A stretch of DNA of 64,000 bases, taken from NCBI GenBank assembly GCA_026026165.1, contig JAPEUD010000010.1, positions 310,001-374,000 on the forward strand, in the 5' to 3' direction. The notes under the pieces are model-generated. The model made no database searches, had not been told where the DNA came from, and was given only the letters and a program-made list of their open reading frames with translations. The translations under genes and the position numbers were made by a program. Source of the stretch: Sarea resinae. Taxonomy: Eukaryota. This document shows positions 1 to 64,000 of the stretch, one piece after another. Position 1 is the stretch's first letter. Each line of letters begins with the position of its first letter.

Positions 1-3000
1 GCTATTGCTATGAATTGTAAAAACAAGGAGAGGAAGTAAAACGTAGACAGTAGTAGTAGTGGTAGTGGTAGTACGTGAAGGAGAGAAGAGAAGATAAGAG
101 AAGATAAGACTAAAGAGACATGCAATAGCTAAGAGGCCTAGAGAGGTTATATAATGTATTATGTTAAGCATCTATAAGGTAGCGTGTGAGCTGTAAGAGT
201 AGGGTGTAAGCTGTGAGCTGTAAGCTGTGAGTTATAAGAGGAGAGGAGGGTAGAGGAGGGTAGGGTATGGTTGACAAGAGGGTGTTGCGAATTAGTGTCG
301 TGGATTGATATTATAGGAAGTGTGTGGGATAGTATTTTGGTATCGTAGGAGTCGTAGGAGTTGTAGGGAGGTGTGGGAGTTGTGGAGCATGCCATGGAAG
401 GACTATAGGGGTTAGAAGAGCTATGAGAGCTAAAAGGGCTGGACGAGCTGGACGAGCTGAGTGATAATAGTGATGATGTTGAGCGACGATGAGGATACGG
501 GAAGAGGAGATGTTTGTGGATATCTTCACGGGGGCGGGCTGTTGCCTCTGCCTCTGCCTCTGCCTGTGCCAGCCCACGGTCAATCACCATCGAACAAAGA
601 CACCAGCCATCACCATTTACACTTCGAGTCCAGATAGAGAGGAAACGACTGGCGGGCAGCCTCTCCCGACTCCAAGACCGTCGGTGATATGGTCATGGTC
701 GTCATGGTCATTTCGTCTTTGCAGGAAACCCAGCGGTGTGAGAAACATTGAAAAAAGTAATACTCAAAGCGATCGAACGTCGCAGTGACGAGTAAGACGG
801 CATGAGCGGCAGCGAACAGCAACATCAACGCCTGAAGCAGATGTTCTTAGCTGCACGGCTCCATGACGAGACAGCCAGCCAGCCAGCCGGATAGACAGCC
901 GGCTGGACTAGGCGGGTAAGAAGGAGAGAAAAAGGAAACGTTGGAGAGAAAAGAATGTTGGGCATTCCATCTCGATCATGTAGATGGCCGGTTTCCGTCT
1001 CTTTCAGATACACCGCAGTCAAGCCGCTCGCTCTATGACAGTAGTACTCATGGCGGTGCCGTGATGCGGTGTCCTCCTGTCGAAGATGACAGTGATAATG
1101 TCCATAGTGGGTCGATCCGTCGAGCACTCATTCGCAGGATCGAAATTTCTCGGCGGAGCCTTGCCAGCTTAGTACGGCCTATCGCCCAGGGTACGGAAAA
1201 GAAAATAAAGGGACGTTGGTTGCCCCAAATCCGATGAAGGGACAAAGTAGCAGAGCAGGCGTTCCAGGTAAGATAGTACTCAATCTCCGTCATAGGCCCC
1301 GCCGACCAAAGTCCGATGCAGATGGATCATGGATCATGGATGGATCGACGGATCAAGGATGCCTGGTAGATGGAGTCGAGTAGAGTACGAGTAGATGCTC
1401 CTGAAAGCCCGACTCCACCCCATCACTCCCAAAGAAAAATCCCACCAGAATCGATCGTGGATGGACGGACAGCCGAGGAGCGGAACGACTGCTGAGCTTC
1501 GATCCGTGGCCACAGTGGAGGAGAGAAGAAGGGCGGGAAAGAGGGGTAGCATGGTAGGATGGATCTCCCGGGCTGATCTTCCTTGTCTTATCTCCTTGGC
1601 CTCTTTTACTCTACTCGGTATCACTACTACTCCGTACTCTGAGTACTCTACTACCTACATAGTACGACAAGGAAGCACCTTGCCATTCTGCCGCCGCGCT
1701 CCTCCTCCTCCTCCTCCTCCTCGCGCTCTTGCGTGTCATTCGGCTGTCAAATCCATCTCTCTCTCTCGTGCTTCCGCTCCCTCGGCCTGCAGGCGGGCCA
1801 GAGATCCCAGACGAGACCTCGCACTTGGCGCTTTGCATCGAATGCCATCCCTCGTACCCTGGAGGCTACTCCGTATCAAGTACAGCGTACTTGCCTGCTG
1901 CTGGTGAGCCAAATCCTGCCGGGACGTGAAGATCGTTCCCCAACTCTGGCCGCTGATTGCAGTCTCGGGACCGCCCCTACATGATCGATACTGAGTGTCA
2001 ACATGGCGCTTGTTCCTATTGGCTTCCCGCGCCCCTCATGCACCTTAATGAGGACCATCGAGGCCAAGCTCGTCAACACCCCGTGAAGACCATGACCAAG
2101 ACTCCCATTAGGCGAATGAAGTGATTTGTTGCCCACGCGGCTGAGAGAGCGGCGACAAGACCCTGCCGAGCCCTCATCCCACCCACTTGAGATCCTCGCC
2201 GTCTTGGTGGAGCAAAGGTGTGTCTCGGATCGTGCTGCTGGTGCTGACCATAGGCGCCTGGTACCCGGTACCTTCGGCCGTCTTCGTTGACAGTACCGTA
2301 TGTGTTGTGATCTCCCTAGCGTCTTGTGTGTTCCACGCGCGAGCTGGAAAGGCGGCCGGTGAAAGGATCAGTGATGATAAACAAGTCACCTGCAAAGCGT
2401 GGCTACTGTGGGGACCCCAAATGGGAAATCTCATAACATCCATGGACGCATCACATCATGGCTCGGCATTCATCTGGAAAAGCGACCCCCGTGCCGCTGT
2501 ACATAGTACTGCGTAGAGAGTTGAGCCTTGCACGACTAAAGGAGAAGTACCGGCAACTTCCTTGCATGATGAAAGCTGTCAGACAACGCCGTTGGCATGG
2601 GAGGTGAGCGGCCAAAAGTATCGAGGCATTATGCCTCGCGACGCCATCGCTCTCATGTCCTTTGCGAGAAGTGTGTGCTCGAGGAGTGGCACATTTTGAG
2701 ATCGATGATGGCTAAGAGTTGCCCCATCGGAAGGGCTGAGAATGAGCGTGCCCGGCATTCCGTTTCGAAAACTCTACTACGTAGATGCATGCTAGGGACC
2801 GCGGAGAGGAGCTGGTGGAGGCTCATGTAGAGGGCAACTCCAGCCGTTCTTGACGAGAGGTGGATTTCTGTCGTTGCCATCGATGCATCGATCCGAACCC
2901 CGTCGCCTGGAGCTATCGAATTACGATCGGCCTCATCATAATCATGATGAGAAGCTTCTGCGGTGATCTGATCCCGTGAGGACGCGCCAAAGCGCAAAGT

Positions 3001-6000
3001 GCAGGATCGCGAGCCGTCTTTTCGCTCGCTAGTGGATGTACTCTGTACGAATTCCTTGGAAGGGCCGACAGCGGTTAGGTTTGTGAAGCTCTACGGAGTA
3101 CTCATCGTACTCTAAAGCATGCGTGGTACGTGGTGGTCGTGTGGTAAGGATGGCGAGTCGCGTTATGGGGCTGGCTCAGGTACGAATAGAAGGATGATGA
3201 TTCTAGTGGTCTGGACGGATACTACTACTACTGAGGCAGATCCATGAATAGGTAAGGTAGTCAGAAGAACCCAAGGCAGAGAGGCTTGTTCCACCCCCCC
3301 TGCATCGGCTGATCTGGCCTGTTGTCGTAGAAGCATCCATTCTAGGGTACGAGTCGCCCTCCTACCTAGGTATGTGCCTACTCTCTTCAGTTTGGTATCC
3401 ATGTACGAAGTAATGCGATTCGGAACCCGTGAAGACGTAAGGAAAAGCAGGAAACCCTCTCCTCGCGCTTTGAGCAGTATCATTGGCGCTGGCGGCGGGC
3501 TAAGAGCCCTGTTCGACTACTCTCTGTCTGAGGTAGGTGGGTAGGTGGGTAGGTATCACATTGATCTGCTAACAGTATCAACATCGATGATCCCGATGAA
3601 TACGACTGTACTTCATACTTATGAAATGAAATGCCAATCCAGCGGACAGCCGATCAAGTAATGCATGAAGATCTACTCCGTAGGTGTGTGCCTTCTCCTC
3701 CTGCCCGTTGGTCATTTTGAAAAAGGTTTTTGAATTCTTCGCAGATAGGGTTATCGCAATTTCAGTCAAATGTGCCCGGAAAAGAATGGTCCCGTAACAG
3801 CAATGATCACAATTTTCCACAGGCATGTATGTACCGGATAGGCAATTCATCCACGGCTGCGCCTTAAACTGTGTCACGGCCTGGTGCGACATCCCTACTC
3901 GCTCGTCGGAATCTGCCTTGGTCCCTTATCTTCTCTTACACAGGACTACTTTACTCAGGGCAGTCCTAACAGATCGCTTCAATTGTCCTGCCGAGCTTTC
4001 AGCTTTGACTCTGGCGAAAACACAATCAACCATGTCCGCGGGTGGCCTTCGATTTCTTTTCCTTGGTGTGGTCCATGGAGTTAGTAAGGTAGTGGTACGG
4101 TTGGTAGATACTTGGTGGCTAGGGTTAGGTGAATTTGAGTCCGTAGTACCGCGTACTTCGTACTTCGTGCATGCTTGCACACACCCTTGAAGCTTGGAGA
4201 CCTTAGGTACCAACTCGGAGTACCTACTTATGTACTCTATTATATTCACACGCCTGTGGGCTACCGCAAGGCAACTTCCCTCCAGGGAGGCAGGAGTGGT
4301 AAGAACGGCAGTGGTGGAGGTATTATTAGTGCATCTTTCGGGTGAGCTGTGCCTTCGTCCTTCCTACCTGTATCCATCCATCCTTTCTTACCTGATAGGT
4401 ACCTTCTCATCGACCTACCTAGACCTTGCTTCTACTGCGGTAGGCGGTCTTGTCTGTCTGACAGGTCAGCCCCACCATTGCTGTTTGCGAATGAATGCAT
4501 GATCGACTGCTTGCACTTTGTACTTGCCTCCTATGAGTACACTACCTGCTTGGAATAGTCGAAAATTCCAACTACTTACTCAGTAATCACTCGTCATGTC
4601 TCGTCTTTTTTGCTTGTTCGAAACTTTCCACTCTCCGCCCAAGGCATGCGCGCGAGGTGTACGGCTTAGACCCCTCCCCATTTCCTCGTGACACCGGATG
4701 CCTGAGGCCCCTAGAGCATCGTGGACCCAGACCCATTTCTTTTGCCGCCTTCGTATCAGATATGATTTCGGTGCCCACAATACTGATGAGCGCATTGTAA
4801 CCCTTTGGGCGGGCGGCTTGCAGCAGGGTTTGATCTCGTCGCCGACGCGGTCTCAATTAGAGATGGCGAAGGCTTCCGTCTTCTTAGCTGTCGTGTATTA
4901 CTCGAGTAGTCGCCTCTCTATCCCGTCAAGAAGCCAATTATGTCGGCCAAGGTGGCACGCTCCCCTCGCCATCCCACGACCGCATCATCCATCCTGTGCT
5001 CCGATCCGCCCCTCCACGGTCTCGAGCAAGAATCATCAAAGGCCTGGGCGTACCAATCCTGCTGCCGCCGTCGCTTTGGGGCAATCCTGAGCAATCGAAG
5101 AGTTACGGCCTGAATCTAGGCATGGGGGACTGTGATGATCTCGGCGAGCCTGCAGTCTTACTTTATTGCTGGCTCCGAGGATGACGATGCTAGGTGATGC
5201 GTCGCCATTCTTTGATGCCGCCGTACCTCGGATGACTGCAATCTCAGGTTGTTGATCTGCGATTGCATTATTGGATTTGATTGATCCGTATGCTTTCACC
5301 TCGGAGTTGCCTGGCGGACATCTGCCTTGACGCCGACGAGACAACTGCCTGCCAGGAAGGTTGCCACATAGGCCACCAACACGACCACTATCACACGGTG
5401 ATTGTCTCTGCATCAACCCAACACGATTTTGGCGGCCACAAGGATGATCCAGAATAGAGAAGCAGATGAGCCATTGGCATAAGCAACGACATCAGCATCC
5501 CGGAAGTCCGCCGTCGGCGGTCATGCATCGACGAAACAGGCCTTTCGAGATCCTGTCTGGTCCCTAGGCGATATGGGCAGGCGGGAAAGCAGGTCAGACA
5601 GAAATATTCGTGCCGTATTTACGTAGGCCAGGTACCTTAGCTAAGAGGTTTGTGGTAGTGAATTTCCGTCACTAAGGTAACCGGTGTGAAAGCGGTGCAC
5701 CTCCATTCTTTGACTCATCATCGGTTGGGGGGGGAGGGGGGGTCTAGGATCATCGGCGCCGATCCTGAGCCAACTGGAAGCAGGCAGGCTGGAAAGCAAG
5801 CAAATACGGTACTGTGTTTCTAAACGACAGGCAAACATCGAATGGTAGCGCGGTTCGAGAGATTGTCAATAGAAACACTGTCGAGCGTCGGGAGGTCTGT
5901 GGATTCCTGTACTGTGCTTGGTACTGGTTCTCTGTATTCGTACCTCGCAAGGGTAAGGTTGAGCAGCCGCCTTATCGAAGGGGCGCCCATTCCTGCCTCG

Positions 6001-6473
6001 GACATCTTTGCAGGGCTGTAATCAGAGCGGTGACCGGCCGCCAAAGTCGAAAGTCCAAAGTACTCTGCGTGTGTAATGCGTGTGCGCGCGTGCTGTGTGC
6101 TGTACTGTGCGGTGCTGTGCTGTGTTTGTGCTCTGTGATATGCTCCCCTACTTCAGTAAGGCATCCTGGATCCCATGCTTGAGACCTCCTTGGATCTTGG
6201 GACTTTACAGACCATCGAGAGGTAACTTCGTACTCCTCACCCGTTACATGGATCCTGTAGCGATGACTCTGTCGCATCCAGGAATGTCTAAATTGGATCG
6301 TGACAGGAGTGAGTGGAAGAGCGCAGCCCGCGCCACTCTTCTCTACGCAGTACGCAGTACGAAGTACTCCATTCATCTGGGCCAACAAGGCCGCTAGTCG
6401 GACAACGAAGACTACTTCTACTCCGAGTACTCGGACGACGAGGACGACGATGATAATGGTGCCGATGATGATA

Positions 6474-6515
<42 letters not shown>
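6474..6515. repeat. (ATG/GAT)14 trinucleotide microsatellite
   Basis: Perfect run read directly from the sequence; it produces the spurious poly-Met ORF 6300..6557. Confidence 0.95.
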
Positions 6516-9360
6516 GTGCTGAAGCCCAGGACGAGGATGACGGGCGGGACTAGCTAGCTCGAATTTGTCTTGGCCCGCAAGGTAGTAGCTGGCGGAAGAG
6601 CAGGTACTCTAGTCTGGTCGACTTGGCCAGCCAGTTCGGGACGGGACAGAGATCATAACATTGATACCTACCTAGGTACTACTCATCTGATCGAAAGTGT
6701 AATAATGAAAGAACTCACGCGCAAGTAGCAGGCCGGATAGTCAGCCTCCACTCTGACTCTAGGCGGCTTCTACTTCGTGCTAATGATACAGACCACGCAC
6801 GCCTCCAAACAGTGAGTGAGATGCATGGGATCCACGGATAAGGTACCTCACCCACCACGCTTCTCTGCGGTAGACACAAGTCACTGTTTTCCCGGCACTT
6901 CGCTTGGCGCCAACGCCAACGCCCGAGGGAATTCCACTCTTCCACCCCTTCACGCGTCTCCTCCATCCGCATTACGCAGCACCCTTCTCTGCCTCTGTCA
7001 TTCCTGCCACCGGCCAAGGAGTACCCGGTCCCTAGGTACCTGCACTGTACATCTCTTGCCCCATTCATTCATTATTCATCGCTCATCCCGTTTGCCCTCA
7101 TGATCCATGGATTCCTTTCAATTTACACCTGCACTACCTGGCCCTCTACCACTACGGTGCTACGACCACCGTTCCGCTCGCGCTCTGCACTACGTGCTCC
7201 GGACCACTTCGTACATCTTACATTTGAGCCCACCGACGCTAGCGAGAATCTGAAGTCTTGGACCTTGTCTGGCATGCCACACATTCGATCATAAGGAGAC
7301 GTGCGAGGTCTCTTCCCGCCCAATCTACCATCTGAAGGTACCGCCTCTTTGAGGACAGCTAGCTGATCTAGGTTCTCTCGCCATGGATCATCAGCACCTA
7401 CCTTACCCACCACCACCGCCAATGGATCCATCAAGCCGAAGCGCCAAGACCCAAGGACAAGCGAAAAAAGCCAAACATCACTAAGAATCCAGACAAAGTC
7501 CAAGCCGCTCTCCGTACCTCTCCGTACCATGGCTTTCCAGCTTGTCCCGGCTGTTGCTCTATCATGCTCCTTCATCAAATTTATCGGCCGCCACACACTC
7601 CCTTTCTCTCGGCTGTCGGTCAACCGTCTCTGGTCATGTACGTCGGTCGGTCCGTCAATCAGGAGCCAATCAGCAGACCGACTTGTAATACTTGAGCAAT
7701 TCCTTCAGACGCACTGAACCTCGCTACCTCGCTGCCTCGCTGCCTCACTAGTGCGGTCGCTGTTCCCCTCGAAGTGCTTATTCGACGTGGAACTTGTTTC
7801 CAGTCCACCTGAAGGATCGATAGAGAGATACCAGGTACCTCAGCCAAGGTATGGGGCTATGAAGTATTCGACTACCTCACTCTAGTCATCCGGAACGCAC
7901 ATCCCAATCTATTGTAGTCGAGTGCGAATGGGAAGTCATTACGACTCTGCACACCCTCCCCCCTCCCCCTTCCCCCTCCCCTCTTTCCCTTCCGCGTCGT
8001 CGACGTGCAAGGTATTCACGTATCCCCATCTCCTACCAGGTAGTTTCCCCATCCCCGTTCCCCGTTCCAGTCCAGAGTCCCAGTCCCGGTCTATCGTCCC
8101 CCGTCAGAGGAGAAAGAGCGCGCCCCCCCGTCAATCCCAAACGGTCCCGGTCGGTTCCCAGTTGCAGTTTGCAGCCCGGTCCCGGCATGATTTTAGCATG
8201 ATTGCGGCACGCGGCGTCGTTGCCCTCGATTGCGATTCGTCGTTGCTTTGTCAACTAGGATCAATCGTATTGGATTTGATTGATGGCCGCTGACCGCTGG
8301 CCGCCGGGGCTGGGGCTGGGGCTGGTGGTGCTGGTGCCGCTGGGGGGCACGCCGGTACTTGCGACTTGGTACTTGCCACTCCGTACTCACTGCTGGCTGG
8401 TTGCCAAGGTTCACTGGAGAGCTGCTGGTGCTGGTGCTGGTGCTGGTGCTGGTGTGGTCCGGTGTGGTCTGGTATGGTCTGGTGCTGGCGCTGGTGCTTT
8501 GTCTCGGAAGTCTCTGCTGATGGCACTGTACTTGGTCGCCTACGTACATCTCCGCCGACACGAGGAGTCACCACGCTCGAGGATGTACTTTGTACGAATA
8601 CATGCCGTACCTTCTTTCTTTGCTCTGCTGTGCGGTGCGGTGCGGTGCTTGGCTGGGTGCTTTGCTGGGCGTTGCGTTGCTTTGCTTTGCCCTTCCCTTC
8701 CGCCTTCCCTTCTGACCTTGCCTTACGTCGCCCTCACGACCTTGATTGACGACGTCCACTAGAGTACTCTACTGAAGTACGCGCACCGTGGCCCCAGCGC
8801 GACGGAGCCATTTCTGGACCCATGTCCTTCGTGACCTGTACCTGCAATGTATCTCGCTGCAGTCTCAGTAGGTCCGGCCGCATCCACACTGTTGGCTCTG
8901 ACATCAACCGGTGCTGGCTGGTGCTGGCTGGTGCTGGGCTGGTGCTGGTGCTGGTGCTTGACTTCGTTTGGCGATCAGCCTTTCTTCTCCTGCCCGGGCC
9001 TCTTCACCACACTTTGTGTTTGCCTCTGCCGGTGTGGGTGCGTGTCTGACGAGCACGCTCCCTGGAATGTTTTATCATGTCCGCCCCATCCGCATTGGGA
9101 CTGCTTGACCTCTTGGACTCGCCGGTCAAAGGATTCACGTTGACCTTTGATTGCCATTGCTTCCCTCTTAATCTCCTCCTCATGGCCTCTGCTACTGAGT
9201 TGGTCCAATACCTTGACCCGAATCGGTGATCGCATTACTGCCCTGCCCTCATTCAATGACGACGCTCCTTACTTGCCGCCTACTCACCCATATCAGACCC
9301 ATCTGCTTCAACGGGACACTGTGACCGGTTGTCTGTTGATTACCTAGCTGGCGGTTGGGA

Positions 9361-9492
9361 ATGTGGTGAATGTGGAAAGCTGCCCAAGCACTTCCTTCCC
9401 GGACACGTCAAGAGAATCCTCTCACCCTCCCTCGAGAGGTGCCATACGAACGAAATCGCTCCTTCTCATCTATTCACATCACTCGTGCCTAA
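9361..9492 (+). promoter_or_regulatory. Two tandem upstream ORFs (M-W-stop, then 40 aa) directly before the cyclin start codon
   Basis: ATG TGG TGA at 9361-9369 is followed in the same frame by ATG 9370 ... TAA 9490-9492 (MWKAAQALPSRTRQENPLTLPREVPYERNRSFSSIHITRA*). The main ATG is at 9495. Whether these lie inside the mRNA leader is inferred. Confidence 0.5.
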
Positions 9493-9494
9493 CA

Positions 9495-11552
9495 ATGGTC
9501 GACATCCAGCAAGCTTCATCGATGCCTCAAGTTCTTCCATCGAATCCACCGCTCGACTTTCTGCTTCCCTTTGCCCATCCGACATACAACGCCCCTCCAG
9601 CGTACACGGGAGATAGACTGCGGCCTCTCTCACAGACACAACGGGCCTACTGGCCCGGGCCGTCTTCTGGGTCGGAGCAAACGGCGTCTTTGAACGTGGG
9701 GCTCAGAACACCTCCGGCCGATATGAACGCTGTCAACCTGCATCCAATTCTTCCTGGTGCTGGTCGTTACGACCCCAACGCTGGTTATGCTCTCCCGAAG
9801 CCATATATTCCTCCCAGCAATCTGTCGAGCTATGGAAACAGAGGTGCTTTTGGCAGTACTGGCTACCATCAGCCCTACGACAATTCTTCTGGCCGCTCGA
9901 ATACGCCAAGGAACAAGTCGACTCAGCAGGGAGAGCATGGACAGAAGAAGGGCGATTCCGATGATTCCATCATGGCCCATCTTCAGATACCTTCGGCCGT
10001 CAACGATAGCAAAGGAAGCTTGGCCGACTTCGCTGCTCAGGTATGTTCCACATCTGAGATCTTGGATTGCTCAATATTGATGATTGTTGGACAGATAACT
10101 TGCCTGTTTTGGTTCGAGTCCTCATCTACTCTGAATCGCGTGGAAGAGTCGAGCACCACACCGGTACCGATCACACCGCTTGTGCCTGAAGCGATTCCTT
10201 CCCTTGGATTTCGAAAATGGGTGACGACCATCCTATCTACAACTCAAGTGACTCAGAATGTGGTTTTGCTGGCTTTGCTATTCATCTATCGCTTGAAGAA
10301 GCTGAATCCGACCGTCAAGGGCAAACCTGGCAGTGAATTTCGACTGCTCACTGTGGCGTTGATGCTGGGAAACAAATGTAAGCCCACTATTTGGCACGAG
10401 CATCACTTTTCTGTCTGACATGGGCGACTAGTCCTCGACGACAACACCTACACCAACAAGACCTGGGCTGAGGTCTCTGGCATCTCGGTTCAAGAAATTC
10501 ACATCATGGAGGTCGAGTTCCTGAGCAACATGAAATACAGCTTGTATACCTCGGAGGCAGAATGGAAAGAGTGGCATGCCAAATTGGGGAAATTCTGGGG
10601 TTATTTCGATAAAGCATCAAAGACACCGATGGAAGTCTCACCCAAGGCATTGGGCCCCCCGACGCCGACACGGAAGATACCACCATCTCTCCCTTCTCCT
10701 CCCGCATCGACTCACGCATCTCCTCCCTTCGCTCTGAACTATTCCCCCAACGGCTCCATGTACCCCAATCCGCTCCCGCCTCCCACACAGATGGCTCCAT
10801 CACTTCCGCCATACTTGGGACCGATGGTCGAACTGGATCCAAGGCAATCCAGTCGAAAGCGCAGCTACGACGATCATTCTCAGGAGCCGCCCACGAAGAG
10901 AGTCACCCGATCGGCGGCTCCCCCTGTGGCAATATCGACAACTATGGCTCCTTCGACGCTCCCTGGTATATCCTCTCACATGCCACGATTGCCAGTTCCC
11001 AATCTTTCGATTTCAACTTCGCAGCCTCTAGGCGGCTACAACGGACTATCCGCGCATCTTCCTCCTCCTACCGCAGGAAGACCCATGTCGACAGCCTTCC
11101 CTGGACAGATGCACTGGTCTCAGCCGGGACTAGTATCCAGTTCCACAGTATCTGCACCTTCCAATATGCAGAGCGGAGTTTTCTCGCCCTTTGGAGACCA
11201 GTCAAGACGGCAAAGCCCTTATTCCATGCCGTCGGCCGGATCCTCGCCGACATCCGCTATATTCCCTGCCCACTCGCAGCAGCAAGACCACCTGTCCCCA
11301 ACGTTCTACCTCAATCAGCGCAGCTCACCGTACCGACCTGTGCGAACGGTCAACACCCTTCTTGTTCCTCCACCCTCAGCTTCAATGCAGATTCCTCAAC
11401 ATTTGGGTCTGGATCAGATGCACTACCAGCCGCTGGGAAAGTCGCTGAGTGAATGCAAGACGGGCATCGTCCCTTACATGCATTCTGAGCCTTGGCCACA
11501 GATGCACCAGCTGCCACAATGGATGGTTCAGCCACAACCGAGCTTGAATTAA
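9495..11552 (+). CDS. CLG1: Cyclin-like protein, Pho80/Pcl family (Clg1-like), ~649 aa
   Basis: Exons 9495-10040, 10095-10377, 10432-11552 (GT-AG). The spliced cyclin box reads FRKWVTTILSTTQVTQNVVLLALLFIYRLK...[33 protein letters not shown]...MEVEFL, with a Pro/Ser-rich tail. The start ATG is a best guess. Confidence 0.88.
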
Positions 11553-12551
11553 CGTATCAGCGGTCACACCTTCGAGCGATTACCGCACTCCCGATTAAGC
11601 CACTGCGTAATCTTATTGGACGACTCATCATCTGAGTCATTTCACTCAAAAACAAAACGTCACCTTGTCTTCATCTAGCATTTTCAGCATGTTTTGCCTT
11701 CGCATGGTATCGGTGTCACAGGAATCAAATCAAATCGATCGGGAGAAAGAAACTCGTAAGATGAAACTTACGGGTTATTGTACAATACATGAGGTTTTGC
11801 TCTGGGATATTATTTGCATGGCTAGTGGAGTTTTTATTTGGTTCCCTACCTTCATTGCTATCCAATCCGTTGGGACGACGGAAATCAGGGCGAGAGTTGA
11901 TGTTCCAAATCCTCCTTGCTCTCTTTCGGCTCTGAAACTTTCTATGATGGCACGAAAGAGGTCTGTTGCTGACTCCTGTCTACGGGACGGTGTAGTTCTG
12001 CACATGACTAGGTCTGAGGGTCCCTTGAGAGCTATGCTCTAGCTAGATATTATGAAGCAATTCTAGATGGGGACGACATTTATGTAGTACTAGATGAATT
12101 AGAAATGGGAAACCAAGTAAATCCCTTGCATCCTGTTCGCATGTCAGTACGGCTCAGCTCGCCCATGATGATTTTTGCCTTGCCTTGTCTCGTCTTGGCT
12201 CGCCTCGCTATGCTTGGGCTGGGTGGTGTTTGATTTGAAGGGTGCACTTCTTTGACATTTTGAAAACGCGATCATCAATCATCTCGTTGTCTCTGGTTTT
12301 CTCCTCGCGATTGTGGTCTGGTGAATGATGGCGTACGAAGTAATTGTTGCGAACCCGCGGGTCCGGCCCGGCGGAGCCCCACGTCCGCACTTCCACCCCA
12401 CCCCGACTTCTGCATGTCCGAGAGCATCAATCGCCGCCGACACTGTAACGCGGCTCCTATCCCTTGAGGCGCAACGACTCCGAATCCACCGTCTCAGAAA
12501 GCCAATTCGCCTCCCCCAATCCTTTCCCTTGGCCCCGGACCGCCTTGACAA

Positions 12552-13954
12552 ATGGCCACCTCACAGCCCGGCACACAGGCCGGCGCGCCGCCGTCGGCGC
12601 AATCCGAGCTGGCCTCGGCGACGGAGACGGCGTCCCAGACGTCGACGGTCAACATCGGCACGCGCAAATCGCTGCTGGCGCGGATCCAGGCGGACCTGGT
12701 GCGAGACTCGCTCAAGGAGGCGTGGCCGTCCAAGTCCTACGAGATCCACGCCATGAGCACCATGGGCGACAAGAATCAGATCGTGGCGCTGCATAATTTC
12801 GGCGCCAAGAGTCTGTGGACCCATGAGCTCGAGGCCGGCTTGTTGGAGGGCACGCTGGATCTGATCGTGCATTGCGTCAAGGGTTCGTCTGCTCTCTTTC
12901 TTTGTCTACGTTGGTTTTCTGGGGAGAGGGGAGGGGGGGGGCGCCGGTGGAGGGGATGTGGTTGTTGGACGGCAGACGGTACACGCCTACGCCCTGAGGG
13001 GATGGCGGTTTTTGAAGTCGATTCTACTCAATTGGCTCAAGGTCTTGCTCTGAAAGTATTCTGGAGAGGCGGAGAAGCAAAAACGGACATCAAGCTGACA
13101 AGCAAACCACGTTGCCCCTTCCAGACATGCCCACCCAACTCCCGCCGACCCTCCGCCTAGGCGCGATCCTCAAACGCGAAGACCCGCGCGACTGCCTAGT
13201 CATGAAGCCCTCGCTCGCAGCACAATACACCTCCCTAGCCTCATTACCAGCGGGCTCGATCGTCGGCACCTCCTCCGTACGACGCAGCGCGCAAATCGCC
13301 TCGCAGTACCCGCACCTGAAATTCGCCGACGTGCGCGGCAACGTCGGCACGCGGCTGTCGAAACTCGACGACCCGGCGGGCGAATACAGCTGCCTGATCC
13401 TCGCGGCGGCGGGCCTGCTCCGGCTCGGGCTCGCCGACCGCATCACGCAGTACCTCGACTCGCGCAATGGCGGCATGCTGTACGCCGTCGGCCAGGGCGC
13501 GCTGGGCATCGAGGTCCGCGAGGGCGACGACAAGGTCCTGGATCTGCTGGCCCCCGTCGCGCACTTGCCCACCACGTTGGCGTGTCTGGCCGAGCGCTCC
13601 CTGATGCGCACGCTCGAGGGCGGCTGCAGCGTGCCCATTGGCGTCGAGACGGAATGGGGCGGCAACAACAACAACAACAACAACAACAAGGCCGTTAACA
13701 CCGAGGACGCCAATAATGACAACAAGCGCTCCTCAAACGCCGACGACGAAACCGACGACGAGACCCTCACGATGCGCGCGCGCGTCGTCAGCCTCGATGG
13801 CTCGCAGGCCGTAAACGCGGCATCGAGCGCGCCCGTGCGCACCGTGGTCGAGGCCGATGCGTTCGGGCGGCATGTGGCGCAGCTCTTGATCGAGAAGGGC
13901 GCGGGCCAGATCCTGGAGAAGATTAATCTGAATCGCGGGATCGTGGATGCTTAA
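12552..13954 (+). CDS. HEM3: Porphobilinogen deaminase (hydroxymethylbilane synthase), ~386 aa
   Basis: Exons 12552-12882 and 13125-13954. Motifs: IGTRKSLLA, VHCVKDMP across the junction, REDPRD, GTSSVRR, VRGNVGTRL, AVGQGALG, and LEGGCSVPIG (cofactor-binding Cys). Confidence 0.97.
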
Positions 13955-14360
13955 GTAATGTGGTGTGTGGTGTGATTGATGTGGTGTGGTGGTGGCTTGT
14001 GTGTGAGGAGAGGGAGTAGAGCAGAGGTAGATATTGAGGGAGGCAGGTAGATATTGAGGCAGGCAGACCGACAAGCAAGGAGGCAGGGAGGAGAGGAGCT
14101 TGGTTGGTTGGTTGGTTGGTTGGTTGGTTGGTTGTAAATAAGGGGAATTCCCAAAACCAAAAACAAAAAGGAAAGAGAAAGAGAACGAGAAGGGAAAACG
14201 AGAAAGCGAACGAGGACAAGAAGGAAAACAACGAGAACGAGAAAGACAAATAAGAAAGAAGGATAGAACCACCCCTCCACCCCTTCACCCCTCCACTCCA
14301 CCCCTCGCCATCGCATAAACACAAGAACAATCAAGACAAAACAAAACAAAACAAAACAAA
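13955..14360. repeat. Compound microsatellite block: (GTGTG)n, (GGTT)8, (AAAAC)n, purine tracts
   Basis: Seen directly downstream of the HEM3 stop; (TTGG/GGTT) run at about 14101-14133. Confidence 0.9.
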
Positions 14361-15555
14361 CCCGTCTTACATCTGTGCTATACGAGGTATATCTGGGGAT
14401 ATAGATATATATAAAACTATACCAGCACCAGCACCTATGCGTCTAGAACAACTTTTCGACCTCTCAACGTCTCAACTTCTCAATCAACTAATCACAATTA
14501 TTCCCCGAATCAACGAATCAAGTTAATGTGAGAATCAGGCCAGGCCTGGCTGAGAGGGTCTTGTTGCTGCTCCCTCTTCTTTCGTAATGTACTGTGCTAT
14601 GCTGTATGGTGGCACCTTTATTGTACGGTACGGTAGTGTGCTGTAGTGAATCATATCATATCATATTATATCATATCAAAACACATTGTAACGCCCATCT
14701 GATAGCGCACCGCAGACGTGAAGAAAAGGAGAAAAGGAGAAAAAGAGAAAAAAAAAGCACCAATAGCTAACCCCCTGCCCTCCCATCCCACCCAATCTAT
14801 TGCCGTTGCGGTATTTCCTGGTCGTTTGTGCCATCCCGTACCATCTGGCCCTGAAAAACACCAAATACAAAACGCCGAGTGTATATGTCGAGGAAACTTG
14901 TCAGAAGACGCCGCCGCCACTGCCGCCGCCGCCGCCGCCGACCAACAGGCCTCTGTCGTTTTCTCGCTTGCATGTCCGAACTCCTGATGTACGAACTCCT
15001 GATGACTACCTCCCCCCCCCCACTTACACTAGGAAAGAGATCGATGAAACGAATGGAAAAAAAAGGTATATGAAACAATGGGGAAAATAGAGGGAAATAA
15101 ACGACGAGGGAAGAAAGAATGGATGATATACCAGCACGAAATGAGGCAGGAAAGAAAATAAAAGGGACCGAGGAAGGGGAGATCAGCAGGGGAAACAACG
15201 AGGTGGCGGAAAACAAAGAAGAAGACGTAACGAAGAAATAAACGGGACGAGAAGAAAAAGGATCGGTCTAATTCTCATTATAGACCCTGGCTAATCGAAC
15301 AAGGCAGGCGGACGTGAAGAGAGAGAAACAATTATATGCCCGTTCCTCGATGTCGCTGTAGAGCTGCTCCGTAATACGCCGGGGTGATCGGCCAATAACT
15401 GAGGCTTCCGTCTGCATCCTCAGCCTGGCGGTCATGGATGGATGACTTGTTTATCTGATACGAGCCAGACTCTACCTCTTCGGTCTTGCGGAAACATCGT
15501 GTTGTGTATGAAGAGGATATATCTAACCACGTCTTGTCGTCTCTGAGGAGTCTGT

Positions 15556-17269
15556 CTAAGCACTGCCCATCTCATGCCCTGTAGCAGTAGTAGGCGCAGC
15601 AGATCCAGCTTCGGATTCAGACACAGACTCAGGTTCGGCTATCGGATCCAACATCTGAATCTCCTTTGGGGAAGAGGGAGGAAGAGGTTCCGTCGAGCCA
15701 ATGTCCGCTGCTGTGTCTGCCGGTGGCTGGGACAAAGAAGGTTCTTGCGGCGGTCCCACCGGTCCCTGCTCCACCCCCTTTTCCGGTTCTCGCACCTCGT
15801 CAGGCCCGCTTTCCGGCCCCTTCGAGCTTGCTTCGTCTTTATCCTCCCTAAGCCATGCTTCCTCTATTTCAGGCTCTTTTTCGAGGGGCGATGCCGCCTT
15901 CTCCATCAACCGCGCCGCCGATCCCCCCGAAGCAGCCCCCTCTTCCGGGCCCTCCGACTCTTCGTACCAAGGTCCACCACTGCCCTGCGCGACCCACCCG
16001 GAAACCAGTTCCGTCGCCTTCTCCGCAAGCGCGTAGTACCCTGGGTTGTTCTTCGGTGAAAACATATTCATATGTGCCCTCATCTCGTCCGTAGCAGCAT
16101 CGTTCTGCGCCTTGAGGAAATACTTCTTGACCTCGCTCTTCGGCAGCGAGCAAAACGTTCGCTCAGACCCCATGAGCCCAGACGTCACGAGCGCTTTTCC
16201 TTGTGCAGCAGCTCCAAGCGTAGTATAGAGGTCCGTGAAGCCGAGACCGCGGTCCGATTCGAGTTTCGAGATGCGCGCCACGCGCTTCTTGAGCTCCTCG
16301 CCGCGCATCAGACAACCGACGAATTCGAGGTGTGAGCCGAGAAATGTCCAGCCTGCAGCGATCTGGTCGCGATTCATGTACGCGGCAGCACCACCGGCGG
16401 CAACGGCTCCCGCGGCGCCCGCAAACATAGCCACTTTGCCCCAGCGTTGCCACAGTGGTGCAGCGGCCGCATCGCCGGAGGAAGGAAGGGCTTTGGGAAC
16501 CTTGGCGACAGCCTGACTACTACTGCTACTCCCGCTCGAGCTCGCACCCCAGCCGAAGAGGCTTCCGACTTGTGAGATGGTGCTGTAGGCTGTTGAGGCA
16601 TTCTTGTAGTGTTCTTCGGCGCCGTGGGCGACGACGCTGGGGGCTATGCCTAGGTAGGGGGTGTCGAAGGCGAGGATACCTTGAATGTATGGGAACATGA
16701 ATAAGGAGGGCTCGGTGGAGTCTGAGACCGGTTGTTCATTCGCTATGGAGATGGTGGTGTCGGCTGCGACAATGCCTCTGTTCTACTGTTAGTCTACTCG
16801 TGTCTCTGGACACAAATGGCCCGAGGGGGCCAGTGTACGAACCCCATAGAATGGCCGACCAGGACTGTTCTCACGGATGGCTCGATGGTCGGCGACGGGG
16901 TGCCATTTTCGACCTCCATATCAATGACTTTGTTCTGGAGCCTGCCCCGCCATAGGTCATTAGCATCTACCCCACCATGGCTCTCACGGAGAGCCGTATC
17001 AAATATGAGAGAGCTATCATACCAGTTCTTGAATCCGGCAACGCACTCTCGCAAGTCTCCTTTCGTCTCGAACTTGGGATACGTGATCACCTCGACTTTG
17101 ACCTTCGGTAGCGCATGGCTGAGCAATGCACGCAAGTGTTCGGGGAAGCCGCCGAACGTATCATCGCCACCCTTGGAATCGCACTGTCAGTGGTCTGCAT
17201 TTGATTTGAGCAGTAAGTAAAAGATACCTTGAAGCCATGGATAAAGCAGAGCAGCAGCGTTTTCTTCAT
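15556..17269 (-). CDS. Alpha/beta-hydrolase fold protein (lipase-like GHSMG; DUF676/PGAP1-like)
   Basis: Exons 17269-17228, 17171-17023, 16941-16843, 16777-15556. Spliced: MKKTLLLCFIHGFKGGDDTFGGFP...VLVGHSMGGIVAA...GILAFDTPYLG...H(MNMF), followed by an acidic Pro-rich tail. Confidence 0.88.
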
Positions 17270-18568
17270 GCTAGGCAACCTGTCCTCCACATGAATATAT
17301 TGCGACAGTTGAAGTCTGGTCTGGCCACGACATGAAGCAGTAGTCGCCCTAGAGCTGCTGCTCGCTTGTGGCGGCCGCACGACGTAATAGCTCTCCTCCA
17401 TCATCTTGACTTCGCTGCCCACTTGCGACTCTCCAAAGATCTGCGAAGACGATGTTGAGGAAGACTGGAGAGACACTGTACCAACGAAGCCGCTCTGATG
17501 AGGTCGCCCATGAGGCGTTACGAGAACGAATCATCAATAGAGGCGGTATCACTCAATCCATGGATGCTAAGGAATGCTGTTGAGATGTCCACTTCGTGAG
17601 ACTGCCTGCCTCGTTCCTTCCTATACAAACAAACAAACGCGTTTCCTCGGAATAGGGGCACCATATGAGGAGTTACTACCCATCCGTAGGGAGACGTGTA
17701 TAATATAGATATGTCTACGCCTTGTCCGCGCTCGACTATGCGCAAGGACAGTCTCCTATTCTGACAGTTGCCATTCGGCATCTATCTTTTCTGATGGTCT
17801 TGCCGTTCATGCCAAATGATCAAAGGGGAACGTTCAATCATCTATATGTCTGTCTCTTCCAAGCATCGCAAAACAACCTTGATCTCAAAGATATTGCGTC
17901 TTCATTCTCGCTTGTACCTCGTGGCTCATGGCTTCTTCGACCGTGTCCTATTCCAAAGAAGACTGATGAATCGAGTCGAATATGACTCCCCTCCAAAAAT
18001 GGCCTTCCACTCCACGTCCATTCTTCTTACTCTGACTCCCGGCGAGGTAGTCCGATGTCTGTTATGTCTTGAACGCCACTCTATCATCTGGGAATCAGAT
18101 CTATAACTTACTCTATCACGCTGCCCGGCACTGCACCGCACTGCACCGCACAACACCGCCTGATCATTTCCCACATCTTCCGGATATTGCACTACCGTTC
18201 GTCATCCCCATCTCCATCTCCATCCTCATACTCACACATCTCTACCCGTTTCCGTCTCGATCTTTTACTTTCTTACCCACATAAATCGAGGCAGTGATGT
18301 TGCAGAGACAACCATCAAACTTCGAGACACTGCAACCATCTCCCCGGCACCCTGAGGCTCAGCTATTACTTCGCTTGCCGCTCCTGCGCCGATATAATCA
18401 CATAGAAGGAGACTACAGACGGCCAGAGCGGCCAATCGACCCAGCCCGAACAGAAAGACAGGATAGAGACTCGTCAACCGGACAAAATAAAAGGGCCACC
18501 AGCAGATCGCGCAGAGCCACTCTGCAACATCGCTCAGTGGCTTCACAGATTCTCGACAACCGCCTGAG

Positions 18569-18679
18569 ATGGAAATCAACCTTTACGCCCTGCCTCTAGA
18601 GCTGTCCACGTGGCCGATAGAGGATATTATTTTGTGGCTCTGCTTTTTCATCCTCTTGATCTGGGCGTTTGCTGTCTAG
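18569..18679 (+). CDS. Possible 36-aa single-pass membrane micropeptide (unsupported beyond hydrophobicity)
   Basis: MEINLYALPLELSTWPIEDIILWLCFFILLIWAFAV*, with a 17-residue uncharged C-terminal stretch. No family recognised. Confidence 0.15.
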   Translation: MEINLYALPLELSTWPIEDIILWLCFFILLIWAFAV

Positions 18680-19113
18680 GACCAGCAGAGTACCAATTAT
18701 ATCATAATTAGACACTCTGGCTTTTCTCGTCTTCAGCTGACATCGTGTTAATTGATGCATTGCGCGATCACATGACCGCAGCGATCAATACTGTACATGG
18801 TCAGCCCTCGACTGTGATGGTTTGTGTTGACAGTGCAATTCCTGTTGCAGGAGGGGAACTTGTATCTATTGAGGAATAGTTTAGCGCGGATTCTAGTAGA
18901 GGTCGATAGATGTGGGTTGGATGAAAGTTATCGTAGGAATAAAAAGCCTATAGTTCCTCTCAAGGCATTGACTTGGACTTGAAGCTCTAAGCACATGCAT
19001 AGACATGCACGTAACCAGCGAGGAAGTATGAGATCAAGATCGGGCGTGATGACAGTACCTAGCGCGAACGGTGGAGGAAAGATAAGCGGCAAACCAACGG
19101 TAGTGAGTATTGT

Positions 19114-19114
<1 letters not shown>

Positions 19115-19168
<54 letters not shown>
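19115..19168. repeat. (GAT)18 microsatellite
   Basis: Perfect run; it produces the spurious poly-Asp and poly-Ile ORFs in the track. Confidence 0.95.
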
Positions 19169-19171
<3 letters not shown>

Positions 19172-20316
19172 ATGCTGGAGACTGTATTCTAGGGAATATG
19201 GAAGAGGCAGTGCAAGGAAGTAAAGGCATTGAACGGCCCGGAGCGAATGGCTTGCGGTCCGTCCTAGGGCGAAGCCAGACAGAGGCCGCACAAGGTCACA
19301 GAGCTGGGATTGCATGAAACGATGAGCGAGCGAAGACGATTGTGCAGGACCAGAGCCGCATCGACGGGTTGCTAAGGCGGTGTGAGGGCATGGGAAAGGG
19401 CAGGTGCCACGCTGGCGATAGCAGCAGTGGAAGTGCTAGCCAACGTACCTCTACAGTGGTGCTGCGAATGGTCATAAAATGATGTTGGTGGTTTCTAAGA
19501 GCAGAGCATGCGTGCGATGATGTTCGATGGCATGCTACAGGAGCCAAGGGAAACGAAAGTGGGGGGCCATGTTGGAAGTGAGATGATCAAAAATTAGAGT
19601 TCCGCCAAGACTGACCAGCTGCGTGGAGGACCAAGCTGCAGATATGCATGTATGCAGTCCGAGGAGATGGTTCTGGACAGATGATTATTTGGCGAAGGAT
19701 ATTCGTATCGAGGAGCTCTGGAAAGAATGACGCTGCAGACTAGACCAATGAGAGAAGAGAGAAAGAAATCAGATTGAACCTGCAGGCAATAAATAATGGT
19801 AGCCGATGAACGACCAGAGTAAGGCGCCCAACGACCCCTCCCTGACAATAACATGTACCGTGGCAGCGGATATAACAACTCGGCAGACCAACCAGCCGGG
19901 AACCTATGGCGAACGCAAATCAAACAAGAGTCCAACCCGAACTGTCGATGAAGAAGATCCAATCTATAATCTCTGTCCGACGCCGGCTGGAGCGCTCCAC
20001 GTGCGCCAATGCACTTCCAAAATTACCAGATATTATAGCCCATTATGTAGTGTGTCCCTCACACTCTCTAACTCCGAACTCTAAGATCCATCGATGAGTT
20101 GAAGGGAAGAGGAATTCCAGGTGACTGCCCTCGTCGTAAATGGTGAAGCGTTCGAGACCTTCGATGACAAAATTCGTATGAGGTGGCGAGGTATGAAAGG
20201 TGAAAAGGATTGCGAGAGATGAAATATGGGGGAGAAAGATCGGGAACATGGTAGAAGACAGAGGGCTCCGTTTGCGTTATTGTGGTAGTGGTGATATTCG
20301 AGATGTGGCCCGTCTA

Positions 20317-20478
20317 TCATTTGCAGAGAGGGCATTTTCCCGGATAGACAATATACCGCTCGTGAGGGGCGGCCGCACACTTTCCATCCTTTGAGCCATC
20401 CGTTGAGGTCTTGAAGAAGTGTGCGCCAGGATCATGACAGACCGAGTAAATGTAAAAGTTCTTGAAGTATTGGCACAT
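20317..20478 (-). CDS. 53-aa Cys/His-rich microprotein, putatively metal (zinc) binding; not in the ORF track
   Basis: MCQYFKNFYIYSVCHDPGAHFFKTSTDGSKDGKCAAAPHERYIVYPGKCPLCK*, followed by a second in-frame stop (TGA TAG). A canonical 55-nt 5'-UTR intron lies at 20584-20530 (CAG|GTGAGT...GCTGAT...TAG). Confidence 0.78.
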   Translation of the reverse strand: MCQYFKNFYIYSVCHDPGAHFFKTSTDGSKDGKCAAAPHERYIVYPGKCPLCK

Positions 20479-21450
20479 GCCGAGGCGGATATGTTCGAAG
20501 CTGGCGACACGAAAATCGAGGATAGAGTTCTACATTGACATCAGCTCTGCTCCAAGAGCAAGTGACCGCAGGAGCTTGACTCACCTGGTCGACTAATCAC
20601 CGTGCTGAGTATCTCAGTGAATGAAAAATCCAGATGGCGTCGAGCTTTATGGCAGACATCCTGTGGTTGGATTAACGGCGTCGAGCTGCTATGCACGATT
20701 AATTCAATCAGACCCCGGCGACGTCAATCGTGGGTATCTCATGATGGATGGTCCATTCCTTCAATCGGAGCGAGATCAGGCGATGGTGCCCACGCCTCAC
20801 TCACTATAAGTTAGAGATTGTAGTAAAGATCAGAGCTTGCGTCAATGGATAATGGTTAATGCCCGAGAAATACGATTCTGTTGAACAGCAATCACGATGA
20901 TTGCCAGGCCTTCTCGTGTCCGAGCAGGCATCTCAGCATCCCCGGCCTGCCTCCCACACACATAACCAGGAGATACTGTTAGAGCAAGCACTGTATTTAC
21001 CAGGTTTCCCAAGATTCATGAGGCTTGAGCGGGAGCTGCCGCCAGGCGGCCGACGCACGGTATCGTCGCTCCTTTAGTCTGCTCGGCGTCATGGCCCAAG
21101 GGCAGCCCGAGCTGGTCGATAGTAGAGACCAGGGGGGAGGGGAGTTTGTCCACCCCAGCCATAGTCCGGGGGAGATCTGGCTGATTATTGCCGGAGGCCA
21201 GTCAGTGAGCTGTGCAATACCAACTAGTGCTGCAGACTCAATTGAGCACAAATCATGGGACAAAATAGATTTCGATATCCGACCAATACCGGGAATTGTG
21301 GAGCTATGCGGCATGGACTGGTGATGGGCGTAATTGGTAGTTGAGGGAATCATGATCAATAGAATAATTATTATGGGGATTAACATATTATTCACGCGGG
21401 GGGTTAAGGGTAAGGGTAAGGGGGGTGGTAAGGGGGTGGAGGGTGGAAGG

Positions 21451-21529
21451 TGGACAGTGGATGGACAGTGGACGGACAGTGGACGGACAGTGGACGGTGG
21501 ACGGTGGAAAGTGGACAGTGGAAAGTGGC
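21451..21529. repeat. Degenerate minisatellite of TGGACAG/TGGACGG/TGGAAAG units
   Basis: Tandem 7- to 11-nt units seen directly. Confidence 0.85.
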
Positions 21530-24506
21530 ATGAAAGACTGTACGAAGTAGTCTGTTGTCTGTCGTTGGCGGAAGGGCCTTCAAAACGGCCACGGGAGCGA
21601 CTGCCGGACCAGGGCAGGGGGCACGTCCACCCATTAGATTGCTGCCCCCTATCCAGAAGCCGAGAGAAGAGGGATGGAGGCAGGAAGGAGTGAGCGAACG
21701 GAAAAGGAGCTAGGGAGCTACCTGAGGGAGGAGGGAGCGAGGGAGCTAGAGATGTTCCTTCCCCCGTCTTTCAACGGTTACACATGCACATGTGCATCCA
21801 AAGTACTCCACAGTAGTTCAGTAGTTCAGTATGTAACCCAAGTGTGAGGTAGATGATTACCAGAGTCGTTCCTTGGAATTTACCAAGTTCCATCCCTTCC
21901 CTTACTCTTGACATACTCGTGATCCGTTACCGCCTTCGACCGCCTTCGACAGAACCCCGTCCGTCTCGTTCGGTATCGACCGCGCTTAAGCCCGGACGTC
22001 ATCCTCAGGCCAGACGCCAGCCAAATATCACATTGAGCTTCCCGTCGGAAGATCCATCGTCGCCGAGGCATCCCCATTGAGGAGTACTTCCTACCCACCG
22101 TCCAATGGATCATTCCGTCCATTCGCTATTACATAGCAGCCTACACTACTGCTCGGCGCGAGCATAGATTGGACGGTTAATGTGATGCATCTGGAGATAG
22201 AACGGAGCTATCATCGATTCATCGTCGAAAGCGAAAGGAGGACTTGGCTCATCTCGGCCTTTCCATTGCGCTGGATGGACCGATTGGTGGATTCCGGGAA
22301 GCGGACTCGGCGCAGGCCAACGTAAGAGGCGATCTGAGCGGGAGCGCGAGGACGTGGGTTGAACGTGAAGACGAATAACACCAGCCGATGGCCGGAAATC
22401 GTGGGATTGGGGTTTCAACGCCATCCCTGCAGCGGCAAATAGTGAGATCGTGATGTGTCTTTTCATTTCTCCAAGGCTGCTACGGTGTCTGTCTTTATGT
22501 TTGGGAAGCGCGCACAAGTGCATACGTGCGAGAGATCACGGAATAGATATTCGGGACGTACGTAAGCCCGGCGGTGATCTTGGGCTCCATGCCGCGAGCG
22601 CAAGCAGCCCAAGAGGAGGAAATTGGGAGGTTGGACGATCCTTGGGACGTCATATGGACTGGTCTGGGGGGAGGCAGAAGGCAGAAGGCAGAAGGCAGAG
22701 GGAGGAAAATGAACAAGTCGGGGTGTTTTGCCGACTCCAGACACGTCGATGCGTGTTCTCCAGAATCAAGATATCTACCAGTGAATAGCTCCCCTTCCAT
22801 CATGATTGGAGCAATGCACCGTGCTTCCGGCCAAGGCGCAGAATGCAGTTGCATGCAGGTGTAGTCACGGTGGTGAGCATTCTGCGCCTTGGCCGGAAGC
22901 ACGGTGGTGATGCACGAAGTATGAAGTACGATTGTCAAAAGATTCTTGTTCGCCGAATGCTTGAGCTGTTGCCTTTTGGATCGTGGCAGAAAGTAGGCAA
23001 CGACCGTTGAACTGCCGTGTCTAGGCGACCATGACCATGCAGTATCAAATGATGCGATACGCTCCATCTGGATTGATCAGGGCTGTATGGTTGCCCAATG
23101 CGGTAGTTGGATGGGATGCTGGCCGGTTCCGATTTTGATTTATCCTTTCGTTTTCGTTTTCGATTTCGATTTCGATTTCGATGCCCGATGCCCGATGCTC
23201 GATGCTCGATGCTTGGTGCTCGACGCTCGACGCTTGATGCTAGATGTCGGATGCTGGTTGTTTTGCTCAATGCATTGTCACGGGCTTACGACTTGATACG
23301 ACTGTGTATGCAGTTCTCCAGCTCACACTCAAAAGCAAGCGCGCTCTTATTGTGTTTCCTTCTCCCCCCGATTCCTTTCCCTTCCTTCCCTCTCCCACGC
23401 ACACTGCTGCATGCAGGCAAGGATCGAGCGGGGCAGACCGCGGATCAACAAAGGTTCCGACGCGTCGGAAAGCTCGAGGCAACCCTAAAGTCGCACAAAC
23501 CCTGCGACAAGCACAGACACCACGGACAAGCCGCATCAACCCTTCTTCGATCCGACTCGTCTGGTCTGTTCCGCGTCGAGATCCATGGCAGTGTGCCGGT
23601 GTGCATGCGCAGAGGACAGGGGTGGGCAGAAGGGTGCGACGACCGAGTAGGCAACCACTTACCACGTCGTCCATAAGACTACTCCGGAGGACGAATACTT
23701 CGAGTCCCCTCCTGGTGCATTAGGGCTTCGTCTTGATTGAATGGAATGGAGGACCGAAGCACTATGGATGTATGGCATCGAGGATGAGGAAAGGGGTGCC
23801 GTCGTGCATCTCACTTCATTATTGCCTCATCCGCTCCTCTGCCAGACCTCGACGACGTACTACACTACTACGTAGAGACATCATCTCCACCCGCACTCGG
23901 GGATGACTCCTTGAATGGCAATAGCAGATACTTGCTCGTCGTACCAGAAAGTAAGGTTAAATGCGAAACACTGCCGACTGAAGATCACGTCAAACACAGC
24001 AGCAGCGTTGTTGTTATCGTTGGTCGGACGACCACGGATGGCGCTTCGAATTGATTGATGGCAGCTGACTCATCCGAGTCTTGGCTGTGCCTCGGTGCAA
24101 AATTACGGCCGGCGATGCAATCCCATCACGTAGCCGTCGTACGGTGGCCCGTAGCCACCGCGAGACACGAGGCTCCTATTTTGACAATTCTCCATCTCCC
24201 TCTGAACGGACTGTGATTGTTGTTATCGCCTGTTCAACCGTCCTCCCCCTCCCTCCACCGCCCTCAACCCTCCCACTCTCCCGCTGTGCCCTGCAGTGCC
24301 CGTCATTCGCTACACCTACACTCGTTTCCAGTCCGAATCTCTTTCGCTGAATCCGTCTCGTCTCCTCTTCCTCGGCAGCCTCGTCCTTTTCCGCCTCGTC
24401 GCCAGGGCACCCGTGCCTCGTCTGCGTACCCCCCGTCAGACACCTCCCATCAGTCACCATCACCATCATCCGGATTTGCTTGTGAACCGCACACTCTACC
24501 GCCGCC

Positions 24507-25596
24507 ATGGGGTTCGGAGACTTCACTACGATATGCCACCAGGCCGGCGTGCCGCTGTGCTCTCTGGTGGGCCCTCCAAACGGCATCTCAGGCAACACGG
24601 GCATCGAGCCGTACTGCTACTCGCGCAACATCGACGTCGCCAACACCATCATCTTCCAGGGCGCCGCCAGCTTCATGCACATCGTGGCGCTGATCATGAC
24701 CGCCATTATGATCATCCACGTGCGATCCAAATTCACCGCCGTCGGTAAGTCTTGCATGCCAGACAAATTCTTCAAGGAAACCATATCTCTAATTTTCTTT
24801 CTTGTTACTATAAATAGGTCGGAAAGAAATCACCACTTTCTTTTATATCTTCATGGCGCTGACCATCTGCTCGCTGCTCCTGGATGCCGGCGTCATTCCA
24901 CCCCGCTCCGGTTCGTTCCCGTACTTCACGGCCGTACAAAACGGCCTCACCTCGGCCCTCTGTACCTGTCTCCTCATCAACGGCTTCGTCGGCTTCCAAC
25001 TTTACGAAGACGGCACGCGGCTCTCGGTCTGGCTCCTCCGGCTCAGCTCGCTCGCCATGTTCATCATCTCGGGTGCGGTGTCCCTGCTGACGTTTCAATC
25101 ATGGGGTGGCCTGTCCCCGACCAAAACCGTCGGCATGTTCGTGGTGCTCTACATCATCAACGCCATCTTCATCTTCGTGTACCTCGTGATGCAAATCGTG
25201 CTCGTGGCCAACACGCTGCAAGACCGGTGGCCACTCGGCAACATCGCGTTCGGGGTCTTCTTCTTCGTGGTCGGGCAAGTGCTGCTGTACGCGTTCGGCG
25301 AGAAGATCTGCCACGGGGTGCAGCACTACCTAGATGGCCTCTTCTTCGCAACCATCACCAACCTGCTCGGCGTCATGATGGTCTACAAGTACTGGGACTC
25401 CATCACCAAGGAGGACCTCGAGTTCAGCGTCGGCATCAAGCAGAACAACTGGGAGGTCAAGGAGCTGCTGCCCGACGACGACCGCCGGACCACGATGATG
25501 TACCACGACGGCACCAGCGGCGGCTCCGAGTACGCCAGCAGCGTCTTCCACCAGCCCACGAGACGCAACTCCAACTTTGGCGGCTATGCCTACTGA
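24507..25596 (+). CDS. CHS7: Chitin synthase export chaperone (ER, multi-TM), ~338 aa
   Basis: Exons 24507-24744 and 24818-25596. Motifs: LPLC-like VPLCSLVG, CYSRNIDVANTIIFQ, VRSKFTAVGRKEI, GFVGFQLYEDGT, HYLDGLFF, VMMVYKYWDSITKEDLEFSVG. Confidence 0.96.
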
Positions 25597-25949
25597 GATG
25601 CGTTTGTTTTGTTTACGTAGCTTTGTATGGGGTCTTGTTTTCATGGGCGGGCGGGTTCCTTCTGTTATGGTTTATACATCCTGTATTCGGAGTCCAACGG
25701 GGCCCGGGACGGGCGGTTTCTTGTTCTCATATAGCGGCGCCCCAAAAATACACTTACAATATATATAATACATCCATCTATCCATCCAGGAAAGGAGGTT
25801 CTCTATCCACAGATGGAGATGGCACTGTCCAACAACAATCGAGTGTGTTTATTTCGTCCCCCTTTACTGCTTTCTGCTTTCATCATCTTGGCACCTGTAA
25901 ATAATATAATATATAAACATATACGTATATCAAAACCATCTCAACCAGC

Positions 25950-26014
25950 TATCCATCCATCCATCCATCCATCCATCCATTCATCCATCCATCCATTCAT
26001 CCATCCATCCATCC
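25950..26014. repeat. (CCAT)n imperfect tetranucleotide microsatellite
   Basis: Seen directly between the convergent CHS7 and GNAT 3' ends. Confidence 0.92.
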
Positions 26015-26386
26015 AAAAACCCAAGCAAACAGACCCCAACGATCACAAGATCCAATCATCCGATGACCCAATTATCCCAAGGGGCTCTCGAAGATGAAAG
26101 CGAAAGTCAAAGTAGCCGGTATACTCCGGAGTATATATATATATCGAATGGAGATTTCGATTCTATGCTATCCTATCCTATTCTGTTCTGTTCAGTTCTC
26201 TGTCCAGCTCGATTCAGTTCTGGTAGATTCTGTTATATTCTCATAATCTGGGCATATCTCCACCCCCCGTGTGTTCCATCCCCCGTCTGCTGTTTCCTGT
26301 TCCCCCCGTTTTCCGTCCCCCCCAAGCCCCCGGGGCGTTTGAGGGTTAAGTGGACTGGCTACCTAGGTAGGTAGGTAGGTAGGTAC

Positions 26387-28268
26387 CTAGTAGCTGGCGT
26401 CTTGGGTACTAGGTAGACGATAGGGAGCGGGAGCAGGAGCTGATACGGTTGAAGGTGCGGTTCTACGAGCAGGTGCCGCAGAGATGGTGGCGGTGGTGGT
26501 AGTGGTGGTGGAGGCGGGCGTTTTCGAGTCTTTCACATCTGCTTCTCCCGTCCCATCTCCTTTCATCCCATCTTCTCTTTCTTCCTCTAACCAATCTTTC
26601 GTCTTCGTCTTCATCTCCGTCTTCGGTGCCGATATCGACGTCGAAGTCGAAGTCGAAGTCGACGTATCAGCAGCCTCCAAGCTCACCGAGTCTAGGTCGG
26701 CGACGGCGGCGACGGCGGTGGTGGCCGCGGCAGGAGCTTTGGCTTCTTTCTTGCTTGCGGGCTGGGGGTCGCGGATCATGCAGAATAACTGCGGGGACAG
26801 TGCACGGTTAGTCCGGTTTAGGTGTGAGTTGGACTTAGAGTTACTGTTGGGGTGACTGTTGGGCTCAGGGATAGGGATGGGGGTCCAGTGAGTTTCTGCA
26901 TCGCGTTTCTTGAAGAGAGATAAGAGAGAGAGGGGGGGGGGGGGGGGGGGGGGGGAGGGGGAAGGGAAATGCAATTAGCAAGAAAAAAACGTACCTTGCA
27001 CGCCTCGCCGCCCTCCTCGAGCACCATCTCGCGCACCAGCCGGAAGCCCAGCCGTTCGTAGATGGCCACGTTCGGCACGTCGCGCGAGCTCTCGAGGTAG
27101 CACGGCAGGCCCTCGGCGTCGGCCTTTTCCGTCACCTTCTGGAACAGCCGTTTGCCGATGCCGCGGCCCTGCGCGCTCGGCAGCACCGTGACGATGTTGC
27201 AGAAGTAGTAGCCTGATGGGTTGGTCCAGATGGCGGATTGCAGGGTTGCTTGAGAGCTTTTCCAGAGGTAGTAGCGCTGGGTTTTGCAAAGGGGTCAGTT
27301 TGGGAAGAATGTGGGTGGTATCTCGGGGTTGGGGAGGGAGGGAGAGGGGGGTTCGGTGGAGGAAGGAACACATGGGAGAGGAAGGGAGCAGTGAGTAGTA
27401 AGGGAGAAGCGGAACAGGAAAAGAGAAATGTGAGATCCACTGCTTTTCCGTGGGTGGTGAGACGAACAAACTCAAAAAACCCAAAACAAGCCTATAGAGC
27501 AACCAACTCGACAGGACGAAAGAGTAGCCGCAAACACACAAACGCACAAACACACCTTGACATTCAATCCGCCCCTGCCATACCAGGCATTCATGCCGAC
27601 CTGCCTCGCCCACAGCCACCAGCCCTGCATCCACTCATCCCAAGACACGGGAGCGTCCAGCCGCCTCGGCGGCATCCACATGGCGGTACCGAGGACTTTT
27701 GACGGCGTCGACGAGGCCGGGTCCTTGGCGACGTAGAAGAGCGCATTGCGGATCCCCCATCTGCATCTGATGCCCAGGGAAGCGCGGTTGCGCGTGAGGT
27801 TGTACTATGGGATGGCTATTGCATTAGTCTGGCGGATTAGACTGTGAAGACGGTTAAAAGTGAAATTGGTTGAGACGCCGGAAACAGGGGTTCTGGTGGT
27901 AGTATCTACTCGGATTACATCCTTTGAGGAAGACAGCAATCCAACAACGGGACATATCCGTCTATCAATCACTCAACCACCGCCCGAGTCCCCCTTAAGA
28001 CTCAGACCAAGCACCTCAAACCAAACTCCCTCAACCAAACATGAAACACACCCGAGACGAACAATAAACATAAAACACCCGAGACAGACCAAACAAAAAC
28101 AAAACAAAGCAACAGCAACACCCCCTCCACTACTCCGCAGGGAAAACACACCTTGGACCGATCATTGAAGATCCACCGATTGTACGGATCATCCGCAAAG
28201 GCCAACTGAATAGTATCGATAGCCCCCGGGATATCCTCCTCGGTTAACGGCGTGACTTCTATTGGCAT
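26387..28268 (-). CDS. GNAT-family N-acetyltransferase with a low-complexity C-terminal tail, ~349 aa
   Basis: Exons 28268-28152, 27804-27556, 27276-26995, 26788-26387 (all phase 0). Acetyl-CoA motif VTVLPSAQGRGIGK, plus CYLESS and NVAIYERLGF; N-terminus has LAFADDPY. Confidence 0.9.
26932..26955. repeat. G24 homopolymer (C24 on the sense strand) inside GNAT intron 3
   Basis: Seen directly. Confidence 0.9.
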
Positions 28269-29416
28269 CTTTTCTTTTCTTCTCTTTTTCCTTTTCCTTT
28301 CCTTTTTTTCCTTTCGTTTGTTCCCCTTTCCTCTTCCCTCTTTCTCTGTTCGACCCTCAATTCTTCCCTCTCTTTTCTATACTGCCTCACTTCTATAACT
28401 CCCTCTGTCTCTTCTAAATCCCCTCTCCTCTTTTGCCTTCTTTTCTCTGTTCCCTCTACAGATTCTTCCTCTCACAGAATCGCAGCCCCACTTAGACAAC
28501 GTCTCAGAGACAGGTAGACAGACAGGCAAGCATTGGTGTACCCAATCCAGTACTACGTAGGTGGGTAGGTAGGGGGATATAGGCCAGGCTGAGTAAACGG
28601 GGAAAATATTATCAATTATGTGAAGACGGTGAGTAGAGCACGAAGTAGGTAGGCAAGGTAGTCAGGAAGATAGACAGAGATGTATTGGATGCAACCCTAT
28701 CGTTATCGGTTGACGTGGTGGCAGTGGTGGTGGTGGATCCCCCAAGCCTTATCGGAAACGGGACTAGGCACCTTGGAAAAATGATCGCGTGTGTGCGACA
28801 ATCGTGCGACACACGCAGCAGGTAGAGCAGAGGCGGTCAACAATGCCCAAAGACCGCAGACATCGACTTCGATTCCTGTCACTCTAGAGAGAGATATTCT
28901 CGTGCACACATTGGAAGCGGAGATTGGACGAAAAGTAATGGAAAGATTGATGCTGTTCGAGCCTCTTCTTTCTTTCCTTTTGACTATATACAACGACTAT
29001 CCGCAATACTATCTTCTTCGCCTTCTATCGAGCGAAACGCCCGCGAAAGACCAGAACCAGAAAAGCACTATTTTGATGACAATAGAATAAGACGAACGCT
29101 AAATGCAGTGCATGACCTCGGAGTTCAATCAATTTCTCGCCGCCCACCCGCCCACCTAACCGGTCGCTTGCACGCCTGTCCATGCATGACGATAAAAGAA
29201 AAGGAAATGCCAAGGTGGAAAGGAACGAGTGCTTGCCCATCGCTGTACAAGGGCATGGTGATGGATGATGAGAGGCTTTGCGTCGAAAGATCGATGAGAG
29301 ATCGGAGAGGGAAGGACGGTGTGATAGATGAGAGCTGTGGTAGATATGAAATCGAAATGAACGGATAGTGGTATCTTGATAAGACCAAAAGCAATTGCAC
29401 CGACGATAAGAAAGAT

Positions 29417-31977
29417 TCAAGTAGCTGTATGCCCAATGGGCACCCACGTCCTCCTTTCATCCATACTCCTATTCACTCTTCCTCCGGGCGTCAACGGCAG
29501 ATTGACTCTTCCTCGTCTTGCGGTCCTTGGCGAAGCATCGCCGTCACCATCACTTCCGTCGTCTTCGTCGCCGACGTTCTCATCCGCCAACCGTGCGAAA
29601 TAATCTGCCAGCCCTTGCCCTTCTCCTACAATACTGTCGTACTGTGGTGGCGGGGTGACAAGTGGAGGAGGGGGATCCTCGGAGTCGAATGCAGGTGGGT
29701 TGAAGCTCGGGTTCCGGATCATATGCATAGGACGTTGGACGCCTCCTGTGCCGCTGGGATCGGAAAGGTGGGCTGGCTGTGGGCGGGCGAGGCCAGGTGA
29801 GGCGCGCGATTGGTCGACGCTGTTTCGACCGTCGCTGAGATGCTGAATAGCGGTAACGTACGGATTTGACGCGCGGCGGCGAGCGGCGCCGGGACAGCCG
29901 CAGACGTGGGTGTCTGCTGTAGGGTGGGCTGCCTGGGGAGAAGTGTAGGCGGGAAGGGAAGTGTTGGCTTGGGTCGCACGGCACGAGAGGATGTGGAAAG
30001 GGGAGTCGATGGAAATTTCAAAGTGGCGACGCTTTGACGAGTCGTTGGGGTCGGGTTTTGAGAGGCGCATCACGATCTGAACGCCCAGTCAGCAAAAGAA
30101 ACAGATTAGTTTCCAGATGGAGGGGCCTACCTTGATCCAATGGTGGACTTGGATGTTCTGGAAAGTCGTATCCCAATGCAATTTCTGGCCCTTGTCTTTG
30201 TCCTTGACATCGGAACAGCTTGGTAGTTGAACGTTGAACTCCATTTCCGTAGGTCCAACGTTGTACTCGCCATCGAGATTTCCCAGCAGATTCGTGCAAC
30301 CAGGATTTATGTATTCTTCTCCTCTTGCCGCGGACTCCCGACTATCATAATCCACACCACCTCCCGCCGTTATCCTGATGCTACTCCCGGGATAAGTACT
30401 GGTGCTGGGCCCATCTGCCCTCTTCTCAAATAACAGAACTTTTCTTGTCGGCTCCATCCTATGCACGCGCTTGTTGTGGCAAAAGTATTCGATGTTCTCC
30501 GTGACAAACACCTTGATGCGATGGCATTGCACCTTCGCCAAAGGTGTAAGCTTGAACGCGATTGGTATTTGAGTTCCCAGTGGGAACGATTTGCCCGATA
30601 TCACGATATCGTAATGTAGTTGATCCTCCCAATTTCTGCTGATGGCTATTGGCTCGACCTGCTCAAGTGAGCTTTCCGACGGTGCACGGATAAGCGTAAC
30701 CTCTTTCGTTCCTATCAGATTCGCTCTGAAAGCGCCTGAGCGTTCCACGAGGGCCTCCAGCTCGTATTTGACGGTACCCAGTTCGACATTGATGGTTTCC
30801 GGTAGTCTACTGTCGAGTGGTAATTCGAAGTTGTAGATGTAGTCGCCAGGATGGAACGTCCTATAACCTCGCTGCGCGACAGTAGGGCCACTAGGCGGCA
30901 AATCGTCCTTGCCGAAACTGCGGGAAGGATTAAGTTGAAGAGAGAGACGCTTGTGTTCGCGCCCGCTGAGGCCTGAGATTGGCGATGCGCTCCGAGCAAA
31001 CTGATCGAAAGCTGAGCCGATACTCGATACACCGATGCTGGTGGTTGAGGTAGTTGGACCCTTGAGAGCATGCATGACGTCGGCACAATGGCCAGCTTCT
31101 GCAGTAGGGAACTGAGCATTGAAAAAAGGCCAAGTATGATTCATGATAGTTTCGACCTCCTCAAAATCTACCTTTCTGGGGGGGATTCCTAGGCAATGGT
31201 CAGTCGCGCCCGATAAGCTCGCCTGGATGATTTACCTTCCGGCCATTTCGTGATCGCCTTTCCCCGGAAATTGAGGGTGACTGCCTTGATCTTTGCAGTC
31301 TTTGCAACTCGGAGGTGTAGACTGCCTCTCAGCATAGCCGTCTTCCCACTGTGAACGTCGTTTTGCTCAAAGCCTTGAAGGAAGAGAACAGGCTCCGCTA
31401 GAGATATCGAGACCGCTATTCCATTGCCCGAAGCAATCGGCTTCTCGGACGCAATCTGAGGGGCCACGCTCGCAATATCCGAGCTCGTGCTGGTCGATCG
31501 CTCCGAAGCCGTTCGCACGCTCTCCGCCAGGGCCGGTCGAGAGACCATGCCACTGATAGGACCTCCAACGATCGAGTTTCGTGCTGCCGGCCGAGCCATG
31601 TCGGGTGGAGGAGCCTCGGTTGGAGGAGCCTCGGCAGACTCCTCTTCTTCCGTCGGTGGCAGTGAGATGACCGAGGGTCTACGCGTCGGACTATTCGATC
31701 TCGTCGAGCTGTTCGACGGCAGGTATGTGAAGGACCTCAGAAAGCGCTTCACGTTGTCCCGTGAGCCCGCCAGCTTTCTGAAATGTGGTCTGTACGAGGC
31801 GGGTCTGCCTTTGCTTAAGCCGTTGTCGCCGTAGATTCGAGTGACGTGAATGGAATGAGGACGTCGTCTGCGCGCTTGGAAGAGACAAGGAGGGACGTCT
31901 GCGCGGTGACGGGCAAGGCTCTCGGGGATGTAGTATAGTTGTCCCCGTTCCGTATAAACACGAATGTAGTCTGTCAT
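29417..31977 (-). CDS. Alpha-arrestin, Rsp5/HulA ubiquitin-ligase adaptor (Aly1/Aly2-like), ~819 aa
   Basis: Exons 31977-31236, 31188-30131, 30076-29417. Arrestin-N (LAEPVLFLQG, MLRGSLHL, WPEGIPP, PGDYIYNFELP), arrestin-C (IAISRNWEDQLHYDIVISGK, HFEISIDSPFHILSC), and PY motifs LPAY and PPQY. The start is uncertain (alternative ATG near 31599). Confidence 0.9.
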
Positions 31978-34900
31978 TTTCGAACCGATGAGCACGACGA
32001 CACGATGGAGTCAAGAGGGGCCAGCCTCAATGACATGAAGATGCAAAGCAAAGCAATGCGACGCAACGTAACGCCGTCAATCTCTATTTGAAAGAGAAAG
32101 GAAACAGAGGTATCATGGTGGTGTTTGAGTGCAGTGGCGGGCTTGTGACCGAGTCATGAGTGTGGAAGTGGGCGAAGACAGGATGATGGCAATCAAGCGC
32201 AAAAGAGGTCACTCGCCGATCATCAAGTATGACAAGAGATCAGGTTCGAGCCAGGAAGGATAGGCGAGTGACATGCATGTGTAGGGACAGAAGAGAAGAA
32301 GAAAAACTCACGTTCAGACGAGGAGATTGGGATCGTCGTCAAAAGATACGAAGCAAGTAAAACGAAGATCCGCTCGGCAGTCGGATGGTGTGTGTCAGGT
32401 AGGGAAGGTAAGGTAAGGGTCGGCCAGGTAGGTCAGTCAGTCAGGTCGGCCAGGTCAGGCAAGGTATGTGGTTGTGTGTGAGGGTGAGGGTGAGGGTGAG
32501 GGTGGGCGGGTGTGGGTGTGAGTGTTCGGTGGCGCTATGTAAAACCCCGTAAGGTAGGAATAGTAAAGTAGGTAAGGTAGTGATGACGAGCGAGAATGAG
32601 GCAACTTAGATCCGAAGCCAGGAGGAAGAGGATCAGGATCAGGATCAGGATCAGATCCGTCAAGTACGGTAGTGCGTCGTCGAGTAGCACTCCGTCAGGC
32701 CCGGCAGCCAGCGCACGCCGAGGACCAAGTCACTCTCTTAGGCCTTGCGGCGCTTCTCCGTCGTCGGCGGGGATTCTTCTGATTCGCCAATCAATGATAA
32801 GGGAGCAGGTGAGGGCGCGATCATGTACTCGAAGTAATATCAGAGACTAGAGTACTCATCGCACTCCGGGGTCGAGGATCTTGGGGGGATTTGCTTCTGG
32901 GGGCTTCGGGCATAAATAAAGTAATGTAGCCTGATGGGAAGCCGGTAAGGTTGGTAGATACGGAGTAGTCTGAAGTAGAGAGGAGCGAAAAGTGGTGATG
33001 GATGTCCGCTCGGCTCTTTTTCTTCGAGGTCGTCTTTATCATTCGTCGTCGTCCTTGTCCTCGGCGTCTTCTTCTTCTTCTTCGTCTTCGTCTTCGTTCT
33101 ACTCCGGAGTAGTAGGCGACTGGAAGAGTTTTTGTTCTCGTGAATACGACAGGAAGCCGGAAATACGGGAAGTGGCGGCACGGGAAGCCGAAAAGACTCC
33201 CTGGCACTTATCCGCGCATTGCGAACCGTCTACTGGCGTCCTCTGGGAAGGATGAGGATGGGCGTGCGGCTGCAAGATGATACGGGTCAGATCATGTATG
33301 TCTCCAAACCTCCAATCCATCACCCACAACGGTCCAATAGGTCATCATGATGGATGGGACACAGTCATGATGCTTCTGGGCTCTGGGTCTCGAATTCCAT
33401 TTCCCATGGGCCATGAACTTAGTATGACGCGCGGTGCATACAGCGTAGGTATTACAGTACTATTACACAGTAGCTACTTAGGTAGGGACGGGACCTCTCG
33501 CTCCACGGAGTGCCACGGGCTCAGCACGGAAGCATTTCCTCTCAGACAGCTGGAGAGTACTCCGTACATACTACGTAGTAGTCGAGGATGGATGCGACGG
33601 GGATATTTGATCGGATGACGAAAGTCGACGACAGTCTCCTCCCACTACTCCGAGTAGAGCTAGGGTGACGACCTTACTGCACGATCAAGTGCAAATGCAT
33701 GGATATCCCGTAGCCGAGTCGGATGTGGCTTGCGGTCATAGGTAGGTAAGGTAGGTAAGGCAAGCTCTGAATCTCACTCAGCGCATCTCGGTGAGCAGTA
33801 GGTAGTACTATGTAAGTAGGTACCTTGGATACCTACCTGAGGTAGGTATGTTGCGACGATAATCTACCTAGGTACCTAGCAGGTAGAATCAATAACAGCA
33901 GCTTCATAAGTACTCGGAGTAAAAGATGGTGTTATCACAATTCGTGCCAGTGCGAGGCTGCGAATCATGGACATCTCTGATCTGGATCCATGAAGCCCGG
34001 GCGGTCAACGCAACGTCCCATCCATATGCATCATGACTGAGTCCAGGGTACGAACGTATGAGGTAGAGTGGAAGGCAAGACAGAGCTCACAAAAATACCA
34101 GACAGTACATCGAACGGCTGGTACAGAGTACGCGCAAGCATGCGATCACCTTCTCCAGTTAGTGCGACTTTCTCCAGTTCTCTTAGTGCCTCGACCTGGT
34201 GCCGAGCTGTGCTGGTGGTGATGGACGCATGGACGCCGGTGGAGAACGAGGACGCTCTGCAAGTCCTTATGGCGCCTTCCTGAAACGGCTGCAACCTTCT
34301 GAATCAGTCAACGTCCCAATCAGATACAGGCAGTGGCCTGCATATATCCGACTTCAGTCCACGAGAGCCCTAAACGTAGCGCATTGACCATCAAATCAAT
34401 TTGACGATTCGAAATATAATACGCTAATCACACTCTGCGACCGCAATCTGTCAGAAGCGGGGTGACGGAAAGCCAAATGGAGCCAAATGGAGGAGGGGCA
34501 GCAGCATGTAAGCAGTGGGCTGAGCTGCCCAGGCAGTCCGTTCGATGCGATTCCGCTCGACGAGGCTACTCGAAGTAGATCTCGACCCCAAGTTCGGTTA
34601 CTGCCCTGCCGCTTTTTGCCCAGCCGGCGGCTGATGTTCAAAAGAGCAGGTCCTGTATGAGTAACCCCAGCTAAGCCACGGCCAACAACAAGAGCCTGCC
34701 TCGAATGAGAAGGGATCGCAACGTCGATCGACGCGCACATCACGCGTTTGGCAGTTTGAACATTGCGATAGAGTGCGGAATGCCCTGGACGAGCAAGGCT
34801 GGTTGCTATCATGCAATCGGCTGGCTGGGGGCCCAACGTAGTCCGGACACAACACCGCACAGGCATCTTGTCCGGCGAACGAATGGAAAGGCCAGGGCAT

Positions 34901-36071
34901 ATTATGTTTGTAGATTACCCCATATTATTACTTCCCCTACTGTCGGGGGGCCGGAAGCTGCGGCGAATGCCATATCACGGGTCCTTGACGGTCCATTAGT
35001 GGACCTTGTTCGTCATTCTCTGGCAAAGAGAAGATGCATCCATATCTTCCAGCTCATCCGAAAAGCTGACGACGACGGGCGAGAAATGCTGAATTCCATC
35101 GTCTCGATGGGCCTTTCGTACCTGCGACATGACAGGTACCGAAATATGTGATGTGGATGCCACGCCGAATATGGTGATGGTGGCGCGACCAAGCTTCTTG
35201 GACATGGGCTTGCTGCATCCATGGAACTTGCCTCCGTTGGCTTGAAGACGTTGTGGTGGTGAGAGACCAATCATAATGGCACATCCTACTCCGTAGTACT
35301 ACTATGAGTATGTAGAGGTTCAGTCCTGGGCTCCCATGTACCCCGGAGAAAAAAGACGATTCATGAAAACCTCTTTAGGGAGACAGCAAACGGTCCCAGC
35401 CAGCTTCCGGCGGTCCCGGCACTTGAGTCGTGGCGATAAGGAGAAGTGCTCTCGGATTGGATAAGGTAGTTCCTTACCTGAATCGCTTTAGTGCGCCGAG
35501 GAGCTCGTCTCAAGGCGGTGAGCGCGCTCAATTCGAGAAAGCGAACAACGGAATGACGAAACGGACCTTGGGTAAGGTACCTTATCGTTCAGGTTGTGCT
35601 CCTCCGCAACGTAGCACCCGATTCAATATCCATATCCTTTCAAAAGGCACAACTGAAGAGACCTACCTAGATTGGCACTTCTGATCCACGCCTTCATATT
35701 CTGCGCAAGAATGATCATACTCTAACCCTCTCGCCGACTCTTACAAAGAAGCGTGACGAAAGCAGCATTTGACTGGTTGGCCAATGTTGACGGAATGGAT
35801 TTTACCGCATGATTGCCTGATGCGATGTTTACGCGGTAGGGGCGGGTCTTGGTCTCATCCATAGCTGCCGATGCCGGCGGATAGCCTCATGGCCACTTTC
35901 GGTTCTCCGGGGCGGTCTGCAGCAACCAGACGTTGGAATTGCAAACAAAGCAAACGGATGTTGAAAATGCATGCTTTGCTTCCGTGGGATGCCGTATGTG
36001 TAATTACGGTAGCCGGTGAGCAACGGCCGAGCGACCAACCTGAATCTGAAAAAGGTCACGTGCGAGCGAGG

Positions 36072-36088
36072 CGCGTGTCCGCGCGCGT
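36072..36088. promoter_or_regulatory. Two MCB-core (ACGCG/CGCGT) elements upstream of the replication-checkpoint gene
   Basis: CGCGT at 36072-36076 and 36084-36088, about 110-130 bp before ATG 36199. The motif is short and its function is inferred. Confidence 0.3.
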
Positions 36089-36198
36089 TCAACGTGTGCC
36101 GTGTGCGAAGGGACTTGCCGTATGGCTATGGACGACCATTGACCACGAAATGCTTCTCTTTGATGTTTGATATCTGATATGCAATCCCCCAACTCGAG

Positions 36199-39100
36199 AT
36201 GGCTGATGAAGATGGAGATACGTGTATGCGAATAGCCTCCTTGAATCTCAACTCGACCAAAATGCTTATTTCCTCTAGACAAAGCTCAGAAACCCCTGTT
36301 GGGTGTCGTCTTATGTTGCACGGCAATCCCCCCAGAGAGACGAGTAAGTGGCAGCTATAGGGCTTCTCGATCCGGAAGGCACCCGCTGATATGACGCCGC
36401 GAGCTTTCCAGACCCATCTTGCCGATGTCGTGGCTCAGATGGGAGCTGTTCACAAATTAGATCTGACATCTGATGTAACGCACCTCATCGTCGGCGACTC
36501 GAATACTCCCAAATATAAATATGTCGCCAAGGAGCGGCCGGACATGAAAGTCTTGGCTCCTGATTGGGTGGAAGCGGTTCGCCAGTCATGGATGCAAGGC
36601 GACGATACCGATGTGCAAGCTCTCGAGGATGAATATCGCCTCCCCACTCTGGCGGGGCTGAAAATATGTGTAACCGGGTTCGATAATCGTGGGTTTCCGT
36701 TGCGAATGGAGATTAGACCAGATATTGACAACTGCTATGCTGTAGTCGAGGAGAGACAGGCACTTCAAGAAGCGATCTCTGGAAATGGTGCAAGCTACCA
36801 TGGCGACCTCACGAAAGATGTCACCCACTTGATCGCTGTCAGTGCCAGTGGGAGGAAATATCAATATGGTACCGAATGGGGGGTTCGTATAGTCACTCTA
36901 TCTTGGCTCAAAGATAGTCTGGAAAGAGGTATGATTCTGGACGAACCGCTGTATCATCCACTGTTGCCTGAAGAGGAAAGGGGGAAGAATGCTTGGGTGA
37001 AAAAGGCCTTCTCCAGCAGTACGCTACGGAAAAGAGCCCGGGAAGAAGACCGGACTACGGAAAGTCTCATCGGAGGCAAGAGGAAGCTGAGGAGGACAGC
37101 TAGTCTGAAGCTCGGAAGCCAGAATGAGGGTTTATGGAATGACATCATAGGTGGTGGCTTTGGCCTCGGAGAGGAGCTCATAAAACAAAGCTCCAGCAGA
37201 GAATGGAATGATAGCAGAGTTACTGCAGCTATTCTTCCTAAGAATGGGGAACGAGATCAGACACCCGACGTCAGCACAAGCATAGCGCCCACCAAAGCCC
37301 AGGGACAGGAGCCACTCAGTCTGGAATTAGCGCGAGATGGAATCCGCGGTGAGCATACCAACGGGGGACTCTTTCGGAACAAGTGTTTCTATCTTCATGG
37401 ATTTGAGGAGAAAAAGGTACGTCATGAAATCAAGAACAAGGCCATGATCTCACGAAAGGGGATTAATTGGGTTCACCGTCAGGCTTCTATAATACAAGAC
37501 CATCTCCTTTGCTACGAGGGCGAAGTCTTCTATTCGATATCACAGCTTTCGCAGTCTATCCAAGCGGAACCCGGCCGAGTAGGCTACCTTCTAGTGCCAC
37601 ATCACTTTAAGGGTCAGCTTCCGGCAACGAAACAGTCTAGCCCTCCGCTTCTGGTTGTTACAGAATGGTGGCTGGAAAGATGCCTGTTCAAGAAGCAATT
37701 GATGGACCCAGAGAATGACGCCTTGAGTACATTGTTTCGAGAATATCCTCTGGCCGGTGAGTCATGCACGACCATCTCTTGTACGAAGCTGACCATGTAG
37801 GCTTCGAAAACTTGGTTATATCGTCCACATCTTTCAGCGGCATTGACCTACTGCAAGTCTCCAAGGTCGTCAAGCTTTTAGGTAAATCAATAAGATCCTT
37901 TGTATATGTGCAGATTCTAACTATCGATAGGCGGGACATACGACGAGTATCTGACACCCGAAACCTCAGTTCTTGTGTGCAATTCTAGCGGCAACAGCAA
38001 GGAAAAGCTGAAGCATGCACTTGAGTGGAACGTAACGGCCGTCTCAGCAGATTGGCTCTGGGACTGCATCAGGAGCCGTCATATTCAAGACTTTGAGAGT
38101 TATCTTGTTGCCGGTGGCGGGCAGACTCCAAAGGCCTGGAGTGCACCTGTGGAACGGCCGAGGAAGTCCTCATTGAACTTGAAGTCGGGGCCTGGGGACG
38201 CTTTCAGCAGCCTGCCGGAGCCACGACAGCGGCCAAAAGAGAATGCTGCATCTCACCCAAAGAAGCCGTTCGGAGGAACATTAAAGCTGAAACCAGGTCA
38301 AAAAGTTCCGCCACTCGTGGTCCTAGACGAGACACCACCACCCGCCTCACCACCCGCCTCAGCCGACGGAAACGAGGCAGCTAGCGATTTCGATGCCCTC
38401 ACCGTCATTCAGCCATTGAACAAAAACGAGGCGGACAGCAATTCGCGTCCCCTCACCGACATTTCCCCCGATGTAAACTCTCAGAAACGCCCCTCAGCCT
38501 CCCCAACTGCCTCCAGATCGAAGCGCACTCCACAGCCCGATGATAGTATACCCACGTCAAACCCGGTCCCAAACCACCCTCCGCAATCAGATCCCAAAAG
38601 ACCTCCGGAACCCGTCCAAGAAGATCTCTCCACAACCATTGCGGCTCTACTCGCCCACAAGCAGGCATCCGCGGCCCAGTCCCGCGCGGCCGCCTCCTCC
38701 AACTCCGCAGACACCCGCCGTAAGCGACGGCTCCTGGGTCGCGCCCCTTCCAACCTGTCCACCACCTCGCGGTCCTTTTCCCGAGCCAGCTCCGCCGACA
38801 CGGCTGCCAGTGCCGAACTGAGCGGCCATCACCCTCAAGCCCATCTGCTGCAATCGAACCTGAACTCGAATATGAGTTTCCACACCGACGACCCCGAAGA
38901 CGACGACATGCGTCGGAAGAGGGAGGAAGATGAGCAGCTCGATTATATGCCTTCGCAGGCGGTGCTGTACGAGGACCCGGAAGTGCAAAAGGAGCGCGAT
39001 CGCATGCTCGAGAAGATGGGTGGTGGTGTTGTGCACCCGGTTGACAACACCGAGGACGATGTCGCCGGTGATGGTAATGCATCCAAGGGGTCTCGGCGAC

Positions 39101-39252
39101 GCAGGATTGCGCATAAGATCAAAGGCGTCGTCGGCGTCGTGCGGGACGTGCGAGCAGAGAATAACATGTCCGGCAGCGCTGGCTCTTCTACCAACGCAGC
39201 TGGTGGCGGCGGCGGAAGAGTTACGCGCGCCAGGAGGGTGCCTGGCTTCTAG
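36199..39252 (+). CDS. DPB11: Multi-BRCT replication initiation/checkpoint scaffold (Dpb11/Rad4-Cut5/TopBP1 family)
   Basis: Seven exons: 36199-36223, 36279-36343, 36412-36688, 36746-37416, 37483-37756, 37801-37881, 37931-39252. Four BRCT-like repeats (PLLGVVLCCT..DLTSDVTHLIV..TPKY; LAGLKICVTGF..GDLTKDVTHLI..WLKDSLERG; VTEWWLERCL; LGGTYDEYL..VSADWLWDCI). Confidence 0.88.
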
Positions 39253-39899
39253 GTTTGACATCCATCAATGCCGCATAGACCTGAACGGCGCATTACAACA
39301 TAGCACAGACCTTATCAGGCCAGGCCGGAGTGTGTTTCTCTTTTCTTTTCCCTTTCATCTCATCTTCTCTGGTTTCGGACCGTGTTTTTCCTTGGCCCCA
39401 TTGGCATTATAGCAGCAGCAGCATCACAAGGCGTTTTCTCCCCCCCATTATCCTCCTCGTTGGCGTTTGTTTCCTCACGACCGACTACTGCTACTACTCC
39501 TACTTCTACTTTTACTACGATAACGAACGGAGTACGGATACAGGTATAGGGATAGGGATAGGATATAGAACAGAGAACAGAACAGAGAACACGGCATTCT
39601 ATAACAATAATCTAACAATCTCACAATCTACCAAACCATTCGCATCATAATCGTCATCTTAGTTGCTGTGCCTTGTAAGAAACAGTCAGGCAATGAAGGT
39701 CGACGAAGGGGAAACGGGGAATAAAAGGAAGAGAGAGGAAGAAAAAAGATGGGGTGATAGTTGCTACAACGTATTAGATGATAAATACTACTACACTTAC
39801 TCTACTCTACTCTACAGTACACTAACCCACCTTGCCCTACCTTGCATTGCGTTGCGTTGCGTTTTCTTGTATTGCACAGCCTATGACCTATAACCTACT

Positions 39900-40175
39900 C
39901 CGGAGGATACCTCATCATCTAACCATCTCTCTATCTGTCTATCTGTCTATCTGTCTATCTATCTATCTATTAAGCCCCCCGCCCCCCCTTTCCCACGGAC
40001 CCATGGCCCCACGTCCTTATTTTAATGAAGTCGAGGGCATAGATGTATGTACTTGCTTGCTTGCTTATTTGATTGCTTGAGTTGCTAGATAGCTTAATCA
40101 CTCAAACCAAATTATTAGATTGTCAGCCAATCCGAAACCTATAACCTATAACCTATAACCTACATTCTTAATTCC

Positions 40176-40207
<32 letters not shown>

Positions 40208-40660
40208 TTTTTTTTTCAAATGGTTAAAATCCTCTATTTAAAAGTGCTCACAGGCGGTAGTAAGTAAGTAAATAAGTAAGTAAGTGAGTACCCACTAAGG
40301 CTGTCTAGCTGACTGTGTGCTATCTACCTACCTTATCTATCTATCTACCTTAGTTAGTTAGTTGGTTAGTTAGTAGCTAACTGACTGACTGACTCTCTCT
40401 CTCTCTCTAGCTCTTTCTTTGTAAGTTTTTGAATCAGTAGTGTGATACGAAAAAATTGAACGGGAATGGGGAATGGGAATGGCATTTAGGACGTGAGTTT
40501 GAGTTGGGTGGTTTTGAGTTGGGGTTGGATTCGTTTGGAGGTGAGTATTAAAGATTTTATTTTTTTTGGAGGTGAGGGTTAGGGAGGGTTAGGTTTTAGT
40601 TTTAGTTTTAGTTTTAGTTTTAGTTGAGTTGAGTTGAGTTGAGTTGAGTTGAGCTGAATG
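39900..40660. repeat. Dense simple-repeat block: (CTAT/CTGT)n, (TAACCTA)n, C28, T13, (TAAG)n, (TTAG)n, (GTTTTA)n, (GTTGA)n
   Basis: Seen directly between the convergent DPB11 and TUL1 3' ends; the C28 run is at 40174-40201. Confidence 0.92.
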
Positions 40661-41065
40661 GAGTTGATTTGTTTTGATTTTTTTTTGATTTGATTTCCTA
40701 CTTGTATTGAGGTTCGACTTCGATTGCACCGACCACCCGCCTCGCCATCTTAGAGAGAGAGAGAGGGAAAAAAAAGAAACAACAGGAACGGAAAACAAGG
40801 AACAGGAAACAGGAAAAGGGAGGAAAAGGCCATCGTGGACATGAGAGAATCGAAAAATAAACGCCTGGACGCATTGGCTCTTGCCCTTTCGTATCTACAT
40901 CTCTCTCGGTCCCCTCATGCGGTTGGAGGTCTCTAGCTTTGAACCTGGCCGGTTTGCCTGACTGGCTGGCTGGCTGGCTGGCTGCGCATACGATACTATG
41001 CGATACCATACCATACCATAGCAGGCCAACCTGCATCCGCTTAGCACCAGTAACCAACACCAGCC

Positions 41066-43825
41066 TCACAGCGGCGGCAGGCCCTCCCTACAAATCGGGC
41101 ACTGCAGCCGGAACCGCATCCAGCCCTCGAGACACGGCGTGTGGAAGATATGGCGACACGGCGTGACCATATAGGCGCGTCGGGCGAGGAGCGAGGAGGC
41201 GGCGGCGGCCGGGTCCACGGTGGTCACCGCGTGGTGGTGCGACGACGACGACGACGAAGACGAAGAGCGCGTTTCCACGCTGACTTCAATGTTCTGCATG
41301 CAGATCGCGCAGTCGAAGACGCGCGTGGTCATTGACCTTGACCTCGTCGCGGCGGGGGTGGTCGGGATGGACGAGGAGGCCTTGTCGGCTGCTGGCGAGG
41401 CCGCCGTGGGGTCAGTCGTTGTCGTCGCTGTCGCTGCTGCTGCTGCGCCGGCCGCGGGACCAGCGGTAGACGGAAAAGTAGTAGAAGAGGCAGAGGGATC
41501 GGTGGGGCTTGTGGGACTGGTAGCCTGCGTGAAGCCCACAGGCATAATGCCACCCTTCTCCTCGTCGCCCTCGCTGAGCATGGGATGGTAGTCGTACGCT
41601 TCGGGTGCCCAGCCCTTGCGGATGAACCATCGCGCGCCCAGCAGGTCTTGGCTCACGAGCACCCAAACCTGGCACCAGACCCAGCCGGCCAGGACACAGG
41701 CGGCTACGCCGTCCGTCTCCACGAAGAGCACATTGCTCTTCGCCGTGTAAAAGTAGAGAAAGGGCGCGAGACGCAGCAGGGACTGCGAGATGACGAATTC
41801 GTACCGGAGGGCCTTCCGACAGTTCCGTTGGATGTTGCGATAGATCTGCGGCAACCAGATCGAGAGGTAGAGGAACGATAGGATATTCGTGTAGGCGGAG
41901 CGGAGGGACGTCGGCCAGGTTGTTGCGTGCAATGAGAGGAAGAGAATGCTTAGGAGAAGGAAGTAGAAGCGGGCGTAGAGAGCACCAAAGGTGCGGGCCG
42001 GAGAGGGTGTCGGGGTGGTGGTCGTGGCAGCCGTAGTGGGAGCGGGAGTAGGAGTAGGCATGGGATCTGGGATGTTATCGGTGGGAGAGTCTTGGTCGGG
42101 CGGTAGAACGATGGGCGTGGCGCCGGAATTGGTAGCTTGACGGGCCGTGACAGGTAGAGGAAGAGTGTCTGCGCCGGCCGGGGTGATGATCGTACCAGGC
42201 GTGGTTCGAGATCGATTTGTTGCAGTGGTGGCGGTAGCAGTGGCAGTGGCGGTGGCTGCGGCCTGCTGTTGGCGCTCGCGGTCGGTCCTTTCAGGGGCCT
42301 GAACGGTCCAGATATCCATCAAGAACTTCATGCCCAAGAAGCTGACGCAAAAGAACGCGAGGAATGAAGTTGTGACGAGAACGAGAAATGCAGAGTCAAT
42401 GAACAGGCCCACAGTCAGGAACGCTATGCAGGAGAAGCCATCACCCATCGCCATCATAGCAATTGTGTAGAAGCTGATCCTGCTACGAGTGGAAGGGGTC
42501 GACGCTTCCCTCATCTGCCGCATCAGCGATATGACTTCCAGCCCAAGGATGAGGGCAGCAAGGAGGATATAGCGTTTCGCTTGACGGAGATAAACTTCTA
42601 GTTTGAGACCACTCAAATGGAGACCCTCTTGCGGTGAAAAGTCCGGCGGTCCTTTAGATTCCAACACAAAGCCGCAGTCGGGTGAAAATATAAGCATGGA
42701 CATGACGAGCGGAGGCGCAGGGGGGATTGGGGCCCCTTTGGGAAAGCGAAGTTCGTCTTCAATCTGGTGTAGTAACCCTGCTGTACGGTCACCGGTAAGA
42801 CTGACGGCTTGCTGTTGGAGGTATATGATATACTCGCAATGTGGCGTCGGGAGCAAAAGATCCGAGGAGCTATCAGGAGACGATGACCATGGATACGAGG
42901 GACCAGTATAGAGACTGGATTCTTGGGATTTGATGTCGGCATTGAGAGTTCGATTCAGGAAATGCTGAGATTGGAGATAAGTATGCTCTGAAAGCGCAAA
43001 GTGAGGAAGAGCAAACAATCCGGCAAATCTGCATACGATCAGCTTCTGCCTTAGATTGAAGTGGTCAGCAAGGGAGCAATACTTCTCACTGGTGGTAGTA
43101 AGAACCGCTTCTCCCAGGTTTGGAAAATGCACGCCATACAACTTCATTTCCCAACCGTCACCAGAAGACGTGCTGTCCTTGATCATCAACTTGGCACCGA
43201 TACTCCTCACGGCCGGCTCCTGATTCGTCGTCCCATGCTCTTCTCTCTCCTTCAACCGTAGCTGGACCTTTCCGCCAGAGCCGGTTATATTCCTTGTATA
43301 TTCATACGCAGCGAATTGTGATTCCGGCAGTAATGCGGTGAGGTTGATGATGGGAGCAGGCACGTCCTGTCCAACCTTTGCTCGCACCCATTCGCCACGA
43401 AGATAACCCGTCATGTTAGAGTACAGCGGTAGCTGTACACCTGTTTGTGTCAACTGCGGAGGTGACCGCTCTCCTGCACTTGCATCGCCACCACTGCCCG
43501 GCGCATCGTCAGGAGGATCCAGCTGTCGGACCCCATCCTGTCCCAGAGCTGCCTCTAGGAGCTCCTTGGCTCTATGCTGCACTTGAGGCAGAACCTCCCA
43601 GAGATAGCCATCCTCCTCGCGCAGACCCGTCACATTCAGCCAATGCTTGTTCCCAATATTGAAATCTCCATATCGAGAGCTGTTCAGCACGTCGAGCGCA
43701 TGACGTTCCTCGGCGACAAGATGGTCCAATTCCCGTCGCTGGCCTGGTGTCGGCTGGTGGGCGTCAGGAGCGACGAAGAGAAATATCAGGATCAAGACGA
43801 GTACGACAAGGCGAGGGGTGTCCAT
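41066..43825 (-). CDS. TUL1: Transmembrane RING-H2 E3 ubiquitin ligase of the Dsc complex (Tul1/Dsc1/DscA), ~901 aa
   Basis: Signal peptide, luminal domain (TTSEKFAGLFALPH after removing the in-frame intron 43082-43029; SPDCG), multiple TM helices, WLPQIYRN, and C-terminal CAICM...YMVTPCRHIFHTPCLEGWMRFRLQCPICREGLPPL. Confidence 0.95.
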   Translation of the reverse strand: MDTPRLVVLVLILIFLFVAPDAHQPTPGQRRELDHLVAEERHALDVLNSSRYGDFNIGNKHWLNVTGLREEDGYLWEVLPQVQHRAKELLEAALGQDGVRQLDPPDDAPGSGGDASAGERSPPQLTQTGVQLPLYSNMTGYLRGEWVRAKVGQDVPAPIINLTALLPESQFAAYEYTRNITGSGGKVQLRLKEREEHGTTNQEPAVRSIGAKLMIKDSTSSGDGWEMKLYGVHFPNLGEAVLTTTSEKYCSLADHFNLRQKLIVCRFAGLFALPHFALSEHTYLQSQHFLNRTLNADIKSQESSLYTGPSYPWSSSPDSSSDLLLPTPHCEYIIYLQQQAVSLTGDRTAGLLHQIEDELRFPKGAPIPPAPPLVMSMLIFSPDCGFVLESKGPPDFSPQEGLHLSGLKLEVYLRQAKRYILLAALILGLEVISLMRQMREASTPSTRSRISFYTIAMMAMGDGFSCIAFLTVGLFIDSAFLVLVTTSFLAFFCVSFLGMKFLMDIWTVQAPERTDRERQQQAAATATATATATTATNRSRTTPGTIITPAGADTLPLPVTARQATNSGATPIVLPPDQDSPTDNIPDPMPTPTPAPTTAATTTTPTPSPARTFGALYARFYFLLLSILFLSLHATTWPTSLRSAYTNILSFLYLSIWLPQIYRNIQRNCRKALRYEFVISQSLLRLAPFLYFYTAKSNVLFVETDGVAACVLAGWVWCQVWVLVSQDLLGARWFIRKGWAPEAYDYHPMLSEGDEEKGGIMPVGFTQATSPTSPTDPSASSTTFPSTAGPAAGAAAAATATTTTDPTAASPAADKASSSIPTTPAATRSRSMTTRVFDCAICMQNIEVSVETRSSSSSSSSSHHHAVTTVDPAAAASSLLARRAYMVTPCRHIFHTPCLEGWMRFRLQCPICREGLPPL

Positions 43826-44651
43826 GGACGCCGGAGAAATCAGCCCTCATCGGAGGCAAGGCATCGTCTATGCTGTTGTCGAAAGCTGAGAGCAAGACGT
43901 GGTGATGCTGCTCTCTGTAGGGTGACATAGGTCTACATATGTCATAGGCGAGCCGTCATACCTTATGCACCGTAGGTAGCTATCGCGTGAACCCGATAAC
44001 ATCAAACAATTAGCTTCATACACATTGACTTCTTGGACATGAACAGCTCAATGAACAAGTCATGATCATGTTGCCAGTGGCTTCTTTCCCTGAGGCATCT
44101 AAGGCTACATGCATGGGCCTGATCTTCTTCGTTGCCAACGGCTGATCAAATCGACTACCGCTGCCTGCAGGAACCAAAAAGCTACATGGGACGAGCAATG
44201 AAGTTCATCTTCTCCCGGACCCCTAGTCCTGATATGATCCACTTCCCCACGCTTCGTCCCCCGCGGACCAGAGAATCATCTCCACAGCTGGCTCGCTCCC
44301 TTTCCAGTTTGTCTAGACATCTCAAGAGCTGCTCGACGCAAACCTACAGCACATTGCATTGCATTGCATTGCCCCCTCGTCAACCCCGTCAACCAAGCAG
44401 CCAAAAACAAGCTCAGGAGAACCACCGCGATAGCGAAGCCAGATGATGAGATGAGTAGTGTGAGACAGTGAGATAACAAAAAAGAAACGAGAAACGAAGA
44501 TTGATGAAAGCCCCTGTCCGATCCGGTCCATTGATTCCTTCCATACGCACACTACATATGTTATAGCGTTCCTCCATCGTGCTTCGAGTACAGAAAACAA
44601 TGCAGCAGAGCACCAGATTATTTGCCCAACGTTCCTCTTTGCGCTCTCATA

Positions 44652-46434
44652 TTAAGATGCAGTCTTCTTCTCCAACTCCTTTACCCCTTCAGGCGTCAAC
44701 TCCGGCCCTGGCTCCTCTTCCTCGGCAATCATGTTCGGGTTCACAACGGTCTCGGCTTGGGAGATGCCCGTCTCCTCGACATACTTCCTGGCTTCAGCAA
44801 CGATAGCGTCTGCCTCGCTAATGCCACCCTCCTTGGTGCTTGAAGGATCGCCTTCAACACCGATAGGCTCGGACTTGCGGTCGACGGTGTTCTGAACGGC
44901 TTTGCTGTCGAAACGGACGACCATGCATGAGAGGTTGTCGGTCGAGAAGCGGGAGAGGGCATGATCGACCAGTTGCTTGGAGGCGGCCTGGGGATCGGTC
45001 GTATTACGGATCAAGTCAACGGCTTCTTGGTCGGAGCACACGTCCCAGAGCTGGAATGAAGTTGTCAGTGATTTGATTCGAGGTTTAAGAATCTTAGGGA
45101 AAGCTTACCCCATCACAGGCTAAAATGAGGAATTCATCAATGTCCGGCTGAACGACGGTTTCGGTGGTGTATGGGTGTCCTGTTACCAGGTCCTTCATGT
45201 ACGCATCACCCAATGCCCTGGTCACGGCCAAGACTCCGTTTACACGGTTGTTGAGTATCAAGCCCCCAGCATTAGCGACCCGTTTCCCTTCATTCTCGTC
45301 GCTGCCCTTGTGGTCGTAAGACAGCCGTAGGGCTTTGCCATTGCGGCACAATACGATACGTGCGTCTCCAACGTTAGCAGTATACAATACGCGTTGACGT
45401 GATGCGGAATCTTGGAGGCTAGCATGGATTGGAAGCATGGTTTGAGAAGTATGCAGAGCAAGAGTTGCATTGTTGGGGCCAGACTTGGGTAGGGTATCTC
45501 CTGAGTTGCTTCTGCTGGCAGCCTCCGAAGCCGCTTTCGCAGCTGCTACCGTTGCTGGAGCTATCGCAGTTGATCCAGTAGCTGATTGTGAGTTTGGTAT
45601 CCTATCCTCCCATCGTAGTACGGCAATGACAGCTGTACATCCGCTGTTCTTGAGGGGGAGCTTTTCGAGCTGCTGATCCACGCTCGTGAACGTCTGATCT
45701 AGAAGTTCGGGGATCGGCGTATTGGGGTTCCGTCGGATGATCTCTTCCAGGATCAAATGTAGCTTCTTGCCGCACCAATCTGCCGCAAATGTACCGGCGT
45801 GTCCATCAAAGATGGCAAAGTAGCCATTATCGGTCTCGACAATCCGCGACGAAGGTGCCGAACTTGAGTTTGAGTCTGTGGCAGCCAATTCACCAGAAGA
45901 TTTCGTGCTCAACGAGCTTGTATCACCAAGGACCGGAGCGGGAGTGCTCAAGAAATTATAAAGATACGCGTGCGTGTCCTCCATAGTCCGCCTACATTTT
46001 TTGTTCTTGTCTTCCGTCACACCCACTCGGAACGTTGATCGAGGTCCAGGAACCGATTCGCCAGCAGAGTTGTTCAGCGATCCTTGAGGTACACTGAGAG
46101 CAGGGTCTGCCCTGCCCAACTTTTGCAACGAAGACGGAGAGTGGTTTCTATCCGAGCCGTCCCCGCCCGAATTCGATGATGATCCAGAAAGATGTAAAGA
46201 ATTCTTGGCACTCGAAAACAGCGCGGTAGCCCTGCTCACGCCGCTACTCCTTCTCTTCTTCTCCCCGCCAGCGCTGGCGTCGTCGGATCCCTTTCTGCCT
46301 GACGGACTCGGACTGATATTATTCCGTTTCTCCCCGCCATTGTTTGCGTCCGCTGAAGCGCCCTCCGCTGCTGCAGCGGCGGTTGGCGCATTGCCATTAT
46401 CTTCCTTGGGTGGAGAAGAGGGATTGCCGAACAT
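44652..46434 (-). CDS. PTC1: Type 2C protein phosphatase, Ptc1-like, ~574 aa
   Basis: Exons 46434-45109 and 45050-44652. Motifs: [68 protein letters not shown]. Confidence 0.95.
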
Positions 46435-49093
46435 TCTGTTCAGCAACCCTCCCTGTCCGGAGAGGCTTCTCCGCTTATTTCCTGCCAGTTTGGTGGTGTT
46501 CGGCCCTGTTGCAGTGCCTCGCAATGGTAGCGTACCGAGGAGAAGAGAAGAAGTCGAAAGAAAAACGAATGCGCTGTAGACAGTGGACTCTGAGACTAGG
46601 TACCGACTGTGACTCTACAGGAGAGATGAGACGCCGATGGAATACGCAGAAGTGAACGTAGTCAGGATTCTGGATCAAGCTCTGTCAGCTCCGTAGGACC
46701 CAATGCGCCCGATGCATAATCATGGACGGACGTTGACGAGGATGGACGATGAAAAGCTTACTAGAGAACGGAATATCTAGGTCCGATGTTGCCGGATGAG
46801 GCCCGAAAGAGAACAATCACTCCAGGATAATGCCACTGGCGATCAATTGCACGTCACGATCTCTCCAGAGGGATTTCGCTTGAATGAGGTGGGGTGAAAG
46901 TTGGCGATGGCAAGAGCAGTGATGGGGTGGAGTTAGAGTTTAGTGATGGTGCGAACACGTCGTTGAATGGCCGGACCCTGAGTGATCGCAAATGGGTGAG
47001 AGAGGTCTGCGTGAGTGAATACCTTAGGGTCGTGAGTGAATAAGGTAGTCGTGGTGGTAGTGGTAGGAGTAGTAAGGCAAGTAGTGAGAAAGGTGGGTGT
47101 GCCCTCCAGATGGGCAAGGCTAAGCGGGCTCTGATGACGCACGCGATAGCTTCGGTCTTTCCGTCGAAAGTCTGGGGAAGGGGAAGATACGAAAAAGAAA
47201 GCAGAGGATGGTTCAGGAGAGTCGAGACTGTGGAAGGTCCAACAGAGGCCACCGCGCCGCAACAAACGATCGTAGTCTCACGGGCCGTATCTCTTTGAAC
47301 CCTCTCTCTCTCTCAGTCTCACAGTGTCTCTCTCTCGACTCGGCAACTTGTGTTGGTGTGTTGGTTGGTGGGTGTGTAGTGGAAGGTAAGGTAGTGTGGT
47401 GTACTCCGTATGGAACGTAATTGGGGGGATGGGGGGGGGTTTCCCGTGTGGAGGGAGGGATCAGTAGCCCTGGAGGTACAGTAGGGTATGTAGGTATTGG
47501 CTTGGCGCGGAGTGTGGAGGGGAAGGGGAACTGAAACCGGATCGTAATTGGGGGGGGAAACGGGGCAACAACGCCGTCGGGGTCCTTCTACTCCTGAAGA
47601 GTACCTAGGTGGTCACTACTGGTATCACGATCATCTGCTGTCGATTCGTCGCCATCGAGACGATTTACCACCTCACCTTGGCTCAGCTACCTGACCGGAT
47701 GGCACGGTGGAAGGGAATGTCTGGCTTCAAGACGGGATCCTTTGGGGACGGGCTGCACGACCGAGTACAGGAAGCAACCCATCTGTAGAAGCGTAAGGTA
47801 GGTAGGTAGGTATGGATGGAGGGCTTCTACCATGATACTCTCCTCAGGTCGTGTGGTGGAAGTGGTGTATAATTAGATCAAACGACTTCTGTACATGCTG
47901 AAGTACGAGGTAGTGTACGTCAGGTCGGGCAAGGCAAGGTACCTACCTGGTCGTACTGTACCTTACTGTTTGGCCTGGACATCCATGGATGGCAGCTGGA
48001 GGTGGACGAGTTCGCAGTACGAGGACGCGACTCGGACTCGGAGGCAGGAGCAAGAGCCAAGGAGCTTGAACCCAGGCGGGCCGGGTAAAAGGTGAAGGCG
48101 AAGGAAGGTGAGATGACCTCCACTGGAAACATCAAACACCCGTGGACGGGAGGACAACCTAACAATGACTGAGGTGCAGAGCCTACTGCGCAGTAAGAGC
48201 CCATGTACGAAGCAGGTAAGGTGTCTCTTCGACGAAGCCACTACCGTGAGTCTGCCCATCGACTAAGCAAGCCTGGCTCGTGGCAATGTTGACGCCAGAA
48301 CCATCAACACGGCCAATGGTCCAATAGTGACGGTGCGACGGATCTGCTGCGGCGAACCCATGCGGCGGAGAAGAAGACGACCAAGAAGGAGAGCTGGACG
48401 ACAGCAGCCAGTCGATCAGTCAATCAATATTCAGGTCGATACGCATCATCCTCGGGCCGCGCGACAGCTCATATCGAATGCTGTTACCCACCTCACCTCT
48501 CGCGTGGGTGACGGGCATGATGAGCGTGACGAGCGCGACGAGCTTGTCTCTTTAAAGATTGCAGGTGCCTTTCCTCGGGCGAGGCCTCGGACTCGGATCT
48601 GCAGCATGAAGCGCGAAAAGGATGAGAGAGTGGGGGGAAGGCGACAAGGTTGAGAGATGGGCAGACACGCGATCACGGCCAAATCAATGCGACATGGATA
48701 CGAGATTAAGTTGCTAAGGTACTTGGCATGATACACGTCGTCGGCTTACGGAGTTACTCATCCATTCCATTGGCACCGCGCTATGCGACTTGGAACAGCA
48801 CGGGTACCTTACATCGAGATCATATTTGTTTTCTTCGTCGTTTCTTGAAACGACGGCAAAGTCTCACCTGAGGCAGCCAGCTAAGGTACCAAACGATACG
48901 TGGTACGCAGTAGTCAAGATTGGCTTGCCTGCCTGCTGCCCGGACAGCATCCCAATCTGCCGTTGACAGGGTATGCACACTCGCAGTAGTGGTACCTCTA
49001 AACTCCATAGAGCAAACCTATGTCCCGGAGACAGAACGATCAAGACTCAAATCATAGAACGCCAACAAATGATCAGAGGGGAATCGAGGTGGA

Positions 49094-50032
49094 TTATCGC
49101 CGCAGACTATCGAGTCTGGCCTGCAGGTCATCATCCCCAGCATCCCCTCCCCCGATAGCTTCGGCAACCCTTCCATCCGAGACGGAATTCTTCTGCAGGC
49201 CCGTTGGCGTTTCTCCCAGCTAAGAAGCACGATATGTCAGTCGACGGATCTCTTAGATCTGCATCGGGCTTGGATGGAACTTTAATTAGACGTACCGCTT
49301 GGCCCAGGTCAACGCCTATCTCGTCCAATACCTCCTTGACAACTTCTTCCCCTTCCTCTTCATCCTCCAGCCCTGTCACGTCGTCGATTGCATCATCCAT
49401 CATCTCTTGCCGTTGATCCATTATATCGTTCTCCTTTTCGAACTCCATAGCTATTCTTTGTAGGGCCGGCAGATTCATACTGCGGTTCATACTACCGAGC
49501 AGGGAGGTTGCTCCCTTCATTGACTGCATCATCTGCTCGTTGCTTCGCACGGTCTGTACTCATCATCAGTAAAGCACGGAAGTGGCATCAGTGACGTAGT
49601 GACTTAGAGGCCTACCTGAATACGCAATGAAACTGCCTGTAGTTGCGTCTTCATCTGGTAGAATTTCTGAATGTACCTGTCGATTCTTCGCATTAGCTGA
49701 CTCTCTCCTCATGCGTGCAGTATTGGAGACCTTCTATGATTCCCACAGTAGTGACTCACCTCCTGGTCCGAACGAGGTCCTTTGCCTGGATCTTGCAAGC
49801 TCCCATCTGTCCATTCTTGGCACTCTTCTTGATATCTTGGATCAGCTTCTTCTCCTGATTTTCAAGCTTGACCCGCTCCCTATCCAGCTCTCGCTGCGTC
49901 TTTTCGAGTGCCCTTTGGTGCTTGCGCAACCGCTCCGCGGGCGTCATGCGCTTGCCGAATGCCCATTCTATGATCTGCATGTCAACAAATTAGCCATCGG
50001 ATCGCCCGAGTCGAGACTTCACCCACATTCAT
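49094..50032 (-). CDS. VPS2: ESCRT-III subunit Vps2/Did4 (CHMP2), ~221 aa
   Basis: Exons 50032-50027 (6-nt first coding exon), 49974-49760, 49676-49616, 49553-49296, 49219-49094. Reads MNIIEWAFGKRMTPAERLRKHQRALEKTQRELDRER...AKDLVRTRRYIQKF and ends in the MIM1-type DDLQARLDSLRR*. Confidence 0.96.
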
Positions 50033-50552
50033 CTTGGCGCGCTTGCACGTTGCCTTGCTCACCCGTAGATTCAAGACAAGTCGTTGGATTGGCAAGAGGT
50101 TGTCTGGCAGGGCTTGGAGACAAGGCACCCTTTGAGCTGATACTTTGAGTTGATTGCGGCGGATGGATGTGAACGAAGCCCGATAAACCCAGGTACGAAG
50201 ACAGAGTACGAAGTACGTAATGTTGCCTGAGTAGGGTACCTCTGACTACTGCGACATTACTGAGCTTGACAAGTACACGCAGTACCTCGGAGCACAGGCT
50301 TTGTGAGTATGGTCAGCCTCCAGCTGTAGTCTGCCCGGGTCCGGGTTGATGAGGCTGACTGCACGGGGGTGCGCATTTCCCATCACTCGGAAAGTCACCG
50401 CCCGCCACCCGTCTCACGCCACTGCCGCGCTACTGAGCCCTCCGCATAATACCCCAAACCATTCGTCAAGAAGAAAAGATAACATCATCGGCCCTTCTGT
50501 CGCAGAAACAGGCAGATCATCACAAATTCGAAAAAACTCAACTTCCATCACC

Positions 50553-53500
50553 ATGGGTAAGGACGGTCGCTCTGGCGGCGAGTCCTCGTCCAAGAACGAG
50601 TCTCCATCACGACAACCTTTAGATTCGCGCGCATCATATCCCGCTCCTCACGGCTCCGGCAGACCAGGTTACATGACTGTCGGCTCAGGCTCGACTTCGG
50701 CAAGCGCGGCGGCTTTAACAGCGATGCTTGATGAGGATTCGGGATACCGTGGAAGCATAGTAGACGGTGCTGGAGGAATGGCTAGCGGATGGCATCCAGG
50801 GTTGACTGCGGATTCACCCATACCGGCTCATACGCCCGTCTTACCTGGGGAGAGCAATGCGGCCTGTATGTCATTCGCCACAAGTTCCCGGTCATCAAGT
50901 GGAAAAAAGAGAAAATAAGACTAATCCTTTGAGATGTAGCTGAAAATGAGAGACGGGTACTGGCAAGCCATGTTCACCAATTATATTAGTATGGACCACC
51001 GGAGAGTAAACTACGCAAGGTCGGACGTTAACATTCTCTAGCAACCAAAATCGCGTTGCCTTAGGACGAGCAATCAACAAGACCATCGAAACTCTTAAAG
51101 AATTGCAACAGATGAACACATCCTGGCCGGCACATTATCCGTCCGTCCAGCGTCCCCCGTCGCCCCATCCCCACTCGCCCGAGCGTCGGCCAAATTTGAT
51201 GCAAAGGCAGTCAGTTGCGACTGGCAACCGCCCCGACGAAGGCGACTCCGGAATGCCACGCCCAGGTGGGTTGCGGCGAGCAGCAACTTCTCTTGGCGAG
51301 GACAGTTCCCTGGCGGAAAGCAGTGCGGCCGCAGAAAGGAGACCGGCAGCAGAACCACGATTGTTCACTCCGCAGATCGCTCAAGAATTCTCGATATTGA
51401 AAATCGATTTGAAGATGGGAGCACTGTCGCAGACGGATATAGTACACTCTCTGGAAAAACGGTCCATAGCGTCACTATTAGACGACAAGGTCAGCCAGAG
51501 CATAAGGCACCTGCTCGCACTGAGAGACCGGATAGAGGATACGTCTAGCAAGGTGCTCGTTACCGGTGACCTGAATGCTGGAAAGTCTACGTTCTGTAAT
51601 GCTCTATTAAGGCGGAAAGTTTTACCTGAAGACCAGCAGCCGTGCACGAGTATCTTTTGCGAGGTCTTGGATGCGAGGGAGAACGGAGGCATCGAGGAAG
51701 TCCATGCTGTCCACAAAGAAGCTCAATACGACAGACACAACGAAAGCACCTACGATGTCTATTCACTGAAACAGTTGGACCAGATAGTGGTCGACAACGA
51801 ACGATATAATCAGTGCAAGGTTTACGTGCAGGACATCAGAACGGTCGATGAGTCATTACTGAACAATGGGGTTGTCGACATTTCGTTGATCGATGCCCCC
51901 GGGCTCAATAACGACTCCTTAAAAACGACGGCTGTCTTTGCTCGACAGGAGGAGATTGACGTCGTTGTGTTCGTGGTCTCAGCGGCAAATCATTTCACTC
52001 TTTCGGCCAAGGAGTTCATATTCAACGCTGCTCGAGAGAAGGCTTACATGTTCATGGTGGTCAACGGTTACGACAACATTCGGGACAAAAACAGATGTCA
52101 ACGCATGATTCTCGAGCAAGTTGCCAGTCTAAGTCCGGCAACTTTCAAAGAGTCCGCGGAACTCGTCCATTTCGTCTCTAGCAATGCCATACCTGTTGCT
52201 CCCGCTGGCTCTTCGGGCGTCCCAGGTGGCAGTGGAGGAGGAGGTGGTGGTGGCGGCGGAGGGTCAGACCCTTCAGACGATGGTCCAGGCGGCGCTCCTG
52301 AGAATGACGACGATGAGGAACCCAAGGGCAAGCATGGATCCCCTGGCTCCCCAACCGGAAAAGGCAAGGAAAAAGAGCGAGAAAAGCTTCAAGATTTCGA
52401 AAATCTAGAAGCTGCTCTTAGGCGATTCGTCCTCGAGAAGAGGGCCCGATCAAAGCTCGCACCGGCAAAGACATATCTGCTAAATGTGCTTGGTGATCTG
52501 CAGACTCTCGCGACCGTCAACCGCGATGTCGCCCAATCCGAGCTCGAACGTGTCACAAAAGAACTACAAGAGCTTGAGCCTGCTTTCGAGCAGTCGAAGA
52601 AGGCCCGATCGGAAGTCAGCGATGACATCGACCGCACCATCGAAACCACCTGCTCTGACATCTACGACCACACCCGCAAAACCCTCTCAACCACCATCGC
52701 GCAAGTCGCGGAGCAAGACCTCGGCGTGCCCTACCCGGGCCTCGTCAACGCCTTTCAATACGCCGAAGACATTAAAGCCGCGATGCTGGACCAGATCTCG
52801 GCGGCCGTTACGGCGTGCGAAAATGAAGCTCGTGTCAAGACTGTCGATGGCGTCAACGTCATCAAGAGCCTCGGTCTTCTGCACCTCGGGAATGAATACT
52901 CCGAGATGACGTTCAAGAGTGACATGATGTTCCGACGCAAACGGGATGCCTGGGCGAGACAAGTCGACACAGACGTCGAGATTTGGGATTTCTTCGACGT
53001 CAGCAGCGTCTTTAATCTAGAGCGGCTGTTTGACCGACAGGAGAAAGTCGCGGGAACGGGTATGGCAATGACGGTCGTTGGCGTGATGGGTTCCCGCATG
53101 GTCGGTGGTGTGGGGTGGGTTGATGGGGCAGTGAGTGCAGCGCGCGTGTTTGGCTCCAAGGGAATGCGCAGGATGATCGTGCCGGGGATTTTTGCAGTCG
53201 GTGAGTCTCATGATATCCCCCGTTTGTCTCTCTTCCCGATACTAACACCATCTTCCTCTCGCAGCGGTGCTAGGTATATCCTACGTCCTGTCTTCGATCC
53301 CGCAATCCTTGCCACGGCGTCTCAGTTCCAAGCTAAGCGCGACGCTCGAGACGCTCGACTACACGCACACCAACTCGCAGCGCATCGCGTCGGAAGTCCG
53401 CAAGGTGCTGCGATACCCGGCGGACGATCTGCGCGTCGCGCTCCAGCGCAGTGTCGAGCAGATCGCCACCAAGAGAGACGAAACCTCCAAAGTGAAGCGC

Positions 53501-53620
53501 GAGAGCGAGGTCGCGAGGAAGTGGTTTGGCAATCTGGTTCGCGAGAGCGGGAACATTGAACGTGGGGTCCGCGGCGTGGATCTCGAGGGGCCGGCGCCCG
53601 GTGTGGCGGCTGCCATGTAA
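50553..53620 (+). CDS. FZO1: Mitofusin, mitochondrial outer-membrane fusion GTPase
   Basis: Exons 50553-50865, 50940-50988, 51042-53200, 53265-53620. Motifs: [63 protein letters not shown], and a TM hairpin near the C-terminus. Confidence 0.96.
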
Positions 53621-53929
53621 GAGAAATTTTTCTTCTAGTGGGTTTTGAGAAAGCATTGAATTGGGTCGTCGTCGTTGTCGGCGGTGGTGGTGGTGGTGGT
53701 GGCAGGTCTGAAAGGCCGCCTCACCAATATAAAAGGAAACAACGGAAATGGCAATCATGATGGTCTTTTTTTTGTCTTTTTTTTTTTCATGATCTGGCAT
53801 CAGCGTGGTCTCTTCTCTCTTTGTTGTGCTTCTACTGTTTTTCTTTTCTTGTTTGAAAACAAACACCCCCTTACTCGGCTCCCCCCCCTTCCCCCTCACC
53901 CCCCAAACATTCATTCATTTACCTATTCA

Positions 53930-54045
53930 ACGCTCTAGCGTCGGCGTGAGCGTGAGCGTGAGCGTCAGCGCGTATACAATAGTAATCCTTCCTGCTCTCT
54001 TTGAGCTTCGATTCTCCCTCAACCAACCAATCTATCTGTCTGGCC

Positions 54046-54076
<31 letters not shown>

Positions 54077-55375
54077 GCTTTCGCCCCTTCCCCACCGCCC
54101 AAGACCATCCCCTTTTCCCCATAAACCCCTCCCCCGCTTTCCCACATATTCCCCTCTCCCAACCCCAAGCCGTCCTCTCTCCTCTCTCCTCTCTCCCCCC
54201 CTCCTCCCACAAGCACCGCACACCGCACACCCACGCCCCAAGGGCGCCAAGGCACCAATGGTACTTTAACTCTACCTGAACAGAAAAGAACAGGACAGAA
54301 TAGAACAGACTCTTTCCCTTCCTTTCCGATTCCTTCATCCCCTTGAGCGCTCCTTCAGTACACCCTTGCCCTTGCTTTTTCCCCTTCTTGAGACGGGAGG
54401 ATAGGAACAGGAGAGGAGAGGAGAGGGAAAAAAAGAGGAGAGGAAAGGACTGGAAAGGAAAGCATACTTACATACTTTCATATACGATATACGATATACG
54501 ATATACATATACGATATAATACGATACGTGAAGACGGACGGACGCACGGACGCACGGACGCACGGGATCTTCTACATCTAGCTGGTTTTTCTTGGGGAGT
54601 TTTGGATGGAAAGAGAAAGTTATCGTGTTTGTCGTCATCGTCATCTTCATGTGCAGGGATAGTGGTGGTGGTGGTGGTGGTGGTCAAGTCGTGATGGGGA
54701 TGGGGATTGAGATCAGGGGCTTAGGTTTTGGGTTCTGTGCCGTGTGCCTACGTACCGTACCGACCGGCCGGTTTTCGATTGAAGCGGGTACCGAAAAAAA
54801 GTAGAAAAGTAGAAAGGTAGGAAGGAAGCGATAATGTGATACTAGCTAGGCCTTCTTGGCTGATGGAACGAGAGGTGCAGAGGGCTTTTTTGTTTTCAGG
54901 GGAGGGGGGAGAGAGTTTTTTTTTGGATGCTTTCTTGACGTTGAGGTCGAGAGATTTCTATTTGGTTTTTGGGTTGTGTTTGGAGGACAGTGGCGTGGCG
55001 TGCAGTGTTGCGTTGCGTTGCACGATGCTGCACTCAGTCAGGGCTAGCTAAGCTGAAGATGAGGTTGAAGATGGAGATGGAGATGGAGATGAAGGTGGGG
55101 AAAAAGGGAAGGGGAAAGGGGTAAAGGAAATCATGTATGTACAGAGGAAAGACATCGGGGGTTCCCAGCCCAACTCTACCCAGCCCAGCTCAGCCCAGCC
55201 CTGCCCAGTCTAGCCCACCTTGCCTCCTTTCCGCGCCGCCGGGATGATGGAGGATTCGGAAAAGGGGAAGGGACGACGCGACGGCACGATATCCCAATCC
55301 CACCCCGCCAGGCTCCATACCTACCAATCGGCGACGCAATTACTCACCCACTCATTCACTCACTCATCCACCCAC
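53930..55375. repeat. Microsatellite-rich spacer: (GTGAGC)n, (TCTG)n, (ATACGAT)n, (GGACGCAC)n, (GGT)n, (GATGGA)n, (CCCAG)n, (CACT)n
   Basis: Seen directly between the convergent FZO1 and GCV3 3' ends. Confidence 0.88.
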
Positions 55376-56270
55376 TCACTCCTCCACAAAAGCCTTGTAC
55401 TCCTCCTCGCCCATCAGGGCCTCGAGTTCCGCCAAGCCCTTATCGCCGACCTTGACTTTGGCGATCCATCCCTCGCCCTCGGGCGCCTTGTTGATCGTGC
55501 CCGGCTTCTCCTCCAGCACGCTGTTGGCCTCGACCACCTCGCCGGACACGGGCGACATGATGTCCGAGGCCGACTTGACCGATTCGACGGCGCCGATCGA
55601 GTCACCCGCCGACACTTCGAGCGGGAGCGTCGGCAGCTCCACGTAGACGATGTCGCCGAGGCTGTGGGATGCGTAGGATGTTATCCCGATAGTGCCGATG
55701 GACGTCTCGGGCGATAGGTCGATCCATTCGTGATCTTGGGTGTATTTCTTTGCGGCTGCTGTTGGGGAGGAAGATGGCGTTAGTTTGGGGTCAAGTGGTG
55801 GTGCGTAGATTAGTGTAGGTGCTGGGGTTGCGTGGCAGAGTGAGAGATGGGGAGAGAAATAGAGATAGATGGAGAGCAATTGGACGTTGGATCTCAGTGC
55901 TGGCTTGTATGCAGCCTGGCCAGTTGGACCCTCCATAAGCCAGATGCTATGGCTGAGCTTCTTTCTTCCTCGTTCTCTCTTCCCACCCTTCTCCCACACA
56001 GACTCGTCACAGCAGCGCTTGCTTGTCTCCCTCCCAAGAGTCCTTCTCCATCTCTCCCGACTCTCCCCCCACGAAGAAAGAAAAAGAACAGGTGATTCAC
56101 GTACCCATAGCCGAAACACCGAATGCCCTCTTCCCCAGAACGCCCAATTGCGTCTTCTGTGCCGATCGGCGCAGCAGCGCAGCGCCTCCCCGTGGCATCA
56201 GGGTGGTGGTGGGGCGCATGGCGGCACCGGCGAGGGCGACGGCGGAGCGGGAGAGGGTGCGAGTTGCCAT
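55376..56270 (-). CDS. GCV3: Glycine cleavage system H protein, mitochondrial, ~182 aa
   Basis: Exons 56270-56105 (Arg-rich, acid-free presequence) and 55758-55376. Motifs: KKYTQDHEWI, TIGITSYA, LGDIVYVELP, VESVKSASD (lipoyl-Lys), GWIAKVK. Confidence 0.96.
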
Positions 56271-56695
56271 TGTTGATGATGGACGAACAGTGAGGTGGAG
56301 TCGTGGTGGTGGAAGGGATTGAGGTAAAGGATGGATCGTCTTATCTATCCACACGACGATTGATGATGGCGGTGCGGTAGACAGCAGTAGCGGACCGTAG
56401 TGAAGAGCTGACAGCCCACAGCCCACAGCCCACAGCCAGCAGCACCGACGCCGGCGCGCAGCGGGCGGTGATGTCGCCTCGCCAATCATACAACCGTGGT
56501 ACCACGGCGCCGAGTTCGGCTTAGTCAGCAGATTATCGAAATGTCCATGCCATGATGATCGAGCCGTAAAGCTTCAATGATGATTCTCCAGCGACAATTA
56601 CAACCAACATCCCGCCCAGCAGCCCGCTTCAACCCAAACAACCCGCTTGCCAACGTCAATCTCGAGAAAGCTGCAGATAGCAGGCAGGGCAAATC
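56271..56695. promoter_or_regulatory. Compact divergent (probably bidirectional) promoter between GCV3 and MRP17
   Basis: Head-to-head start codons 425 bp apart; shared control is inferred. Confidence 0.55.
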
Positions 56696-57351
56696 ATGTT
56701 GTACGAATTGATCGCCGTGGTAAGCTAATCAACTGCCTAGAAACTTGTCCTCGGCGGGCACAGAGGGAGAGACGGAGAGGGAGAGAGAATCAAGAGAGGA
56801 TTACAGACTTAATAGAGCTGACGCTGATCCCGAATTTCTAGGTCCGACCAGGCAATGTCAGCGAAGTGCGAGAGTAAGCCAGAGCCATATTCAATCGCAG
56901 CCACTCCCCGTCCTCTCCACCATCACGACATCCAGGACTCCCGTCCCCCCATTCACCTCCCACCTATATATCTCCAATACTAACCCCTCCCTCCCTCAGG
57001 ATCGCACGCACGACCGGCTCGCTGATCCTCCAACAAGGCGGCGTAATCCGCGGCCTAACCAACTGGGGCCCCTTCACGCTGCCGAAGCCAACGCGAAAAC
57101 ACCAAGCCACGCACCACCGGGGCCACTATTTCCTGATGCGCTTCGACGCCCAATCCAACGCGCAGCACCTGCTCAAGAAGACGCTGAACCTCGACCCGCG
57201 CATGATCCGCTTCAACGTCGTCAAGATGGGCGAGACGCTCAAGGAGATCGCCGAGGTCGAGGGTAAGGCCCCCTGGGGTCGGCGCGATGATGATGGTGTC
57301 GATGCCGAGTTCGGCGGACGTTCCAGAGCCTCGTTCGGTGATGATATCTGA
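56696..57351 (+). CDS. MRP17: Mitochondrial ribosomal small-subunit protein bS6m, ~135 aa
   Basis: Exons 56696-56719, 56842-56873, 57000-57351. Reads MLYELIAVVRPGNVSEVREIAR...GGVIRGLTNWGPFTLP...GHYFLMRFDA...LNLDPRMIRFNVVK. Confidence 0.94.
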
Positions 57352-58129
57352 TTTTTTTTTTCTTGAGAACGCCTTTTGAGCGGGGAGAGGGGGGAAATGG
57401 GGACGAAGACGGGGTGGATTGCGTCGAGGGAAGACGGCGGGTCTACGGGCGGAGGGTCTGAGTCGAAGCGTGTATGATATACGCCCACATTTTCGTGTGT
57501 ACATTTATCTGCTTGGGAGCCGCCAATGGAGTTCTGGGTTCGGGCATCCCGTCTATATCTTATCATATGTTGCCGCAAGAATGCACAACATAAAACGACC
57601 ATCTACAGTTCGGGAAAGTAATGGGTCTTTCTTTACAATCTATGACACATCGTGATGCTCGAATCCGTACAGCGGATTGATAGATAGACAAATTTCATTC
57701 ACATTGAAAGGTCAACACAGCGATGGCATTGCTTTTCCTACTAGAATATATATATTTCATTCTGAATCATCTTGACGCTTGGGAGTTTTGAAAAGCCTCG
57801 CTAGAGAATACACAAACGAGGGGGAGAAGAAGATTATCCGTATATGATACAACACGCGGGAACCGAATAGTGAACACGTCGAGGTTGCTTGCCGGGTAAG
57901 GCAGGCAAAGAAGTATGTATGTATGCGTGAAAGGTGGCGGTAGACAAGAGAAAAAAGGTCGTCCCTTGAACGCTCCGTACGCCCAGCAAGCAAAAGAGGA
58001 GAACAGGCAGGGGAAGGGCAGAGAGGACGGAAGAAGAGGACGAAATGGAGAACAAAAGAAAAGAGAACAAAACGCCCCGAGGGAAATCACCACATCCCAC
58101 CAACCCCATTCATTTCGTCTCAACGAGCG

Positions 58130-58161
<32 letters not shown>

Positions 58162-58231
58162 AGTCTGAGCCGGCCAGCTCAATCATGCAGACATTCCCCT
58201 GACAAGAATAACAAAAGCAAAAACGTCACGC

Positions 58232-61215
58232 CTAGAATAAGCTCCATCCCCTGCTGCCAGCACGTTCTTTGGCCGCGGATGCCTTGTTGGTTGCACTAGC
58301 CTGCACTCGTTTCTCGCGTACGTCTAGCTGACGTAGAGATTCCATCTTCTCTAGCACAAGCTCCAGCATCTCTTTGCGCTTGATGACGTCGAGATGACGG
58401 CGGACCTTGGGGTCCTCGCGAGCAAAGCGCTCGATATCTGCGTCCGAGAGGTGGCGGCCGAGGCGGAGGTCGAGCTCTCGGGGGAACTGTTTAAAAATAA
58501 ATGTCAGATGCTGGACACAAGAGACAGACATGCTTGTTTGCATATCGGGACAAAGGAGGCCTACATGATAGTAGAATTCAGAGAGGAGCTCAACGTTGAG
58601 GAAGAGAACGGCGGTAGATGTTAATTTGTCGGCGACGACATCGAGGAAGATCTCAGGGCAATAGTATTTATTCTTCTTGTCGGCGCATTGCTTCGATTTC
58701 ACCGCCAAAAGCCTCATCTTAATGATATCAGCTCGATCGCGGAGGAAGACTGCTTCTCTGCCTGAATTCTGTGTCAGCTTATCGGCTTGATTTCTAGGAA
58801 AAGAGACCGTACCTTTGGCAAGTAGGGCAGAGCTGAAGCCTCCTGCACCTCCGGTGCCATCACCCTCGAGCACGACATCTCCTCGCCTTACTCGATCAAT
58901 AAATCCAATGACATCCCGCATTTTCCGTTTCCCTCCAACGGTTTCTTCTACCTCTTTCGATGCGGCCTCACATGCCTTCAACTCTTCCTTCAACACTTTG
59001 CCAACATTCTCCCTGCCCTTACCCCACTCTCGGTCCTCGACTTCGATCTCAAACTTGTACGGTTTGATACAATTCTCGACCTGGTCACTTGTGCTATAGA
59101 ACCGATCGTTGAGGATACCAGACGAAGCTTCTGTGATAGCCTGGCGAGCGAACGGGTGGGTGGTGAACCTGGAGGATGCGAGCAGCTCGTCGACGTTAGA
59201 TTGCAAGGCATTCGCTACTACGGTGGTGGCAAGACGTCCAACACCCAATTTCGTGAGAGACGCGGTAGAGGCTTCCAATTTCCGGATCCAGAGCGGATCT
59301 TCGGGGTCTGCTTTGGGTAGCTCTTTGAGAGATTCCACATCGTGGAGGGGCTGAGTCAAGTCATTGATAGGCTTGTTCCAGTAGCGCTGTGCTAGAACAT
59401 CAAGAACTCGCTGGTCAAGCTCTCGCTTCAGTAGCTCCCGGACCTGAGGGCGCCCAAACTCCTCTGTGAATTCCTTGAACGAATGCTTGAATGCGTCAAG
59501 GCTTTCAGCTAGGTAGGATTCTGCACTTAGGGGGCGGTCATTGTACTGGACTTTGAACTCGTATGTAGCTTCTTCAAGCTCGGATCGGATCGCTTCGCTC
59601 GTTCCTTGAAGACTGGCAGCCATAGTTTGCTCCAGAACCTGCATCAGCTTCTGCCTTAGTAAAGTGGTGCCTACGCTGAGATCCGATTCCGGGCCAAATT
59701 CCAGCGGATGAGCAGAGAAATAAGCATTCTCATTCTTTGTAATGAGGCTGGTGATGTTGCCACTGCCGCGATTGAATAGCTTGTTGCTGCTAGGGTGCGG
59801 TACGCGGCAGACGACCCCGACGTAGCCTAGCCTTAAGGGGTATTTCCTATCTGCCAAAATGCTGGCACCCCTCTGGGGATCCACTAGATCCATCTTTGTC
59901 ACCACACCAATAGTACGCTCTCCTCGTGGATCCACCCTCCTACTGGCTCGAAGAGCGGTTGAGTTGGCCAGATCAACATCAGCAGCTGAGATGGCTAAAA
60001 TAATGTTCGGTGGCTGGATGTATTTGTCGCAGAGTTCGGAAATTTTTTGCTTCAGCTCCAGCGGCTGGTCCAATCCTGCGACTTGGATATAACCAGGGAG
60101 ATCGATCAACGAAAGGTCGGGGACATTTGGAGAAAATATGGAGAGTTGGATCGGATCATCAGAAACGCAATCTGCTGCTGGCACGGCAAGATTAAGATCC
60201 GTCAAAGTCTTCTGTATGTGAGAAAAATCCGTGATTTTTCCAAGCCCAAGAGCAGGAAATTCTCCATATTCGGCTTGAGCGTCGGGTGTGTTCACAAGCG
60301 TCAGCTCTATCGGTCTTCTTGTGACCATGTTAGATCCTTTTGGAAGGAATTCATGACCAACGATTGCCTCCAAGACAGAACTCTTTCCGGAAGATTGGGA
60401 CCCTATCACGACGATTGATGGTAATGTGAGAGCGTCTGACTGTCCGACGGTTTGCAAGATGGTTCGGATCTCAATCATCTTTTTGGTCAGCATCATCATC
60501 TGATCGTCTCTGGCACCTTGCTCGTCTGTCCGATCGTCGTCTTCTGGTGACACCTCGTAGCCGAAAGCAGCCCCAGTGGCCGCACCTGCTGCTGCAGCAC
60601 CCGCTCTGCTCTGGCTTGGCTCGCCCTCTGGCCCACCATCACTGCTGCCAGAAGACGATGATTCCCCATCCAATCGTAAGATTTTCTGAAGCCAGTCCGG
60701 TAGATCTACATCATCCTTCGTCTTCTCCCATCCTCTCCGTGTCTGGTCTATTATGTCCTTTGCGCTTCCGAACGCGCTACCAGCAGCACCTGTGGCGGTA
60801 TCCCCAGCGCGTTTGAATATGTCCATCGCATAATTACCAGCCTCTGCAGATGATTAGCATTAGTATTACTTTCTCACAGATTGCGCTTTCCTCGCGGGTT
60901 CTTACGGGTTGCTTGGTATTGAAGATATGCCAAGCCGGCGATCATGGCTCCTCCAAATATGGCGGGTATCCGGGCGAACTTCATCACCAGATGAGGGATG
61001 ACGCGTGCAAAGGAAATCGCCCGAACGGCGGGAACATTGTGCAGTGTATGGGCGCCGATGGGCCATGGTCTCTGGCGGACGATGCGCGCACCGAGATCTG
61101 AGCGTAGCAAGCCGCCTGCACTGGTGGAACTCGAGTAATGAGCCGATCGACGCACCAGGAGCGGACCTCGACGGGCGAGGGGCAGCAGCCGGGAGGAGAG
61201 AAGTCTCCCACTCAT
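58232..61215 (-). CDS. MGM1: Dynamin-related mitochondrial inner-membrane fusion GTPase (Mgm1/Msp1)
   Basis: Exons 61215-60906, 60843-58813, 58761-58565, 58486-58232. Presequence, TM segment (IPAIFGGAMIAGLAYL) and a small-residue stretch typical of the rhomboid cleavage region (AGAAAAGAATGAAFG). GTPase motifs: LPSIVVIGSQSSGKSSVLE, VTRRP, DLPG, TKMD. Confidence 0.97.
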
Positions 61216-61616
61216 CCTCGCGACGATTCTGCAGTAAGACGCCCAAATGCGAATGGAGAAGGTGGGAAGTTATAAGACGACCATGCAGGAAGATGAAAGG
61301 CGGAAGATATAGATGACACGATGTATGGTATGGGTTGATATTGGATGTGTCTGAATTAAAGTTGAGGCTGACGTCGGAGTGGCGGTGGTGGTGGTGCGAG
61401 TCGGAGGACGTGCAGGGTCTACTACGGCGAGTAAATCACACCGATGATGCTGATGCGCGATATTGCATTACCGTATGCAGTATTGATATCGTGTACTCTG
61501 AGTATCCATATGGATCGTGATGGATAACGACTGTACGTAGATTGCTTGCTACCATCATCAAGATCGAGGACTCCCGTACTCATTTTAGCACTTGGGTGTT
61601 GCTGCCTCCTCTATCG

Positions 61617-62552
61617 ATGTCGGCCAATCCTCGAATTTACACGTCATGGTTGCCTGACGCGACTAAGGCGGAGATGGACTTTGTCGAGTCATCCTTCTTC
61701 AACGTCCATGGACCAAAGGCGCGCCTGCCAACCCCTGCAGAAGTCAGAGCTTTGTCTCCCAGGTCACGCCCAGTCAGATTTGAGCAGCTTGACCTTTTTG
61801 TCAAGTTTGGGTACGAAGTGGCGATCGAGGAAGCACAATGCCTTTGGGCTGTTAGAAAGGTGTTTGGACAAGATGTTCCTGTACCAGAAGTTTACGGTTG
61901 GCGAGTCGATGAAGATCAAATATTCATTTACATGCAGCTTATCCGAGGGCAAACGCTTGCAGAAAGGTGGGATTTTCTAAGTCATTCAGATAAATCGACT
62001 ATCTGTGATCAGTTACGCCAAATGATTGCGTCGCTACGCCGAACTGAACAAGACCCTTCCGATCCGTTCATTGGTATGTAATAGGACTAGAACGTGTCTG
62101 CATCTTTTAATATACGTCTTATAGGGTCTATTAATCGCGGAGCTCTACTCGACTATATCTTCCAGGGCAAGCCAAAAGGCGGCCCTTTTGCCAACATCAG
62201 TCTTTTTCACGATTGGCTTTCTTGGCTGCCTTGGAGATGGTTACCTCCTTCGCAGAATTTCGTGGATCCCTACAAATCACTTCTGCCAGATACCGGCACC
62301 ATCACTTTGACCCACTGTGACCTGCACCGAGGTAATATAATTATCTCTACGACAGCTCCACCTAGAGTTCTAGCAATTGTCGATTGGGGCCAGTCTGGCT
62401 GGTATCCTGACTATTGGGAATATTGCAAAGCATGTTATACTGCTCCAGATTGGGAAGAGTGGCGAAGCGAATGGATCCCAACCTTTCTTAGTCCACGAAT
62501 GGAGGAAGCAGAAATAGTATCAGAATACGTTATCGCAATGGGATCCGTATGA
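61617..62552 (+). CDS. Aminoglycoside phosphotransferase (APH)/choline-kinase-like protein, ~294 aa
   Basis: Exons 61617-62073 and 62125-62552. Motifs: FVKFG, VPVPEVYGW, THCDLHRGNI (Brenner-type), AIVDWGQSGWYPDYWEY. Confidence 0.9.
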
Positions 62553-63445
62553 AACGAGATTTTGTGAGGCAAAGAAGGTTAAGGAGATGATGGCGGCTTT
62601 CTTCGAGTCTGTGGAGTCTACTGTACTTGTTAAAGGACGCGGTGATTAGTGGAGGAGGTTTCAGGCTCTTGTCCCCGTCAGACTGAAACAATGAGGTCGG
62701 TGGGGAAATGCTTAAATGGCCACGGCCGTGGTGTAGTGGAACGTCGCTGCCAATGCTCCAATTCGTACTTGCGACTGTGAGCAGAGAGATGTCACTTTCA
62801 TCTCTTTGGGGGACAAAGAAGACAATCTCATGGGAAGAGCAGCGTTGCAGCTGGTGCCGACTATGATATCCGGTTACGTGCGTTGGGAAGAGGATGAAGA
62901 ACCAGGATCGAGAACCGTGCCGGCAGCTACAGGCACGTTGTACGGGATAAGGTGATTGGAGTGCAGAGGCAGAACGGTACAAGTAAAGGCATGACTTTAT
63001 CAATATTACACGGAAGAGCAGTGATGCGACGGTGAAATACTATAGTACGGTTCTAACAACAGCGAGTGCAGGAAAACGTACTGAAGATGATAGCGTCAAT
63101 CAAATGCCGCCGGAGAGTAAGGACAATCTATAAATTTAAGAGGATAGCAGGGCAAAATAAAGCAGAGATAGTACAGCACACTTAGAACAAAAAGGAGAGA
63201 TAAGAATGTTGGAGTTGACGCCGCCATTGTCTTGTTTAGAACACTATCGTAGGAAACCTCAATTCTCTGATTGAGGCCACAGCTGCCTGCCGGATGTCAG
63301 AAGAGAGCGTCCAAGAATCAATGGTTGATTAGATGACAAACCTTCTACCGCCAGATCCTATCACACCACCTCAATGCCCATATATTCTACTTCCACACCC
63401 ACGACGAGGCTGCCGGAGCTCGCTGGGCAATGTCTGGCTTTTAAC

Positions 63446-64000
63446 TTAGCCTCGGCCTCGGCCCCGGCCTCTACCAACAGGCTGCAAGCCGACACCGTGA
63501 CTAGGTGGGTCGCGCTGGGACTGTACAATCGCAAGGGCAGTGGGTGCGATGTAGTTGCGATCGACGAGGCGTCTGACATAGTCCGTAGTCCATTCTTGGC
63601 ACCTTCTGTTGGTTGTCTGTATAGAAATTCAGTTCACCACTTTCTTTTTGGACTAAGTAACAAGCTCACATCATTGACGGGCGCCAAGAAATTCTGGCTG
63701 ATTGCAGGCGGGGGCACCTGAGCGGCAACCAGCTCTATGTTCCCTCTCGGTGTATTGTCTTGACCCCTCTCTCCGCTCTTGGGGTCAACTATATGTTGTG
63801 CACTAACTTGTCCAATTGGTACCATAGTGTGAGACCGAGCAGTCATCTCTGGGGAGTAATTGCGTTTGAACTCAAGCATGTAGCCGGCCATAGGTGCCCC
63901 GACGACGTGAATAAGGGTCCCTTTGGAGGGATCAGCGCCAGACGGAACGAATAAGGAGAAATGCGCTCGTTGTGTTGAGATATCGCGAAATGCGACAAGA
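63446..64000 (-). CDS. Conserved-looking fungal hypothetical protein (DUF6540-like, from recall), 5'-truncated by the window edge
   Basis: The frame is open from the edge to 63670, then a 53-nt intron at 63669-63617 (GTGAGC...CTGAA...CAG) and an exon at 63616-63446. Spliced: RAHFSLFVPS...GTLIHVVGAPMAGYMLEFKRNY...APVNDTTNRRCQEWTTDYVRRLV...GRGRGRGRG*. Confidence 0.8.

Follow-up and report, generated by a model that had tools for sequence, protein, structure and literature searches.

A hidden 53-residue Cys/His microprotein gene in an intergenic gap of Sarea resinae, with a putative intron in its 5'-untranslated region

A minus-strand open reading frame (ORF) of 53 codons from Sarea resinae (contig JAPEUD010000010.1, positions 310,001 to 374,000; these 64,000 nucleotides are referred to here as the window) is, on the comparative sequence evidence set out below, almost certainly a real protein-coding gene under selection. 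The complete reading that we propose is that of an independently transcribed microprotein gene with an intron in its 5'-untranslated region (5'-UTR) and a metal-binding mini-domain as its product, and we put the probability of this reading as a whole at roughly 0.7. The gene would consist of a short first 5'-UTR exon, a 55-nt intron (20584-20530), a 51-nt leader, the 53-codon ORF and the stop codons TGA TAG. The family to which it belongs is already in the databases, where it is unnamed and uncharacterized. The features to which we refer are as follows, in window coordinates:

20320..20478, minus strand: coding sequence of the microprotein, 53 aa (ORF listing and translation, homologues, alignments, purifying selection)
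20314..20319, minus strand: tandem stop codons TGA TAG, read from the sequence, with the TGA at 20319-20317
20479..20529, minus strand: inferred 5'-UTR leader (second exon), 51 nt, without an ATG, inferred from the splice signals
20530..20584, minus strand: putative 5'-UTR intron, 55 nt, with donor GTGAGT, branch-like GCTGAT and acceptor TAG
24507..25596, plus strand: CHS7 (chitin synthase export chaperone), at least two exons, the divergent upstream neighbor (Pfam and locus matches)

Coding status and family of the microprotein

The length of the ORF is at chance level and gives no support for a gene. In the gap between 17401 and 24500 there are 35 ATG-initiated ORFs no shorter than 53 aa, where 200 first-order Markov random sequences gave 22.2 ± 4.5, and several of these other ORFs equal it in Cys count; what raises it above chance is homology, not appearance. 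With its stop codon the ORF spans 20317..20478 on the minus strand, and the ATG that begins at 20478 is the first in-frame ATG past a stop whether the putative intron is kept or removed. The in-frame stop on its 5' side lies 17 codons away in the unspliced sequence and 22 codons away (a TGA) once the intron is removed, with no ATG between. The first-pass annotation, a reading of the DNA letters and their ORFs, had described this minus-strand ORF with its double stop and had counted five Cys (2, 14, 34, 49 and 52) and three His in its product; the residues it quoted are exactly those encoded here, and the translation confirms the count, with the His at 15, 20 and 39. The gene is located in about 7 kb of seemingly intergenic DNA and falls below ordinary ORF length cut-offs.

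The evidence for coding comes from the pattern of change among relatives. We compared 80 related loci from metagenome contigs, found with a search pattern that included the Met, so that codon 1 is ATG in all 80 by construction. The ORF stops after 52-56 codons in 75 of them, longer ORFs that continue past the terminal CxxC being found in L054 (248 codons), L055 (301, off the contig end) and L068-L070 (145), and an in-frame upstream ATG is absent in 66 of the 80. Among the 54 distinct 156-nt coding sequences from these loci, pS has a median of 0.80, which is saturated, and pN one of 0.18. The 479 pairs for which dS is finite give a median dN/dS of 0.10, and the 47 pairs with dS between 0.05 and 1 give 0.08, with no value above 0.41. 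Column entropy at codon positions 1, 2 and 3 is 0.52, 0.41 and 1.37 bits, the third-position value being about three times that of the other two. When the window gap was searched by tblastx against 20 of the loci, the sole conserved coding block between the neighboring genes was 20478-20323, bounded by the ATG and the stop. Database proteins agree on the start: in 75 of 76 whose domain is located by a Cys/His-spacing pattern, the residue next to Cys2 on its N-terminal side is Met, and the N-terminal extensions found in 46 of these 76 show no similarity to one another. Judged by these sequence comparisons, purifying selection on the microprotein is strong. The proposal of the first-pass annotation that this is a real microprotein gene is thus upheld by 98 homologues (below), a dN/dS of about 0.1 and conservation limited to the stretch from ATG to stop. 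Two of the checks it had named, a dN/dS below 1 and retention of the Cys/His spacing in homologues, gave a median of about 0.1, with synonymous sites saturated, and seven positions kept in 128 of 145 domain sequences.

Homologues of the window protein are widespread among filamentous ascomycetes. When 1.84 billion cluster representatives were searched exhaustively with phmmer, 98 proteins matched at E ≤ 1e-3, 73 of them at E ≤ 1e-10 (best 7.6e-20), with alignments that span residues 1-52 at 45-69% identity, the best match being 69% identical. Every named homologue is annotated "hypothetical protein". The genera are Aspergillus, Penicillium, Talaromyces, Thermomyces, Emmonsia, Podospora, Neurospora, Cryphonectria, Diaporthe, Xylaria, Sarocladium, Ilyonectria, Dactylonectria, Sclerotinia, Rutstroemia, Oidiodendron, Letharia, Variospora and Phylliscum, which we take to represent the Eurotio-, Sordario-, Leotio-, Lecanoro- and Lichinomycetes. 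A profile built on 31 members found 40 further matches at E ≤ 1e-3, the named ones again all fungal hypothetical proteins. The first-pass annotation had likened its residue pattern to that of small, unnamed hypothetical proteins from filamentous ascomycetes, and the named phmmer and profile matches are proteins of just this kind. Examples are PODANS_1_18110 of Podospora anserina (CAP67940.1), ASPCADRAFT_202737 of Aspergillus carbonarius, EMCG_03780 of Emmonsia crescens, OIDMADRAFT_18174 of Oidiodendron maius and PDIG_67430 of Penicillium digitatum. One 90%-identity cluster contains six distinct sequences tagged Ilyonectria robusta and five tagged Dactylonectria macrodidyma, and the gene therefore appears to be multi-copy in Ilyonectria and Dactylonectria. 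Two entries were excluded from the alignments and from the Cys/His count: P0097 (993 aa, eight stretches), a low-complexity repeat protein that is an artefact among the matches, and P0134, an unrelated 493-aa protein within a cluster listing.

The window protein shares with the PODANS_1_18110-like family its length, the Met-Cys start and the seven Cys/His positions, and throughout, the window protein included, the end falls 0-4 residues past the CxxC. All that defines membership is found in it, namely full-length similarity, a stand-alone ORF of 52-56 codons and the conserved residues. It diverges from the other members, its identity to any match not exceeding 69%, but nothing essential differs: there is an Ala where most members have Gly37, and His15 is an extra, non-conserved residue. 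By sequence, then, the window gene is a member of an unnamed, uncharacterized, Pezizomycotina-wide family of 52-56-aa proteins. Pfam gave no family for the window protein, even at E ≤ 10. A word-index protein search with the single 53-residue query returned no candidate, which reflects the sensitivity limit of that search and not an absence of relatives, because the exhaustive phmmer search found homologues. In the ESM Atlas the nearest cluster (score 0.95) is an unnamed ascomycete cluster of 53-aa "hypothetical proteins", which is probably the microprotein family itself, and restriction to named entries gave no usable match. No paper naming any of 13 family locus tags was found in a literature search whose scope excluded supplementary transcriptome tables, and a topical search yielded nothing relevant to the family among the listed matches.

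The putative 5'-UTR intron and the extent of the gene

The element of GTGAGT, GCTGAT and TAG that the first-pass annotation had pointed out is present at 20584-20530, in the context GACCAG/GTGAGT...GCTGAT...TAG/AACTCT, and ends 51 nt before the ATG; donor, branch site and acceptor follow the fungal intron consensus. The putative intron carries two ATGs, which splicing would delete, and the leader after it has none, an arrangement that fits the usual benefit of removing upstream starts. The strict form of the motif occurs at a frequency of 0.3 per kb of strand in the whole window, and its two occurrences in both strands of 17531-24500 are both on the strand of the ORF, at most 330 nt upstream of it.

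The comparison of 52 distinct loci, the window included, with 400 nt on each side, points in the same direction. The strict motif is found upstream on the sense strand in 24 of the 52, compared with 1 of 52 downstream and 3 of 52 upstream on the antisense strand; it is absent upstream in the other 28. In 21 loci the distance from the end of the motif to the ATG is 20-58 nt, and in relatives that share the aromatic residues 4-5 of the window protein this distance is 45 nt (L003), 47 nt (L073 and L076) and 58 nt (L024). With a relaxed motif the enrichment is only moderate, as 38 of the 52 loci have it upstream and the two controls give counts of 14 and 13. Removal of the motif in silico leaves 20 of 21 loci without an in-frame upstream ATG. 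Because removal of the intron exposes no in-frame ATG, and the window has the TGA 22 codons upstream, the intron would be one of the UTR and not of the coding sequence. This comparative evidence favors the 5'-UTR intron suggested in the first-pass annotation, and we regard it as very probably real.

Other signals of transcription were sought around the ORF. Most of the 43 distinct loci listed have a TATAWA box 179-278 nt before the ATG; in the window there is none within 500 nt upstream. Logan contigs from one RNA run (X1), considered over 15000-27000, include contigs at 19694-20044 and 18635-18785, on the 3' side of the ORF, and none over 20213-21014, gaps in contig cover being uninformative either way. 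No pairs of spliced and unspliced loci were found among the 80 metagenome loci, no poly(A) ends were seen on the short contigs, and Rfam gave no match over 17000-25000.

Three other accounts of the ORF bear on where the gene begins and ends, or on whether it is one. If the ORF were the last exon or another part of a longer protein, the putative UTR intron would be a coding intron, and such an account could draw on the 46 of 76 domain-bearing proteins with N-terminal extensions, on the ORFs that run beyond the CxxC in L054 (248 aa), L055 (301 aa) and L068-L070 (145 aa), and on the fused forms, P0092 with a Clr5 domain and P0094 and P0099 with an N-terminus that looks by eye like C2H2. However, the extensions are mutually dissimilar while Met1 is kept in 75 of 76, the in-frame stop in the window lies 17 or 22 codons upstream (unspliced or spliced) with no ATG between, the tblastx conservation is confined between ATG and stop, and a search for longer fused relatives produced 12 unnamed gene calls with no Pfam domain and no named architecture; we consider this account very improbable. 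Slightly less probable still is a long transcript in which the ORF would serve as a conserved upstream ORF or encode a regulatory peptide, and the true product would be that of the same-strand gene at about 17530-15559. The ORF is short, has a leader before it and 2.8 kb without a recognized gene after it, and the RNA-library contigs at 19694-20044 and 18635-18785 lie downstream of it, as this would have it, but that gene is not a conserved neighbor (in L003 it is found beyond CHS7 on the opposite strand, and other lineages carry a convergent CFEM gene downstream instead), and the microprotein has a predicted folded domain (pLDDT 90) that is also fused in larger proteins, neither of which is expected of a stalling peptide.

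The account to which we give least credence is that of a chance ORF in non-coding or repeat-derived DNA, with a homology that reflects conserved DNA and not protein. ORFs of this length are indeed common in the gap (35 observed, about 22 expected), and the word-index protein search was empty. Against this stand the retention of amino acids despite saturated synonymous sites, an entropy at third codon positions about three times that at the first two, the conservation of both start and stop, and 98 protein matches. Homologues, conserved ORF limits and selection together refute it, the loci not being repeated assemblies of one sequence, since they give 54 distinct coding sequences. An independently transcribed microprotein gene thus remains the reading that we prefer, and its product is considered next.

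Predicted fold and candidate metal site

In alignments of 31 and 79 sequences, the residues conserved at 90% or more are M1, C2, Y9, Y11, C14, H20, G28, C34, P38, H39, R41, I43, C49 and C52, and the window protein retains all 14 of these near-invariant positions. Because His15 is not conserved, the conserved set of potential ligands comprises five Cys and two His (C2, C14, H20, C34, H39, C49 and C52), and 128 of the 145 near-full-length domains retain all seven. Where a row covers all of these positions, C14, C49 and C52 are retained with the single exception of P0090, and C2 and C34 are lost together in three forms that are embedded in larger proteins (P0092, P0094 and P0099). From this pattern of loss, C14/H20/C49/C52 would be a core site and C2/C34, perhaps with H39, an accessory pair. 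In the mechanism that we propose, C14, H20, C49 and C52 would make up an indispensable metal site, and C2, C34 and H39 would provide a second site or a stabilizing bridge.

The AlphaFold2 model, computed from the 79-row alignment, has a mean pLDDT of 90.1 and a pTM of 0.65, with strands at residues 5-11, 23-27 and 39-45. The microprotein is accordingly modeled as a compact three-stranded beta mini-domain without a signal peptide, the loops and termini of which would bear the five conserved Cys and two conserved His. That both faces of the predicted sheet carry conserved aromatic and basic residues (Y9, Y11, R41 and Y/F42) suggests that the microprotein would bind a partner and not act as an enzyme. 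By eye there is no hydrophobic N-terminal stretch and no organelle-targeting stretch, so a location in the cytosol or nucleus is presumed, and we picture the protein as a metal-binding module of one of these compartments with zinc as the likeliest metal. On the conservation and loss of its Cys and His residues, we lean toward metal binding by the microprotein. The intracellular metal-binding role proposed in the first-pass annotation is consistent with these features.

Comparison of the model with solved structures gave no counterpart. Foldseek against the PDB found no match at E ≤ 1e-3, the weak rows including small ribosomal proteins (E > 3, probability 0.03); VIA-align over 48,161 chains reached a best Z of 2.5, and VIA re-alignment of the top 15 from Foldseek gave none at Z ≥ 2. 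The family profile searched against PDB sequences returned one irrelevant row (E 3.5). For a model of 53 residues the lack of a structural match does not prove a new fold and leaves room for a zinc-ribbon fold. Zinc-ribbon and rubredoxin-type modules are, like the microprotein, small, three-stranded and Cys-rich, and share its C-terminal PGxCPxC knuckle. The microprotein differs in having a single CxxC knuckle (C49-x2-C52), its other ligands being arranged as C-x11-C-x5-H and C-x4-H, and a classical zinc ribbon, which requires two CxxC/CxxH knuckles, was rejected for this reason.

A further likeness is to the heavy-metal-binding domain HMBD (PF19335), a module of roughly 28 residues from bacteria that is usually part of large transport proteins and whose ligands follow the order Cys...His...CxxC, common to the microprotein family. 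At E ≤ 1 it appears in 4 of the 79 alignment members and in 5 of 25 proteins scanned individually, with scores of 10.4-13 bits against a cut-off of 23.6 and an alignment that always runs from C34 through the CxxC. In these five, profile positions 4-22 of 28 are matched by the C-terminal 20 residues, which begin at C34, end one residue past C52 and are of the type CPxGPHERYIVxPGxCPLCG, and the fungal protein has 33 more N-terminal residues with three more conserved ligands. Membership in HMBD was rejected, as the scores stay below the gathering threshold and the window protein has no match at E ≤ 10. The single site of C34, H39, C49 and C52 that HMBD would imply also disagrees with the loss pattern, which points to C14, H20, C49 and C52. 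We take the likeness as a lead for a Cys/His/CxxC site and not as a sign of membership.

A real gene could also use these residues differently. The Cys and His might form disulfides or a redox-active pair, or hold copper or an iron-sulfur cluster, which would make the product a redox or metal-trafficking factor. The odd number of five Cys, which with two His gives seven ligands, one short of two tetrahedral sites, would be in keeping with such a role, as would the invariant Cys right after the initiator Met, the sub-threshold PF19335 likeness (4 of 79 and 5 of 25, as above) and the joint loss of C2 and C34 in the three fused forms, which is what one expects of a pair. The absence, by eye, of a signal or targeting stretch tells against it, since the reducing cytosol is then expected and disulfides are unusual there, and so does the terminal PGxCPxC knuckle, which is typical of zinc sites. 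We hold this alternative to be rather unlikely, and retain the metal-binding mini-domain as the preferred account of the product.

Neighboring genes and meaning for the family

Upstream of the microprotein gene, and divergent from it, the first-pass annotation had placed a CHS7 gene. The assignment is sound (PF12271, E 1.8e-86, 290.6 bits, above the cut-off of 25.1, on 24853-25596; first exon matching related loci over 24507-24746), and the pairing recurs in relatives. In the window the start of CHS7 lies about 4.0 kb from the microprotein ATG; in 12 related loci a CHS7 homologue is found upstream on the opposite strand at a distance of 1.5-3.1 kb. Of the 29 loci whose upstream DNA extends to 4.5 kb or more, 11 are among these 12, the twelfth being L021, and with the window there are 13 paired loci that contain 9 distinct microprotein sequences. 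Some of the paired lineages are closest to Aspergillus proteins, and others share no more than 69% identity with any named protein. In L003 the homologue of the gene at 15559-17530 has moved beyond CHS7, on the opposite strand, and the CHS7-microprotein pair is intact. Loci closest to Leotiomycete and Sordariomycete proteins have no CHS7 within 5 kb, and in nine Leotiomycete-like loci (seven sequences) a CFEM-domain ORF (PF05730, E 1.1e-10) is convergent just downstream.

These CHS7 and CFEM neighborhoods suggest a link to the cell surface. A bolder version, in which the protein has an undescribed Cys5His2 three-stranded metal-binding fold and acts in the export of chitin synthase or the assembly of the cell wall, either as a small subunit that is co-regulated or as a regulator, we consider improbable. 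The conserved pairing with CHS7 supplies one concrete hypothesis on function, and genes are readily knocked out in Podospora, Aspergillus and Neurospora.

The finding by itself answers no long-standing question. The microprotein gene is among the better-conserved elements of its region, and it shows clearly that small genes are better recovered by comparison than by length. The family is broad and under strong purifying selection, has no Pfam entry, and has a confidently predicted fold with no match among solved structures; it is therefore a tractable target for the first functional study of a fungal-specific, putatively metal-binding microprotein.

Genes flanking the microprotein gene

In the window, the intergenic DNA around the microprotein gene and its downstream side hold the following features, with window coordinates and, for genes, strand.

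15556-17530 (-): multi-exon gene, downstream neighbour of the microprotein gene
18635-18785: contig assembled from the RNA library run X1
19114-19169: perfect (TGA)x18.7 microsatellite
19694-20044: X1 contig
21416-21816: X1 contig
21443-21528: short tandem array
22175-22339: X1 contig
23020-23420: X1 contig
23146-23255: short tandem array

The multi-exon downstream neighbour has homologues in two of the related metagenome loci, L003 and L073, and a weaker one in L052; a Pfam scan of its 380-aa ORF (15556-16698) returned no family. In the Leotiomycete-like group, a conserved neighbour on this side is a convergent CFEM-domain ORF, exemplified in locus L041, with homologues in L011, L018, L026, L034, L035, L039, L042 and L045.

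L041:5848-6411 (-): CFEM-domain ORF, convergent and downstream of the microprotein gene

Repeats and RNA-library contigs in the gap

The microsatellite accounts for the chance ORFs encoding poly-Asp, poly-His and poly-Ile at its position. The stretch that separates the microprotein gene from CHS7, the divergent upstream gene for the chitin synthase export chaperone, holds the tandem arrays, which have units of the GTGGACA type, TTTCGA and TCGATGC. The same intergenic region varies between the loci L072 and L073: starting at the microprotein region they share 97.6% identity, but they diverge between the microprotein gene and CHS7 (upstream of about 3270-3427). CHS7 was not found within 5 kb in L072, and the two loci therefore differ structurally in this shared region.

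The X1 contigs match the window closely, with 2/351 letters differing at 19694-20044 and 0/165 at 22175-22339. They could come from transcripts that are not annotated, such as a microprotein mRNA with a long 3' UTR, or non-coding RNAs; alternatively, they could derive from DNA carried in the library.

Paralogues and larger proteins

A single cluster of near-identical paralogues contains six distinct microprotein sequences from Ilyonectria robusta and five from Dactylonectria macrodidyma. Several such copies per genome are unusual for a housekeeping microprotein, and suggest that in these fungi the gene was recently duplicated or is carried on a repeated element.

Elsewhere the microprotein domain forms the N-terminal part of longer open frames, of 248 aa in L054 (1842-2585), 301 aa or more in L055 and 145 aa in L068-L070 (about 3189-3651). 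Their tails had no match in a Pfam scan. The frames may represent genuine fusions, or they may run on into an intron. In the database proteins P0092, P0094 and P0099 the domain is embedded in larger proteins and lacks two of its conserved cysteines, C2 and C34. It lies N-terminal to a Clr5 domain in P0092 (PF14420, E 1.7e-5) and follows a segment that by eye looks like C2H2 in P0094 and P0099. These architectures hint at a nuclear or chromatin context.
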